DNA of 62,935 bases, counting the filler, from Reticulomyxa filosa (Eukaryota; Protista; Foraminifera): the NCBI GenBank assembly GCA_000512085.1. It is 21 parts of 21 records of this genome, joined end to end, with 100 filler letters (N's around TTAATTAATTAA, not from the genome) between each part and the next. Parts side by side here need not be neighbours in the genome. Positions count along the whole stretch, not along the records: positions 56,939 to 61,782 come from ASPP01012548.1; 20 more parts are not named here. One strand, 5' to 3'. Position numbers and translations under genes: made by a program. Of this stretch, positions 1 to 62,935 are shown piece by piece (position 1 is the stretch's first letter; every line of letters begins with the position of its first letter). The notes under the pieces are model-generated. The model worked only from the letters and a program-made list of their open reading frames with translations, was not told the DNA's origin and ran no database searches.

Positions 1-1919
1 TTTTTTTTTTTTAAACAAATACCAGAATTTCCAAATAACTCCTTCAGAGTATCCGATTTCATTCCATATTTCAATTTCCTATTGAATCCTTTAGAACTAC
101 AATAGGCACCATCACAAGTTTGAGAATTTGCTTGCTGCATCTTATTTTGAATAGCAGACAAAAGTTTTAAAGCTCCTGTTTGCCTCTTTTTAGTTGCAAA
201 ATACGAACTTAGAAAAGCAGAACTTTTTTTATGAGCCTGTGTTGAGTATAGCATTTCTCGATTACGTCTGCAAAGAATATATTCAACCTCACTAATGAGT
301 GAGGGTACTGTACTGTATCTTTATTGGCCGGTTAGCCTTGCCAACGGCTTTCTTGTTAGCACCTCTCCCGATAAAAGATTGTTACAGCGCTTGCCTCAAA
401 ACTTAGAAAGTTTATGCCGACGAAAGCCCAAAAATAAATTGCAACAAGTACGTTGTCATATTGTAATAAAAGTGCTTAAAGCAACACGCTACTCACAATA
501 TTACAAAATCCAATAACTATAAAAAATCTTTATCTTTATATCACTATAAAAAAAATTTTTCACTAGTTGAAATTTCTTCGGATTTTGTATTGCGATTTCT
601 GGTCAGTTTGAAAATTTTCTACTTTCAGGATCTTTCTATATTTTTCGAAATATCTAGTTTGTATTGCTTTGCTTTCTAGATCTTGCTAATCTTTCACGAT
701 GATCGTCGATGATGATTTTTTTTTGCTTCTTTTTCTTGCTAGCTTTTCTTGGTACTTCAAAATTCTTCCCGAAGTTTTTGAAAGATTAACATTTGAAATT
801 TTGCCACAAGAACGTTCAAGATGTATACGATCAATTCTGGAGTGAAACAGGAAGAGCAGGCATACTAGAGATTTGTAAATTAATCCAATCAATTCCAAGT
901 TTTATGTTATGAATCGTGTTGGATTGAAATCAATTGTCCTGCTTGCAAAAAACAATTGTTTATTATAATGGGCAAGATCAAGATGAAAAACCAGTCCCAG
1001 TTTTAACATTTAATCTGTGATCATTTGAAGAAGAAGTTGCTGTCACAATGAATATTTTAGAATATATTGTCATTTGTCTGCCTGGTTGGATACCACTTGT
1101 GGAGAATAGCCTTTACACAGACAAATTGAAAACATTCAGAAGAGGTCAAACTGTTGAATTACAAGATATAAGCAAGAAGCAGCAACACTTAAAAGAAAAC
1201 TTCGTCAAGAAAAACAAAAATACATAATCAAAAGTATTGAATCGTTGAAAGAAGCAAATACGAGGCAGTTTTTCACCAGTTCAAGCAAATGAATTCAACA
1301 AGATCACTGTTATTCCATCAATAATATCTACTAGCTCCAATGATGTGGCCAAAACAGATTCTGAAAAAGCCGTACTATTAGTTGTTTAAACATCTCATCA
1401 ACCACCAAATTATTCAGAAGAAATTTTATATCATTGTGAACTAGTTGCATCAGATAATGAAACGAATAATTATCATTTATTTGATATAACTGAAGAAAAA
1501 ATTATTGAAGCATTTATATTAAATCTCACAAGTACATACAATATTTACGATCAAATACTTAAGCGTATTGGACAATCAATAGTCGAATCTTGGTATTCCT
1601 ATTCAATTGGAGTTTAAGATCCAATAAAAATAACAAATGTTCTTAAATGAATTTCCTGCAAAATTTCAAATATTGATCTACCAAATTAGCTTCAAATCTT
1701 AAAAGCTTGAAGAATCTTGACTTTTCTAACTGAATCCATTAAAAAAAAATATTTTTGCAGTAAATTGAAAATGATAATGAAATTGACTATATATTTTTTT
1801 AAAATAGTAATACGCTCAGTACCACTTTCATGTAATCACTATGCAAACATATCACTTACAACTGATTCAAAACAATATTTTCAATATATATTCTGTGATT
1901 CTGCTGCTATATTCAATTT

Positions 1920-2200
1920 GTGTAAATATATATTCTGATATCATATGCGAACATAACTGAATCAACAATATCATTTATATACAACATGAATAACATCTTA
2001 TGCAATAGTCATTTTGTTACACTAATTTTAAATTCTTTTACTAAATTAATTCCATTTAATATACTTGACCAATTCGATCTTTGATTAAGCTATATAACCA
2101 CCAATACATTTTTCATTTAAGTCTATAAATAATAATATTTAACATTTAATTATAAACAATATTATTTTATGTCATATGTATAATTTTCCTTGTGTTTGAT
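1920..2200 (-). mobile_element. Decayed non-LTR (LINE-type) reverse transcriptase relic
   Basis: Minus strand reads LK*KMYWWLYSLIKDRIGQV../LNGIN..KEFKISVTK*LLHKMLFMLYINDIVDSVMFAYDIRIY. This follows the LINE RT consensus order (W..SFL..R.q.V, GVPQG, LF.lYiND, FADD), with stops and frameshifts. Confidence 0.6.
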
Positions 2201-2751
2201 TTAATAATTATTTATTAATTAACTATTATATCAATATGTTTGTTGTTCTTTATAATTTGTAAATACTATGTATTAGTGCTTTCTATATTTACGATTGTTT
2301 CTTTTAATATAAGTTAGTCAACATTAATTATATAATATCGTATTTCTTATATTATTTAACATAAATATAATAATAATTATATTTATTTAATATTAAATAT
2401 TGTTCTAATACAAAATTTTTTCATAAACTACAACTTGAAAATATAATTTACATATATATAAATAACTTAGTTTTCAATTTAGCTATTTTCAATTTGTAAA
2501 CTTTATAATAAACAGTAATTATCTTTTAATAATTTCGTTATTGCATCTTGTACCCAATTGACAATAATTCGTTATCTTGTCTTATTACCGTTTAAAAAAT
2601 ATAATATTACAAGTTCTTCGAAAAACTTGATATATATCTATCTTGATATAGTAAAAGGACTTTTACTCTTCAAAACAAAATTAAAATATCGTTACTGAGT
2701 TAGTTGATAATTAATTGCCATTGTCTTAATAATTGACTTATTATTGATATT

Positions 2752-4976
2752 TTACAAGTTAGCACGCTTATGATATTGTAAGTGTATTAAATAGATGCAC
2801 GCATGACTTGTTGAATATTATCATTTTTTGCTTTTTCAAAATATTGTTGTCGTTTATTTGCTTCGTCCTATTAAATTTTGTGGAATTGTAACTGTTTAAC
2901 ATTTTTGAAAGAAGAAAAAAACTTACCAATCGAGTTCGGATCTGTTTGTCTCTATTCATAAGTTCAATCATTAAATTTGTCTTCGCTTCAAACATTGTTT
3001 GATTATTCATTCCTTCTTTTGACAATTCATTATCATGGCTTTCTAATGTGTGTTTAATCTTTTCTTGAGTGACATCGAATATCTTCATTTCTTGTTCAAT
3101 ATTTTCGACATCTCTCATTGCGCGGTTCCATTCTCGTTCAAAAATATATTGTTTAGAAAGTAACTGTCCAATGTGTGGACCTATTTTCCGCTTGATATTT
3201 TTATAATTGTCCTTATTTTCATTTACTATTACTTCAATTTCAATATCGTTTTCATGTTTCAAAGGAATAATTGTTTCCTTAGGATTGCTTACTGTTAATA
3301 TCGACCCATCTAGTAATGATTTAAATGATTCTAGCTCTGGGCCACTTCTGATAGTTATTGACGATTCAGGATTTAGTTGAAAGAAGTCATTTAAAATTGG
3401 CTTTATTCGTATGTTTGTTATTGTTTTTGGTTTGTTACAAAATAATCATTTTATTTTTTTTGCTATGTGGTAACTTAACGGGATTGCGTTGAACGAGAAG
3501 CCCGTCGTTGTAAAGAGATTGAACAACAGAAAAATCTCCTCCGAAAACCACTTGAGATACTTCTTGCGCCGTGGACTCGACAGTGCGGCTAAAGAAATCG
3601 AAGTTTAGCCATTGCAATGCTGTTTTTATCGGTTCAGTGGACAAGCCTGAATGTTTATCGTTGTTTTTGCACTGCAAATATTGATCCGTCATTTGTTGTT
3701 GTAATGATTGCCAAAAGTCAGCTCGTGCCCAATCGGATATAACACTTTTACTTTGTCTGTTTCTATACCATTCCACACGTCTGGATTTGATGTCGGACCA
3801 TCCTTTGTCAAAATTGAATGTATCCTTGTCTGTTTGTTTATATTGTGAACGTGATGCATAATGTGAATACATAATTGAAAAAATATATTCAAACCTTGTA
3901 GATACAGTTGCGTCAGTTGTTGAAAACAGCTGTTAATGTCTTGCATATTTGTTCGACAAAACTGAATAATATTGTACATTTGATCACTTGTAAGCTTGAA
4001 CGCACCTTGGTGCTGTTGATTAAATGTATCGACACAGTGCTTCAAATAGTCATTGCTCTCTATCTGTGAAGACAACTGACCGATCCACAGGAAATTGGTC
4101 GCGGTCTTCATTGGACGAGGGCCTTCTGTCGTTAGTGCCAATATACAATGACTCAGTTGATACTTGTAAGTCATATCGTTCACCAATTCCAACATAGGCG
4201 CGTTTTCCAAGTTGTCAAGATTGTCTAGTACCACGATTGGCATTTCTCCTGTTTTTGTTACAGCCATTCTGTTGTTGTTTTGGCTTGCCAAAATACAACA
4301 CTGTTTGTTTTGTAAAGAGATCAAATACTTGACTGTGATGTCATTTCACATTCTAGTATCCTCATTTGGTCGATCCAATGATTGTACAGCCATTGCTCGT
4401 AGGTCAATCCGTTTTGTCCAATCCATTCATGTATTCGTCGTCGATACGTGGTCAGCCATTCTGGTAGTTTCATCGTGTCTTCCATTTGTTTTGCCAAGCT
4501 TTTCTTTTGTTATGTTTGTTATTTGTTTTGTTTTTTGCCAAAGGCCTTTGGGAAAAGCAAAGACATACTTGAGATGCCAAATCAAAACGAAAACAAGGTA
4601 ATTGAAGTTTGTGCAAAGCATAAACAATGGAATGCGTTTTACCAAATCCAGAGGGAGACTCTACCAAAGTGATGGGACATTTGGAATTGTTTTTGTTCAG
4701 GACATTCACAAAAGCTTGGTCAAGGGTCTCACGTTTGAAATGATTCTGTTGTTCTTTCGCTTGCTTCAAGTTTTCCTTTTGTCTTTCGATATCCAATTGA
4801 AGGTTACGCCAGCTTTGATTGTACACTTGGCTTGAATATTTGTGCACGCCAAAAATACCAACCATGCACGATCCACAAATGGTTCCTATCTTGAGAAGGT
4901 TGTTTGATCTTGTTATTAGCATCAATGTGATGCAAAAAAAAAGCATGCAACATACTAGTACTCGCCCGGAAAGCAT
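2752..4976 (-). CDS. Multi-exon P-loop NTPase with N-terminal hydrophobic segments and C-terminal coiled coil
   Basis: Walker A-like LVESPSGFGKT (ORF 4470-4976) and Walker B-like PIVVLDNLD (ORF 3689-4324). GT-AG introns near 4568, 4330, 3894, 3480 and 2925 join ORFs 4470, 3689, 3435 and 2768 in frame. Confidence 0.65.
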
Positions 4977-5158
4977 TGCTTCGTTCTTCTTCCTTCACAA
5001 CGGGAAACAAGAAAAAATTTTTGACGGAACGAAAGAATAGTCGATACAGTAGTGACAAAATTAATAAATCTTATCAACACTAAACAAGATTTTCAAGTAA
5101 AAGAAATGTAAATGAATAGCTCATTTAAGAACACAAGCCAATGGCTTAAATAAAACAA

Positions 5159-6450
5159 TCAAAGTTTGACAATCTTGGCAATGAAAAAGCCACTTGTATT
5201 AGACGTAACAGGGTCAAATCGCAAACACCTTTTGAGCAAGTCATTGCGATTGATGACATGACCTGGTTTGAATAGGCCTTTTCCATCTACTGTGGAGAAC
5301 AGTGGATGTGCTGTCAAATCTTCAATTCTCATTTCTGATTTATGTCTATGATACAACCAATCGATTACAAACTCATTTTGCAATAAATCAAAAGAACAAG
5401 TGCAATAGACTAGGTTCCCATTGCTTTTCAAATTTTGAAAGCCCGTTTCAATCAACTGACATTGTAATTGAAACGTATCATTTCTCTTTTTATCGTTCAA
5501 ACATTCATTGAAAAATAAAGTCCATTTCCATTTTTTTTTTTGTAATATTTTTTGTGAACATTACGAATCGAGCCATCACTGGTGCACTCGCTATCGACAA
5601 TGACTTTGTCGTATCTATTTGTGTTTTGTGTCTTTGTCTTTGTTGTCTTTGGGCAATCCTTTGCGGACTGCAGCGTTCCGACCACCTTTCTTCTTTTGTT
5701 TGGTGGATAGGGGATTTTATCATCTTCAATTGTGTCCTTTTTTGACGTGGGGTCCAATGACAATTCGATTTCGAACATAGATTTGGTTTCATCCTTGGTC
5801 TGAGGTGGCTGCCTATCAAATTGGGTCCCATCCATGCACATCAAACGAATAAGGAAATTGCTTGCTACTTTATTTTTATTATCGGAGTCGTGGCAAGTGC
5901 TTTCGATTACATGTTTGCGATACTTTATTAGCAAAGATTGGCACAGTTGAATGCGATTTGCATCGATGTCGACACCAGTGATCGTCCCTTTGCATTTCAT
6001 CAATTGAGACAAGTACAACAGCTTATTCCCAGGGGCACAGCATAAATCTAACACATGGTCCCATGGCTGGACATCCAACAACTGACAAGCAATTCCGCTC
6101 GTTATATCCATTCCCAATATTTTTTGTTGCTTGTAACACGACAATTGGCACACATTCAAAATATTTGGAGATATTGACAAAAAGTCTTTCAGAATTTCAC
6201 TATGCTTTATTTTTATCTCACCACCTTCAATTGATGATTGTGCGCGCCCATCATTTTTCTTCTTGTTTGAGAGCAAGCTCTCCTGGAGTTCCTTTGATAT
6301 TTCTTCTACCGAGACAGGATTGTAAGGGTTCACACGAACGTAGCGAGGTAACTTGAAAAAATGAAAATAAACGTCTGGATTAACATGGTTTTCTCTCAGA
6401 AACAATTCAAGTGAATTAGGATTTTTTTGCTTAGTTTTTATTTTTTCCAT
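5159..6450 (-). CDS. NOL1/NOP2/Sun (RsmB/NSUN) family RNA m5C methyltransferase, apparent frameshift in the run at 5531-5541
   Basis: VLDLCCAPGNK (SAM binding), GVDID, DKVIVDSECTSDGS (motif IV Cys), LVYCTCS (motif VI Cys), SGFFIAKI. Correcting the A11 run gives KYYKKK-WKWTLFFNECLNDKKR and joins the two ORFs. Confidence 0.9.
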
Positions 6451-7369
6451 AACTTGGAAGACGAACAAAACTGAGTTTTGTGAAACAAGTCCTGTCCCTG
6501 TGTTAGCACTGGGCAGAATCGTATATTTTTTGATGCAAATGGAAATGTTATATTCTAAAAACAGTTGAGTCCATTATTTATTACAATGTAGCTGGAAATT
6601 TTCAAGACCATAACTCTTGAAGTGAAAAACAAATCTGATTTAGTGTTTCTTTTTAAAGGCAATATTTGACTGCGAGAATGATCACGATGAAAAAGATTGA
6701 GTGCAAAATGTAAAATCTTTATCGCTTTGTTTTATTTTAAGTACAACATTTTTTTCCTTTCCAATGTTATTAACTAAATGCATTTATCTTATTTTGTTTA
6801 TTTATTTATTGCTTATACTTGATAATTGGAACATGCATTATCTAATACAGAATAGTTTCTGTTTTTGTGCTAATCAATAGCCAGATACTTATTTGACTTG
6901 TATACACTTAAATATAATATTTGCGTAATTTGATACATTCAATGTCTTCCAATAATGACAATCATAAACTTCTTTATTATTGTAATCTAGACTATGAACA
7001 TGACACTAAATATTATTATTAATTCCAAATTTCCTTCATTTAGTTTATACTGTTCTGCTTCGCAATTGATACTCAATTGAAGAGTTTAATGAATAGATTT
7101 AACTTTTGCTTCAAACACGATTCTTTTGTTTGTTTGTAGAGATAAAATTGTGTTCAAAAATACAATGCCAATCATTTCACAAATAGATAATGATCCAACT
7201 CAAAATGCATCTCACAGTCGAGATAGCAAAATAATATTGCTTGAAATGAAAAATCTCAAGCCATGAAAAAAAAATGAAAACAATTCCTCACAGATGTGTG
7301 GCAAAAGTAAGTTTGTCAAAGTGAAATATTCGAAATCATACAAAACAAAGAGATGATAAAGCATGAGAG

Positions 7370-10009
7370 CTAAATCAAGTCAATTTGCCGTTCTTTCAGT
7401 AAACCTAATACTTTAGTGGAGAGGTTTAGGCGCAGGGCCATTTCGGAAGGAGTCTCTCGAAGCTAGGAAGTGCAGACAGTACGTTTCTTGTGTAGCCGAA
7501 CAAAAAAAAAGAAATTAAAAGCGTAAATACCTTGGCACTGTTGGAGGATTGGAGTAAATCGTTCCATACGGATATGGGCATGAATTTGCGTAAGCAATTG
7601 AGCCTAGATACATCATTTCCCTTTTTATTTGCAACAGCCAAATGAATAATATTGCATCCTGGCATATTGCTGTGATTGGTGGTAATCAGCCTCCAAAATG
7701 CATGGTTGTCTTTTTCGGAAGATTGTGGGATCAAAATGGAAACCATTTCATCGTTGATTTCAGACGATAAATAGAATGCAGACATTAATGGAACATGTCC
7801 GTACTATTCAAACAATCAACATCGATTTCTAGGGATAGAAATGTAGGAAGGCCAATGATAATGTCAACAATACCTTGTCCCGGACATCGAGTAACTTTTC
7901 CCACGATTCCTCGGGCATGTAACTTTTGAGTATTTGAAGACGGCTTAAAGCGTCGGGATGGTGATTTTCGACTGTCAAGTGAATGATTGTGGATCCGTCC
8001 TATTCGCATTGGAGACAAAACAATTTAGAAATAAGGCTTGTGATTTATGTTGGGTGTTTGTTTTTTTTTTCCTCTAACTGATTTATTGTTGGTCGTCTTC
8101 TCCCAAAAATCGGTATTGAAAGCATAGTCTTCGGGAATTAAATACAGCATGATTTCATCGGTAATCCTTGCTTGTTTGTACGCGGTGTGTAACAACGGTG
8201 TGTAGCCTTGCTATTGTATATTTTACATTGCACATATATGTACTGTGTGCGATGAGACGTGTATGGACATGATACAACAATACAATCTATTAACATATGT
8301 TTCTTGAGTGGATATGAATTCCTGCCATTTGATCTCGCTGATTTTGCTCTTCAGCAGTTCGAGTAAAGACACGAGCAGGACTTTTTGGTTGCGGACTGCA
8401 AATTCGAGAAGTGAGGCTTCATCCTTTTTTAAGTTTAAAAAAAAGTATAAATATAAATATAAATATAAATATAAATATAAATATAAATATAAATATAAAT
8501 ATAAATATAAATATATAAAAAAGAATTGAATTGTTATTCGAGTATTAATAAAAGAAATACTTCTTCAGTGTGACTCCAAAACGATTCATCGGCGTCAAAA
8601 GGATAAAAAGTTCAATGGCTTTCATAGAAGTTTGTTTCCAAAGCGCGTAGGTCAAAGCGCAGTTGTCTTCGACATTTCTTTCGAGCAGTTGTTGCTGGAC
8701 GATATCTTGGGGGATCAAGACTTGCAGCAGCTCTTGAGCGCACTGATACTCCATGGCGGCGCTGTAGGCGATGTTGGTGACAAAATTGCTTTCGCTGTCG
8801 TCTTTAATGACTTTGACGTAATCGGACTTTGCAAACTCCAAAGGATAACGCAGCATCAATGGACATAAATGTCGACTATTGAAGCAGGCGAGTTTGAGTT
8901 GGAAGTCGAAATGATTGAAGAGCAGTTGTTCGTAGGATCCTTGTCGAAAGGACTGTTGTCGAATAATTTCATAGAACTTTTGCTCTTTGATCTTCCAATC
9001 GTACATTTCCTTCCACAGGAACTCGACTTCGCAAATGATACTCTGCATCCACTCCAGATCGGTGTAGATGACATTGAATTTGATGTCCCTGTAGCCCTCG
9101 GGGATGGTGTATCTCTTCTGCGCAGATGTGCGTTTGTCATAGGCCTTGGCAGAGTCCTCGTCATTGACGAAGCTGTTCTTGACACGCATCAGTTCGAAGC
9201 GATCAGAGCTGTCCCGTAAAAAGTCTTTGAATTTGTGCAGACCGAGCAGATAGTCGTCGAGCGTGTCAAATGTGGCCGTGCAGCGCACCAAGTCCATCAA
9301 ATGGGCGGACTTTGGGAAGCGCTCGTTGGCATACTCGCTTTGCACTTTTTGCTTGCAACTGTGATGACTCTTGATAGGCGCACGCGAGTATTTGCAGGTG
9401 CCGCCGCATTCACGAAAGAACTTGCGCATTTCGGATTGAAAGCCCTCGTCCATGTCGTGTGCACGTTGAATGAGTTCGGTCAGATAGATGTCAAAGTCCC
9501 ATGCATACTTGGAGTTGTACGAGTTGCGACTGTAATTGGCGGCAGTGAAGTAGGACGAGTTGGAAGACAAAGAGTTGGGAAAGGAGGAGGAGGAGGAGGA
9601 AGAGGAGGAGAAGGAGGAAGAGAGGGAAGAAGACGCAGAGGAGGAAGAAGAGGCATAGGGAACTGAGAGATTGCCAGAGTTGTGAGTGTGAATGGACGGA
9701 TCTCCATCGTAGCCCGTGCAAATGCTTCGATAATCCAATTCCTTTTCATCTTTAATCTTTGATTTCAATCCATATCGACACTTGTCTTGTCTCCAATTTT
9801 TTTTTTTATCTTTGCCCAAATACTCGGAATGAATCATTTCATTGCAATGAAAGTTGCAAATGTCTTCAAATACGAGCTCGTGTTCGATTATTTCCTTTTC
9901 CAGTCGTCTGCGCAATCCCTCTACCTCCTTCTTTGTCTGTTCTGTACACAGATCTACTACTTCACGCCATTTCAATCGTGACACTTTCCATTTTATCATG
10001 CTTTCAATC

Positions 10010-10044
<35 letters not shown>

Positions 10045-10728
10045 TCTGTAGTCATCATTATCATTATCATTATCATCTTCCTCTTCCTCCTCTTCCTCTT
10101 CCTCATCCTCCTCTTCCTCATCTTCTTCATCCTCCTTCGTCGTCTTTTCTTCACTCTTGGTCTCATTCGCCTGCCTATGGTCCACCGTGTCCAACCACAC
10201 CACCATCTGTCTGTCGTTCAACACATGCTCTTGGATCCATTCCCAGTCACACGGATTGCTATTCAATGTTTCGATGTTCAATAGTTGTTTGCACTGACAA
10301 AACAACGCCTCCCACACAAATTGGGGTTTAAATAAATAACACAAGTTATATACGTCTTTGCTCAATAATTTGCGGTCTTTGATCATTTCCACTATCACAT
10401 CACACAGCGTGTTCATCACCACTTCAAACTCATTCCCGTGACGTGTCTTCAAGTAGTGTAATAGCAATTCCATCTTTGATTTCTCTTGCGAGATTTGGAT
10501 GCCATAGTCTCTCATTATTTTTTTGTTTTCGTCCAAATACTGAGTCGATATTAGCACTTGGATTGCCGCTTCGTTTTGCATTACAATCGCACGGTCCAAT
10601 GCGCTTTGGATTTGATCGTCGCCGATTTCGTGTCGAATGTCCGATGTCAACAAATACCGTAGACATTGACAATTATTCGATGAAAAGGGATACACCAAAT
10701 GTCCTAAAATGTCCATCTGTTTATTCAA
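7370..10728 (-). CDS. Ankyrin-like repeat protein with central RelA/SpoT-synthetase-like nucleotidyltransferase domain (5' end probably lost at the spacer)
   Basis: 727-aa ORF with APIKSHHSCKQK / MDLVRCT / RVKNSF / GYRDIKFNV / ICEVEF at about 9020-9385. Downstream exons (about 8300-8424, about 8085-8212, 7874-7999, 7531-7803, 7370-7462) encode GYTPLLHTA, GSTIIHLTV, GHVPLMSA, GCNIIHLAV and ETPSEMA ankyrin-like units, ending at TAG 7370. Confidence 0.75.
8446..8518. repeat. (ATAAAT)n hexamer microsatellite inside an intron
   Basis: About 11 tandem ATAAAT units; they produce the spurious KYKYKY ORF. Confidence 0.9.
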
Positions 10729-10766
10729 ATGTATCCATTGTTATTGCATATTACATATATATATAT

Positions 10767-10798
<32 letters not shown>

Positions 10799-10898
10799 NN
10801 NNNNNNNNNNNNNNNNNNNNNNNNNNNNNNNNNNNNNNNNNNTTAATTAATTAANNNNNNNNNNNNNNNNNNNNNNNNNNNNNNNNNNNNNNNNNNNN
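10799..10898. other. Artificial contig spacer (first of 20; the others start at 13669, 15230, 17730, 19128, 20610, 22230, 25192, 27914, 29060, 30719, 32118, 35631, 41589, 43690, 49008, 51135, 52297, 56839, 61783)
   Basis: Identical 100-nt N44-TTAATTAATTAA-N44 block with stops in all six frames; often flanked by homopolymer or microsatellite contig ends. Confidence 0.98.
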
Positions 10899-11826
10899 CG
10901 ATGCCAAGTTAATTAAAGACCATCAAACAGGATTTGTGGTGTTCACTGGGTCCGTGCCCGGCGGACAGCAGATCCAGGCGGCGACGGCGACCAGATTTAT
11001 CAACACGACACTCGAGTTGGGCGGAAAGGACCCTGCGTATGTGTGTGACGACTCCGACGTGGAAAAAAGTGCATTCAGCGTCGTGGACGGGGCTGTGTAC
11101 AACGCCGGACAATCTTGCTGCGCGGTCGAACGCTGCTATGTCCACGAAAAAGTCGCCAAGCGATTTGTGGAATGCTGCGTGGAAAACTTCAAAACTTTAC
11201 AATTGGGAGATCCCAAAAATGATAAGACTAATATTGGGCCCATGGCAAGTCCATCTGCGCCTCAATTCTTACAAAAACAAGTTTGTCTTTTTTTTTTTTT
11301 TTAACTTGCAATCATGACCGACACCTTATATAATGCATACACATATACATACATGTACATTTATTTGGGTACAAAAAAAAAAAAAAAGGTGGAACAAGCG
11401 GTTGCAAAAGGTGCCAAGATTTTATATGGAAGTGGGAAGGCATGCACGGATGCCACGAATCGAGGACGTTTTTTTAGTCCAACGTTGCTGACGAATTGTA
11501 ATCATACTATGGATGTAATGCAGGAGGAGTCCTTTGGCCCCGTCTTGCCCATTTGTGTGGTCAAGTCCGACAAAGAGGCCGTTCAGTTGATGAACGATAG
11601 CAAGTATGGACTCACTGCTGCGGTGTACACGGGCGACGAAAAGAGAGCTGATCTCTTGTCTCGGCAAATTGAAACGGGTACTGTCTTCATGAACCGATGC
11701 GATTATTTGGATCCTTACTTGGCCTGGACTGGCGTCAAAGACACGGGCAAAGGCGTTTCGTTGAGCAAACACTGTTTTGAGTATTTCATCAAATTAAAAT
11801 CACTCAATTTTAAAGTAAAATGGTAA
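10899..11826 (+). CDS. Aldehyde dehydrogenase, C-terminal part; intron 11281-11388
   Basis: FTGS, LELGGKDP, NAGQSCCA (catalytic Cys), EESFGPV, YGLTAAV. A phase-0 intron gives LQKQ|VEQAVAKGA. Confidence 0.95.
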
Positions 11827-14800
11827 TTTTGTTTTTTTTCTTGTGGGCGTTTTGGACTTTTTGCAAATTAATTTTGACGTCTGCACATATTCCAAAGAAA
11901 ATAGTTTTCTCATCTTGGTTGTGTATAAGTCTTCAAGTTAATATCTATTCTCGGTTTTCAATGCCGAAAAGAAATAACATAATGACAACTCACGCAACGT
12001 ATTGGAACAGTATATTTTCTTCTTATTGTGCATTCCTTTTTGATGTATACAATGAAAATAAAAAAGCCTTAATATAAAAAGTTATCTACTGAAGCTCTTT
12101 CTAATTCTAAGCCTGTTCATCTAAAAGCGTGCAAATATAAAAAAATCTTTTTGCCAGTTGGTTGAGCAATCAGTTTCAACAAGCTCTTGTTATTTTGAGT
12201 ACTATGTTATACTATATGTACTCGTATAAATTTTTTTAAATCTTTCAATAAATAATTGGTCTTAATATTTGTCGATGCAATTTGATTATTTTCAAAATAA
12301 ACTTGAATGTGGTATAGAATATATGTATGCGATAAAAATTAACAATCAGTTGATCATTGCCTTGAACAGGGGAGGACAAAGCCTCTTCATGAGAATGTGA
12401 AGATTTTAACGATATTGACAATCATGGAAACCAAAATCAATGAAAAATACTTTCTCTAAATAGCTTACCTTCGCTCGATTTTGGACTTGTCCAATGATAA
12501 AAAATCATTATATCATCCCCAAACCCGAAAGCTTAAACTTATATTGGCTTGTCCCAAGAAACTACATACATTTACGAGTTACATCGTGCACAACGTGAAT
12601 ACAAGAGATTTTTTCAATTTCCACCAGAATCATTCATTTCTTGTATTTTCTTCGCTCAATCAAATCAATCGTCTGTAAGTATTGTTCCAAAAAATACAAC
12701 AATATTTTTTAGAAAGGATTTTTGTACAATGCACATTACAACTTGATACTATACGTGATCCCTAAGGCCAAACATTGTGCATGTTCAATTTTTTTTAATA
12801 TAATTGATTACTTGCTTGTTATTTTCTCCCCTTTTATTTAATATTTTAAAATCAAGGCTGGAATTGTGTTTATGACTATTCAATTTAGTTTTAAAAAGAA
12901 ATAAACTTTTTACCTCTTGTCCAGAGACTTTTCAACTGAGGTTTTCTGTCTTCAATGTTGGCAAATGTGAAAGGATCTCTCTTTGAAACGAAGTTTGATT
13001 GGTAATCAAAATCGAAGGAAAGTTCAATTTTTTCATATGGAAAAAAACACAATGTTATCACGCATTGCTGTTCTTCTGTTAGCATTAACAGTCTATATTG
13101 AGATAGGCGTGGCAAGTGGTCCCCATAAATACAAAATTGGCGAAAATGTGTGTTTTGCACCGAAGCAATAGTTTTTTTATCTTGACTTTGGAGCTTTTGA
13201 ATTGTGTTTAGTTTTTGGTCGCTTGCAAGTTTGGTAACAACAAAATGCATAGGTTCCCGTTTCAGTCAATACGGTCGGGCCCTACCGAAACCCGAACGAG
13301 AAATACGAATTTTATTCCAAAGTCCCCTTTTGCAAGTCAAAGGTAGATTGATTTATTGGACATGTTTCTTTTATGTGTTACTTTGATAAGTTCGCGAAAT
13401 TGCGCCAACTGTGGTATTTTTTTTTGAAGAATTCTGTCAGAGGCAATTTTAAATCAAAAAAGAGAGGGGGGCATGTGGTGTATGTATATGCTGAAATTAA
13501 CAACAAAATGAACCATATTGTAAGAACGTTGCCCGTAAAAATGAAGGTTCAGTGATGGTGGGAGATAGGCCAAAAGGTTCCGATTACATGTTGCCATTTC
13601 GAGGTTAAAATTTAGAAAGTCTGAACTTTTTTTTTTTTTTTGCAAAAAAAAAAAAAAAAAAAAAAAAANNNNNNNNNNNNNNNNNNNNNNNNNNNNNNNN
13701 NNNNNNNNNNNNTTAATTAATTAANNNNNNNNNNNNNNNNNNNNNNNNNNNNNNNNNNNNNNNNNNNNGGTTTACGTATAGCAAGAAAAAGTAAGGGGGA
13801 TGATGTATTGTACGTATGATGTATTCGATTTAAAATGGATTTTTAAAAAAAAACACATAGTATATGTACCAGCATTCAAGTTGAAGTGGGTGTAATAGTG
13901 ATAAGCGCACAACAGCCGAATGGATTATACAAATGGTTTGGACAGCCAGAAACGCATATAATATTTGACGTATGGCTTGTGATAAATTGCACCAGTACCA
14001 AGATGGTGCGAATGCCGAATTTGGCTATTAATTATGCATACAATGGCAGCAATTTTGCATTTCCAACTTATTGCATTCCAATCAAAAGAATGGTGATTCA
14101 AATATTCAAAGTCCAAAGTCACCGTCCAAACCATCACCGTCAACAGGTTCAATTTTGCCATGCACTACATTCAATATTCTTCAATCACAAGTCAATTGGT
14201 AAGCAACACTTTTCAAATACTTTTTATATTTCAATGTTATGTTCTTTTTTTTTTTAATACTTTTTTTAAAAACAAACAAAAAAAAATGGACAGGTCGTAC
14301 GATGTGGCGCAAAAAAAAGAAAAATTAATGATATTGAAGACTTTGGCAATTTCCCAATCGGCTACAAGTGGTGGTGCAAATTTTGGTGGAAAATAAGTCG
14401 CCTTCATGGATCAGCACCTGCCTGTGTTAAAAGCGCTGTTAGCGCAAATAAGGAATTTGTGCAACACAGCTGACGAAAAATCACATTGTAAGTCGGTGGT
14501 GATGCCAAACCTTTTTTGCGCTGCAGAGCTACTTTACACAAGGCATGGTCTATCCAAGCACTTATGCCCTCACAGCGCACACTACGCACTCATTGCTCAA
14601 CTCACATCAACATCCAAATCAAAACGTGGCCCATGTGGCCTTGTCAAGTTATGTTTATTTTATTTTTATCATTGCAATAATAAGATGTGTTTTTGTTTTT
14701 GTATAGATCAACAATTGCACAAATTGTTGGATTAATTGGATGGACAGCGAACAATGAAGAATATTAATTATTGTTGCTGTGTGAGATTGGAAACTGCACT

Positions 14801-15329
14801 TGGAAACTATCAATAAAGGTAATATCTTGTGTTTGTATTTATGTTCATCTTGTAAATACGTCTTGTGGTGTTGCTTAAATAGGAAAACCAGCTGTGATGA
14901 AAATAAAAAAGAAAGCGGGGTAGAAACCACCCCGTCTCCGAAAGGAGAAATATAGGCTTGTTATATTTATCTTTTTTTTTTAAAATATGTTTACGTTTTT
15001 TGATTTGTGTTTTGTAACATAGGTCCCCCGTCCACAATACCTGTTACCATATATGTCCCATCCCCTTCCATACAAAAAAAATAAAATTGGGGTTGAATTC
15101 TGTCCCCGTGTCCTCAATCACACAAAATGGTTTGTGTTGTTTATATTTATTTATATATAGATATTGTTTTGTTATATAATGTTGTTTGTTTGTTTGTTTG
15201 ATTAAATAGGATTCCCCCTTCAAAAAAAANNNNNNNNNNNNNNNNNNNNNNNNNNNNNNNNNNNNNNNNNNNNTTAATTAATTAANNNNNNNNNNNNNNN
15301 NNNNNNNNNNNNNNNNNNNNNNNNNNNNN

Positions 15330-16130
15330 ATAAAGCTTGGTTTAACGTGGATGCAAACAAAGTTGTAATATTTTGAAACATGTCCATAATTTTTTCCGAT
15401 TCCTCTTTTTTCACTTCTTCAATGATTATCCCAATTTTTTTGAATGCGTTCGATAATCTTCGGTTTGCCAGCTTCAATATCAAAGCGTCGATACTTTCTG
15501 TTTTTAAAACAAGACAAAAGGAAGAAATCCAAAAAGAGATTGGAAAAATAATTATTTAGATTTTTACAAAACTGTTGAGGGATCGATTTTCGCTGTCAAT
15601 ACTTTCATATGCTTGTTTCAACACAAGCTGATGATTACGTGCCGCTTGCACGCTTGTATTTCCATTTGCAAAAGCCTTTTCACGTTGCGATATTTGGAGA
15701 AGTTGTTCGTTAGTATCGTGCAACCTTTAATTCGATTTTTGATTTGCTTTTTGACTCCAAAAAGTATTTCATCCATGATATCGCATTGTCTTGTCAACTG
15801 ATAATTTGCTTTGTGAGCACGCCATTTTTTACTTGCATTTGATCTATCTGTCTATTTAGTTCTTCACGAATCAGTTCTAGATCCACTCTTTTCTTTTTTA
15901 ACGTTTCAACATCCTCTTGGATAATTAACAAATCTTGTTTAGGCTTGTTTTCAATGATCTTCGCTTTCATTCGATCTATCTCCTTTTTTGACTTACCAAT
16001 ACCATTGAAAGAGGGTAGGTAGCATATTTCATTATATCTATGGGACTCCAAAGTTGCTTTAGATTTGATATTACTTTCCTCAGCTGCCTTAATTCTTTGA
16101 TTGGTTTCACAATTAAATTCTTTGTTTTTT
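15330..16130 (-). CDS. Fragment of a multi-exon coiled-coil protein
   Basis: ORFs 15794-16051 and 15274-15483 are K/E/Q/L-rich and heptad-like; no family motif recognised. Confidence 0.4.
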
Positions 16131-17924
16131 TTTTAAGTATATATATTTATATATTTATATATTTAAGTCACACAAAACAAAACTTATGATGACGATGAAA
16201 AATATTGTCCTTCCCTACAGCGATGTATCTGTTTTGAAGGAGGACGTATTCTTATGATAAGCATTCCTCTGGCATTGTTTAGTGGTTGTTGGCGACGCGT
16301 CTGGAGACATTGCGATGATCCATGTGTGGCTTCATTTTGACAACGTATCTCTGTTTGATAGAGGTAACGGCGTGTTAAGTGGTATCAGGTCACGATCCAA
16401 GTTCTATGTGTCTATCGCATTGACACTATTCACCGTTGTTGATGCTGTTTATTATGGAAGGTTCACTATATTATTACCTTCGTCATATCGTTTGCACGTT
16501 GGATTTTTTTTTTGTAGAATCTCCGCTATAATCAAAATAACAGTTCTTGCTTCTTCATTTTTGTACATCATCTTCTTCTTCATTTGCAGTTTCACCATTT
16601 ACATCACCAATGAACGTAGCATATCCTAGTTGTTGTAAACACAAAAACAACAAACAACGACTTAATCAAACTGCTTTAAAAGAAAGACAAAAGTAATTAT
16701 ATTATTTTACCTGTCATTATCGTGTCCATTGCGAGCAAAATTGGTATCATTCTTTCTTGGCTCTCATTCTCGTTGCTGATTGTCGTTGCAATCCTTGCAA
16801 TTGGCCTTGCCTTTGCAATCATTTGGTTTCTATGATATTACAAGTGTGTATCAAATTTTTTTGTTAAACAAATACAAATTAAAAAATATTACTTAACTGC
16901 TGCTATCCTCGCGTAGGATATACACTATTTTTTCTCCAATATTAAAAATAAATTAAAAAAATTAACTAATTTTTTTCTATTTTTTTATTTTTTATTTTTT
17001 CTTTTATCTATTATTCTTTTTTTTTCTTTCATCTATTATTCTTTTTTTTTTCTCTTTCATTTATTATTCTTTTCTTTCTTAATCAAAATATTCTTTTTTC
17101 TTTTATTTTCTTTATTCCTTTTTTTTATTTAATTTATCATCATATCTTTTTTTTTATTACTACATCTTTTTTTTTTATTTCCCCTTTTCTTTTTTTCTTA
17201 TTTATTAGTTCTTATTTTTTTTCTTTTTATTAATCTTTTTTTTTCTCCCCCCCCCCCCCTCTTAATACTTAATTTTTTTTCCCACTCCATCCTACTTAAT
17301 CTTCCCCTTTTCTTCCACCGATACCTATGTGCAAGCACAAACAAAGTTATATTTTATGTTTAAAACAAACAAACACATATTTTCATAACATGACAAATCA
17401 CACACGATAATTTATTCAATTTCTTTTTTCCTATTGTGATGCACTTCAAACACGTTTGTTTCTTTTTTTTGGGAGGGAAAACAAATAGATATAAATATAC
17501 ATATGTGTCCTTCATTTGAGGGAGAATTCCTATTTGATTAAAAAAACAAACATACTTTTTATAACAAAAATATATGTACATAAATATAAAAACATATACA
17601 AACCTTTTTGTTTTTTTTTTGAAACGGGGTAGACTTCAACCCCTATCTTTTTTTTTTTTAAGCGTGTGGAGGGTACATATAAATTAATCTTGACTGCACG
17701 GGGGAACCTATGTCATACACACAACATTTNNNNNNNNNNNNNNNNNNNNNNNNNNNNNNNNNNNNNNNNNNNNTTAATTAATTAANNNNNNNNNNNNNNN
17801 NNNNNNNNNNNNNNNNNNNNNNNNNNNNNTTTTTTTTTTTTTTTTTTTTGCATTCATCTGGTGAACTTTGCTTCTGGTATGTATGTATTTTTTTTTAAAG
17901 CCCCCCTCTCCTTTCCTCTTCAAT

Positions 17925-18160
17925 TACCATACAGATAGTGCAGAATAACCGCTTTGGGATTTGCTGCGGATATAAAAAAAGATCCTCTGGAATTCCCTCA
18001 TCAAACATTTTCTGTATCTTAACACTACTTTTAAGATAATTTTCCCCCTCGTTTAAGGTTCTTGAACTTTGCTTTCGAAAGGCTCCCTTGTCAACTTTTT
18101 TCAGCTTCGTTTGAAGTCTACTTCGTTGCAAAATGAGGCTGTCATTTGCTCCTATTCTCA
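17925..18160 (-). CDS. 5' fragment of a possible RING-finger (TRAF-like) protein
   Basis: EDLFLYPQQIPKRLFCTICM then a GT donor; resembles the first CxxC of a RING. Truncated by the spacer. Confidence 0.35.
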
Positions 18161-18399
18161 TGCGTGTCAATATCAATTTTAAGATTTGTAAATAATCGAA
18201 GTAAAGACACAACTATGTGTTCGGTCTTGTTGGAATGTGAAATGAAACTCCATTATAAAACGTGGTTTTAGATAAAATTTCGTGAACATATCAACAATAA
18301 TTTGGTTATAATTTCAGTAAAAGAAAAAAAGGCGGGTATTTGCAGTCGCATATCCAAAGAATACAACAACTTCAGGAATGAACTCAAAGTTACACGTTT

Positions 18400-18900
18400 T
18401 ATTGTATTATAAAAGCAATGTCGGATGTAGTTCCAGCAGCACAAAGACAAGGAAATGGCAATGTCATTCAAAGGTACATTGGAAGCAATGCTGTGAGTTA
18501 TGTGGGAGTGGATCTGCTCATGGCTGATATCAACAACGACGGTGTGTCGGATTTGATTGTCAGCGAATATGGCTACTCCGGATTCAATATGCATCAAATG
18601 GGCAAGGTTCATATTTACAATGGCATCGTAGGCGAAGATAACAATGTGTAAGATGCAACTCACTTTTCCAATGATCCCAGTGTTGTGCTATATGGAAGTG
18701 AGCGAAGATGATGATTTGGATGGAGTCTGGTGTCTTTGGATTTCAACTTATATGGTATCCTTGATTTGGTTGTGTCTGCACATACAGGAGGTTATGAAAT
18801 ACTTCCTGATATACCTGTGTATATAGTAACTATGGTTCTGTGCATGTTTACTTTGACCCGTTGGTTATTATCTTGTTCTATAGTGTGGACATGTGGGAAA
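18400..18900 (+). pseudogene. Disrupted FG-GAP (integrin-alpha/GPI-PLD-like) repeat gene
   Basis: ADINNDGVSDLIVS...GKVHIYNG and FGWSLVSLDFNLYGILDLVVSA lie in different frames, separated by stops and frameshifts. Confidence 0.6.
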
Positions 18901-19227
18901 TGTGAAGTGCGATTTACGCTGCAAGTGTTCTTATTGCTGGTGATTTATGTGTTGGAGTTATTTGTACTCCTCATGGGGTCATTGTTTTTGTATATGCAGC
19001 TCCCAAAAAGAACACGCGTCCAAAATGAGAAATCCATCGGGAACTTGATCACTTTCACCGTCGAACCGGACCCACAGCCTGCACCACCAGAAAACGTGCT
19101 CACTAACACCATTAGCTACATGCCCCCNNNNNNNNNNNNNNNNNNNNNNNNNNNNNNNNNNNNNNNNNNNNTTAATTAATTAANNNNNNNNNNNNNNNNN
19201 NNNNNNNNNNNNNNNNNNNNNNNNNNN

Positions 19228-20534
19228 TCTTCTTGTTCTTGCTCTTCTTCTTGTTCTTGCTCTTCTTCGACTCCTTCTCTTTCTTCCACTTCTTCTGCTT
19301 CTTCTTGTTTCTGCGAGTCAAGAATGCGAAAGTGTTGTTGGATTTTCAAAAACTCGCACAATTTCATTTGCAGTCGTAGAAAGTATAGCTGTTGCAAAAG
19401 CGGTTCCGAGGATGCACTTCCATTGTTGTTGTTATGTCTGACAGTGTGACTAAGAGAAGTAGTAGCAGTAGCGATGGTACCACTGTTGTTGTTGTTGTTG
19501 TTATTATTATTATCACGGCCATTGTCCTTACCATCATTGTCATTGTCATTGTCATTGTCATTGTCATTGATGGCAAAGGCATCGCTATTGCCGGAGTCGT
19601 CGTCATTTACTTGGCCGTAGGCTTGCAAAGCCCGATGGCAATATACCAGCGCTTCATCATAGTCTTGCAACAGCCGGAGCGCACAAACGACTTGTTCGTA
19701 CATTCCAAATGGAATTAATTTCCATTCCATTTCTAAGCATTTGTGTGTGTGTGTGTGTTTTTTTTTTTTTTGAATCAAGTATAATAATATTATATAAAGT
19801 GATGATATATATGTACACACATATAAATATACATATATAAATATACATATACAAATATACATATATAAATGTACATATATGTATATGCATATACAATGTT
19901 ATTGACCATCAGTAATGGGTTGTTGGAAACGGGAATTTAAAACAATGAGTTCATTCACGATATCGACACAGGTGCCCCACTCCATGGCAATGAAGTGGCA
20001 TTGCATGAGGGTCTGGTAATAGCGGATCATGGACGAGCGGTATTTCAAGATGACAAAGGTCGGGTTAGCTTGCAAATGTTCGATCGCTTGCCTCAAAGTG
20101 TGCACACATTGCAACCACCAAAACCGCTTCGTGAGTTGACGACTGCTTTTTACATGCAATTGGAACAGCACCACGCTTTGCCAATATTGCAAGCGGTCCA
20201 ACCGAATGCTAGTCACTCGCTTTTCTCGATCGAGTTTGAAGCTCTCATCCCTTTTCTCGTTTACTCGGTCTCTGTCGTTATCCACATTGCCTTCGCACGT
20301 GAGGATTTTAATGCAACGTTCCAAGTGCTCTTTCGCATACAGCAAGCTCCAATGAATCCGGTCGCGACATAGCAAATAGCACTTTGCAATGCGATACTTG
20401 ACAAACACATTCCATTCCAATCGTCTGTGTTGTGCCAATACCAAATACCCTCGCAAGCTTTCTTCTATCATCTCGACATCTCCTTGTTCTTTCCCAGTCT
20501 CATATTTTATCTGTGCATTTTCTAACTTCTTCAC
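19228..20534 (-). CDS. Internal fragment of a TPR-like helical protein with N/D- and E/Q-rich tracts
   Basis: ORFs 19899-20534 and 19176-19862 are separated by a TA-rich intron; YDEALVYCHRALQ and YAKEHLERCIKI are TPR-like helices. Confidence 0.5.
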
Positions 20535-20568
20535 TTCAATTCAATTCCAACAGCATACAATCAAAGTA

Positions 20569-20609
<41 letters not shown>

Positions 20610-20709
20610 NNNNNNNNNNNNNNNNNNNNNNNNNNNNNNNNNNNNNNNNNNNNTTAATTAATTAANNNNNNNNNNNNNNNNNNNNNNNNNNNNNNNNNNN
20701 NNNNNNNNN

Positions 20710-21858
20710 ATCATTGTCATTGTCGTCGTCGTGAGTGACTAGTTTGGAGAGATCGGAATTGGAGGAGAGACCCACTTGATGGCTATGTGTGAAGTTGGAA
20801 TAGAGATTGGAGAGATTGGGATTGAGCAGTCTCGAGTCCAGACGACACAAGTGCGTAATGGCCACGGGCAGATAGCGGTCATGACGATGTCCGATCCCCA
20901 GCTGTCCGCACATGTTGGAACCCCATGCGTAGACCACTCCGATCCCGGCTACAATAGCCAAGTTGTGTGCATAGCCGCAGGCCACATCTACAAAACATAA
21001 ATCTATCGAAGTGGTTTTATATTCCTGTTCCTGTTCTTGCTCTTGTCCCTGCTCTTCTCTTTGTTGGAGAAACGTGTGAATGGAAAGCGATGGACTTTGT
21101 GCAATAGCTTGATGAAATTGCGAAACAGCGCGTTGGGGATAAACGCGAATGAGTGTGGGTCGTGTTCGATGGAGGGTATCCCCCAAGCCCAATCGTCCAT
21201 TTTCATTATTCCCCCACGAGTATAGTAAGCCATTATCAGCGATACAAACGCAGTGATCAAAACCAACGGCGAGACGAGATACCACAAAGGAGTTGTTATG
21301 ATCATTGTCAATCGGAGTCGGATTCGGTTTGCTGACAAAGTCGCCGTGGCCTAGTTGGCCGTGAGTGTTGTTGCCAAACGAGTACATACGTCCTTCTCGC
21401 GAAAGCAGTATCACAAAGTTGTGTCCGCAACACACTTGGCGATATCGCACTTTCGTCGACACATTACTGATACTCGTTATTGTGTCCTCATATATTTGAC
21501 GATTGGGAGGAGTCGATAGTTTTTCAACTAACATCTCCTTGCTTTTTTCATTCGCATTTGCATTTGCATTTGCATTTGCATTTGCATTGGATTGATGTAA
21601 TGCCAATGCAACAATTGACCCGATTCAACAATTGCATACACGCAATGTTCGTTTCCACTCATTTCCTCAAACTTCAAGCCAATGTCCGTTTTCACAGGAT
21701 AAAAGTGCTGCATCAATGATGACGACACGGTAATGTCGTCCGTCTTCTTCCATTCCAATCGAGAGCTGAACACGTACCATGCATCGTCGCTGTGTTCAAA
21801 TTTTGTCTTTTGAGATAATGGCCGACTGTTGTCCGTGATAATATTATTATTATTATTA

Positions 21859-21908
<50 letters not shown>

Positions 21909-22151
21909 GTTATTCCAAGACTTTATGTAACCTTCATTCAATAAACATTGCCCATATTCAATTGCTTGTGACTCACTCACATAATTAATCCCTTTGTACT
22001 CTTGCAGCCATGTCACGCACTCTTGACCACTGAATATTATCTCACCCCTCTCTTCTTTTCCTATCCCTTTTTGCATCTCTTTACACACTTCATACATCGT
22101 GCATGGCTTACTGGCTATCTCTTTACTTATCTCTTTACTCTTTCGACCCAA
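20710..22151 (-). CDS. DEP domain plus RCC1-repeat protein (fragment, one frame break near 21540-21600)
   Basis: DEP: FSGQECVTWL..SESQAIEYGQCLLNEGYI..FEHSDDAWYVF. RCC1: VCCGHNF..YSFGNNTHGQLGHGD, LAVGFDH..YSWGNNENGRLGLGD, VACGYAH..YAWGSNMCGQLGIG. Confidence 0.8.
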
Positions 22152-23127
22152 TTCCCATATGTACAGCTGTCCATTCCCTTTTTTTTATAACATATGTTAA
22201 TATGCATCAATTATACATACACACACACANNNNNNNNNNNNNNNNNNNNNNNNNNNNNNNNNNNNNNNNNNNNTTAATTAATTAANNNNNNNNNNNNNNN
22301 NNNNNNNNNNNNNNNNNNNNNNNNNNNNNTCGTTTTAGGCGTTCAGTTTTCTTTGCAACATACTGTATTTATGAGTTGAGTTATTACAACTCTGGAGTCC
22401 GTTATGACTTATGTATCACTACAACACTTATGTTTAAAAGAAGCTTTTATGTGTGATACAAGGATATAGTGTTAATTTTTTACATTTCTATTTGTGTGTC
22501 ATTTGCAATTTCACATTTATTAGTTAACAAACACCTGACAAATAATATAGCATTTTATCACTAAAAATATATTTTCTTCTTAATCAATGCTTTATGTTGA
22601 TATTCCCGTTTGTTTGAAACGATTTTTTCCAATTTTGGACAGTAATCACGCCAACCTTGAAGTGTTTTGTCATTTTTCGCATTGACTTTACATACAAAAG
22701 CACTTGCACATCTATTCTATTTGTAAACTCATCATAGTGCTTCACCATAATAATTTTTACTTTCTGTGTTTATTGTGCGTTAAATACTTTAATATTAGTC
22801 AGTATAATTAATTTTAATTTTTTTTGTTTGGTAAGATAGTTTTTTTTTTGAACGTTCAATTTTTCAAACAACTGAGGAAAAAGAATTATGCAGAACTTTT
22901 CAAATAAATGCAAGATATAAGATAGTACAACATATAAAAGATAGTCTGTGATTTGCTCTATGTATCTACAAAATTATTTTTACTTTAGCTCTTTTCAATA
23001 AAGTATACAAGTCAAATACTAAAAAAGCCCCTTTTTTTGGGTGACGGTTTTTTTTTGCAAACTACTGTATAGTGCTTTTGTGGTTTGAAAAAAGGGACTT
23101 ATGAGCTAGAATAAAAATTAAAAAGTC

Positions 23128-24280
23128 TCAAGTCAAAAATTCGTAATTAAAACGTTTGAGAATGTATTTATTCAACGTATTTTTCAAAAACTTCAAGTCT
23201 TTGGTTTGAAAAGATGCCAACCGTGCGGTTGGGTCACTAAGCGTTCTAGCCTCTTGCTCGAAACTCAAAACAATTTTATCAAAATGATTGTATGTAAGTG
23301 TCCCACCCAAACATTGGCAAATCTTCTGGACGGTCTTTTCAGGATTTTGAACCATATCTTCATATCTTACAATCAACCTGCCCAAATGGACCCTCCAAAA
23401 CTCATCATTTTCCAAGTCGGAGTCTGTACGTGCAAGTTTTTGGAGCATCTCTTGCTCTTGTGCTCTTTGGCGTGCTCTTAAGTCTTTGACTCTTCCCACT
23501 ATCGTCAAATAGCCTAATGACCATAACAACATATTTGTCATCGCAGTCTTGTATCGATTAAAAAAAAAAAAAAATCGCATACAAAACTCTCATAAAAATT
23601 ATTCCAATAGTAAGGCAAAGATTGATAGCGAATCATTTTGATGTCATGTATCCCCTCTATGAGATCTTGCTCATCGTTGCTCGGAAAAAAAGGGACAAAT
23701 TCACCCTCTTCAAAAGTACTTTGGGCCAAATGTGTTGGACACAATGTTGACAAAAAGGACTTGTTAACATAGTTAAAACTGTAGCTGCTTTGACACATTT
23801 GTTGGATCCATATCAAAGGATCTCGGATCATTACAACAATGAGACTGTTAGGAAACATGTGTTGCCACTCCACTATCAACCTCTCACTTGGGATGCTATG
23901 CTTTCCCCATTCTACTGCTATGTTAACAAATTCCTTGTTCGTTGCTTGTCCTGGCACTCCTTTTTTTTTTGTATTCACTCCTTTCTTTTTGAGCATGCAG
24001 TACTTCGTCAGCAATTCCCCCATTTTTGGTATCCCACTATGAAATGTTCCTACCACCAACACCCGTTGGTACTTTGTGTTATTGTTCTTTGTGTGACAAT
24101 GCTCTTGCACTCCAACTATACCCTTCTGGCTCCAGTCCAAGCATTTATATAAGTTTGCAGGAGAACAAGACAAGGGCTCGGTTGTACTCTCCATTGTTAT
24201 GTCGCTGTTTTTCAGTGAAGTTATTAAATATAAGGAAAACAGCAAACTGCTTGCTGTCGCGGCGCTCATAAGATAACGGA
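23128..24280 (-). CDS. Type II membrane sulfotransferase-family protein
   Basis: N-terminal anchor; VLVVGTFHSG (5'-PAPS loop-like), WGKH, IVVMIRDPLIW (3'-phosphate motif), LIVRYEDMVQNPEKTV. Confidence 0.75.
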
Positions 24281-24641
24281 ACATCTTTTGAAATTTTAAG
24301 ACAATTTTAGAAAGTACAAGCCGTTTGTGACAAAACCACAATCGAAATTTTTGAAGCGGCAAACACATGATTCAAGCTCACTTTCTTCTATTTCTTATGC
24401 TGAAAATCCCCCTCCCAAAGTTACAAGTTTTTGCTTCAAATAATAAACGAGTTAATTGTTTTATTTGATTTCTTTACTTTAGAATGGCGTACATTTCGGT
24501 ATTTTACATTGTAAGCGGAAGGGAGAAAAAGTTTTATTACAACTTTAAACAGTAACTGTTTGTGAGTTGCTAAAAGTGTGTAAAAAAAAAAACGTTTACA
24601 GCGGTACGTTCCCTTCCAAAAAAAGGCTTGACATCAAGGAA

Positions 24642-25045
24642 ATGAGTTACACTACTTCCAAGCACAAGTCCAAACCATTGCGTTCAGAATATACACAAAC
24701 GAAAAGCAGTGATGATACAATGCAAGGGCAAGTGAATTATTACGACACAACAACCAATGACCCTGGCGAAACGTACGACGAACAAAATGAAAGAAATTTC
24801 GACCAATCTGAGGAACAAGACAAAAATGGAGAGTTGCTCTCGCAAGAAGATAGAGAAGATCGCAAAAGCAACGAGCTATACGACAGTCTGGACCACGAAT
24901 ACGATAAATTGTCAATGGACGAAAGCGCAAGAGTGAACGCAGACGTCGGGAACATTGAAAGAGAGATATTCATATTTGCACAGCGCAAAGCGCAAGAAGC
25001 GGAAATAACACGTAGTGAAGGCACAAACCGATGGATCAAAAGAGT
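24642..25045 (+). CDS. First exon of an acidic low-complexity hypothetical protein
   Basis: Open D/E/S/T-rich frame from ATG 24642 to a GT donor; truncated by the spacer. Confidence 0.5.
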
Positions 25046-25454
25046 GTATTTTAATTCCTGTCTGCTTTTTGTTGAGTGATCATTTCTCTGTGTCTTAACA
25101 AAAAAAATTCTAAAAAATCGAGGATGAAAGAGGAAGTGGATAACCTCTACTTTTTTTTTTTTTTTTTTTATTTTTTTTTTTTTTTAAAAAANNNNNNNNN
25201 NNNNNNNNNNNNNNNNNNNNNNNNNNNNNNNNNNNTTAATTAATTAANNNNNNNNNNNNNNNNNNNNNNNNNNNNNNNNNNNNNNNNNNNNGTGTTGGAT
25301 GCGAGTTTATTTTATTCCGTTACAATTCCTAATTTAGCTAAATTAAAAATTTGGTTTGACCTCCCCTTTCTCTTCCCTCCCTCCCCCCTTTTTTTTTTTT
25401 TGTGCGTTTATGTGGCGTTTCCCCTCTCTCCTCGTTCTGTTAAAAAAAAAAAAC

Positions 25455-26580
25455 AGACCGAAGGACATCTTGTTGAAGATTAGTGCCTCCAGTGACGCAT
25501 GCGACATTTAAGTTTAAATGACGTCCAATATCCATGACCACCTTGGACGTTTGCAATGCCAACTCACGAGTGGGAACTAGAATGACAGCTTGCGTATATT
25601 TCTTGCTGCTTTCAACTCTTTGCAATACGGGGATAGTGTACGCACCGGTCTTGCCCGTCCCATTTTTGGCACGGGCAAGTATGCATTGTTTTGACAATAC
25701 CGACGGAATAGCTGCTTCCTTCATTGTCACATATAAAATCGCGGGAATGTAAGGGAACGAAGATTACAATTCGAGAGAGAGAGAGAGAAAGAAGAATGGG
25801 GTGAAGGGAAAAAAAAAGAAAGGAAGGGAGAGATTAATTTAAAAAAAATAAAAATAAAAACTTGGATCGGTGATGGTTTATCAAATCCCGATTCTAAAAT
25901 GCCACGAAGCAACTCTTTTTTCAATGTAAACTCATCAAACAATGACCCTTTTGTGTTGGTCACATCTTCTGTTTTTTGTCGTTTGTCCTTTTCCGGTTGT
26001 TTGATGTAGTCTTTCCAATTCTTGTCACTGTAATCAAAATCGTCTCTTTTTTTCTTTCTTTCTTGTTGTGTCACGTTTTTGTTCGTAGTCCATGCCGTTC
26101 TTCCACTGTTATTGTTACTGTAGCCACGATTGCCTCCTCCTGCTGCTGCGTCATACTGATAATATCTGCCACCCGTTCCTTGATTTCGATTTTGTCGGTC
26201 ATATGAACGCTTCTTATTTTTTTTTTTTTTTTTTTAAATACATTCCAAATCCCCCCCCCCAAAAAAAAAAATTTTCAAACTTTTCCCCCCTTATCTTTTT
26301 ATAGGTCTTTAACAATTTATTAAAAAAAAAAGGGGGCAGAGTTATTAAAAAAAAAAAAACAACAACATACGTGCTGTTGATAGCCACCTGTTCTTTGCTG
26401 TTACTCCATTTACAATTACAATACAAACAAACTTTTTTTTTTATCTTTCTCCCTCCTTTAAGTTTACTATTAATCTCAGACCCCTACCACATTCTTCACA
26501 TAGTAACATTCGATGGTCACGTATACACAAACATCTTCATCATACCTGACCATACACTCCATATCCTTGACTGTACTATG
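25455..26580 (-). CDS. DDX6: DEAD-box RNA helicase DDX6/Dhh1, N-terminal part, multi-exon
   Basis: [19 protein letters not shown] (Q motif), [24 protein letters not shown] and GGTNL are typical of DDX6/Dhh1. Confidence 0.9.
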
Positions 26581-27198
26581 CTCAAGATCACAACATAAAA
26601 CAAAAACCATTTTTTTTAATTTTTCACTTTATCCCAGGTCTTTGCTTTTTTTTATTCACTGCTTTGGCTTGAATTTGTTTTGGTTGGGTAGCTCAAAAAA
26701 AAATGATGGGAAATAAAAAGATACATGCCCCACAGTTTTTTTTTCCTCTTACCCCTTGATCATAGTACTGAAATTGGCGTGACATTTCGTTCAAACTCCA
26801 AAATCCTCAGATCACACAAAGAAATTCTATAAGAGTTTTAAAAGTGGGGAAAAAACCTCAGCGCTTTGCTTGACCCTTTTGACTCTTGAGGACAGCGCAA
26901 AAACCCTTGGAAGAGACAGAGATGGACTGCTTGCACTTGATATTTTTTAACTGTTGATACTTGCTTGATCTTACACCTTGTAAACTCTGTTTTGACTTTA
27001 ATTTATATTGGCACTTTCAAAAAGAAAAAATGAGCCTGATTATTTTTTGTATTATCCCCATGTTGACGTGATAATGCATTTCTTTTTGCTATTGATTGCC
27101 TCTCATCAGAAGTGATACCATTCAAACAAAAATATATTCAATTACAAAACTGTTATTCGTATTGCAAAAGTAAAAAAAAAACTTGTCATTTTCAATTT

Positions 27199-27843
27199 AT
27201 GGCGACGAATTTTTCATCGAGTCCAAATATCGGTCTACAACGTCTGACATTGTATTCTCTTGCATTAGGAATCGCCATGTTTGTTGGTTGGAAAACTTTG
27301 GCCCGTTATAATCGAGGCATTGTGTCGAAAGGAGCTTCTCTTGCACGAAAGCACCTCGTTCTGCATATGGATATAAACAAGACTATAGTGATGGCAGACA
27401 AAGTCCAAAATAAAAATTTGGAACTGATTGCCAATGATTTCCTCGCTGAGTCGTGTTGGGGTCGAGTGGTCCCAGTGAGTTCAATAAGCGAGAAAGACAA
27501 AATTCTGGTCAATCTAAACAACGAAACGTGGATCCCAGATCCGACATTATCCGTCACGCCTATTCGGCCAAACGAAACAGGTTTTGTTTTGTTTTTTTTT
27601 TTGAAAAGGGGGAGAGGGGGGGGGGGGGGGAGAAAGAAGATATAAATCAGATCAAATAAAAACAAATGACAAACTTAAAAGTGGTTTGTTACGCGGATTT
27701 TGTACGAGACCGACTTCCTTATCCCGGCCATGTGGATCAAGTAGTCAAGGAAAAGCGCAAGCACTATTTGCTGAGCTTTACACAAAAAGATCAGCCTGGA
27801 CATTGTTGGCAAAGGCAATTTGATCTTTTATATCGCAAAATGG
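27199..27843 (+). CDS. Membrane-anchored hypothetical protein with HAD-like motif I variant (fragment)
   Basis: TM segment followed by HLVLHMDINKTIVMAD; intron about 27582-27681. Confidence 0.5.
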
Positions 27844-27868
27844 TATGTCCATGATTTTTATGAGATGA

Positions 27869-27913
<45 letters not shown>

Positions 27914-28849
27914 NNNNNNNNNNNNNNNNNNNNNNNNNNNNNNNNNNNNNNNNNNNNTTAATTAATTAANNNNNNNNNNNNNNNNNNNNNNNNNNNNNNN
28001 NNNNNNNNNNNNNATATGAAGAGAATCGATTTTCTCCATGAAAAATAAAGATTTAAACATAATTTTTTTTAAAAAAAATATCTACGAATCGTGTAGTTTT
28101 TAAATATCATTTTGGTTTTTTAATAAGTCTTTCCAATTTTTTCAAAAATTTTATTCTTTCATTTGATTTGGTAAAATTTCTTAAAAAAAGTTGAGATCAA
28201 AATTATTTCATTGTTTTATATCTGTTATACATTTCATTCAAATTTAACTTATTTAAGTTGGAAGTTACACAAACTTTCTTTTAATTTTTCTCGTGTATCA
28301 ACATAAATTTGATTGCAATTTTTATGCTTTCAGAATAATTGTTTATTAAATTTATCATTGGTGTGAAGGTTTCCAATATTCATTGAGATTGAATTACTGA
28401 ATAGAGACATTCAAGTAATAAATTTTTTAGAAAAAAAAACTTTTCATTTGCAATCCATGCTTACGTTCGAAGTTATGATTTGCTTTCTTGTCTGATCTTT
28501 AAAAGTAATAATATGTTGACTTATACAGTCTGTCTTTCAGGAACATTACTTAAATTAAACTTTTGTATATAAAAAATTTATATTATTGATATTCCATCTG
28601 CAATGATTCACTATTGATTTGAATAAAGTTTTATAAGATCACAAACACATAATCTAATTCTTTCCAAAGTGTATTTTCATTTATTATTCTTTCAAATTCT
28701 TTAAAAAATACTGAATTAAGTTTTTTCAATTTTTTTAAACAACAAAGCAAAATAATAAAACACATCTTTCAATACTTGGATTTCAATCAAATCAAATAAA
28801 CTTAATATCAACTTACTTTTCTTTTAATCAAACTTTTCAAACAAAAATA

Positions 28850-29059
28850 CTTTCGTTTCTTGTTCGACAAAAAAAGAAATTATCTCCAAATACGAATGAG
28901 ACCTTTCCATGAACCATAACATAAATTCAAATCATATTTGAAATTCTTTGTCTCCTTTTTCTTTTTCAATGCAATAAATTTAAGACAAACTATTCCATTA
29001 TCTGCTTCCTCATCTCCTTTAATCACATACAATTGATCTTATTTGATCGAATATCCCAG
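28850..29059 (-). pseudogene. Decayed WD40-repeat gene relic
   Basis: Minus-strand fragments WDIRSNKI and GSWKGLIRIW among many stops in very AT-rich DNA. Confidence 0.5.
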
Positions 29060-29611
29060 NNNNNNNNNNNNNNNNNNNNNNNNNNNNNNNNNNNNNNNNN
29101 NNNTTAATTAATTAANNNNNNNNNNNNNNNNNNNNNNNNNNNNNNNNNNNNNNNNNNNNTTGTTGTTGTTGTGCTTTTAGATCAAATTCTTTCAATCAGA
29201 GTTCCTTCTGTCTTAATAATATTTATATGATTCGCCTTCCTTCTGTTTTTTTAACACTTCTAATAAATCAAACATGTTCATCAAGTAAACCATCACATAC
29301 TGACTAAAACATACAATTGATTGTAGACTGTGTGCAACCACAGCATCAGCCTCAAAAAAATTATATCTTCTTCTGCATGCAACAAGGTCACAATAGAGTT
29401 AAGAAAGAAGCTAAAATCGGCTCAAATAAAGACAGGATAAAGTTGAGTATCATTCAAAAAGATAATGCGTAATAAACGAAGTTAATTTACCGTTACGTTT
29501 TTGAGTAGGAAATTGAATTAAAGAAGCTTTTGTCGAAAATGGTGAAACGAAAGTGCTAAAAAAAAAAAATTAAAACTTGATAATTCTTAGTTGTATTTTT
29601 GACATCCCTAA

Positions 29612-30588
29612 ATGCCAACACCTTTGACAATTGTTAAAGCTCTTGATTGTGACGAGGCAGTTTTATGTTCCAAAGAAATTGAACAAAGCTTGATCTCAAA
29701 AGGAAATTCAGTACTTCAAAAAGGATTTAAAGATGTACGACGAATAAACGAACTTCAAAATGACATATTATTATTTATTGTATCTTCTTATTCCACTGGC
29801 TCGGAAGGTCGTGCAATTCGACGACTGTTAAACAAATTGAAGAAATATGATGGAACCGTAGCACTACAATTTGCTGTTTTAGGTAGAGTTTTTTGTGTTT
29901 GGTGCTCATTCTTTTTTTGTTTATTTGTTGTTTACCCGTCCCCTGTGTATCTTTCGAAAGTCTTCTAACGTATGGCCAATTACCAACCCTCTCCCCTTCT
30001 TGTAATTCAATATTATTACAGCATTGCCAGATGCGACAATAGAAGGAAACGAGTTGGATGAAGCACTTCAAGGTATTGGTGGCGCTCGGCTTTGTACATT
30101 CGCATGTGTGACCACTTCCGAAACTGCAAGTAAAGACAAGTATGTGAATTTGGCTTAGTCAGTCCAAAGAGAGGGAAAGGAACCACAAAAAAGATAATAA
30201 TCAATCAACATACACACATACACACACAAAAGCCACTTTTTGTAAGAGCGCTCAAACGGGGACAATACACGCTTAATTTTTTTTTTTTTTTTTTTTTGGA
30301 AAAAAAGAATGTTGCGCACAGTCGCAACATGTTTGTTTGCTCTGCGCTGTGTTGCTCTTGACACAAATGACAGCAACTCAATCATTTTCTGTGAGAGTTG
30401 AAGTTTGTTTGTTAAATTGAGAACTTTCCTTGTTGTTTACTATTGGTGTGTAAGCCAGAAATGGGCTGCTTTTTCCAAATGGGTTTATGGAAAAATTAAC
30501 GGAAGGGTATGAAAAAGTGATGGCGATGGAGCAACAAGAAACATCAAAAAAAAAGTCTATTCGTGTTGAAAGACATTTGGATGTTACG
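29612..30588 (+). CDS. Protein with a degenerate N-terminal flavodoxin-like domain (multi-exon fragment)
   Basis: LLFIVSSYSTGS..LQFAVL|ALPD..GNELDEALQGIGGARL follows the flavodoxin_1 beta/alpha pattern. Confidence 0.5.
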
Positions 30589-30679
30589 TGCCCACAAAAA
30601 AAAAAATTTTGTTTATTATTTTCATCATCAACAATAACTTTTTTATTTTTATTTTATTTTTAATGTGCAAGGTAGAAAT

Positions 30680-30718
<39 letters not shown>

Positions 30719-30818
30719 NNNNNNNNNNNNNNNNNNNNNNNNNNNNNNNNNNNNNNNNNNNNTTAATTAATTAANNNNNNNNNNNNNNNNNNNNNNNNNN
30801 NNNNNNNNNNNNNNNNNN

Positions 30819-31200
30819 CATATTGAACTGCCTTTGGCGCGTGCTCAAGAACAAAATCCACTTCTTCCAAACATTCGTACGCTGCTGACATCAGCTGATG
30901 ATATTTGTAATATGTCGGATATTTCGACATTTCTTTTTGTATTTCTCGAATTGCTATTTTGAATTTGCCGTTATGTAACAGCTCTTCCATTTTTGCTAGT
31001 TTTTCTATTATTTTATTTTATTTTGTTTTTTGGCTTGTTTTCTTGTTTTTAAACAAAAAGCAGTTGTGTCCCTCACAACTAATACACCTGAAGCATCTGG
31101 AGGCGCATGTTCTCTATCCACAAATCCTTCATCATTCGGGATTTCTTGTTTATCACCTTTTCCTTTTTTCTTGAAAAGGTTCATCCCCCTTTGCTTTATG
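30819..31200 (-). CDS. 5' fragment of a TPR-like protein
   Basis: GKFKIAIREIQKEMSKYPTYYKYHQLMSAAYECLEEVDFVLEHA fits one TPR-like unit. Confidence 0.4.
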
Positions 31201-31559
31201 ATGATGTCACTTAATCGACAAAAAAAAAAGGGGTTTGCTCACTTCCTGTTTCCTATCATAAACAAAACATCAGCAACACTAGAACAAATCGTACTGTATT
31301 GCAAATGGTCACAATTGTGAAAAATGCATTCCTGTATTTTTGTGATCACAGGTATTGTGAATGAGGAGTCCAAGTAAAATATTTGCTAAGAACAAACAAG
31401 GTTTCATTTTGTCTGTCCAAACTTATTCTGACTACTGCTCTCAACAAAGTAAAGTTCAGTCGGTAGGTCATTATGGCCAATCACTTGCAATTCTTACATA
31501 AGCTAATTTTTTGGGGGGACTACTGTAATTACTTGTTAGCTGAAATGAGTTCATTAATA

Positions 31560-32070
31560 GCTTTAACTCCTTTGCTTATTTCGCTCATGCAAAGTCAGTG
31601 CATTGTTCATAAACACGAAATCATAATTTGCAGTTGTTTTCTTGAAGAAGCTGTTATTCTTATCATATAGTGAAAAATCATTCTTATTCACATGCTTTAA
31701 CGCAATATACTTGTAATCGAATATTCCCTGGATAAGAACAAATGAATTTGTATTGATCCAAATGATATCACATTGTTGCCTTTTGGCGGATGTTTTAATC
31801 ATACATTAGTAATGAAATATTTGATTGTTTGTGATAATGAAAAAGAAAGTACAAATAGTAAAAATGTGAATAATAAATGGGCTAATTTGATAGATTAGAA
31901 AAACAATATACCAATTTGTATCAAAGAAAAAAAATATAATTACTGTGGATCGCGTGAGTAATTGGCGGGAAGCAATGATCATTTGCTATTCATTGTGCAT
32001 CTCTCAAAAAATATTTCTGTGTTTAATTTGAACACATTGAAATTTATCAATCATTGTATTCTGCCTAGCA
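31560..32070 (+). pseudogene. Decayed paralog of the Kelch-like gene at 35766-36953
   Basis: SQCIVHKHEIIIC matches AQCVVHDEELLIC; VIGG/SNDHLLFIVHLSKNISVFNLNTLKFINH matches VIGGSNNHLLFITHYPKDIAVFDLNTFQCINH; broken by stops and frameshifts. Confidence 0.85.
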
Positions 32071-32737
32071 TAGATTAAATACAGTATGTTGCAAAGAAAA
32101 CTGAACGCCTAAAACGANNNNNNNNNNNNNNNNNNNNNNNNNNNNNNNNNNNNNNNNNNNNTTAATTAATTAANNNNNNNNNNNNNNNNNNNNNNNNNNN
32201 NNNNNNNNNNNNNNNNNTTTTTTTTTTTTTTTTGTTTTAGTTCTTTTCGTTAGGAAGACCAAAAATTAACAAACTCTACCTTTTGTTCTTCATTTTGTAC
32301 TGTTGTGGTCATAGTTGCACGATGAAAATAAGTTCGAAGAAAAAAGTTTATTCACGACCCACAAAAAAAAAACTTTTTTTGAGTGCTTGCTTTTTTGTCC
32401 TTTGTAGAGTTTGCGTTCATTACTTTTTTTTTTTATATAAACACGCTTCTCATTTGTGTATGCACCCGCAAAACCGGACCATTCCCTCTTTGCAAGAATG
32501 AACATTATTTTTTTGAAATTGTGGAAAAAATTATGCAGAGATTACAATTTTTGTTGGAACATTAAATATTTTTGATTTCCCATGATTTGCAGATGTTGTT
32601 TACAAAAAAATTGAGAAAGACTGTTTCTTCACAAATAAAATTAATTTGATTACCGAAATTTTTTTTTACTGTCGTGTGTGCCACACAATTCAAATAATAT
32701 TTCTGCTGAAAGGTTACCAAACATTTCAACAATCAAG

Positions 32738-33791
32738 CTATGAGTTTCTAACAATTCTGCTCAATAAGTCTTCTGTCTTTTGACTGCAACAGCCAAAAAA
32801 GAATTGATATATTCTTTCTGCAAACGCGAAGCTGCTCAACATCATAATACCATTGAACACACGATCAACAAACATGACCACAGCAACTCCTTTGACCCCA
32901 ACGATCACGATAGCCAAAAGGTTAGAAATAATACTAGTCAAAGCAATAATCCCACATTTTCTGACATATACAAGCATCTGCATTGTTTCTCTTGAAACTT
33001 CACGATCTGCAGAATTCCTGTGAATCTGAACAATATCAAGTTCTTCATTTTTATGTACCGCACGTGCAGTACTGATCATTCTTGTAATATACATGTATCC
33101 GATAACAATATTCAATCCAGCTGTTAATGCTAACCCAAGAATGGCATTAATCACAAATGACTTTCTACTTAGCTTGCATATCGAATAAGGACGCTCCCTA
33201 TTCATTTTGCGGACTGAAGGAGATAGTAAATCAAAATCAGTACTTCGAAAGTGTTGCACGCATCTAGACTCTTTTGACAACCAAGAATCTAATCCTGCAA
33301 TAAGGATAGCTCCTACTGTCACCATTGCATATAATCCCCAAAGATGATATTTTGAAATGCCATACAATGATTTTTCAAATACTAACACTAATATTTTTCC
33401 AACAACACAAAAAAAAAAAACACCAAGTGCTCTGTTTCGCAAGATGGAGGGGATAACAAACCTAGTCTTTTTAACCAAAAAAAATGCTAGTGAGAGCTAT
33501 TAATTCTATTTGCACAGCAAGAAAAACAAATAGCGCTTGACAAGATGAAATAGACTCTTCCCACCAATTTTGTCCTGAACCAACAAACAATATCAATTGC
33601 CCACAAAGTGCTAGCCATACCATTACGTGATAGAATAAACATATAATCGGCAGGCTTTGGCGTAGTTTCCGCCAGTGATAAAAACTGTAAGCACAAAAAA
33701 ATGATTCCATCACCAACAAGAGACCTGTAATAATTACAAATGTCCCTAAAGGGCGATCTGCCGCTCGTTCCTCTTTACAATCTTTCGACAT
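32738..33791 (-). CDS. Seven-transmembrane (GPCR-like) protein; homopolymer frameshift at 33477-33484 and likely intron about 33390-33461
   Basis: About seven hydrophobic segments across ORFs 33471-33791 and 32738-33478; Cys before TM3 and in the next extracellular loop; C-terminal FFGCC. Confidence 0.65.
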
Positions 33792-34279
33792 GAAATCAAA
33801 TAAAAAGGGTCAAAAAATAGAGAAAGATTGTCCGTAAAAAGGGCTTGTACTCCAGATCTGTCCAAACAATATCACTCGGAGTTTAGAGATAACAATAGTG
33901 AAAATTTTGGAAACTCAATGTATTCAGTTTTTGCTTAGTAATTGATGTCATTAACATACAACAGAAAAAGTACTAAATACAAATATAGTAATTGAAAAAA
34001 CTGGCATACCTAAATACCGTCTCTATGAAGAAAATCAATTCTCTACATGAAAATAAACATTCGAATATAATTTTTTAAAATATCTATGAGTATTGTAGTA
34101 TTTAAATGTGAAATTAGCTTAAAAAACTATATTATCGTTGTCTTCAATAATAACAAAACTAGTTTAGTGTAGATAACTTAAATCATTATTGATTCTAACA
34201 AATAATTTTCCAAGAACACGTACAACAGAACATTAAATTAAGAATGAAAAATAGCACAAATATGATTCATTAAAGGACA

Positions 34280-35010
34280 AATTATCAATTCATTCAACAA
34301 CAATACTGAATGTAGAAAGAAATAACAACTGGACATTAATGAAAATATAGTAGAATAAAAAAGAAAGTTGACACATAAAATGGCACTTTATGTGGATGAT
34401 TAATTTTCTAAATGAAAAAATAACATTAAATCAAAAGTTTTTTTTAAATATGATTTTGGTTTTTTATTTTATCTTTCGAAATTTTTTGAAAAAATTGTAA
34501 TGTTTATTTGATTTTTTGAAATTTTCGAGAAAAATTTGACAATAGTCATGAAATTGCCAATTATTTTTTAAGCATTTTCACCATTAAACGATGAAAAATG
34601 ACTTGTTATTTTTGATATCCCAAAATTAAATTGTTTCGTCATATAACGAACAACAAAATACAGTTTGATAATAATTATATTAATAATAATGTGAACATTC
34701 TGCACAGTATACATAACTGGAATGTCCATTAAATGTTTGAGTTTGTCTAGTATTATCTAAATCCTATGTACAACTATGTTTTCATCTAGTCCAAAACAAA
34801 GATATTTACGATTATCAAATGGTGAAAAATCGATATCATACTTGGTGTGCAAACTAAATGTCTTAAGTAATTTAAAGAATACAACAATCTAACATTTAAA
34901 TATTTAATAATTTTTTTGAATTTTTATTGCACTAGCTTTGTTTTTCTTGATTTGAATATTTCCTTTTGTTGTTCAATTTAATTATTGTTTAATTCAATAT
35001 CTTCCAGTTA
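34280..35010 (-). pseudogene. Decayed WD40-repeat gene
   Basis: Minus strand DIDFSPFDNRKYLCFGLDENIV..DLDNTRQTQTFNGHSSYVYCAE and further FWDI..NK..FNGE fragments, with stops. Confidence 0.75.
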
Positions 35011-35730
35011 TTTTATCTCTAACTAAGATAATTATTCTCTTATTTTCAGTGTTTGTACCGAAAACAAACAAAAACTACAAACGCTAAATGATTTGAAAAC
35101 AGTTGTTTGCTCACGTTAAAAAAAACACTCCAATTTTCTTCTTGAAAAAAAACCCACACCATTTAACAAAAATTTCTTTTTCCGTCAGGAATGTTAAGTA
35201 TTTGATAAATTCTATCTTAAAAATTGAAAATATGTATTCCGAAAGGTTGTGGCCACGATAAAACATTTGTTATACCTTACCACGGTGATAATGGATGATA
35301 TTTTCGCAGTTTTTTTACTTGATGAATGCGTCCGTGGAGATATTTGAAGGTACTATAGTTTGCTTTGGAGAATTAACTCTTATTTTGCCGGTTCTTTTTA
35401 ATACTATCACATTGGCCCATCACTTTATTAGGTTGTTGTGAAGTAGTTGTGCAGAAATAATCAAAATTTCGGATAAATCAGATTTTCTTTGTTCATAGAA
35501 AGTAAAAATTTGTTTTACAACGTTATTTAAAAAATCATTGTGAGAAAAAGTTTTTCTCACTCAAGTTGCATTATTATTGAAACAACAAACTATTTAAATT
35601 GTGGAAGATGGTTTTTGGAAAGTATAAAGCNNNNNNNNNNNNNNNNNNNNNNNNNNNNNNNNNNNNNNNNNNNNTTAATTAATTAANNNNNNNNNNNNNN
35701 NNNNNNNNNNNNNNNNNNNNNNNNNNNNNN

Positions 35731-35765
<35 letters not shown>

Positions 35766-35768
<3 letters not shown>

Positions 35769-36953
35769 AACTTTTTGTAATGTCGCTAATATATGACTCT
35801 GTTCCATTGCCTTCATTTTTTCTATTTCACATTTTTCCTCTTCTTGCGCAATCCATTCTCTTTCTATTGCGGTTTCTTCTTTCGTCCATTCCTTTGCATC
35901 CACTCGCATATGCATTGCAATGCTTTCACACCCATTGTGTCCCCCAAGAATATGAACGGACATATTGTTGTCACTTAGCTGTCCGACACACTCGCTCAAT
36001 GAAAGCGGGAGTTTGTGTTCGCATTTCACCCATCTGTGTCCGCTCAGCACGTATTTGTGTACCAAATTTGAGTAGGTGACCCCATCGACACCACATCCAC
36101 CAAACAACAGAATGACATCATTGATGCATACATAAGCATAAAAGCTGAAAGGTCGAATGGTCGAACAGACATATAATTTCTGAAATCCAAATGTATTATT
36201 GAGTTCATCATATGTAATTGCCAATCCTGTATTCCTACAAAATAATGTCATTTCCATCACATTGCTATTTCCATGCTTGTCCATTGCTGATAATTCATTC
36301 TTTGTGTTCGCCACGAAACAATGATACCATATCCAACAGTCATCGCAAATTGGCAAAGATTGGTGATTGATACATTGAAATGTATTCAAATCAAACACTG
36401 CGATATCCTTTGGATAATGCGTGATAAACAATAAGTGATTGTTACTCCCACCAATCACTGCCCGTGCTCCGCTATAATTATCTCGACTGCTGCCAATTAA
36501 AATTGGATCGTTGTTATTTTCGGTCAAACAAACCCATTTATTCCAAGCCTTTGTCTTGTCACATGCACTTGCGTCTTTCTCTTCTTCCCCATTCCAAACA
36601 CTTTTGTATCTCATCACCAATGTGTGCTTGTGTAATCCCCCAAAAGACAATAACGTGATCGCTCTTGAATTGTTGATATCCACTCGCTTCACCACGCAAT
36701 GTCCTATCAACTCAATCTCTTTCGGATAACAACAGATATATTTGTATCGCTTTCTATGGAGATGATAGGAATAGCATTGATTTGTACGATAACCTCCACA
36801 AATCAGAAGTTCCTCGTCATGGACTACACATTGGGCAAGTGAAAACCCAACTGGCAAAGAACTCAACAATTCAAATCTTGTTGTTTGACCAGTTAGTGAA
36901 CAGCTCTTTGATTTCACACCAAGAGAGTTATATTCCACTCCTTGATTTTGCAT
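35766..36953 (-). CDS. Kelch-like beta-propeller protein
   Basis: 395-aa ORF with repeated LLICGG, LLSFGG, AVIGG, ILLFGG and VHILGG blades with spaced Y/W. Confidence 0.85.
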
Positions 36954-37657
36954 GTTCTTATTAGTGAATGGAATGCTCGCAAAAATCTGAGAGTTTTTTT
37001 AGGAAAGAGTGAGCTTCCGTCGAAAGGGTTTTACAAAACGTTGTGTTGCTCACGATTGTGTAACCAGAAAAGAAATATTGAAATTGAAGAGCATGCTAAC
37101 AAAAATTTAAAGAAGTGCTCACAAGAAAACAATTACCAGATAAAATGTTTTAAGTGCTGAGTTTTCTGGGTCTAGTTGCTTCCTTTGGTACTTCAAAAGC
37201 AAAGAAAGTATGCTTTGGCACTGCTGTTAGTGGAATTATGTATTTGTTTAACATTATCCCAAATTGATCAATTTGTAATCTTTATGAATTTGTAGTCGAA
37301 TCAAAGGCCCAAAGAACTTTTCTTTTTTGGAGCTGGATAGATTTTTTTCCTTTTTTTTTTGTAAAGAAAAAAGCATGTAAAAATGACCAGCGTCAAAGTT
37401 GTAGCGAATTTAATTTAGGAAAAGATGTCTACTCGCCAAGTATTAAAAAGATACCAGAACTGACATTCTGAAGATGATTTTAACACAAATAATTTTTCAA
37501 ACAAAGCAAATAATGAACTTTAGGAATACTATTTTCATCTTTTCCAAAGCAAGCAAATAAACAATAAGGGAGAGAAGTGCTCAGCGAAACAACGTTGGCA
37601 GTGTATGTACACAAAAAAAAAAGTTGAATTTGGGAAAAAGAACAATCAAAATAATTT

Positions 37658-38690
37658 TTAATTATAAAAAATCTGATCACATTTTTGGTCGAACCAGGGT
37701 TCAAGCAACAAAGAGAAGAAAAGTGGAACAAATAACATCATAGCATTATCATCAATAAAGGTAAGTTTCGGATATTCCGCGGCCACTGCGATCGGCGGGA
37801 GTATGAACATCAACCAAAAAGGTGTGCCACACCAAAGGAATGAGATTAAGTAAATGAGCATCAACACAAGAATGGCAATGCCACTCCTGAGTTTCAAGCC
37901 CACGCCCATGCGTTTCAATTCACCGATCAGAGGGTCCCCAAACCCTAAGCCCCTTTTTTTTTTTTAATACCAAAAAAAATTGAAGTAATTAATTAATTGA
38001 TTGTACGTATACAATGCATGTATATATGTAAGAGGGTCCCTTTTGCGTTACTCCCCTCCCCTTTTTTTTTTTTTTTAATTAAAGAAAACTCAACCAAATA
38101 ATAGGCAATGCAATTTGCGCGTAGCATGCATAGGTTTGGTCCTTGGAGTGACCATGGGCCGACGAAGGGTCTGTGAAAATAGGACGTATGCTGAACACTC
38201 TTGGATAGGCCAATAGCAGGACGATACAGGTGGCAATCGTGCCCCACGCTTGGGCACAGACCTGGTCTCTTTCGTACTCCCTTTGTCCGAATATAATCAG
38301 CCTATATCGTATTCGGATCGCCTCCAACACGATTTGCACCAGTATCACTATTGACAATGCCTTGCTTACACTTATACCAATGCTGTCGCAGAGGCGATGG
38401 AAATACCAAAAAAATATCCAAGGGATCAATGCAAACATGGTCACGTGATATACACGACGTGCGATGTGGCCTTTGAATCCACCTTTCTATATACATATAT
38501 GCATATGTTTATATGTATATGTGTATATGATCACATCCACATTTTTTTTCAAACATATTCGTTTACATAGTTGTGCGAAGCAACCAATGGCTCGTCTTCT
38601 TTACTCTTGGTTGCTCTTGCTGACCCCTCCTTGTCTGTGTTCATTCCTGACGAATGCCTTTGCTCCCTTGCCGCCGCAGCTTCGTCACCG
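37658..38690 (-). CDS. Dolichol/phytol kinase-like (CTP-dependent lipid kinase superfamily) membrane protein, multi-exon
   Basis: RRVYHV..LEAIRI..QREYE, GFGDPLIGELK and AEYPK..IDDNAMM match the RK.fH / GD..A / DDN motifs of this superfamily. Confidence 0.65.
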
Positions 38691-39031
38691 TAACTCTTCT
38701 GCTGAGATTTCATTCTCTGATTATGTCGCCCAAAATCACTATCAAGAACATGCGGAGAAATGAATTTAAAAACATGTTGTTCCCCCTTTTTTTTAGTCTT
38801 ACGGTCTTTTTCTCTCCTCTCTGTTCTTGTTTGGCCGTGTCCAAAATATTGGTAAGTGTTGTTTTATCAAAATTTTCAAATTTACGCATATTTACACTAA
38901 GGACATAAACCCACTTTATCTTACTTCTTCTCAGTTCTTTCATATCATTCGTTACGTATAGCATATTGTTAAAAACTGTGTGCACTTGAAAAGAAAAATC
39001 CATAATTTTTGTAAGCGGATGCGCTTGAAAA

Positions 39032-39479
39032 ATGACAACAGCTTCAAATCTCTCAAAGCAACCTCCAGCCTTGAAGCATGTGAGGACATTATTGAGCAAT
39101 GAAAATGAAGAAAGCATAGAAGAGCACATTGACAGTTTGCCGGACGACGTAGACGAATGGTATCAATCGGACTTGCAAGAGCAGCAAAACGCGATTAAAA
39201 AAAGACGCTTAGTTGAATAAGAAAGAACACACAAGCAAGCATAGCAATCAAATGCATATACATACATATTACACATATATGTATATATAAAATATATAAT
39301 ATACAACTAGGCCAAGCAACGAGATGAAGTAAGCGGGATAAACAGTGCAATGCACCGCCGATTGCAGTCTCGACTGGACATGAGACAGGCGGAACTACTA
39401 TACGAGCGTCAGCGAGCAGCATTGTTGCGAGAAATCGAAAGGGACGACGACATGGCCATCATTAAGAACAGCAATAACA

Positions 39480-39518
<39 letters not shown>

Positions 39519-40319
39519 TAAAGAATAATGAGTACAAGAATGATAAAGAGACAAATGGCAACGAGAAGACCAGCAAAGCACAAAGACGAGCAGCGGAGAA
39601 TTTGCACGTGCTAGCGGCCCTATCCGGTAGCGACCATTACACGAACCCAAACCTGGGGATATTGGACGACGGCACGGCAGACGACTTTGTGATTGACCAA
39701 CAGACGTCTGGGGTGTCGTCGTCGCGCGTGGCGAGTCGCCAGCATTCGCCCGTGCCCGCGCACGCCACGAAGACAGCAGGCGGGAGACACCAGAAACGAG
39801 AAGTGGCATTTGCTGACGAGGGCAAACATCACAAGACGACACGAATGTTCTTTCGACCGTTGCTCAATCGATTGATTGGGAGTGGAGATGGTGAGGATGA
39901 CGATGACAACAACAACAACAACAACAACAACAATAATAATAATAATAATGATGATGATGATGGTGATAATGATTATGACTACAAAGAAAAAGGGGGAAGG
40001 GACAAGGACGGAAAAGAATACGAAGATCACGGAGAAGATGTCGAACCATTGGAACGACCTGATTCCAAACAACATATGCTGAGTCCCGTTCGTGAACACA
40101 TGGAAAGCAGACCTATGGCACACGAGGAGGAAGAGGCCAAACGCGATAAACTCATCAAAAATGACAGCTACGACCATGACGACGCCGATGAAAAGTCCGT
40201 CCACAAAGGTCCTATCGATGGACTACGGCAGAGGATACGCTCCAAGCAAAGGGTCAAACAAAATGTCACTCAACTGAGTATTGATTTAAATATCAGACTC
40301 GATTCAAGTTATTATTATC

Positions 40320-40361
<42 letters not shown>

Positions 40362-41476
40362 ATGTTTATATGATAATAATAACTTGAGTCACATATCCCA
40401 ATTCAATATTTGATTTGTGATATGTGATATTTCCATGTTGTGCCAATAGTCGCCAAAGACAAAGCTGCAACCAATCCATTGGACACTGCTCAGAAATCGG
40501 TATTTATGCAAATATACAATATATATATACATATATATATGTAATATGTATTGTATATATGGATAACATGGGAGTATATGAATACTTAAATAGCTACAAG
40601 CATTGGACGAAAGGGCGTGGGCAGAAAAAGCGGGCATTGATTTAAACAACTTTGACTTTTCAATGAAGCTCTACCGTTCATTTTATCATTTTATGAAAAA
40701 TACGAAATGGGGGTTACTATTTTTTTTTTTTTTTTTTTATGCATATACATATATACATATATGTATATATATTATATATTATATTATGTGTGTGTATACT
40801 TTTTTTTTTTTAAAAAAAAAAAAAGAATAATGTTTCAACGAATGAGTGACCGTGCCACGTTCGTGTTCGACTTTGGAAGTGACGTGATAGTAATGTACGA
40901 ATTGTATCAGTATCACGAAATATTCTTTTCGATGATCGTGTTTATGATGTTAGTGGCGCCTTACGTGGTGTGTTGGTCGGCCGGATTCCGCGTGCTGCAC
41001 GAAAAGAAGGTGTCGTGGTGGATCCAGACGTGCTACTTGACGCCCTTCACCGGGGTCTTGTTTTTGTTTTTGTGGACGTGTTCATGTGCTTGGAGGCGTT
41101 CTTTCTGAACCCGCTGTTTTTGTTCTTGGGCTATTACATCCGAGAGCCCTCGCGAGAAGAGTTTGGCTATCTGCGCTTGCGGGCCATGGCCGAAATGTTT
41201 CTGCAAAACTTGCCAATGCTATCGATGCAAATCTACATTTGGGCATTTGCCGGAGGAGGCCAGGAGTTGGGACTTACCTTTCGAACCATCGTCTTGTCCG
41301 CCGGAAGCGCACTTATCAACATTGGTCTCATGTGCTACACGCTCAGTCGAGAAGCCGACGTCAACAAAATGGCCTTTCTCGAGTACGCCGTCTTGTCGAT
41401 GCAAGGGAGATTCGGCTTCACCCCTTTTGTCGAAAGCATTGCCGATGGATCTGTCAAAATGGTCGATTATACTGGT
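39032..41476 (+). CDS. XK-related-like multipass membrane protein with a long disordered N-terminus (multi-exon, truncated)
   Basis: FVFDFGSDVIVMYELY..VAPYVV..LRAMAEMFLQNLPMLSMQIYI..SAGSALINI resembles the XK-family D..sD and E.fLe..Pql.lQ.y motifs; 1-nt frame break near 41060-41072. Confidence 0.55.
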
Positions 41477-41551
41477 ATGTGCATATGTGAATAAACTAAT
41501 AATAATAATAACAATTATAATATATATTACATATATGTATATATATTATAA

Positions 41552-41588
<37 letters not shown>

Positions 41589-42999
41589 NNNNNNNNNNNN
41601 NNNNNNNNNNNNNNNNNNNNNNNNNNNNNNNNTTAATTAATTAANNNNNNNNNNNNNNNNNNNNNNNNNNNNNNNNNNNNNNNNNNNNTAGTCAACGTCA
41701 GGATTTAACAAGATGTGCAGAAATTTTTCAATAACTTGACAAGACAGTATCGAGAATGAACTGAATCCAACGCAATTCCGACGAGGATCAAGCGAGTAAC
41801 AGCAGCAATTCCTGGAGCAGAAATTGGAGAGATAACCAAAAGCAAATCAAGAATTGACAAGTTTGAGACGATTACTCGCAAGTAAGCGAATGATGGACAA
41901 CTCTAATTACCTTGATCAAACTCATCCAAATATGGCTCCGCTTTTTATTTCTTCAATACCTTCCGCGAATTTGCCATCTCGGGCCTTCAATGCATGTGTT
42001 TAGTGTGCAGACGTCTAATTGAGAAACTCAGTGATTTATACTTGGCTTGTACAAAGGCACTCTCGACAAACGTACCAGCAAATGTATTCCCCCAAGTTTG
42101 ACTCATTATGCAACTAATTTTGTTATGGTCAAAGAGTTTAGATGAAACTATTTTCAAAGCACAAGGTGCATTTTATCCTTAAATAGAGTTGAACGATTAT
42201 ACTAAACTTAGTTACTTTTCTATTTAAGGACATAAAAAAAAAGTTTTATAATTTCATTATATACAAGGTATTTATATACATACACATTATTTTATCCAAC
42301 TGTAAAAAAAAAAAAATTAAAGTGAATTTATATACTTGATAGATTTAATTTTGCACAAACGAAAAAAAATAAAATAATTCAGTACATGAATCGCACAAAA
42401 GCAAGAATCATATCACTTATGCTTTTCAACATAATATATCTAAACTCTTCCTTGAAAACAAAGAAATTATTTTATTTCGTGTCTGTATAAATCTTTTCAA
42501 CGACAAAATGAATAAAGATATGATAATAAGGTTCTATCACATAGTCAAAGTTCTATATTATAAATAAGTTAAAAGTACGTAATTGGTTCATCGTAAACAA
42601 ATATATAAAACTACGGTCTAAAATAGTACAATAACAATTTAATTTTAGTATGCTTGATGTCGATATTACGTATATTAACAACAATTTGGTGAAGTGTTGC
42701 AAATTGTAAAGGTAAAACTACAAATTACAAAAGCTATTAAATCTGATATAAACATGCAAAGTCATTGAAATACTGCAATAAACTAAATTTTCATTAACAA
42801 AAATTGTAAAATTAAACTAACACTACAAATAAAACAAAAAAACAAATAAATTATGCAAAAATACAATCAAAATCAGTTTACACGCTCAATAACAATTGCA
42901 CACTAATTAAAAATAAAAAAAACACGAAATACAAGCTAAACACCAAATTTTAAAAAAATAAATGGGAAAAAAACGAAAAATAAAAAATTTACTTATCAT

Positions 43000-43170
43000 A
43001 ATGGAAAATTAAACATGATATTGCATCATTCAATTATTATGCATGTGTGTATCAATAGTGTCATCTTGTCCTTTGGTGGATATAAGTAAATTTCAAGAAA
43101 TATTGTTTCAAAATCATTGCATAAATGTTCAATTCGAGAAAACAAATGGATAACACTTTACACAGTCCTT
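43000..43170 (+). pseudogene. Second decayed Kelch-like paralog
   Basis: YA-CVCINSVILSFGGY..IVSKSLHKCSIRENKWI matches YAYVCINDVILLFGG..SNLVHKYVLSGHRWV of the intact copy. Confidence 0.7.
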
Positions 43171-43844
43171 ATTTGATTGTATTGCAATAAGTGATAAACA
43201 GACAAAAAAGGAAATAAAATTGATTATTCAATATCGAACTTCTTGCATACAGTTGTTCACAGAAAGCTGACAAATATAAGAAAAACATATGGTTAAAAAG
43301 TTAAATAGAAGTTCATTACAGATTCGTTAAACAAATTTGTTTGTGCCTTTTATGTTAATCTCAAAGTAAAACATCAAAAAAGTTGAAAGATCGCCACTTT
43401 TTAAAAATAGTCTTGATGTAAAAATATTTTTTTAGCAAAGTGCTGGCGTGTAAGGATAAAGTACATTAAAGTGTCAACATTTTATACTTTTGAGAGATTG
43501 GATATGAACAATGGAAAATATTCATTTTATTTTCTTTTATTTTCACCAAATTGCAACAAAATTATTGAAACCTTTTTCTTGATTCAAAAAAAAAAAAAAA
43601 TAATGCATGTTCGATTGTACGCACTTATGCATTCAAATTATCATTTCCTATAATTTTGAGTAAACAGAAGCAAAAATACTAAGAAATTANNNNNNNNNNN
43701 NNNNNNNNNNNNNNNNNNNNNNNNNNNNNNNNNTTAATTAATTAANNNNNNNNNNNNNNNNNNNNNNNNNNNNNNNNNNNNNNNNNNNNTGTATATTATG
43801 TATATATATGTATATATAATATGGATATAATGCGTGCAATGCAG

Positions 43845-44747
43845 AAATCAGCCTCGTGGATTGCGCACGGCGATCAAGTGTCTTGCATCCAATTCGACCC
43901 CAGTGGATCACAACTACTCAGTGTCGGCGGTGACAAAAGTATGAAACTGTGGAATAGCAACATCGGACAAGAGATCTGCAAGTTTCAAGGACTGCAAGGC
44001 AGTGCAATAACGTGTCGCTTTTCAACGAGTGGAGGGTTCGTCGCTGCCGGCGGCAACGACTGCTCCGTCCATTTATGGAATGTTCGGACGCAGCGACATA
44101 TAAAAACGTATAACGGACACAGCAACACGGTCACGTGCATCGCATTCAACTCCAATTCCAAACGACTCATCTCTGGCAGTCTCGATCGCTGCATTCGCAT
44201 TTGGGATACCGAAAAGGGCGTGTGTCGGTCCAATGTCCAGGTGGGCTCCTCTGTCAATTGTTTGACCACCTCCCCCGACGAAGCGTGGCTCGCGAGTGGA
44301 CATTTGGACGGATGTGTGCGCTTCTTCAATTTCACTGACAAAAAAGAAGTCTTCAAACTCGACGAACACAAACCTTCTCAAGTCAATCATGTCGAGTTCT
44401 CTCCTCCCGATGGCATTCACATCTTGACCAGCAGCAAGGACGGAAGACTGCTCATTTGGGACCTGCGCAAGCGCTCACAAAAACTGCTCGAAATCTCACA
44501 CAAAGAGTACAAATTCCATGGCATGTCCGGCGGGGTCGCTTACAGCGCTGATGGACAATACATCATTGGAGGGTCGCAACTCAAAGACAAAGCTGACAAA
44601 TATAAGTTGTTCTTGTGGCGAAGCAAAACAGGAGAACTCATGCACTCTTTGAGTGAACACTCGGATGAAATCGCTTATGTCACTTGGCACGGACGAGGAG
44701 GTGTGGCTTCTTGTGACAAAGGTGGAAAAATCTATACGTGGTGTTAA
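43845..44747 (+). CDS. C-terminal WD40 propeller, ATG16L/TipD-like
   Basis: Seven WD repeats; ISGSLDRCIRIWD..C, SSVN, ASGHLDG.VRF, LTSSKD and SADGQYI.GGS follow the ATG16L1 WD-domain order. Confidence 0.75.
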   Translation, partial: KSASWIAHGDQVSCIQFDPSGSQLLSVGGDKSMKLWNSNIGQEICKFQGLQGSAITCRFSTSGGFVAAGGNDCSVHLWNVRTQRHIKTYNGHSNTVTCIAFNSNSKRLISGSLDRCIRIWDTEKGVCRSNVQVGSSVNCLTTSPDEAWLASGHLDGCVRFFNFTDKKEVFKLDEHKPSQVNHVEFSPPDGIHILTSSKDGRLLIWDLRKRSQKLLEISHKEYKFHGMSGGVAYSADGQYIIGGSQLKDKADKYKLFLWRSKTGELMHSLSEHSDEIAYVTWHGRGGVASCDKGGKIYTWC

Positions 44748-45587
44748 TTGCCTATCAAGAGAAAGAGACAAATGTGTGTTCGTCTGTCTGCCTGTCTGTC
44801 TTTTTTTTTTTTCCCAGTTTATTCTTTTTTTTTAAATAATTGATAAATGTTTCTCTTTTTCAATAAATCAATTTTTCCTGTGTTTTGTGAAACAATTAAC
44901 TTGAACGCTGTGTGTATTGTTTTATCCCTTCTTGTTGTCTCCCTTTTTATCAAAATAAACACATCTCATCTTTAGACATTTACAGAATTTACTCAACAGT
45001 TTTTTGTTTTTTTTTGGCAAAACAGAATTTCCAAATTACAGCACTTTAAAATAGCAAACGTAAAATGCTGCTTTTTGAAGCTGGTTGATTTCTTTCGGAT
45101 TTTTAAACACTTTCCTCTTGGCATTTGAAAATCCTCTTTGCTTTTTAATTTAATTTTTTAAAAGTTTTTCTGTGTGTTGTGTTCTTTTACAATAGAAAAG
45201 CTTTTGTAAAACAGAAACTTTATAAAATTTTGTTTTTTTTGTGTTGAATGTTTTGATAACCTTTTAGCTTACACTTCAATTGAACAAAATTAGAAATGTT
45301 AAAACAAAACAAAGAAAAACAAATATGTGAACAAAATGCAAAATATTCTATTGTAAATAAATGCAAATCAAACAAAATGTGTAAGCCAGTTCATTTGCCA
45401 TTCCGCGCATCAAAGAGATAAATACAAAAAAAGAAAATGAAGTAAAAATTTATTCAAGCAAAAAATTAAAAATAAATTGCAGTATTTTCCTTCAGCCAAT
45501 TTTCAGCCCTAACAGCACATGCACGGTTTTTGGGAAAAGGGGACCTCAAAGGTGAATCTAGAATTTTTTAATATATTTATTGCGGTC

Positions 45588-47704
45588 ATGACTGATCATA
45601 TAAGTGGGGGTTATGCGAAAGAACCACCAACATATGGTAAAATCTTGCTCCATACAACTCTAGGCGACGTAAGTGTGTAGCTATTTTTCCTCACCTCTTT
45701 TTTTTTTGGTAAAAAAAACGCAAACGTACTCAAAAGTTGGATATCGAGTTATGGCCCAAACAAGCCCCCAAAGCGGTGCGCAATTTCGTGCAGTTGTGCA
45801 TGGAAGGGTATTATGAAGGGTGTATGTTTCACCGAGTGATACCAAAATTTATGGCGCAAGCGGGAGACCCGACAAATACAGGAAGGGGTGGGGAATCGAT
45901 CTACGATAACAAGCCGTTCAAAGATGAGTTTCACGCACGATTGACATTCAGTCATCGTGGAATCATGGCATGTGCAAACGACGGAGAGAGCCCCAATAGC
46001 AATCAGTCGCAGTTTTTTATAACATTGGATCGTTGCGAATGGCTGAATCGAAAGCACACGATATTCGGAAAAGTGACCGGAAACACGATATTCAATTTAT
46101 TGAAATTCAACGATTTAGAAATCGACACAACGAGCAACGCCGAAGACGGAGAGCAAAGTCGGCCATTGCAACCGCCCAAAATTGTCAGTTGTGAAATTCT
46201 GTTAAACCCATTCGACGACATTGTTCCAAGAACATTGCCGAAACACATTCAAATGCAGCAAAAGCAGAAAGAGCTACAATTGAAAGAACAGAAAGAGCGT
46301 CGAGAAGTGGCCATCAAAGTTTTATTGTGTGTGTGTATGTGATTATGTCTATTTTTAATTTTCATTACTTTTTTTAAAATAATAATAACAATAAAAAAAA
46401 AAGGATTCAAATTTGTTATCGTTTGGAGAAGAAGAGTCAGGTCACGTCATACAAAAAGTTTAATATCGTCCATGTTCACTCATTTGTTTGTTTGTTTGTT
46501 TTGCTGCTTTGTGTGTGCATAGTGGAGAAGAATCACGCTTATTAATTTTTTTTTTTTTTTTGTTACAAAAAAAAGAAAAAGAAAAAGCGTACAATAGACG
46601 ACAAAAATGACGAGAAAATCGGGGACTCGGATGCGTTATGTGAATACGAGGCAAAAATAGCCCAACAGCAGCAACTATTCGGACAGTCGAAGCAACCCGT
46701 ATCCGTCGAACAGATTCGTGCCAAATTGAAACAATACTCGTCAAACAATACCGACTTGAAACCAGTCCAAAGTGGTCCCACTGACAATACTACGCAAAAG
46801 CGACAACAAGACAAGGAAGACGACAATGATGACATTAATGACAATAATAATAATAATAATGATAACAATAATGATGACGATGACGATGATGGAGATCTCG
46901 ATGCAAAAATAAAAGCACAGATTATAAAAGAACACAGCCAAAAGAGAAAACGGAAAGAAATGGAGACGAAAGACAAAGGAAACGAAACAAATAAAGAGAA
47001 TGAAAAGAGTAAGAGTGACGATGACGATAACATGGCGCCAGCGAAGAAAAAAGCAAGGCTAGATTCAGAATATGAAAGCTTGAAGAAAAAATTGTTGGAA
47101 AAACAAAGTGGGGTTGCTTCAGGAGCGTCAGAGATGGACGACAGCAAACAGCTGACAAGTATATCGGATAAAAAATGAGTTTCAAGCAATGAGAGATCGC
47201 CACTTTCAAAGGAATGTGCGAATGAGCAAAAAAGAAAAGGCTGAATACACCACGTCCAAATTGGACGAGTTTTTGAAAAAATTAAACTCGACTTCCGCTT
47301 CCAGCGTCGACAAACATGACTCTGTCCAAAAAACAGATGGTGACAACTTGTTCGCATTGAAGGATACAAATGGTCCAAAAGTTGACACAAACACCGGGAT
47401 TAAATTCAAAGATGATTTATACGGTGAAGACGATGATGATGTCGATGGCCTGGACTGGATGGACAAACCATTGATATTTCCCAAAAGACCACAGGATTAC
47501 AGCCTGTTTAATGCCGAAGAGTACATGACTTTGGACCCTTCAAGAAAAGAAGACCAAGTCAAACTGAAAGAAAAAGAAGACAAAATTCAACAACTTTTTG
47601 AGTTTAGAAAGAGCTTGGAAGAGAAGGATCAAATACTGGATAAGAACTCACACAGAAGAAGGGAAAGGAAAGAGTATACTTCGAAAAAGAAACATCAAGA
47701 TTAA
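45588..47704 (+). CDS. CWC27: Spliceosome-associated cyclophilin CWC27 (introns at 45669-45736 and in 46319-46575; frame break at 47170-47178)
   Basis: EPPTYGKILLHTTLGD|LDIELWPKQAPKAVRNFVQLCMEGYY, FKDEFHARL.FSHRG, NPFDDIVPR, NLLSFGEE and C-terminal DWMDKPLIF..DP. Confidence 0.92.
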
Positions 47705-48383
47705 TTCCCTTTTTTAAAAAATATCAGAGTGCTCTTTTTTTTCCCTTGCTTCTTCTTTGATTGTCCTTCACTGAAAATTTTGAGTGTTTTACTAGTCAAT
47801 CCCGCCATTTCAATCTTCTTATACGATTAAACTGTTCGGCATCAATTTGTAAAACCGTTGGTACCCGACGAATTTTTTTTGTATGATAAAAGCAACTAGT
47901 ACAAATTCGTTTTGAAAAGAAAAAAACAATTATAAAATAAAGTTTTCTTTTAACAATGCCACCAGAACAAAAAAACATACGCTTGTATAAGAGCAAAAAA
48001 ACAATGAAAATAAAAAATGAAAATAAACTGGATAGAAAAAAATAGACGTGTCAAGTTTTTCCTCATCTTTTTTGACAAATAATACAAAAAGCAAAAAACT
48101 TCCTCGATGTATACAACAAAACACACAAAAAAGAATCGAGCAGTAATTTGGTATCACTAATTTATATTACAGTGCAAGAAGTAGACCTATCCCAGCAAAC
48201 AAAACCGATATATTTGCCAATAAAAATATTTTACTTTTTACTTCAGAGGCTCTTTCCAAAACAAAACAAGACAACAAAACACAACAATTCATCAACGGTC
48301 GCACTGGACCTGATTTTATTCTTAGTTTCAAACAAAGACAAAAAATGAAAACATTTGCAGATGTATACATACACAAAAATTGG

Positions 48384-48935
48384 TTACATATTTTTGGCTG
48401 AACAACGTATTTTTCCCAAAATTTGTTTTCCCCAAGAAAATTTGAGTAATTCTTTGGGGGTGACGCTTTCTTGAAGTTGCCTTACCAAGTCTTTGCGGTA
48501 ATTAGCGGTTGTCACAGTGAGCAAGGTTTGGATGATATAATTTGCATATTGATCACAAACCATGCGGGCGCTCAAATACCCTTCTCTTTTCTTTCGGTGC
48601 TGTGGATACAAGATACTGCATACAAGCTTCAGCCGTGGTTCACCTTGCAGTAAGAACAAGCACTTTTCAACCACATTCGAGGAGAATTTATCAAAGACGA
48701 GTGTGTCAATATCATCGCAAATGCCTTGTACCATCAGAGCTATCAATTTCTGGTTTTCTTCCATTTCCAGCACCTTTTGGATCACATAATTGCCGTATTG
48801 ATGACGACACAAGCCACTCACTTTATGCGTCAGTTCATGCGTCAAAACGGTACGTTGCACGTTCGTACAATTTATCAGCAGCTCTTGGATTACGCGACAT
48901 CCATAGATGTGTGTGGAATACTGAAGCACTTTTTC
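48384..48935 (-). CDS. Pumilio/PUF RNA-binding protein, last four repeats
   Basis: YGCRVIQ, YGNYVIQK, FSSNVVEK, YANYIIQ and terminal WGKQIL. Confidence 0.92.
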   Translation of the reverse strand, partial: EKVLQYSTHIYGCRVIQELLINCTNVQRTVLTHELTHKVSGLCRHQYGNYVIQKVLEMEENQKLIALMVQGICDDIDTLVFDKFSSNVVEKCLFLLQGEPRLKLVCSILYPQHRKKREGYLSARMVCDQYANYIIQTLLTVTTANYRKDLVRQLQESVTPKELLKFSWGKQILGKIRCSAKNM

Positions 48936-49107
48936 TAGTTTTTTTTGTCGATTATCGTGTTATCATTGGAAGGGAGTGATTTTATTTTTTATTTTTATTT
49001 TTTTTTTNNNNNNNNNNNNNNNNNNNNNNNNNNNNNNNNNNNNNNNNNNNNTTAATTAATTAANNNNNNNNNNNNNNNNNNNNNNNNNNNNNNNNNNNNN
49101 NNNNNNN

Positions 49108-51134
49108 CTGTGAAGATCAATTAAAAATATTGGCGGAAAATCAAAACTTCAATGACGAAAAATACTTTGAGAACACATTGAATGTGTTGAGCAAAAGTAA
49201 AAATAATGATATTCAAGGTTTGGTCACTTCCTTACGACGTGTGAATTCCACAATGCAAGAGATATTGTGGAAATGTCCATTGGAAGATATGACTAGCTTG
49301 GCCAAAGCCATATTGAAACTACCCCTCAAAGGTCAAAAATTTGTCAAAATGATAAGAAAATGTTGTGATATGGACTTGAATAATATTTCTACTATGGTCA
49401 ACGAGGCGGATAAACTGCGAACTGAAAAAAGTTTGAAACAATTGAATGATGCAATGAACTCTGGAGAATGGCAATTTGCAAGCTGTAAGGATGCATTGCA
49501 AGGAAAGAAAGAAGAAGAATTGATTTTGAAAATAACTAATACTGTTTGGCGTTATGAGGAAATTGGGGAAAATATTGATCGTGTATTGCTTGGAGTGGAA
49601 AAACAAGAGTTGAAAAAGATTGAATCTGCCATTCAACAATTTGAAGAGTGCAAGGAGATCAGTTCATATCGAATTGAATTTTGGAAAAAGGGAGGAAGAA
49701 TTGATATTGAAAATGATGAAAAAGGAGGAAATCAAGATAATGATAAACCATTGAAATTACCTGTGCGTTCGCAAATGAATGAGTTTGAAGATTGCAAAAA
49801 ACTTTGGAAACAACAACTAATGGAATGGAAAAAACAATGTTTCGAATTACGAGAAAAATTTCCAGCACTCAATTATTTTTGTTTCAATCAAGTGCACTTT
49901 TTAATCCAAAAAATCAATCAATTGAATATGCCCAACTGTCCTGATCGTGTCATTGAAGCATCCAAATATATCAAACCCTTTCTTCAAAAAATTAAATATA
50001 ATGTCACTGATCATGATGTCAATAATGTATTGAGAGGTTGGAAAGGTTTTGATCCCAAAGATCTTGATCAATACAATTTTAATAATAACAACAATTTTAG
50101 GAAATGCAGAGATTCAATTGCAAAGTTTGGAATGATTCTTCATCCTATATGGATGTCATCCCAACATAATTGTGTGGAAGAAAAACCATTTTCCATTGGA
50201 TTGAATGCAGGCAAACCCAATTTGATAATTGGATCTAAAGAATTGCTGTTTGAATTACTTGGTTTATTTGAATCTCAAAGATTCATCCCACGAGCAGAAC
50301 ATATTTTGATTTGCAATGAAACAACTACTGAAGAAGATATTGCCTGTTTGATATTCCGGGCCATCACCAATCACAAAAAAATGCTATTGACAACAGACTT
50401 AACAATAACTGAGACAAATCATAATTTGGTGAAGCCATTGTATTGTTTGGTGTATCCAGAAAAATTAGCATTTGCAACATTGGATCACATTTGTCAAGAT
50501 ATACATGAGCTGTTGTTGAATGATATTCGATTGGAGCAATTAAAAAATAGCTTTTATATGTTTGTGGTCATGTCATCTGAACCGACTAATGATTTGTGTA
50601 AAATTCTTGCTCCATTCCAAGTTACGCTTCACAATCTATCATTCCAAATGTTTCCTGATCAAATGTTGTCTGAACTTTATCGTAATCAATGGATCGATAA
50701 TCGAGTACATGATATTTCCACAGAACCACCATGGATACAGTTGTACACATCGGGACAAGTTGCAATGGGAAAAAGTAGATTAATTCAAAGAGATATTCAA
50801 AGAATTCGAAAAATACACAAGGCCAAGACAATCCATGAAATTTGTGTTGCATTTAATAGCAAAGATATCGATTGGGTCACAATAATGAACAGATTTTGGA
50901 GTCATCATCCTTATTCTGATATTGATGAAGAAAATACATTAATCATTTATCATTTGAATATTTCATCTTGTGTTTCAAAAGAAATCAATGATTTTCTATT
51001 TGAATTATTATTTTTGCAACATATCAATTCTAGTTCTCAAATGTCCCAATGTTTCCATGTGAATCCCAATATGATCTTTTTAATTGAAATTCCTTCCACT
51101 TTGGATTATTTAGATTTTGCTTTATCATTGAGAG
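49108..51134 (+). CDS. Internal fragment of a giant RNF213/mysterin-like AAA+ ATPase
   Basis: Frame open across the whole contig; LNYF, HILICNETTTEEDI..LIFRA, LYCLVYPEKL, degenerate Walker A YTSGQVAMGKS, IYHLNIS..FLFELLFL, FLIEIP resemble the RNF213 stalk-to-AAA region. Confidence 0.7.
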
Positions 51135-52452
51135 NNNNNNNNNNNNNNNNNNNNNNNNNNNNNNNNNNNNNNNNNNNNTTAATTAATTAANNNNNNNNNN
51201 NNNNNNNNNNNNNNNNNNNNNNNNNNNNNNNNNNCATATCTCCACAGTGTTTTTGCGAAAATTCATTGATGATATAGTCGTTATTTGGCTTTGGTCTATG
51301 CGTCTATATTTCACTGACAGTCATTGCACGCATTACCTCCACAGCATAGTCACAAACAATCTCTGTGTAAAAACGTGTTGACTGCACTTTGAATGTCAAG
51401 TCCAGCGTAACGAGTCCCAATTGGGTTTCGAGAAACCATGACATGTTTGACAACGACAATTCGTTGTATCATCTCCAAGTTGAAATAAAGTAATCCATAA
51501 TAATGCTTGTATCGCGACACATGTTTGACTTCATTGCACGGCATGTCAATCGCGTTAATTCCTCCAACGTAAAATACTTTCATTGCGTTGTCCAAGTGTA
51601 AGTATTGTCTTTAGGACATCACAATATTCAAACACACGCAAAACTTCGATTAAATATTGCCAAGTCTATATTGCAAAACAAAGTATCATGATAATAACGT
51701 TTTGTTTTTAAAATTTGTTTGGGATGGAATGAAATAAAACAAATATACAACAATACTCGTTGTCTCCGGAACATTTGCAATATCTTTACGAAAATTGACC
51801 AATGCCTATTGAAAGAATGTTATGTTATTGTTTTCAAGTATTTTTTTTTAACAAGTCAAAAATAAAACAAACACAAATATCTTTTTACTTAACCAATAAT
51901 TATTTGAGCCACTAGGCAGCTCCAACTAATAAAAAGTACACTTACATTTTTTTTTTCTTGTTCTTCTTTTTATTTTTTTTTTATTCTTCTTTTTACTTTT
52001 TTTTTCATATTATTATTATCTTTTTTTTTAATTTTTTTCTTTTTTTCCTATCTTTTTTTAATCAATTATTTATCTTTTTTCATTTCAATTCTTTTTTTCA
52101 ATATCACTCTTTTTTTTTAATTTTTTCCATTCCATTCTTTTTTTCCATTATTCTTTTTTTCAGTCCCCCCTTTTTTTTTCAATTTCCCCCTTTTTTCAAT
52201 TCTTTTTTTTTATCCCTTTTCGAGTTCTTTTTTTTTATAAAAAAATTTCTTTGGATCTCTTTTGTACCTACAAACCACACAAGCAAAATTATTTTTNNNN
52301 NNNNNNNNNNNNNNNNNNNNNNNNNNNNNNNNNNNNNNNNTTAATTAATTAANNNNNNNNNNNNNNNNNNNNNNNNNNNNNNNNNNNNNNNNNNNNAAAA
52401 AAAAAAAAAAGATTGCTAACAAATACAAACACAACAATAAAAGATAACCCCA

Positions 52453-55400
52453 TTGACAGAAACAGCACTTGCTCAGACTGGAACAGCGCCGACGGTGGCA
52501 ACGGCGACGTCTTCAACGCCTTACGGAAATATCGATGCTAATGGCATGTATGGCCGGTCCATCAGTTACGTGAACCTCTCGATGCCACTTGCCAATCAAA
52601 ATTTTCAAAGCCCCAAAGCGAATATGCCTACGCTCACAACTGCGACGCTGAGCAACACGCACGCGCAGTTGAATCATTACCCTCAGCTTAATGTGATTGC
52701 GGACAGCAACTATTCCGACGGCAGTGCCGATGGCAACAGCAACTTCAACAGTAGCCAATCCACTCTTCCAACTGTCTCGGCTGTGTATTCCAACATCGAG
52801 AAACGCCCCTCCAGCAAAATGGAGATAACTGCGTCACCCCCGCGCATGAGATCCGCACCGCCCCCAATGTCTTATCATCAACATACAAATACTGCTAGTC
52901 CACATGGTTTTGTGTACCAAGGAGAGATTAATCGATTTCAGCCGTATCCAGACAACTTCAAGTTTATATATAAATAAATAAATGAATATACATAATATGT
53001 GTACATATATATGTATATATGTATATATGTTTATGTATGTGTATGTATATAATATGTAGTACATGTCAGATATGGTTTTTTTTCTTATACATATACAAAA
53101 TTAACAAAATACTTGTATGTATACGTTTTACGTGTATTTTGAACCCTTTTTGCGGAATGCAGTTTGATGAATAGTAATGATGTCGCTGGGAGGACATGGA
53201 CGGCCAACACGAGCGTTCGCGAAGCAACTCAATTAAACGCAGGCCATAACGAGGTGATGCAATCCGCTCATTCGTTCTATGACTCGCAAAACACAAACGC
53301 AGTGGAGATACCCGATTCACTTGCTGGCGTTGCCGAAACTGGTGCCAACAACGACCGCAGAAGACGATGTTCGATTAAAAGAGGGGAGGTGTTGAAAGAA
53401 TATGAAAGTGCAAATTCAAATAAAGATCTTCGTAATGTATCGTATGAAAATGTACCGCCATATAATGAACACAACGACGCAGCCAGACAATACTTGGCAG
53501 CCATTGCTGCACAACGAAATAGCAACACAAACACAAGCGTAAATGCAAACGCAAATGTAAATGTAAATGTAAATGTAAATGCAAATGTAAATGCAAGTGT
53601 AAATGCAAATGCAAATGTAAATGCAAATGCAAATACAAGTCTAAACGAACATGAAAAGTCTATTGGAGGTATTTATGCACAACAAAATACGTATAAAAGA
53701 GAAGAAGTAAATCCCATCTTTTCTCAACAACTCACTCTCCAAAACCAGTACAGTGACAACACTTCCACCTACAGACGACGAAGTGAAGATAGCTTGAGTG
53801 TTTTTTCGGCTCCACGCCATTTGGACTACAACAACGACGAGAACGTGGATGGCAGTGTCAACTCGTTTTCCACTGATGCACACACAAACCGTGAGACAGC
53901 CAGCAACTATCATAATAACAACGACGGTGATCATGATCATAATCGTCATCATGATACTGACCGTGATCATGACCATGATCATGACCATGATCATAATCGT
54001 GATAATGATAATAATCGTGATAATGATCATAACAGCCACAATGAAAGAAACAATCTCAACACCGATGATGCCACGAACAATAACAATAGCACGAATAATG
54101 ATAGCAACAATGATACTAGTACTAATGACAATAGTAACAATGAAAACAAACGTCGCCTGAAAAAAATGAAACGTAGCAAATTGGAAAGAGCCTCCACATC
54201 GAAACAGTCAACGTCACCACCGATCGCGAAAAAGCGCAATCGAATTGGTGCCAAAAAAAAAAAACAACAGCCAAGGCGAAGAAACAAAAAATATCAAGTG
54301 ATGAAGACGATATTCTCAGTTATACGTCGTCAGAGCGACCATGGAGCGATGAAAGCAACCACGAAGAGAACGCTGGCGATAACATTGACAATGATAACAT
54401 GCGCAAAAAGACTCCAATGGAGCCCACTCGCATCAAAAAAACACGATTCTTCAACGATAAAACCACAAATGACACGGAAAGGACATTTATGCCCTTTGAC
54501 GAATACGATGACGAGACATTGACAGAAGAGGAAACTGGTTTGTTTAAATGAAATAAAAAATAACAATAATAATTTTTTTTTTTTTAAAGGAATGGAATGG
54601 ATCCAAACAACAAATAGATGAAAGAAGTAGGAATGAGGTATCTGCATACACAAATATGTACACAACAATAGGATCAGAGTCTCAAGAGCCACGTCGATAT
54701 AGTGCTGATGCCTACGCGCGTGATCATGAAAAAAGAATGATGTTATTGCACGATAAAACGCAAAACAAAAAAAAATGGAATGAACGTGCAAAACAAAAAT
54801 TGGAAGAAAGAAAGCAAAAAAAGAAAATGTGGAAAAGAAATAAAACCCAACCTTTTCCAGGAGTGCACAAGCCAAAACAACATGAGTGTATGTTTATTCA
54901 TCTGTTTTGTGTTTCCTCTTTCTCTATCTTCGACCTATTGCTTTGATACTGTTTCAACAGCCAGTCGCTCGAATATTTTGGAAGAGTCTAGTCTTCAGCA
55001 CGATGTGACCGGGGCCATCCCGGAAGAGGGCGAAAGTGGCGAGGAGTTCAACAAAAGCGAGGATGAGGTCCGAAAATCGAGTGAAAATACAAATGTAAAT
55101 ACAAATCAAGTAAGTTCCATCCCTGTAGCCACTCCGGCCGTCTTAGAAAGTACTCCAATGCCGCATGCATCTTCCAATGCAATGCATATTCTGCCATCGC
55201 CTGCAGTTGAAGAATCCAAGTCTGGCCATTTGGACCAGTCTCATCGTTTAGTTATATGTATACGTATACATACATATATATATATACGTTACATTGTTTC
55301 CAATGAAATGATAATAACACCATTTGTTCATTGCATGTGAATTGTGCATATATGATAAAAATGAATGACAGAGAAAAAAACGGATACGTTGACCACACCG

Positions 55401-56665
55401 TCGCCGAAGCATGGAGAAGTGCACTCCAATGTTGATGTTTCGACGACAAAGAAGGATGTGTCGAATGCCGATTCCGGCCACACGACTACGATAACTACGA
55501 TAACGACGACCACCACGACTATAGCCGCAACGACCATAGCTGCTACAATGATGCAAGAGACACATTCCACGGATGACAATGGCGATGAGCGTGGCGGACT
55601 GAAAGTGGTGACAACAAACAACAATAAAGGCGAAACTGCAGTGAACATGGATGTGGAAGTGGACATATCGCCACCACAATTGATGAGTCACGAAAGCCGT
55701 TTAGGATATAACCATCTGCACAACAGTGACTACAGCATTGAAAGTCAATTTCCAATGCCAGAAAATGGCTATGGTTATGACAATGGCAATCATAGCTCGA
55801 TGGCCTCGTCACAAATTGTACATAATAGCAATAAGTCTCTCATCCCAAATGACTCCGATCCCAATTCACAACAGCCGATTGCTCGCAAACACAGCAAAAC
55901 CCAAAGTCTGGGGGCAATTCAGTTTAGTATCAATCTATGCTATGCAAATTGTATACATATACGTATATAAATTTTTTTGTGTGAATGATAATCAGTTTAC
56001 CCACGATCGACGTGAATTGGCAGAATCCAAATCTTCGTGTTCACGAAAGGAAAATGAAGTCATTGGAGTTGTTGCAAATGGAACAGCAAAGGAAAACTGT
56101 GGAAATTGATGGTTCGGATCAGGTGAAAACCGTCAAAAGGAGATCGGTGGGAGCGCTGCCAGCGGTCGATTGGTTGCCGGACCCAAAGTCATTAACGAAT
56201 CCGCAGCCCTTGCCAGATCAACTGTTTACCATAGACCCCTCTCTCCATTTCAAAATCGCAACTGAATCCAAAGGCGTTGCGCCAACGCTTCCGAAACATC
56301 ACGGTGAGAAAAGTGACAGCTCGTCGTGCTATGAGATCTCTTCGGCGATCGATGTTATCACAAAGGCAAAGCACTCTGGAAGATCTCGTGCAAGTGTTGA
56401 CTTTGATCAGGAGCAGCAGATCATTGAGTCGAGTGCTGCCACCACGACCACGACTGCCAATGAGCATAGATCACTTGCGGATCATTTGAAGGACGACAGT
56501 TCCGGTAAAAGCCATCATCCAACTGTCGTCAGAGACTTGGTGTCCGGACGCGAGTTTTTAGTACAAAATTTTGACACTTCGGCTTTGGAACAAAGCTCCA
56601 ATCAAGTGGCGCTTGGAGGGCCAGGAAAGCGTGATCCAACTCAGGAATGGAGTGTCACCGCATAA
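52453..56665 (+). CDS. Large multi-exon low-complexity, probably disordered protein (N/D/H/T/S-rich)
   Basis: Successive plus-strand ORFs (52453, 53164, 54656, 54780, 55365, 55985) separated by TA-rich GT-AG introns; frame break in the A-run near 54253-54265; no domain recognised. Confidence 0.6.
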
Positions 56666-56797
56666 TATCGCTAAATACGTTTGCAAACAAAGGTCCAACT
56701 TTGGGAAGAGGGGGGGAGAAAAAAAAAAAATATATTGCAAGTACGTTTTTATTGAATAAAACCCATTCATTGCCCATTTTGATTGCCGAGCTTTGAG

Positions 56798-56838
<41 letters not shown>

Positions 56839-57029
56839 NNNNNNNNNNNNNNNNNNNNNNNNNNNNNNNNNNNNNNNNNNNNTTAATTAATTAANNNNNN
56901 NNNNNNNNNNNNNNNNNNNNNNNNNNNNNNNNNNNNNNGGGGGGGGAGGGGGGAGGAGGAGGATGAACCAAGCAATGCATGACAATGGATAAATGTTTTT
57001 TTTTTGTGGTGAAATAGAAGGAAGCAATT

Positions 57030-57422
57030 TTGTTTCAGGAATGTCGCTACAAAAAAGACAGTTTTAAAAGCCAAGTGCTGATAGCAGGAGTGACGCAAGT
57101 GAAAACATTGGACTCATTGAAAGAATTGAAAAGGGATGGGTTGGCGCAAGAAGCTCAAAAAGATCGCTCCAAAAGCCAATGGGAGAGTCCAACTCCGCCC
57201 AAAGGAAACATCCTGCTGCAGTTCAAAGACAAACTGCAGGTGATTACCAATTCATTCCCCATTGAACAATTTTATGTACAATTGCACCAGTATGTGTTGA
57301 ATATTGAGCCTGATATTGAAGACATGGAGATGCGTGAAGAATTATACCGACAGTTATTTTTATAACAATAATTGCATATAATAATAACAATAATAAATAA
57401 TAATGGTATCAGTGATAATAAC

Positions 57423-57460
<38 letters not shown>

Positions 57461-60400
57461 TAATAATAACAAATAATAATAATTTATAAAATTGTATTGA
57501 TTGGTAAAAAAAAAAAAAAAAAAAGGAAAATATCCCATCGTTTGTTCGAAATTCGTCCCTGCTATTATGATGGAATGCATGTGATGTCATTCAAAAATCA
57601 AACGGAAGCCAAAAAAGAGATAACCTTTGCGGTGGACGGCAACTTGAGGAGCCGTCCGAACAGGGGAGAGGAAGTGACCGAAGTCAAGAAGGACATGGAA
57701 GTAGACAAGCCGAAGGAGTATAAGGTGCGCTTGACGTTTGTGAAAAAGATATCGCTGGATGACGAGAAGACGACAACAGAGGCACCTTCTCCGTCGGTGC
57801 TGCAAGGCTTAGCCATTTTGAACCGCAGCTATGTGAGCAACGCAGGATACAAAAAATTGCATCCGAAATCAGATGTATGGTTCAAAATGACGGAAAAAGA
57901 AAAGACGAGCAGCGGTGGCGATATTCACCAACGTGGTACCGACATGAATGCTCCTGATTTGCGCATGTTGAATGGCTTCCACTGCGCCCCATTCCAGGGA
58001 CGTCCGAAGACTGTGCTGAAAACCATTAAGCAATGCAAAGGTGTAACAAAATACACGGTTCGAGATTTTATCGATAACAATCGAGATTGGGAAGAAAAGA
58101 TCAAAGGACTGACCGCCGTCGTTATGTACAGTACTTATTCATTTCGTATTTATGACTTTGATAAGTCGAAAACAGAAAGGAGCACGTTTATGAAAGATGG
58201 CAAACCCATTTCCTACAGAGAGTATGTCACTCGCTATAAGAAGTTTGATTGCAGAGATGACGAGCCATGTATGGTGGTTGAACGAAAGCGAAAACGAAAA
58301 GGCTTTAAAAATAAAGAAAAAGACAAGGAAAAGAAAATGAAGATGAGTTTGAATATTCTCATTTCTTGCCCTCGACTTTGATGTTGGTCCCCAGAAATGA
58401 AATGCAAACCAATGAAGCACGAGCTCACTTACGTGTACGCAACACTGTCAGTGGAGAAGAGCACATTTATGGTGCTATTGATTTTCATAAAGATGTTGCC
58501 AGTTCTCGAGGCAATAATTCATTCAAGGTTTTGTTTGTTTTTCTTTTCATATCAAGTTTTTGTACCATGTTAGACATGTTTTGTTTTGTTTTGTTTGTGT
58601 TGCTAAAAGGTTAACACTCAACCCCTGCGAACCTATGGTTTCATACTCAATACCCCCTCAATTGCTCTCATTGAAAAATCCGGCAAACAAATCAAAATTC
58701 CATTGGACCAGAACTTTAATGGAGGACAATGGGGGAGAAACATTGGTGCTGTGCTTCCTCCGCCTTCCGTTAATAAAAAGGGCACTGACTTTAAGTCTCT
58801 GACCATAATGATTTTCCATGACAAAAGAAATGAAGACGCGAAAGAACGATTTTTAGATAATTGGGACGTGTTTATGAAACAAAAACGCCAGTTTCGAGTT
58901 CTACCATTTTTGGATCCGACTGTCAAAGAATTTTCGGTTTCCGAATTGGACACGCTGCGAGACAAGATTCGAAATGAGTGTGATATGGCCATTGTGATTA
59001 TTCCATCTACCGAGGAAGGATCTAAAATCAAGGTTGAGATCACTCGACAAGTCATGTTCCGTCAACACTATTCCGGTTTGGAAAAATCGGAAAAATGGGG
59101 AGGTCACGTGAACCCGACCAAGGATGGCACAAATAAAAGCGCTAACATGCTGAACTTGCAGTTTATAACGGACCACAACTGTGCCAACCCTCATAGTGTT
59201 AGTTCGACCATTGAAAGTTTAATTTTTGTTATAACAAATAAACAAATAAACAATGCTATCACTATTCAATTCAAACCAAACAAATACGAACAATTAATAA
59301 TTAAAAAATAATCAATCGAATAGCTTGTATGGCTAAAGCCGGATTTATATTGTACCAAATCGATCCGCAATTGCCATGCAATCGCATGAACAATTTGCAT
59401 AAGGCATGGGTGATTGGTATCACTCTTCGTCGAGAAGCGAATCGGCCAGCAATATTGGTGCTGACATGCATGCACAATGGCTTGGAAGGATCGATGGTAA
59501 GAACTCATTCTCGATGCATAATGTTACCAGCACACAAACATGTCTGTGCTTTTAATATTTTTTATAAACTTTTTTTACAATTGATGACCGATGGAGCAGA
59601 AATGGCCAAACTGTATGGAGAGGAATTACCTGAAAATATTCTTTGTCTGCGATTGTCTGTTCCAGACGGAGCGTTCCAAGAATTACACAGCAAAGAAATA
59701 CGAGCACTCCGATTGGTTTTGAGAGATTGCAAAAATATTTCCAGAGTATGATTTGACATTGTATTTTTATATTGTGCATGCGACCCACTTGATTTCAATT
59801 TTAAAAAAGGGTGTTTTTTTTTTTTTTCTCGTCTTTCTTATTTAAATTAAAAACTCATTTGAATGAATTGGCGTCGGGTTTTATTTTGTTCATTTGCTTG
59901 CGAAATATTCCAATGTCAATAGAATCCATTAATTGGATGAAATAAAAAGGAGAAAAAGAATATACAAATGGATATTTTGATTGTTTATATAAAATGACGT
60001 TTCTCATATAATTTGTGTGTGTGTGATGTATTATAAATCAATAGAAATGGCTCCCAGAATTGTTTTATGCTGTTGTACAAACACAAATCATTGACCGTTT
60101 CTCTGTTCAAAGCTCCTCCGATAGATTGAGTCCGGTGCAAGATCCAATGGTTGTTGTTGACACTGTAACTACGCCCACATTCAATGAATTTATCATATAT
60201 TTGCCGAAAGTTCAAGAACAAAAGAAAATTATTGGCCAGTACCTTCGTTATATTTGCTTGTGTGACGACTGGAAACTCGGCAATAATTTAGTTTCTTTGG
60301 CTAAAGATCCTGCTTGTTTCAGTGACTTGATCCAATTTATATATTCCACCCACTACAGCTATGTCACTGGAGTTCCTTTTATCAAAGGAGCACCCACATT

Positions 60401-60644
60401 GCCAGCAGTGTTGTTGTGGGCCCGACATTTCGCTGATGTTAATATCTTGTGTTTCATTCTTTTTTAATGAAAATGTCACGTAAAAACGTTTCAAAAAAAT
60501 AAAAATTGCTGCTTGGAAAAAACAAAATAATAGTGGGAAAATGGACTACTCATGAAAGAGGACAGAACCTGGTCTAATATACAGGTGGAAGACAATATAA
60601 ACTTAGGTGGTAAACCTTTTTCCTCGGATATCTCCAAGGCATAA
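57030..60644 (+). CDS. Divergent PIWI/Argonaute-family protein (N-L1-PAZ-L2-MID-PIWI), predicted non-slicing
   Basis: N: VITNSF..LHQYVLNIEP, YYDG, YKVRLTFVKKI. PAZ: GLTAVVMYSTYSFRIYDFD..STFMKDGKPISYREY..DEPCMV..HFLPSTL. MID: AIVIIP, LQF, MAKAG. PIWI: WVIGIT, LPENILCLRLSVPDG, VVQTQIIDRF, VVVDTVTTPTFNEF, LPAVLLWARHFA. Introns 57353-57525, 58528-58609, 59217-59323, about 59746-60044, about 60438-60533. Confidence 0.88.
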
Positions 60645-61216
60645 CCTTTTTTAATAAATACATATAACACATCAAAATAAAACAAATTATAAAAAAAAAG
60701 AAACATTCCACACTGTTGCAACGCCTTGCACAAAGCTTGTTCTTTGTTATGGACAAGGTGTTGCTTTGTTATTTTCGTGGTTGTCGTGTCTTTTTTTTAA
60801 TCTTAAGTCTTTATTAAGAAACCGTGTTTTTCCCTTAAACACAAACATTACACTTCACAAATTTTCGAAAAGTGTGTAAAGTGTATCTCCTATCAAGCAA
60901 CATGCAAACTTAAAAATATTAACCGAGACATTTTTACATTAAACTCTCCTTGATATCAAAACAGTTAAGAATATCTGTTTAAACCCTAGCAACATGGTAA
61001 AACACACTTTCAGATCGTATTCATGCTTCATAAACAGCAGAGTCTGGTTCAGCGGTTTTTTTGAAAGTGTCACAGGAAAAAGTTTAAGAGAGGCGTTTTG
61101 AATGTGCTGCCAATAACAAACGTAATAATCGTTATTATTTTGTGAGCATCGTTCGTGATTGCCAGCATTTTTCATTTTCGCAGTGCATTTTAAAAGGCTC
61201 GTTTTTTAAATCAACC

Positions 61217-61745
61217 ATGTCACAACAAACAGTGCCAAGCCAGAACCAAAGCCCAAACCAAGTTCCGGCTACTCTCACACATTCGCAAAGTACGACAAAT
61301 ATTCTGCCAAGAGTTTCAACGGTGAGCGCAGTTCCTACAACTACTTTGCCAGCCATGCCACGCACTATCCCAATCAAAGCAAGATTGATGGGAGGACCAA
61401 ACAAAACAGTGGACATTGAGATGCCAACTGGAATGAAGATCCGCGAGTTGAAGAATTCGATTGTGGTTATGTTCCCTGATCTCACTGTTTCACGCGTTTT
61501 ATTTGGTGGTCGTCCTTTCCAAGATGATGATGCAACATTAGGTACAAATTTTTTTATATAAACGTTGTGTATAATTTTTTTATTCCAAGTGATATTACAT
61601 CTTTTTTTTAAAATAAAAAAAAATAGCTTCCGTTGGAGTTTACAAAGAGTGTACTGTACAAGTCCAAGTCAAAGAATTGGGCAGTACTGACCCCAAACCA
61701 AATCTTCAGCTTTTGCGAGAAGAGATTGAGTTGAGACGTCAAAGG
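61217..61745 (+). CDS. Protein with an N-terminal ubiquitin-like domain (fragment; intron about 61542-61627)
   Basis: IPIKARLMGGPNKTVDIEM..KIRELKNSI..RVLFGGRPFQDDDATL|ASVGVYKECTVQV fits a beta-grasp UBL. Confidence 0.7.
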
Positions 61746-61899
61746 GTTTTTTTGGGGTTCTTTTTTGTTTTTTTTTTTTTTTNNNNNNNNNNNNNNNNNN
61801 NNNNNNNNNNNNNNNNNNNNNNNNNNTTAATTAATTAANNNNNNNNNNNNNNNNNNNNNNNNNNNNNNNNNNNNNNNNNNNNACACACACACACCTTTC

Positions 61900-62373
61900 C
61901 CGGAAGATGAAGCCTCGCTTTGTTTCATTGCCGTATTGTTGATTGAATTGTTGTGACTGCCTCCATTGAAGGCATTACTTCTATTCATTGTCTCATTGTG
62001 CTCTTTGTAGGTTTGAATTACTGGTCTCACTGTGTCCCAAATCCATTGCACAAAATTTATTGATTTCTTACGTCCAAAAAAATCTTCCAAATCTTTCACT
62101 AACTCTTCTTTTTCTCGAGCATTTCCAATTATCAATGTAACATACTTTTTTTTTGTTTTTTGTTTGTTTGTTTGCTTTTTGTCTTGTTCAACTTTCGCTT
62201 TTTTTGTTTTTTTTTGCTGTACTAACAGCGACTAGATTTTCATCCACTGCATTACCACCTGGAACAAATGATCTCAGTTTCACTCGCAATTGCTGCTTAA
62301 ATACAGTATCCAGAAATTCATTTGGCAAGTATTTTACTTCCAGCACATCTTTGGGATTATCTAGGACAAACAT
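61900..62373 (-). CDS. PWI-like domain protein (Nab2/ZC3H14-like N-terminus), fragment
   Basis: QLRVKLRSF..DENLV|YVTLIIGNAREKEELVKDLEDFFG..SINFVQWIWD fits the PWI helical bundle consensus. Confidence 0.7.
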
Positions 62374-62935
62374 GTTCACTAAGCTTTTTTCATTCCATAC
62401 GTGCTCCCTCCCCCCCCCTCGTTTTTGTTTGTCGTGGTTCTTTCGTGCTGAGCACAAAAATCTCCTAGATGTAGAATTTGCAAGTTGTTTGGAAAATGGT
62501 CGTTTTTGACAGATTAAAAAATTGAAAATCACTCAAATCTACAAAAAGATCGGATCTACTCTTTAATCGACCGGAAAAAACTATTTTGAAAATGGAACTG
62601 TTCCATTTTGCGCGTTTACCAAAATAATGGAGTAACAAAAAAAGTTCTACATAGCCAAACAAAACAAAATAAGAGCACACTAATTACCCCATAGATAGAA
62701 ATCATTCAAGACCGAGCGTAAGAAACAAAAGTGGGACTTGATTACGAAAAGCAAGGACGACATTAGAATGATTTGTCACACATTTTGTAGAAAAAGAAAG
62801 ACTAGGAGAGGAAGAAGAGAGGAGAGGAGGGAAAACAAAAAAGGTTGAAAATGAAATGATTTTTGTGTTTCCCTCCCCCCCTCCCCCTTTCCCCTTCCTT
62901 ATCCACCGTACTGTCGATATTTTTCTCTGTTTTTG

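Follow-up and report, generated by a model that had tools for sequence, protein, structure and literature searches.

The stretch of DNA analysed here (the window; 62,935 nucleotides of Reticulomyxa filosa records joined end to end, filler included) raises the question of what kind of protein is encoded on its minus strand between positions 7370 and 10728, where a 727-aa ORF (8545..10728) carries five short strings arranged as in RelA/SpoT (RSH) synthetases. A preliminary description, made from the sequence alone, had read the locus as a eukaryotic, ankyrin-flanked RelA/SpoT-like nucleotidyltransferase. We ask below whether this is a single expressed gene, whether the domain has the fold proposed for it, and whether this copy would still be an enzyme.

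A spliced gene and its repeats

The gene is real, spliced and expressed, as seen from the contigs of run X1 (presumed RNA from a related strain), which are 90-95% identical to the window and thus represent neither the same strain nor the same allele. The large internal exon (exon 1, 8561..10716; X1 contigs match from 10716 and splice out at 8561) encodes in turn ankyrin-like helices on the N-terminal side, low-complexity linkers (acidic/poly-N and poly-S), the RSH-like domain, and the ankyrin-like units that open the C-terminal array. Beyond it, X1 contigs skip exactly five GT..AG introns, in agreement with an intron prediction made beforehand: 137 nt (8424..8560, with a TATAAA-type microsatellite inside; X1 joint 8422/8560, cut +1), 84 nt (8211..8294), 79 nt (8000..8078), 70 nt (7804..7873) and 68 nt (7463..7530). 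The exons delimited by the X1 contigs are exon 2 (8295..8423, DEASLLEFAVRNQ..., with collinear matches to the paralogues P0002, P0008 and P0039), exon 3 (8079..8210, QGYTPLLHTAY..., also predicted and also collinear with paralogues), exon 4 (7874..7999, DGSTIIHLTVENHH..., aligned to residues 794-827 of P0018, within the Pfam Ank_2 match of that protein) and exon 5 (7531..7803, two units, YGHVPLMSAF... and GCNIIHLAVANKK...), all of them ankyrin-like, and the last coding exon (7370..7462, LRETPSEMALRL...). The latter ends with a TAG stop at 7370-7372, in agreement with the boundary at 7370 in the preliminary description, and the X1 contig continues past this stop, as 3' UTR, to 7335. The exon with the RSH-like domain and the ankyrin-like exons are joined in spliced X1 contigs across these five introns. 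The spliceosomal introns, the poly-N/E/S tracts of the ORF and the host origin that the preliminary description had deduced are thereby borne out: this is a spliced eukaryotic gene in an AT-rich, eukaryotic genomic context, not a bacterial contaminant. Its neighbour is an NSUN-type methyltransferase gene.

The other end of the gene lies elsewhere than had been supposed. Position 10728 had been taken as a boundary, but an acceptor AG at 10718-10717, directly before exon 1, joins an exon that lies upstream, on the separate contig C27856. The 3' end of the upstream intron, with a TA/TG microsatellite, occupies 10717..10798, and the window's contig stops within this intron. At 10716 the X1 contig has a loose end of 255 nt, the first 30 nt of which match positions 35-64 of C27856 (G000:C27856:35-64) with 1 mismatch, and the exon matched there closes with a GT donor. 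The 5' start of the gene, with its N-terminal exons, is thus on C27856, beyond the window's contig.

The window also lacks one base relative to the transcript-derived contig (8601..8604; X1 carries one extra base behind 8602), which throws the final 14 sense codons of the ORF into the wrong frame. Only the shifted frame restores the 'LFIP....FW' pattern kept in paralogues, along with a phase-0 junction to exon 2. Most of the differences listed between window and X1 are synonymous (33 of 39), and the gene is under purifying selection.

Judging by its sequence, the C-terminal part is made up of ankyrin-like repeats, about eight in number, long and degenerate and encoded by six exons, and an N-terminal ankyrin-like region (ORF residues ~5-175; 10204..10716) precedes the domain. 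In Pfam searches none of the five exon peptides, taken singly, matches an ankyrin profile, and the Ank_2 match at ORF residues 17-62 is sub-threshold (E 0.008, 17.1 bits vs a cut-off of 27.3). The relatives of the gene are more explicit. The N-terminal region is 50% identical to residues 54-223 of P0003 and aligns across the Ank_2/Ank matches of that protein, which are above cut-off (63-116); the exon peptides are collinear with paralogues; and the nearest named ESM Atlas clusters of the exon 5 peptide are all ankyrin (0.95-0.96). Of 16 full-length homologues that were scanned, 10 have Pfam-significant ankyrin repeats on one or both sides of the domain (P0003, P0013, P0018, P0020, P0026, P0028, P0079, P0089, P0107 and P0127, all with Ank/Ank_2 above threshold). 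The earlier reading of ankyrin-like units on both sides of the domain therefore holds by collinearity with Ank-positive paralogues and by the ESM Atlas neighbours, but not as a Pfam call above threshold; by these alignments the repeats of the window appear homologous, or alike, to bona fide ankyrin repeats, in an architecture that recurs across the family.

The RSH-like domain and its foraminiferal family

The RSH-like domain, a predicted and very divergent nucleotidyltransferase of the RelA/SpoT synthetase fold, extends over ORF residues 399-623 (8860..9534). Its motif strings APIKSHHSCKQK (450-461), MDLVRC (478-483), RVKNSF (515-520), GYRDIKFNV (545-553) and ICEVEF (565-570) together span nt 9022-9378 of the minus strand, inside the 9020-9385 interval first given for them, and match invariant or near-invariant columns of a 91-homologue alignment. 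The only invariant columns are K461, D479, R482, N518 and E567, which include the Asp and Glu (91/91 each) whose conservation across paralogues had been put forward as part of a test; P451, K453, R457, Y466, R515, K517, Y546, D548, K550, N552, Q569, H583, Y586 and R590, in the same motifs, are nearly so.

Motif 1 (P451-K461, PIKSHHSCKQK; 9346..9378), aligned to PIKSRERAMQK of Tas1, is a basic helix equivalent to the ATP-phosphate-binding motif R/K-x-K-x-x-x-S/R-x-x-x-K of RSH enzymes. The family has P-x-K-x-x-x-R-x-x-x-K here (K453 99%, R457 97%, K461 100%), an RSH-type helix; the window keeps K453 and K461 and has Ser for R457. Motif 2 (D479..R482, DLVR; 9283..9294) is placed like the RSH metal-binding Asp in its D-x-x-G-x-R region and aligns with DiGRF of a second RSH-like family of the same genome (family 2), which in turn aligns with DLARN of Tas1. 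Motif 3 (R515-F520, RVKNSF; 9169..9186; R 99%, K 99%, N 100%) corresponds to R-x-K-D-Y-I of RSH enzymes, its columns being matched to EDKDfF of family 2 by hhalign, and motif 4 (Y546-N552, YRDIKFN; 9073..9093; Y 96%, D 98%, K 98%, N 99%), strand E151-159 of the AF2 model, corresponds to G-Y-x-S-x-H (strand 4). Motif 5 (E567-V-E569; 9022..9030) has a Glu corresponding to the catalytic one in E-x-Q-x-R-T, and is followed by a helix motif H-x-x-Y-x-x-x-R (8959..8982; Q583-F-x-Y586...R590 in the window, with Gln for the family's H583). The family thus presents the RSH-type Asp-Arg and catalytic E-x-Q features, a correspondence drawn from alignment and motif order, with D479, R482 and E567 in register with family 2 and, via family 2, with Tas1. 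The RSH acceptor-side motifs are not kept in the family, R, K and Y alone being retained: R-x-K-D-Y-I is replaced by R-x-K-N-G-F and G-Y-x-S-x-H by Y-x-D-I-K-x-N. The departure at G-Y-x-S-x-H that the preliminary description had noticed is hence family-wide, and the one at R-x-K-D-Y-I is a further such difference.

Structure comparison, as had been proposed for the domain, points to the same family of enzymes. With an AF2 model built on the 91 homologues (pLDDT 89.2, pTM 0.83) as query, each of three fold searches ranked RSH synthetases first (Z 13-15, 150-162 residues aligned). The top 44 Foldseek matches are all RSH synthetases, with E down to 4e-6; VIA gave Z 14.9 for RelQ (5ded; rmsd 2.9 over 150 aa), 14.8 for 8vx3, 12.5 for CapRel and 11.0 for Tas1 (20% identity); and when 48,161 chains were searched exhaustively, RSH enzymes took the first nine places (Z 14.3-10.3), ahead of any different nucleotidyltransferase (highest Z 9.9). 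Generic nucleotidyltransferases score from this value up to about 11 (Foldseek re-ranking), over some 100-120 residues. The domain is accordingly modelled with a RelA/SpoT synthetase fold, and small alarmone synthetases are the nearest solved enzymes to the family by these model-based comparisons.

Sequence profiles see little of this. Pfam PF04607 matches neither the ORF nor 16 paralogues nor the 91 family members, even at E<=10; NCBIfam and PADLOC give no match to the domain; and hhalign of the family against a canonical long-RSH fragment gives none either (probability 0.3%). HD, TGS and ACT domains are absent from the ORF, as described previously. Searched against PDB sequences, the family profile finds Tas1 and nothing else, through 26 residues at the K-S-x-x-R-x-x-x-K helix (E 1.5, not significant alone). 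Family 2 provides the bridge: hhalign aligns it to the window's family with all motifs in register (E 3e-5, probability 73%), it reaches the Pfam RelA_SpoT cut-off, and its own sole PDB sequence match is again Tas1 (E 0.011).

A count of paralogues, another check that the locus had called for, finds the family at 68 places in the R. filosa genome, distributed over about 55 contigs, the paralogues bearing RFI_* names, and public data hold 478 representative clusters at E<=1e-3. Named members come from R. filosa, Bolivina, Nonionella and Elphidium only (all Foraminifera), the others being MMETSP and Tara records. On this sequence evidence the domain defines a large, Foraminifera-wide family, unseen by current sequence profiles and previously undescribed. 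Family 2 comprises, in the same genome, at least 90 NACHT-WD40 proteins with the related RSH-like N-terminus, laid out as RSH-like domain, NACHT (36 bits) and WD40 array.

Proposed catalysis, gating and role

The window gene and its closest paralogue (C23538) alone have in common EVEF (Q569E), R457S and H583Q, at positions that are 93-97% conserved in the family; at position 569, Gln occurs in 85 of the 91 sequences (93%), the window gene having the only Glu among them. The family consensus is EVQF (E-x-Q) at motif 5 and K-x-x-x-R-x-x-x-K in the motif 1 helix. These changes therefore inform on a two-gene subclade and not on the family, and of the earlier argument from substitutions to a different acceptor or product only the family-wide differences remain, EVEF being a derived state where the family keeps E-x-Q. 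As both genes carry all three changes, their catalysis is probably altered or weakened, although the window gene is expressed and under purifying selection.

The reading that we favour, and think rather probable, is that the window holds most of an R. filosa nuclear gene in which ankyrin-like repeats surround, and would gate, an RSH-fold domain with putative pyrophosphoryl-transfer chemistry. The protein runs from N-terminal exons (on the other contig) through ankyrin-like repeats and low-complexity linkers to the ~225-residue RSH-fold domain and further ankyrin-like repeats. The family retains counterparts of the RSH ATP-binding basic helix, metal-binding Asp, catalytic Glu-x-Gln and following His/Tyr helix; its members would most likely use ATP to pyrophosphorylate the 3'-OH of a nucleotide or RNA end, and the repeats, as a module for binding or sensing, would most likely hold the enzyme or gate it. 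Gene structure, expression, family, fold and residue conservation come from the data; chemistry, gating and biological role are what we infer by analogy, and the family may serve as an effector in signalling or defence that works through nucleotides. A shared fold alone does not establish a shared reaction, and the acceptor-side motifs differ from those of RSH enzymes.

It is conceivable, if doubtful, that the window gene and C23538 encode pseudoenzymes, with the RSH fold kept as a binding or regulatory module (for example a decoy or nucleotide sensor). R457S alters the counterpart of the ATP-binding helix, Q569E that of the E-x-Q strand and H583Q that of the helix after it, and the retention of all three in C23538, together with purifying selection on the window gene, would fit a conserved non-catalytic function; against this, all five invariant residues are kept, including the presumed metal-binding Asp and catalytic Glu, and another R. 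filosa paralogue likewise has Ser for Arg, Gln being found in three. An ordinary (p)ppGpp synthetase with a stringent-like housekeeping role, the cytosolic counterpart of plant and algal RSH, seems improbable. The (p)ppGpp-making RelQ, RelP and Rel are among the best structural matches, but the top sequence identities among these matches are with Tas1 and SaEAS, the guanine-side motifs and the HD, TGS and ACT domains are missing as described above, and dozens of fast-diverging, repeat-fused paralogues are unlike a single housekeeping regulator. Nor was an alarmone hydrolase (HD_4), the partner of such a synthetase, found in the eukaryotic part of the assembly, which leaves a reversible messenger cycle without a visible partner; HD_4 occurs on three tiny contigs only, two of which also carry canonical bacterial-type RSH synthetase sequence.

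Membership in another nucleotidyltransferase class (Pol-beta/TENT/CD-NTase-like, or a MenT-like RNA nucleotidyltransferase) that transfers NMP, with a likeness to RSH at the level of the superfold only, is improbable too. Pol lambda/mu, TdT, GLD-2 and CdnE do appear at Z 8-11, and no profile assigns the domain to RSH by sequence; yet these matches span fewer residues than those of RSH enzymes and, when the chains were searched exhaustively, scored 3-5 Z units lower than the top RSH match. The family also lacks a Pol-beta-type G[GS]...DxD; its Asp and its Glu, one of each, are positioned as in RSH enzymes, and it has an RSH-type basic helix. As for a chance likeness in a low-complexity ORF, or bacterial contamination, the lack of a Pfam/NCBIfam match and the long low-complexity tracts might suggest it, but the deep conserved family, the confident RSH-fold model, the introns, the spliced transcripts and the AT-rich eukaryotic context rule it out for practical purposes, and the truly bacterial RSH pieces of the assembly are confined to separate tiny contigs.

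With the repeat-gated RSH-fold enzyme as the preferred reading, the at least 90 NACHT-WD40 proteins with an RSH-like N-terminus favour an effector module. A more specific version, tentative and on present evidence somewhat unlikely, is that a Tas1-like, high-turnover RSH pyrophosphokinase was recruited in Foraminifera as the shared 'warhead' of two large repeat-gated families (in R. filosa, about 50 ankyrin-flanked copies and at least 90 of NACHT-pentapeptide-WD40 type). These would sense infection or non-self cytoplasm and shut down part of the syncytial network by depleting ATP as (p)ppApp or pyrophosphorylating tRNA, the R457S/Q569E/H583Q subclade being an altered regulator or decoy. Eukaryotic innate immunity or allorecognition would then be built on alarmone-synthetase chemistry.

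To our knowledge, RSH-type synthetases of eukaryotes are barely known outside plastids, from RelA_SpoT annotations on some fungal NLRs, and we know of no biochemistry on them. Here a single protist lineage appears to have hundreds of genes with an RSH-fold domain missed by standard annotation, wired to repeat or STAND modules in the style of immune receptors. Should the family prove active, the chemistry of alarmone synthetases, be it (p)ppApp, (p)ppGpp or tRNA pyrophosphorylation, would reach signalling or defence in the eukaryotic cytosol, sensor-gated RSH enzymes could be studied in a natural set, and the family's profile would serve to annotate many 'hypothetical' foraminiferal and marine metagenomic proteins; if inactive, it would be a large case of a pseudoenzyme scaffold.

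Comparison with known systems

RelQ/SAS1 and RelP/SAS2 (5ded, 5dec, 6ewz, 6fgk) are the best overall structural match (Z 13-15, 150-161 residues, rmsd 2.7-3.3), and like the foraminiferal domain have a single-domain synthetase core without HD, TGS or ACT, in which the basic helix, the strand with Asp, the strand with Glu-x-Gln and the C-terminal helices come in the same succession. Identity is only 12-14%, without a profile-level sequence match, and their guanine-binding motifs are those replaced in the foraminiferal family; moreover, they are free homotetramers, whereas the foraminiferal domain lies inside a large eukaryotic repeat protein encoded by an intron-containing nuclear gene. CapRel (7ztb, 9erv) is a fused toxin-antitoxin tRNA pyrophosphokinase of anti-phage defence. 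It fuses an RSH-fold effector (Z 12.2-12.5) in one chain to a sensor/inhibitory module, as is proposed for the window gene, and could serve as a functional model for the gating of an RSH toxin domain by a repeat or sensor domain; but it is bacterial and only 9-10% identical, PADLOC gave no match for the window gene, and in CapRel a small pseudo-ZFD antitoxin domain takes the sensor's place instead of ankyrin repeats.

Tas1/Apk1 and SaEAS, the latter an exported alarmone synthetase, are toxSAS-type enzymes that make (p)ppApp/(p)ppGpp. They have the top sequence identity among the structural matches (Tas1/Apk1, 6ox6, 20%, Z 11.0; SaEAS, 8vx3, 16-19%, Z 14.3-14.8), Tas1 being, through PIKSRERAMQK...DLARN, the one PDB sequence match shared by both foraminiferal profiles. 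Both are very fast enzymes acting outside ordinary stringent control (PMC12691689). Tas1 is a bacterial toxin delivered by T6SS and paired with an immunity protein, and SaEAS is Sec-exported, whereas the window gene has ankyrin repeats flanking the domain and no delivery module (T6SS/PAAR, signal peptide) or cognate immunity gene was found, the ORF having no such domain and the neighbour being of NSUN type.

Among eukaryotic members of the RSH superfamily, the long forms of plants and algae (RSH1-4/CRSH) are targeted to plastids and carry HD, TGS, ACT or EF-hand domains, and metazoan Mesh1 is hydrolase-only; all of these domains are absent from the window gene. Closer in organization are the fungal NLRs, which have RelA_SpoT among their N-terminal effector domains (bioRxiv 10.1101/2022.03.16.484565, citing Dyrka et al. 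2014) and are likewise eukaryotic and lineage-expanded, with an RSH-type domain joined to repeat arrays (ANK, TPR or WD40). The window gene differs from them in having no NACHT or NB-ARC, in the central position of its RSH-like domain between repeats, in being missed by PF04607 and in belonging to Rhizaria rather than Fungi; the second R. filosa family, with its RSH-like domain, NACHT and WD40, has exactly the fungal-NLR-type layout.

Conserved motifs and predicted fold of the domain

The RSH-like domain is encoded in an ORF at 8545..10728 on the minus strand (727 codons, including acidic, poly-N and poly-S tracts). All five RelA/SpoT-type motif strings listed in the preliminary description are present in this ORF, at residues 450-461, 478-483, 515-520, 545-553 and 565-570 (nt 9022-9378, minus strand). 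In an alignment of 91 diverse family members, five columns are invariant (K461, D479, R482, N518 and E567) and the near-invariant ones cluster in these same strings, which therefore represent the core of a real family and not a chance motif match. Bacterial contamination was also rejected as the source of the gene. Pfam and NCBIfam scans of the ORF found no RelA_SpoT, HD, TGS or ACT domain, in agreement with the earlier claim that the last three are absent; the sole match was a sub-threshold Ank_2 at residues 17-62. A word-indexed protein search with the window protein matched only itself.

Whether the domain is RelA/SpoT-like, as had been proposed, is answered differently by sequence profiles and by fold. 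None of the 91 family members matches PF04607 in Pfam, even at E<=10, the domain has no match in PADLOC or NCBIfam, and neither a PDB sequence search with a 16-paralogue profile nor an hhalign comparison with a canonical long-RSH fragment from a contaminant contig returned anything. In contrast, the AlphaFold2 model of the domain, built from the 91-sequence alignment (pLDDT 89.2, pTM 0.83; it replaced a single-sequence version with pLDDT 38), places RSH synthetases at the top of a Foldseek search of the PDB, where they make up all of the first 44 chains (E down to 4e-6). Re-alignment of the model gave Z 14.9 with RelQ (5ded, 150 residues, rmsd 2.9), 14.8 with the exported synthetase 8vx3, 13.6 with RelP, 12.5 with CapRel and 11.0 with Tas1; Pol lambda and Pol mu also reach Z about 11, but only about 110 residues are covered. 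A Foldseek-independent search of 48,161 representative chains was led by nine RSH entries (Z 14.3 to 10.3), the first other nucleotidyltransferase scoring 9.9. The domain is thus RelA/SpoT-like by its predicted fold and not by sequence profiles.

Two sequence bridges to known RSH proteins are weak but agree with the fold result. One is Tas1, the sole PDB sequence match of the family profile (E 1.5, at PIKSRERAMQK). The other is a second R. filosa RSH-like family, which aligns with the window family in hhalign with all motifs in register (E 3e-5, probability 73%), scores at or above the RelA_SpoT gathering cut-off in about 15 of 93 places and has Tas1 as its best PDB sequence match (E 0.011).

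The canonical RSH residues are those generally known from work on RelSeq, RelQ and RelP. By correspondence in the alignments, not by residue-level superposition, the family keeps the basic ATP-binding helix, the Asp...Arg strand, the Glu-x-Gln strand and the His..Tyr helix, and has R-x-K-N-G-F instead of R-x-K-D-Y-I and Y-x-D-I-K-x-N instead of G-Y-x-S-x-H.

Exon structure, transcripts and ankyrin-like repeats

Five exons downstream of the large domain-bearing exon were predicted beforehand from reading frames and GT..AG sites. Contigs of the public run X1, presumed to be RNA-derived, skip exactly 8424-8560, 8211-8294, 8000-8078, 7804-7873 and 7463-7530; being 90-95% identical to the window gene, they come from a related strain or allele. 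One 497-nt X1 contig covers 76 nt of the large exon, exons 2-4 and part of exon 5; a second one bridges exons 5 and 6. Splicing thus connects the ankyrin-like exons with the exon carrying the RSH-like domain, and the concern that they might form a separate transcript can be set aside. Of the 39 listed X1-window differences in the in-frame exon parts, 33 are synonymous, so the frames used are coding and under purifying selection.

A phase-0 donor for the first intron (GGA/GTCACA at 8575) was ruled out, as X1 contigs use the GTATTT donor at 8560. The resulting junction keeps the frame only thanks to an extra base in X1 behind 8602; the window is one base short at 8601-8604 relative to the transcript-derived contig, and its frame is broken before the first intron. 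The 'LFIP....FW' pattern seen in the paralogues appears only when the frame is shifted (…ELFIPFDADESFWSHTEE/DEASLLEF…), so the final 14 sense codons of the ORF as assembled are out of frame. The deficit is either an indel of the draft assembly or a true frameshift of the strain that was sequenced; the presence of a frame break on the contig of the closest paralogue too (C23538) hints that the base near 8602 may have been lost in assembly.

At the other end, X1 leaves the window at 10716, just after an AG, and the departing sequence matches positions 35-64 of contig C27856 of the searched assembly. On the minus strand of this contig, an open exon (35-190) ending at 35 (…SDVFHHYRYS, GT donor) joins window position 10716, and a further open frame upstream (205-687) has a possible start ATG near 675; neither has a Pfam match. 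As X1 continues onto C27856, the 5' end of the gene lies outside the window. TATAAA-type and TA/TG microsatellites occur within introns at window 8435-8526 and 10740-10798, and the ending of the contig within such a microsatellite probably caused the assembly break between C1239, the window gene's contig, and C27856.

The claim that the domain is ankyrin-flanked holds well for the family, Pfam-significant ankyrin repeats being found before and/or after the domain in 10 of 16 full-length homologues scanned. In the window gene the repeats are degenerate: when the exon peptides were searched one by one, none matched a Pfam ankyrin model. The exon peptides are nonetheless collinear with the paralogues, exon 4 aligning inside a Pfam-significant Ank_2 stretch of one homologue (P0018) and the N-terminal region of the ORF aligning over the Ank matches of another (P0003), and the nearest named ESM Atlas clusters of the exon 5 peptide are all ankyrin families (0.95-0.96). 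About eight long units of about 42-45 residues each lie C-terminal to the domain.

Two RSH-like families in the genome

The paralogue count proposed earlier was obtained from the 102-Mb R. filosa assembly (50,809 contigs, including C1239), in which the domain matches 68 places on about 55 contigs at 29-75% identity. An exhaustive HMMER search of 1.84 billion representatives found 478 clusters at E<=1e-3 and 178 at <=1e-10. All named matches are foraminiferal (R. filosa, whose paralogues carry RFI_* names in public data, Bolivina argentea, Nonionella stella and Elphidium margaritaceum), and the unnamed ones are MMETSP transcripts or scaffolds from Tara Oceans and other metagenomes. On one Tara scaffold (L033, 1495-4004), a called gene with faint ankyrin matches is followed immediately downstream by family member P0045, which suggests the same architecture in a marine metagenome, the gene being divided by gene calling or by an intron.

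A PF04607 search of the R. filosa genome gave 93 places. The two strongest are fragments of canonical bacterial-type RSH with HD_4 on tiny contigs; canonical long-RSH fragments occur on C8583, C32270 and C7084 (HD_4 and/or RelA_SpoT, 49-175 bits, contigs of 492-885 bp) and most likely derive from contaminating or associated bacteria. HD_4 was found in the assembly only among these three, with no eukaryotic HD_4 hydrolase. The remaining places, 90 or more, form the second RSH-like family, which is larger than that of the window gene. In a full-length example on C10557 (L034:100-5679, minus strand), a single ORF of 1860 codons encodes an RSH-like domain at the N-terminus together with a NACHT NTPase (36 bits), pentapeptide repeats and about 16 WD40 repeats. 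This is an NLR-like layout, the same as that of fungal NLRs reported with RelA_SpoT N-termini (bioRxiv 10.1101/2022.03.16.484565). Among the shape neighbours of the domain model in the ESM Atlas are clusters with ankyrin or with TPR repeats attached, as well as clusters from diatoms, ciliates, ascomycetes and phages; some carry a RelA_SpoT annotation.

We found no account of foraminiferal RSH-like families in the literature (Reticulomyxa or foraminifera with SpoT, alarmone or NACHT), and the Tas1-homologue lists of PMC12691689 have no Reticulomyxa entry. Neither the fold nor the general concept of eukaryotic repeat proteins with an RSH domain is new; what does appear new is the family itself, with its motif variant, its ankyrin-flanked arrangement and the size it has reached in Foraminifera.

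Within the window, the gene adjoins an NSUN/RsmB-F-type RNA cytosine-C5 methyltransferase gene (5159-6468, minus strand) whose two ORF pieces meet near 5500, at a small intron or indel. Overlapping ORFs of 145-211 codons at 2768-4976 (minus strand), one with a GFGKT P-loop-like string and none with a Pfam match, are probably exons of an uncharacterised gene.

A derived copy and a putative function

The window copy keeps all five invariant residues and differs at three near-invariant positions: R457S (97% R in the family), Q569E (93% Q, the sole E in the alignment) and H583Q (93% H). Its closest paralogue, on C23538 (75% identical), has the same three changes, which occur together in none of the 15 other aligned R. 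filosa paralogues. Paralogues such as the copies on C14012 and C1109 have the consensus R457, Q569 and H583. The three changes represent a derived state, retained under purifying selection by a subclade of two genes. As this combination is confined to the two genes, the earlier argument for a different product, based on EVEF, cannot be extended to the family, in which EVQF is the consensus. The subclade state points to altered or lost catalysis within the subclade and not to a family-wide change of product, and a weakened or non-catalytic window gene is a serious alternative to an active enzyme. In the C23538 copy (L002 858-1701, minus strand), an intron-like gap interrupts the variable loop and the frame breaks near 1028.

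The gene is expressed, selected and multi-exon, and its product has repeats on both sides of an RSH-fold domain whose putative active site is conserved. In an active member, the basic helix and Asp479 would bind ATP-Mg, and Glu567 would prepare an acceptor's 3'-OH for pyrophosphoryl transfer. The acceptor-side motifs are not those found in guanine-specific enzymes. The expansion and rapid divergence of the family, together with the sister NACHT-WD40 family, make an effector role in conflict, defence or allorecognition seem most attractive. Among solved enzymes, Tas1/Apk1 and SaEAS show the highest sequence identity to the domain model; according to PMC12691689 they work extremely fast and produce (p)ppApp, either alone or along with (p)ppGpp. 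The repeats may recognise a ligand or partner and restrain or position the enzyme, a gating for which the fused sensor of CapRel provides one model and the repeats of NLRs a second.

Follow-up and report, generated by a model that had tools for sequence, protein, structure and literature searches.

The locus analysed here raises the question if a foraminiferal gene that has the domain order of an Argonaute, and none of the residues of the slicer site, still codes for a working protein and, if so, what this protein does. It is found in a window of 62,935 nucleotides (the whole stretch of DNA that was analysed, joined from 21 parts of the Reticulomyxa filosa assembly GCA_000512085.1), in the part that comes from ASPP01012548.1. 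All coordinates refer to the window. A first-pass annotation had described the locus as a highly divergent PIWI/Argonaute with the slicer residues replaced. Our analysis makes it probable that the gene codes for an Argonaute of about 950 aa which binds a guide, does not slice, and belongs to a foraminiferal sub-clade that has lost both catalytic aspartates (referred to as "D-lost").

Gene model and splicing

A model with six GT-AG exons and consistent phases on the plus strand (57039-60644) is confirmed as a real gene. There is no in-frame stop in 938 codons, while 50 and 63 stops occur in the other two frames. The GC content is 41.8% for exons and 21.3% for introns.

Exon 1 (57039-57352) is preceded by the acceptor tttgtttcag and codes for an N-terminal extension and the first strands of the N domain. 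The remaining N domain, L1, PAZ and the start of L2 are encoded by exon 2 (57526-58527), which is followed by exon 3 (58610-59216) with L2 and MID. The two halves of the predicted PIWI domain are found on exon 4 (59324-59745) and exon 5 (60045-60437). Exon 6 (60534-60644) codes for the C-terminal tail (WENGLLMKED...GGKPF...DISKA) and ends with a TAA stop codon. This model, together with Pfam matches, predicted folds and homology, bears out the previously proposed domain order N-L1-PAZ-L2-MID-PIWI across at least six exons.

Full-length PAZ+Piwi proteins of about 1,000 aa match the exons in collinear order. One of them is P0009, a D-lost protein of 1,061 aa with which all exons are collinear (residues 174-410 for exon 2, residues 505-664 for exon 3). 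Two splice junctions are validated by the TARA locus L001, which shares two intron positions with the Reticulomyxa gene. The spliced tail of L001 matches that of exon 6, and the intron there is found at the identical site and in the identical phase. A presumed frameshift in L001 turned out to be an intron. An additional in-frame intron within exon 4 (at 59497) was considered and rejected, because no acceptor yields a multiple of three; it is also disfavoured by the spacing between the two aspartate positions (77 aa), which fits the 72 of hAgo2. All searches described below were run exon by exon.

N domain, PAZ and MID

Exon 1 matches an N-terminus profile from six D-lost relatives with 26.7 bits (E 5.6e-10), compared to 0.1 bits for a reversed control. 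It carries the conserved motif W..P...v.vvTNS....l.vHQY.l. In exon 2, the Pfam match to ArgoN is weak (E 0.036). The Pfam PAZ domain (PF02170) is found with 28.8 bits (E 1.3e-6), a score that equals the gathering cut-off. In the ORF beginning at 57497, the matching stretch covers residues 193-267. This PAZ core (58073-58297, plus strand) reads Y.tY.fRI.DfD...t..STF..dG..ISY.EY and was aligned to the PAZ domains of MIWI and HIWI. With a PAZ domain, and with an N domain and L1 upstream of it, the gene is assigned to the eukaryotic Argonaute superfamily. The Atlas clusters nearest to exon 2 are all ArgoN/ArgoL1/PAZ. A word-index search with exon 2, which covered only proteins of 162-515 aa, had no significant match among 588 candidates.

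The PAZ domain had been judged to be more PIWI-like than AGO-like, and we agree with this. When the PAZ exon was compared to the PDB by phmmer, all 13 significant matches were PIWI-clade proteins, and the PAZ domains of PIWIL1 and PIWIL2 match exon 2 at E values of 9e-5 to 5e-4. An AlphaFold model of exon 2a (pLDDT 67.7) has Drosophila Piwi (6kr6) as its best structural match (E 2.6e-7), followed by hAgo2, Siwi and EfPiwi. This model aligns over 190-290 columns to eukaryotic Argonautes only.

Exon 3 has no phmmer match in the PDB at E values up to 10. Its AlphaFold model (pLDDT 78.6) has MjAgo as the top Foldseek match (E 2e-4). It matches the hAgo2 MID domain (E 7e-4, TM 0.57 on target, probability 1.0) and also full-length hAgo2, MIWI and Siwi. 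Exon 3 is thus assigned to MID by a moderate match (TM 0.4-0.57), with lumazine synthase found lower in the list.

The family-invariant K (GSKIK) is present in MID. The Q of LQF and the K of KAG correspond to Q and K of MIWI when aligned through the family member P0020. For the Tyr of the Y-K-Q-K pocket, the alignments gave no confident placement. According to the HMMER alignments, the Q and K of MID/PIWI which would line the pocket for the guide 5'-phosphate are retained. The Reticulomyxa gene shares with the whole family the invariant K and Q of MID and, in PIWI, the K of the KxG motif.

PIWI domain and catalytic tetrad

Pfam did not find any family when applied to exons 4, 5 and 6 singly. 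A phmmer comparison of exons 4 and 5, also singly, to the PDB gave no match at E values up to 10, and an Atlas feature search with exon 5 had no usable match. Because the PIWI exons have no direct match in Pfam or the PDB, their assignment is transitive. A phmmer search with exon 5 over 1.84 billion proteins resulted in 34 matches (best E 5e-18). Among those scanned, 24 of 32 contain the Pfam Piwi domain (PF02171) and 6 of 32 contain PAZ. The family members retrieved with exon 5 are also matched by exon 4, with E values as low as 7e-16. When the Reticulomyxa exons were combined with the clade in one profile, this matched KpAGO, hAgo2 and PIWIL2 at about 1e-6. A C-terminal PIWI (RNase-H-like) domain is thus shown indirectly, via the homology of exons 4 and 5.

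The catalytic tetrad is needed for slicing (PMC7015924). Its positions were located in the family alignment, which was bridged to MIWI and hAgo2. P0020 connects the alignment to MIWI at GIDC, GQE and YRDGV, the profile residue LR[S] aligns with position 669 of hAgo2, and at the fourth position YAKH is aligned against the YAHK of MIWI. The D-E-D-H positions are occupied by T (59422-59424), H (59539-59541), L (59653-59655) and R (60423-60425, followed by an H). Instead of a slicer-competent tetrad (DEDH or DEDD), the gene thus has T-H-L-R. The codons for T in GITL (59422), L in LRLSV (59653) and R in WAR (60423) are exactly as they had been read by eye in the first-pass annotation, and in the alignment they fall, in this order, on the two Asp positions and the His position of the tetrad, which agrees with the claim that the slicer residues are replaced. 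The position of the glutamate finger is taken by H 59539, and there is no acidic residue among the 17 that are centred there (8 on each side). An acidic residue at any tetrad position would have contradicted the claim, and none was found in the sequence alignment.

A foraminiferal family with a D-lost clade

The named relatives are foraminifera (Elphidium margaritaceum, MMETSP1385, and Bolivina argentea). The family, of which roughly 40 members were retrieved, divides into a group with D-E/D-D-K at the tetrad positions and the D-lost group, which typically has K-D-S/A-E. In separate trees, computed from the columns of exon 4 and of exon 5, the Reticulomyxa gene falls among the D-lost proteins, with support values of 99/92 and 100/97, and is not nested in a catalytic clade. 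About 14-19 proteins, likewise devoid of both catalytic aspartates, form a group with its PIWI exons. Transcripts from E. margaritaceum and B. argentea are among these. The tree grouping, the foraminiferal members and the purifying selection on the clade (see below) support the earlier proposal of a lineage-specific non-catalytic Argonaute clade.

The D-lost proteins compared are P0035 and P0036 from Elphidium, P0022 from Bolivina, the environmental proteins P0009 and P0037-39, and P0001 and P0002 from TARA. They have the architecture and the loss of both aspartates in common with the Reticulomyxa protein, and also a W directly after HYA[EDS] and a KP-containing tail. The tail encoded by exon 6 matches the tails of D-lost proteins (W(Q/R)Y..LT..D....L.ID..N.KPK). 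Unlike these, which have a terminal D-V-x-M-K motif, it ends in DISKA. Identity to the D-lost proteins is 26-44% per exon, and the Reticulomyxa protein is the most divergent member, having T rather than K at the first tetrad position and H rather than D/E at the finger.

The PIWI-domain profile of the D-lost group does not discriminate between the PIWI and AGO clades. Family member P0020 matches MIWI at 4e-13 and hAgo1 at 3e-4. The PAZ domain of the family and its better-conserved members appear to be closest to PIWI-clade proteins. Word searches from P0035 and P0020 retrieved 6 and 7 family members, respectively, and no named AGO/PIWI references. Among the 1.84 billion proteins, none is identical or near-identical to the product of the Reticulomyxa gene, so that the gene has apparently escaped gene calling and annotation.

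Is this copy a working gene?

We are inclined to consider this particular copy as a working gene. The strongest alternative, which we regard as possible but the less likely one, is that it is a pseudogene, a recently disabled paralog of a functional non-slicing Argonaute. The start, the reading frame and the rate of divergence have to be weighed.

(Start codon) At the previously assigned start, 57030, an ORF merely opens with TTG, and we replace it by 57039, which follows a CAG acceptor and is the most likely first base of the exon. Neither exon 1 nor the rest of the piece contains an in-frame ATG (the one at 57041 is out of frame), and the first coding exon or start codon lies outside the piece. 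An exon 1 without ATG would fit a pseudogene. However, the missing start is explained by the good acceptor (57036-57038), just some 100 nt away from the end of the contig.

(Frame break) The reading changes from frame 2 to frame 1 within 58315-58378 (plus strand), an A-rich interval that codes for a K/E-rich PAZ loop. Upstream of it, frame 1 is closed by a stop as late as 58312, and downstream frame 2 meets its first stop at 58379. If real, this break would truncate the protein after PAZ, which is what the pseudogene reading predicts. A single 1-nt error near 58330 had been assumed. There is indeed one frame break, but it can be placed only within this interval, and it may be either a 1-nt indel, due to a sequencing error or to a true lesion, or a GT-AG intron of 71-74 nt (58274/58277-58347). 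Such an intron would restore the frame and shorten the PAZ loop to the length seen in the closest relative. Alternative introns (58222/58243-58316/58322) were rejected, because they would remove the conserved PAZ segment E.C.V. That the sole break is found in A-runs of a low-complexity loop, and can be removed by a short intron, speaks against a pseudogene. To regard a 1-nt error as the only defect of the gene was slightly optimistic, as the start codon is also missing.

(Divergence) The terminal branch of the Reticulomyxa gene has a length of 1.4 and 1.69 in the two trees, compared to a family median of 0.41, and is thus 3.5-4 times as long. In a pseudogene, this would reflect relaxed constraint. 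The gene also departs from nearly all relatives at some spots that are otherwise conserved; for example, (V/I)(I/V)P after the finger is VCA, and ITS is VTT. Its tetrad is the most degenerate in the clade, with H at the otherwise mostly acidic finger position and with L and R where relatives have S/A and E/D. The lack of a near-identical protein in the library would also be consistent with a recently disabled copy. However, stops are absent from 938 codons where about 61 would be expected by chance, as estimated from shuffles, and all five introns retain GT-AG and phase. Positions that are conserved family-wide are kept at 86% (exon 4) and 76% (exon 5), while variable positions are matched at only 14-23%. 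Conserved positions are thus kept 4-6 times more often, which indicates that selection acted along nearly the whole long branch. A dN/dS near 1 had been named as the signature to be expected of a pseudogene. For the D-lost clade members it is 0.08-0.35, far below 1, and indicates purifying selection; these figures apply to the clade and not to the Reticulomyxa copy, for which dN/dS is not computable because the closest relative is 40-44% identical and synonymous sites are saturated.

Proposed function

For a non-slicing Argonaute of the D-lost clade, we propose the following. Both aspartates of the PIWI site would have been replaced long ago in this sub-clade of the foraminiferal family. A small guide RNA would still be loaded, its 3' end held by PAZ and its 5' end by the MID-PIWI pocket. 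It would base-pair with targets that are not cut by the protein. As target cutting is predicted to be impossible, targets would be silenced or marked through binding and the recruitment of partners, as is the case for Drosophila Piwi (DVDK), for the ciliate proteins Ptiwi07 and Twi8, and for the WAGOs from nematodes. If a cleavage or biogenesis step is required, it may be contributed by the sister group (D-E/D-D-K).

We consider it unlikely that the protein has abandoned small-RNA biology, retaining an Argonaute fold which does not bind a guide and serves as a scaffold or decoy. The PAZ domain that is just at the Pfam threshold, the modest MID match, the pocket Tyr that was not identified in the alignments, and a C-terminus that carries a long tail and a conserved motif of its own, where canonical Argonautes have a short hydrophobic end, would all be compatible with it. 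However, the invariant K and Q of MID and K of the PIWI KxG motif are kept, as are the PAZ aromatic residue and the STF..DG..ISY.EY signature, and known Argonautes without the tetrad still bind guides (PMC7015924, PMC3105430). Least probable by far is a nuclease with a rearranged site, formed by the His after the canonical position and acidic residues such as E 59434 and D 59665: this His is near-invariant family-wide, including the D-E/D-D-K group, which suggests a role, but the metal-binding aspartates are replaced by T and L (in relatives by K and S/A, where the Lys would occupy the metal site), the finger region is devoid of acidic residues, Siwi loses slicing by H874K alone, and Drosophila Piwi with its DVDK tetrad is non-slicing (PMC7015924).

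Comparison to known non-slicing Argonautes

Piwi from Drosophila melanogaster has the full N-PAZ-MID-PIWI architecture and a non-canonical tetrad, and acts by guide-directed binding and recruitment (PMC7015924). The Lys at its fourth tetrad position is also found in the foraminiferal sister group. Piwi keeps both aspartates, whereas the Reticulomyxa protein lacks all four residues. The two proteins share only about 15-20% identity, and the latter has a long C-terminal tail. Piwi functions in the animal germline, while Reticulomyxa is a rhizarian protist.

Ptiwi07 from Paramecium and Twi8 from Tetrahymena are protist proteins of the PIWI type with a mutated triad (IDQ in Ptiwi07), a divergent but conserved pair of orthologs beside catalytic paralogs; Twi8 is nuclear and binds RNAs of 23-24 nt (PMC3105430). 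They are from Alveolata and not from Rhizaria, which are different supergroup lineages, and none of our searches matched them directly. Ptiwi07 still has the middle Asp, which the Reticulomyxa protein lacks.

The WAGOs from nematodes are a lineage-specific expansion without slicer residues, which act by recruiting effectors. The first-pass annotation had named them as a parallel, and an analogy to them has also been drawn for the non-catalytic Ptiwi07/Twi8 (PMC3105430). WAGOs are nematode-specific, whereas the PAZ domain of the Reticulomyxa gene, and its family, best match PIWI-clade structures. WAGO sequences were not retrieved by any of our searches. With foraminiferal relatives and a PIWI-like PAZ, the gene would be an analog of the WAGOs rather than a member, the likeness apparently being functional only.

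By analogy to such systems, it is tempting to speculate that foraminifera have a two-part PIWI-like system, with D-E/D-D-K(+H) proteins and blunted ones (K-D-S-E with D-V-x-M-K). The blunted proteins might be nuclear chromatin-directed effectors that resemble Piwi or the ciliate Twi8/Ptiwi07, possibly with a role in the unusual behaviour of foraminiferal nuclei and genomes, such as genome elimination during Zerfall; a PIWI is reported to be up-regulated at this nuclear event in the foraminifer Allogromia (bioRxiv 10.64898/2026.10.21.760831). The Reticulomyxa gene would then be the first of the blunted type to be found in genomic DNA and with introns. We consider this scenario as doubtful, though less so than a loss of guide binding.

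Implications

Non-slicing Argonautes are already well known (Drosophila Piwi, Ptiwi07/Twi8, WAGOs), and the Reticulomyxa protein would be a further one. To our knowledge, small-RNA pathways are almost undescribed in Rhizaria, especially in foraminifera, and a full-text literature search did not find any paper on foraminiferal Argonautes or their catalytic residues. As the PIWI half of the gene is invisible to Pfam alone, similar genes are probably being missed in annotation. Vertebrate AGO1/3/4 are also cases of slicer loss, and the foraminiferal clade would add one more independent loss to these and to Piwi, Twi8/Ptiwi07 and the WAGOs. Foraminifera appear to keep, under purifying selection, a clade of predicted non-slicing Argonautes beside a group that retains the aspartates. 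In this lineage, with its striking nuclear cycles and its genomes rich in repeats, the members of the clade are candidates for silencing that is directed by a guide and does not involve cleavage.

Gene model and coding signal

The window gene has Argonaute architecture without any slicer residue, and it belongs to a conserved clade that is under selection. It is carried by a contig piece (56939-61782, GC 37%) and was reconstructed on the plus strand by three-frame translation and splice-site inspection. There are six exons: E1 (57039-57352), E2 (57526-58527), E3 (58610-59216), E4 (59324-59745), E5 (60045-60437) and E6 (60534-60644, ending with TAA). All five introns are GT-AG (5' ends GTT or GTA, 3' ends mostly A(A/T)AG) and 82-299 nt long, and codon phases are consistent at all junctions. 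None of the 938 codons in the exon pieces is an in-frame stop, while the other two frames have 50 and 63 stops and shuffled sequence a mean of 61. GC is 41.8% in exons versus 21.3% in introns (stop counts and GC were computed before a 3-nt refinement of the E2 end). The exons total 2849 nt, which is 950 codons minus 1 nt, because of a single frame change in E2. Intron 1, with only 10% GC, contains an (AAT)n microsatellite (57400-57470) and an A18 run (57507-57524) directly before the acceptor.

The closest relative's gene, on a TARA metagenome scaffold (L001), has introns at 1607-1690 and 2681-2772 that are identical in site and phase to window introns 3 (59217-59323) and 5 (60438-60533). One interrupts a Thr codon, following GAA A, and the other lies between codons (phase 0), following HFA[E/D]. 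The spliced L001 tail, WESSLITREEK...AKPQF, parallels E6, so that these two window junctions are independently validated. L001 lacks counterparts of introns 2 and 4. Two overlapping ORFs were called in it, but a frameshift was rejected in favor of a single gene with an intron. Another metagenome contig (L006, BOEU19-1 scaffold_4379, 1058-4076) carries the genomic copy of P0012, a family protein with both catalytic aspartates replaced (D-lost group; see below), divided among five or more ORF-sized exons. The region equivalent to E4 contains one of their boundaries; thus, intron positions vary among D-lost members.

A second plus-strand gene (61217-61546 and about 61627-61745) follows 3' of the Argonaute gene. 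Its first exon starts with ATG 61217 and codes for an S/T/Q/P-rich stretch, then a segment resembling ubiquitin. The frame resumes beyond an AT-rich intron and runs past the contig end. Pfam gave no match for this gene.

Domain identity

Each exon was searched as a separate query. E1 matches a profile of six relatives' N-termini with 26.7 bits (reversed control 0.1 bits). E2 matches Pfam PAZ (28.8 bits, E 1.3e-6), with a weak ArgoN signal. The first-pass annotation considered the PAZ domain more PIWI-like than AGO-like, and this is supported by the PDB, where all 13 significant E2 matches are PAZ domains of the PIWI clade (PIWIL1, PIWIL2, Drosophila Piwi), with no AGO-clade protein among them. 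An AlphaFold model of the E2a segment of E2, computed with segments of 14 relatives (pLDDT 67.7), matches only eukaryotic Argonautes, best Drosophila Piwi (E 2.6e-7), followed by hAgo2, Siwi and EfPiwi; its Atlas neighbors are without exception ArgoN/ArgoL1/PAZ clusters. The E3 model (pLDDT 78.6) matches Argonaute MID domains (MjAgo 2e-4; isolated hAgo2 MID 7e-4, TM 0.57 on target).

The PIWI exons E4 and E5 have no Pfam or PDB match on their own. However, phmmer with E5 against 1.84 billion representative proteins gave 34 matches (best E 5e-18); when scanned with Pfam, 24 of 32 contain Piwi (best E 1.9e-25) and six of 32 PAZ. E4 matches the same proteins with E down to 7e-16. All window exons are collinear with full-length family members; for P0009 (1,061 aa), the aligned ranges are 174-410 (E2a), 505-664 (E3), 719-852 (E4) and 870-1006 (E5). 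A profile of the D-lost PIWI region, window exons included, finds KpAGO, hAgo2 and PIWIL2 at about 1e-6.

The catalytic tetrad

Reference tetrads are D597/E637/D669/H807 in hAgo2 and D670/E708/D740/H874 in Siwi; slicing is lost in Siwi H874K, and Drosophila Piwi, with a DVDK tetrad, does not slice (PMC7015924). The family protein P0020 (Pfam Piwi, 89.8 bits) aligns unambiguously to MIWI in all four motifs (GIDVSH/GIDCYH, RTEII/GQELV, FRDGVSDGQ/YRDGVGDGQ and YAKHFA/YAHKLA), and in the alignment of the D-lost clade profile with hAgo2, LR[S] corresponds to position 669 (the PDB entry is the D669A mutant). In the family alignments, the window has T (codon start 59422, WVIGITLRR) at the first Asp position, L (59653, LCLRLSVPDG) at the second and R (60423, LLWARHFAD) at the His position, exactly the residues and coordinates of the first-pass annotation. 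The glutamate finger, the remaining tetrad position, can now be placed as H (59539, AHKHVCAF); the 17 residues centered there (8 on each side) include no acidic residue. With T-H-L-R at the tetrad, and domains established by Pfam, models and homology, the initial view of a divergent PIWI/Argonaute with replaced slicer residues is confirmed.

Two groups in a foraminiferal family

The named relatives are foraminifera, namely Elphidium margaritaceum (MMETSP1385; P0035, P0036) and Bolivina argentea (P0022); the remainder are from marine metagenomes and metatranscriptomes. PIWI-clade affinity of the family is indicated by sequence comparison, through the PAZ matches and the scores of P0020 (4e-13 to MIWI versus 3e-4 to hAgo1).

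One group (P0018, P0020, P0026, P0027, P0032, P0034, P0040-P0045) keeps the aspartates (D-E/D-D-K). It has YAKH at the fourth position, with an invariant H one residue past the canonical His position, and shares the fourth-position Lys with Drosophila Piwi. The D-lost group typically has K-D-S/A-E, with variants at position 1 (R, E or N) and position 3 (N, C, T or G). Separate trees from E4 and from E5 columns place the window gene on the D-lost side (ultrafast bootstrap/SH-aLRT 99/92 and 100/97), nearest to P0001, P0002 (both from a TARA metagenome and the closest relatives) and P0030. The window protein shares the clade-specific W after HFA[D/E] and tail with KP. It ends with DISKA, however, whereas D-lost proteins (P0009, P0035, P0036, P0037, P0038, P0039, P0011, P0012, P0006) have a conserved D-V-x-M-[K/R/Q] end (family alignment columns ~535-548), preceded by a tail that varies and is acidic or of low complexity. 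The conserved terminus could serve as a short linear motif in interactions.

Working gene or disabled copy

The D-lost members in Elphidium and Bolivina are full-length transcripts, and dN/dS for members from three different samples is 0.08, 0.13 and 0.35 (PIWI half and tail). Together with the tree grouping, this supports the proposal of a lineage-specific, non-catalytic Argonaute clade. The window copy itself is probably a working gene. It retains 86% (E4) and 76% (E5) of the positions conserved family-wide (at least 80%) but at variable positions its agreement with the consensus is only 14-23%, and it has an open frame and intact splice signals. These data, and the constraint on its clade, speak against a recently disabled gene, which we consider less likely even though the window's terminal branches are long (1.4 and 1.69 versus a median of 0.41), a few otherwise conserved residues deviate, E2 has a frame break and E1 lacks an in-frame ATG.

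The frame change is confined between 58312 (last stop of the new frame) and 58379 (first stop of the old frame), in A-runs that encode a PAZ loop rich in K and E. A 1-nt indel would explain it, and a GT-AG intron (58274/58277-58347) would do so equally well. The latter would give the loop CMV-FEYSHF-LP, as short as CLIKFRNNYY-LP in L001; in other relatives the loop is charged and 20 aa long. A good acceptor (tttgtttcag) directly precedes E1, and since the contig ends about 100 nt away, the gene probably has a further upstream exon outside the piece. ATG 57041 opens a nine-codon frame (57041-57067), one base off the E1 frame, across an A6 run (57051-57056). Its use as start codon would need a 1-nt change in this run (homopolymer miscount); otherwise, the start would be on an exon past the contig edge.

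Biological implications

Based on established Argonaute biology, the window protein would bind guide RNA. It keeps the PAZ signature along with, for the 5'-phosphate pocket, the K and Q that are invariant in MID and the K in PIWI. It would then act by target binding and partner recruitment without cleavage, the same mode as in Drosophila Piwi, Ptiwi07/Twi8 and WAGOs (PMC7015924, PMC3105430). Non-slicing Argonautes are common and already well understood. Full-text literature searches found no papers on foraminiferal Argonautes, and the foraminiferal family with its aspartate-keeping/aspartate-less split seems to be undescribed. We speculate that the window protein may be tied to foraminiferal nuclear dynamics, the one basis being reported PIWI up-regulation during Zerfall in Allogromia (bioRxiv 10.64898/2026.10.21.760831).
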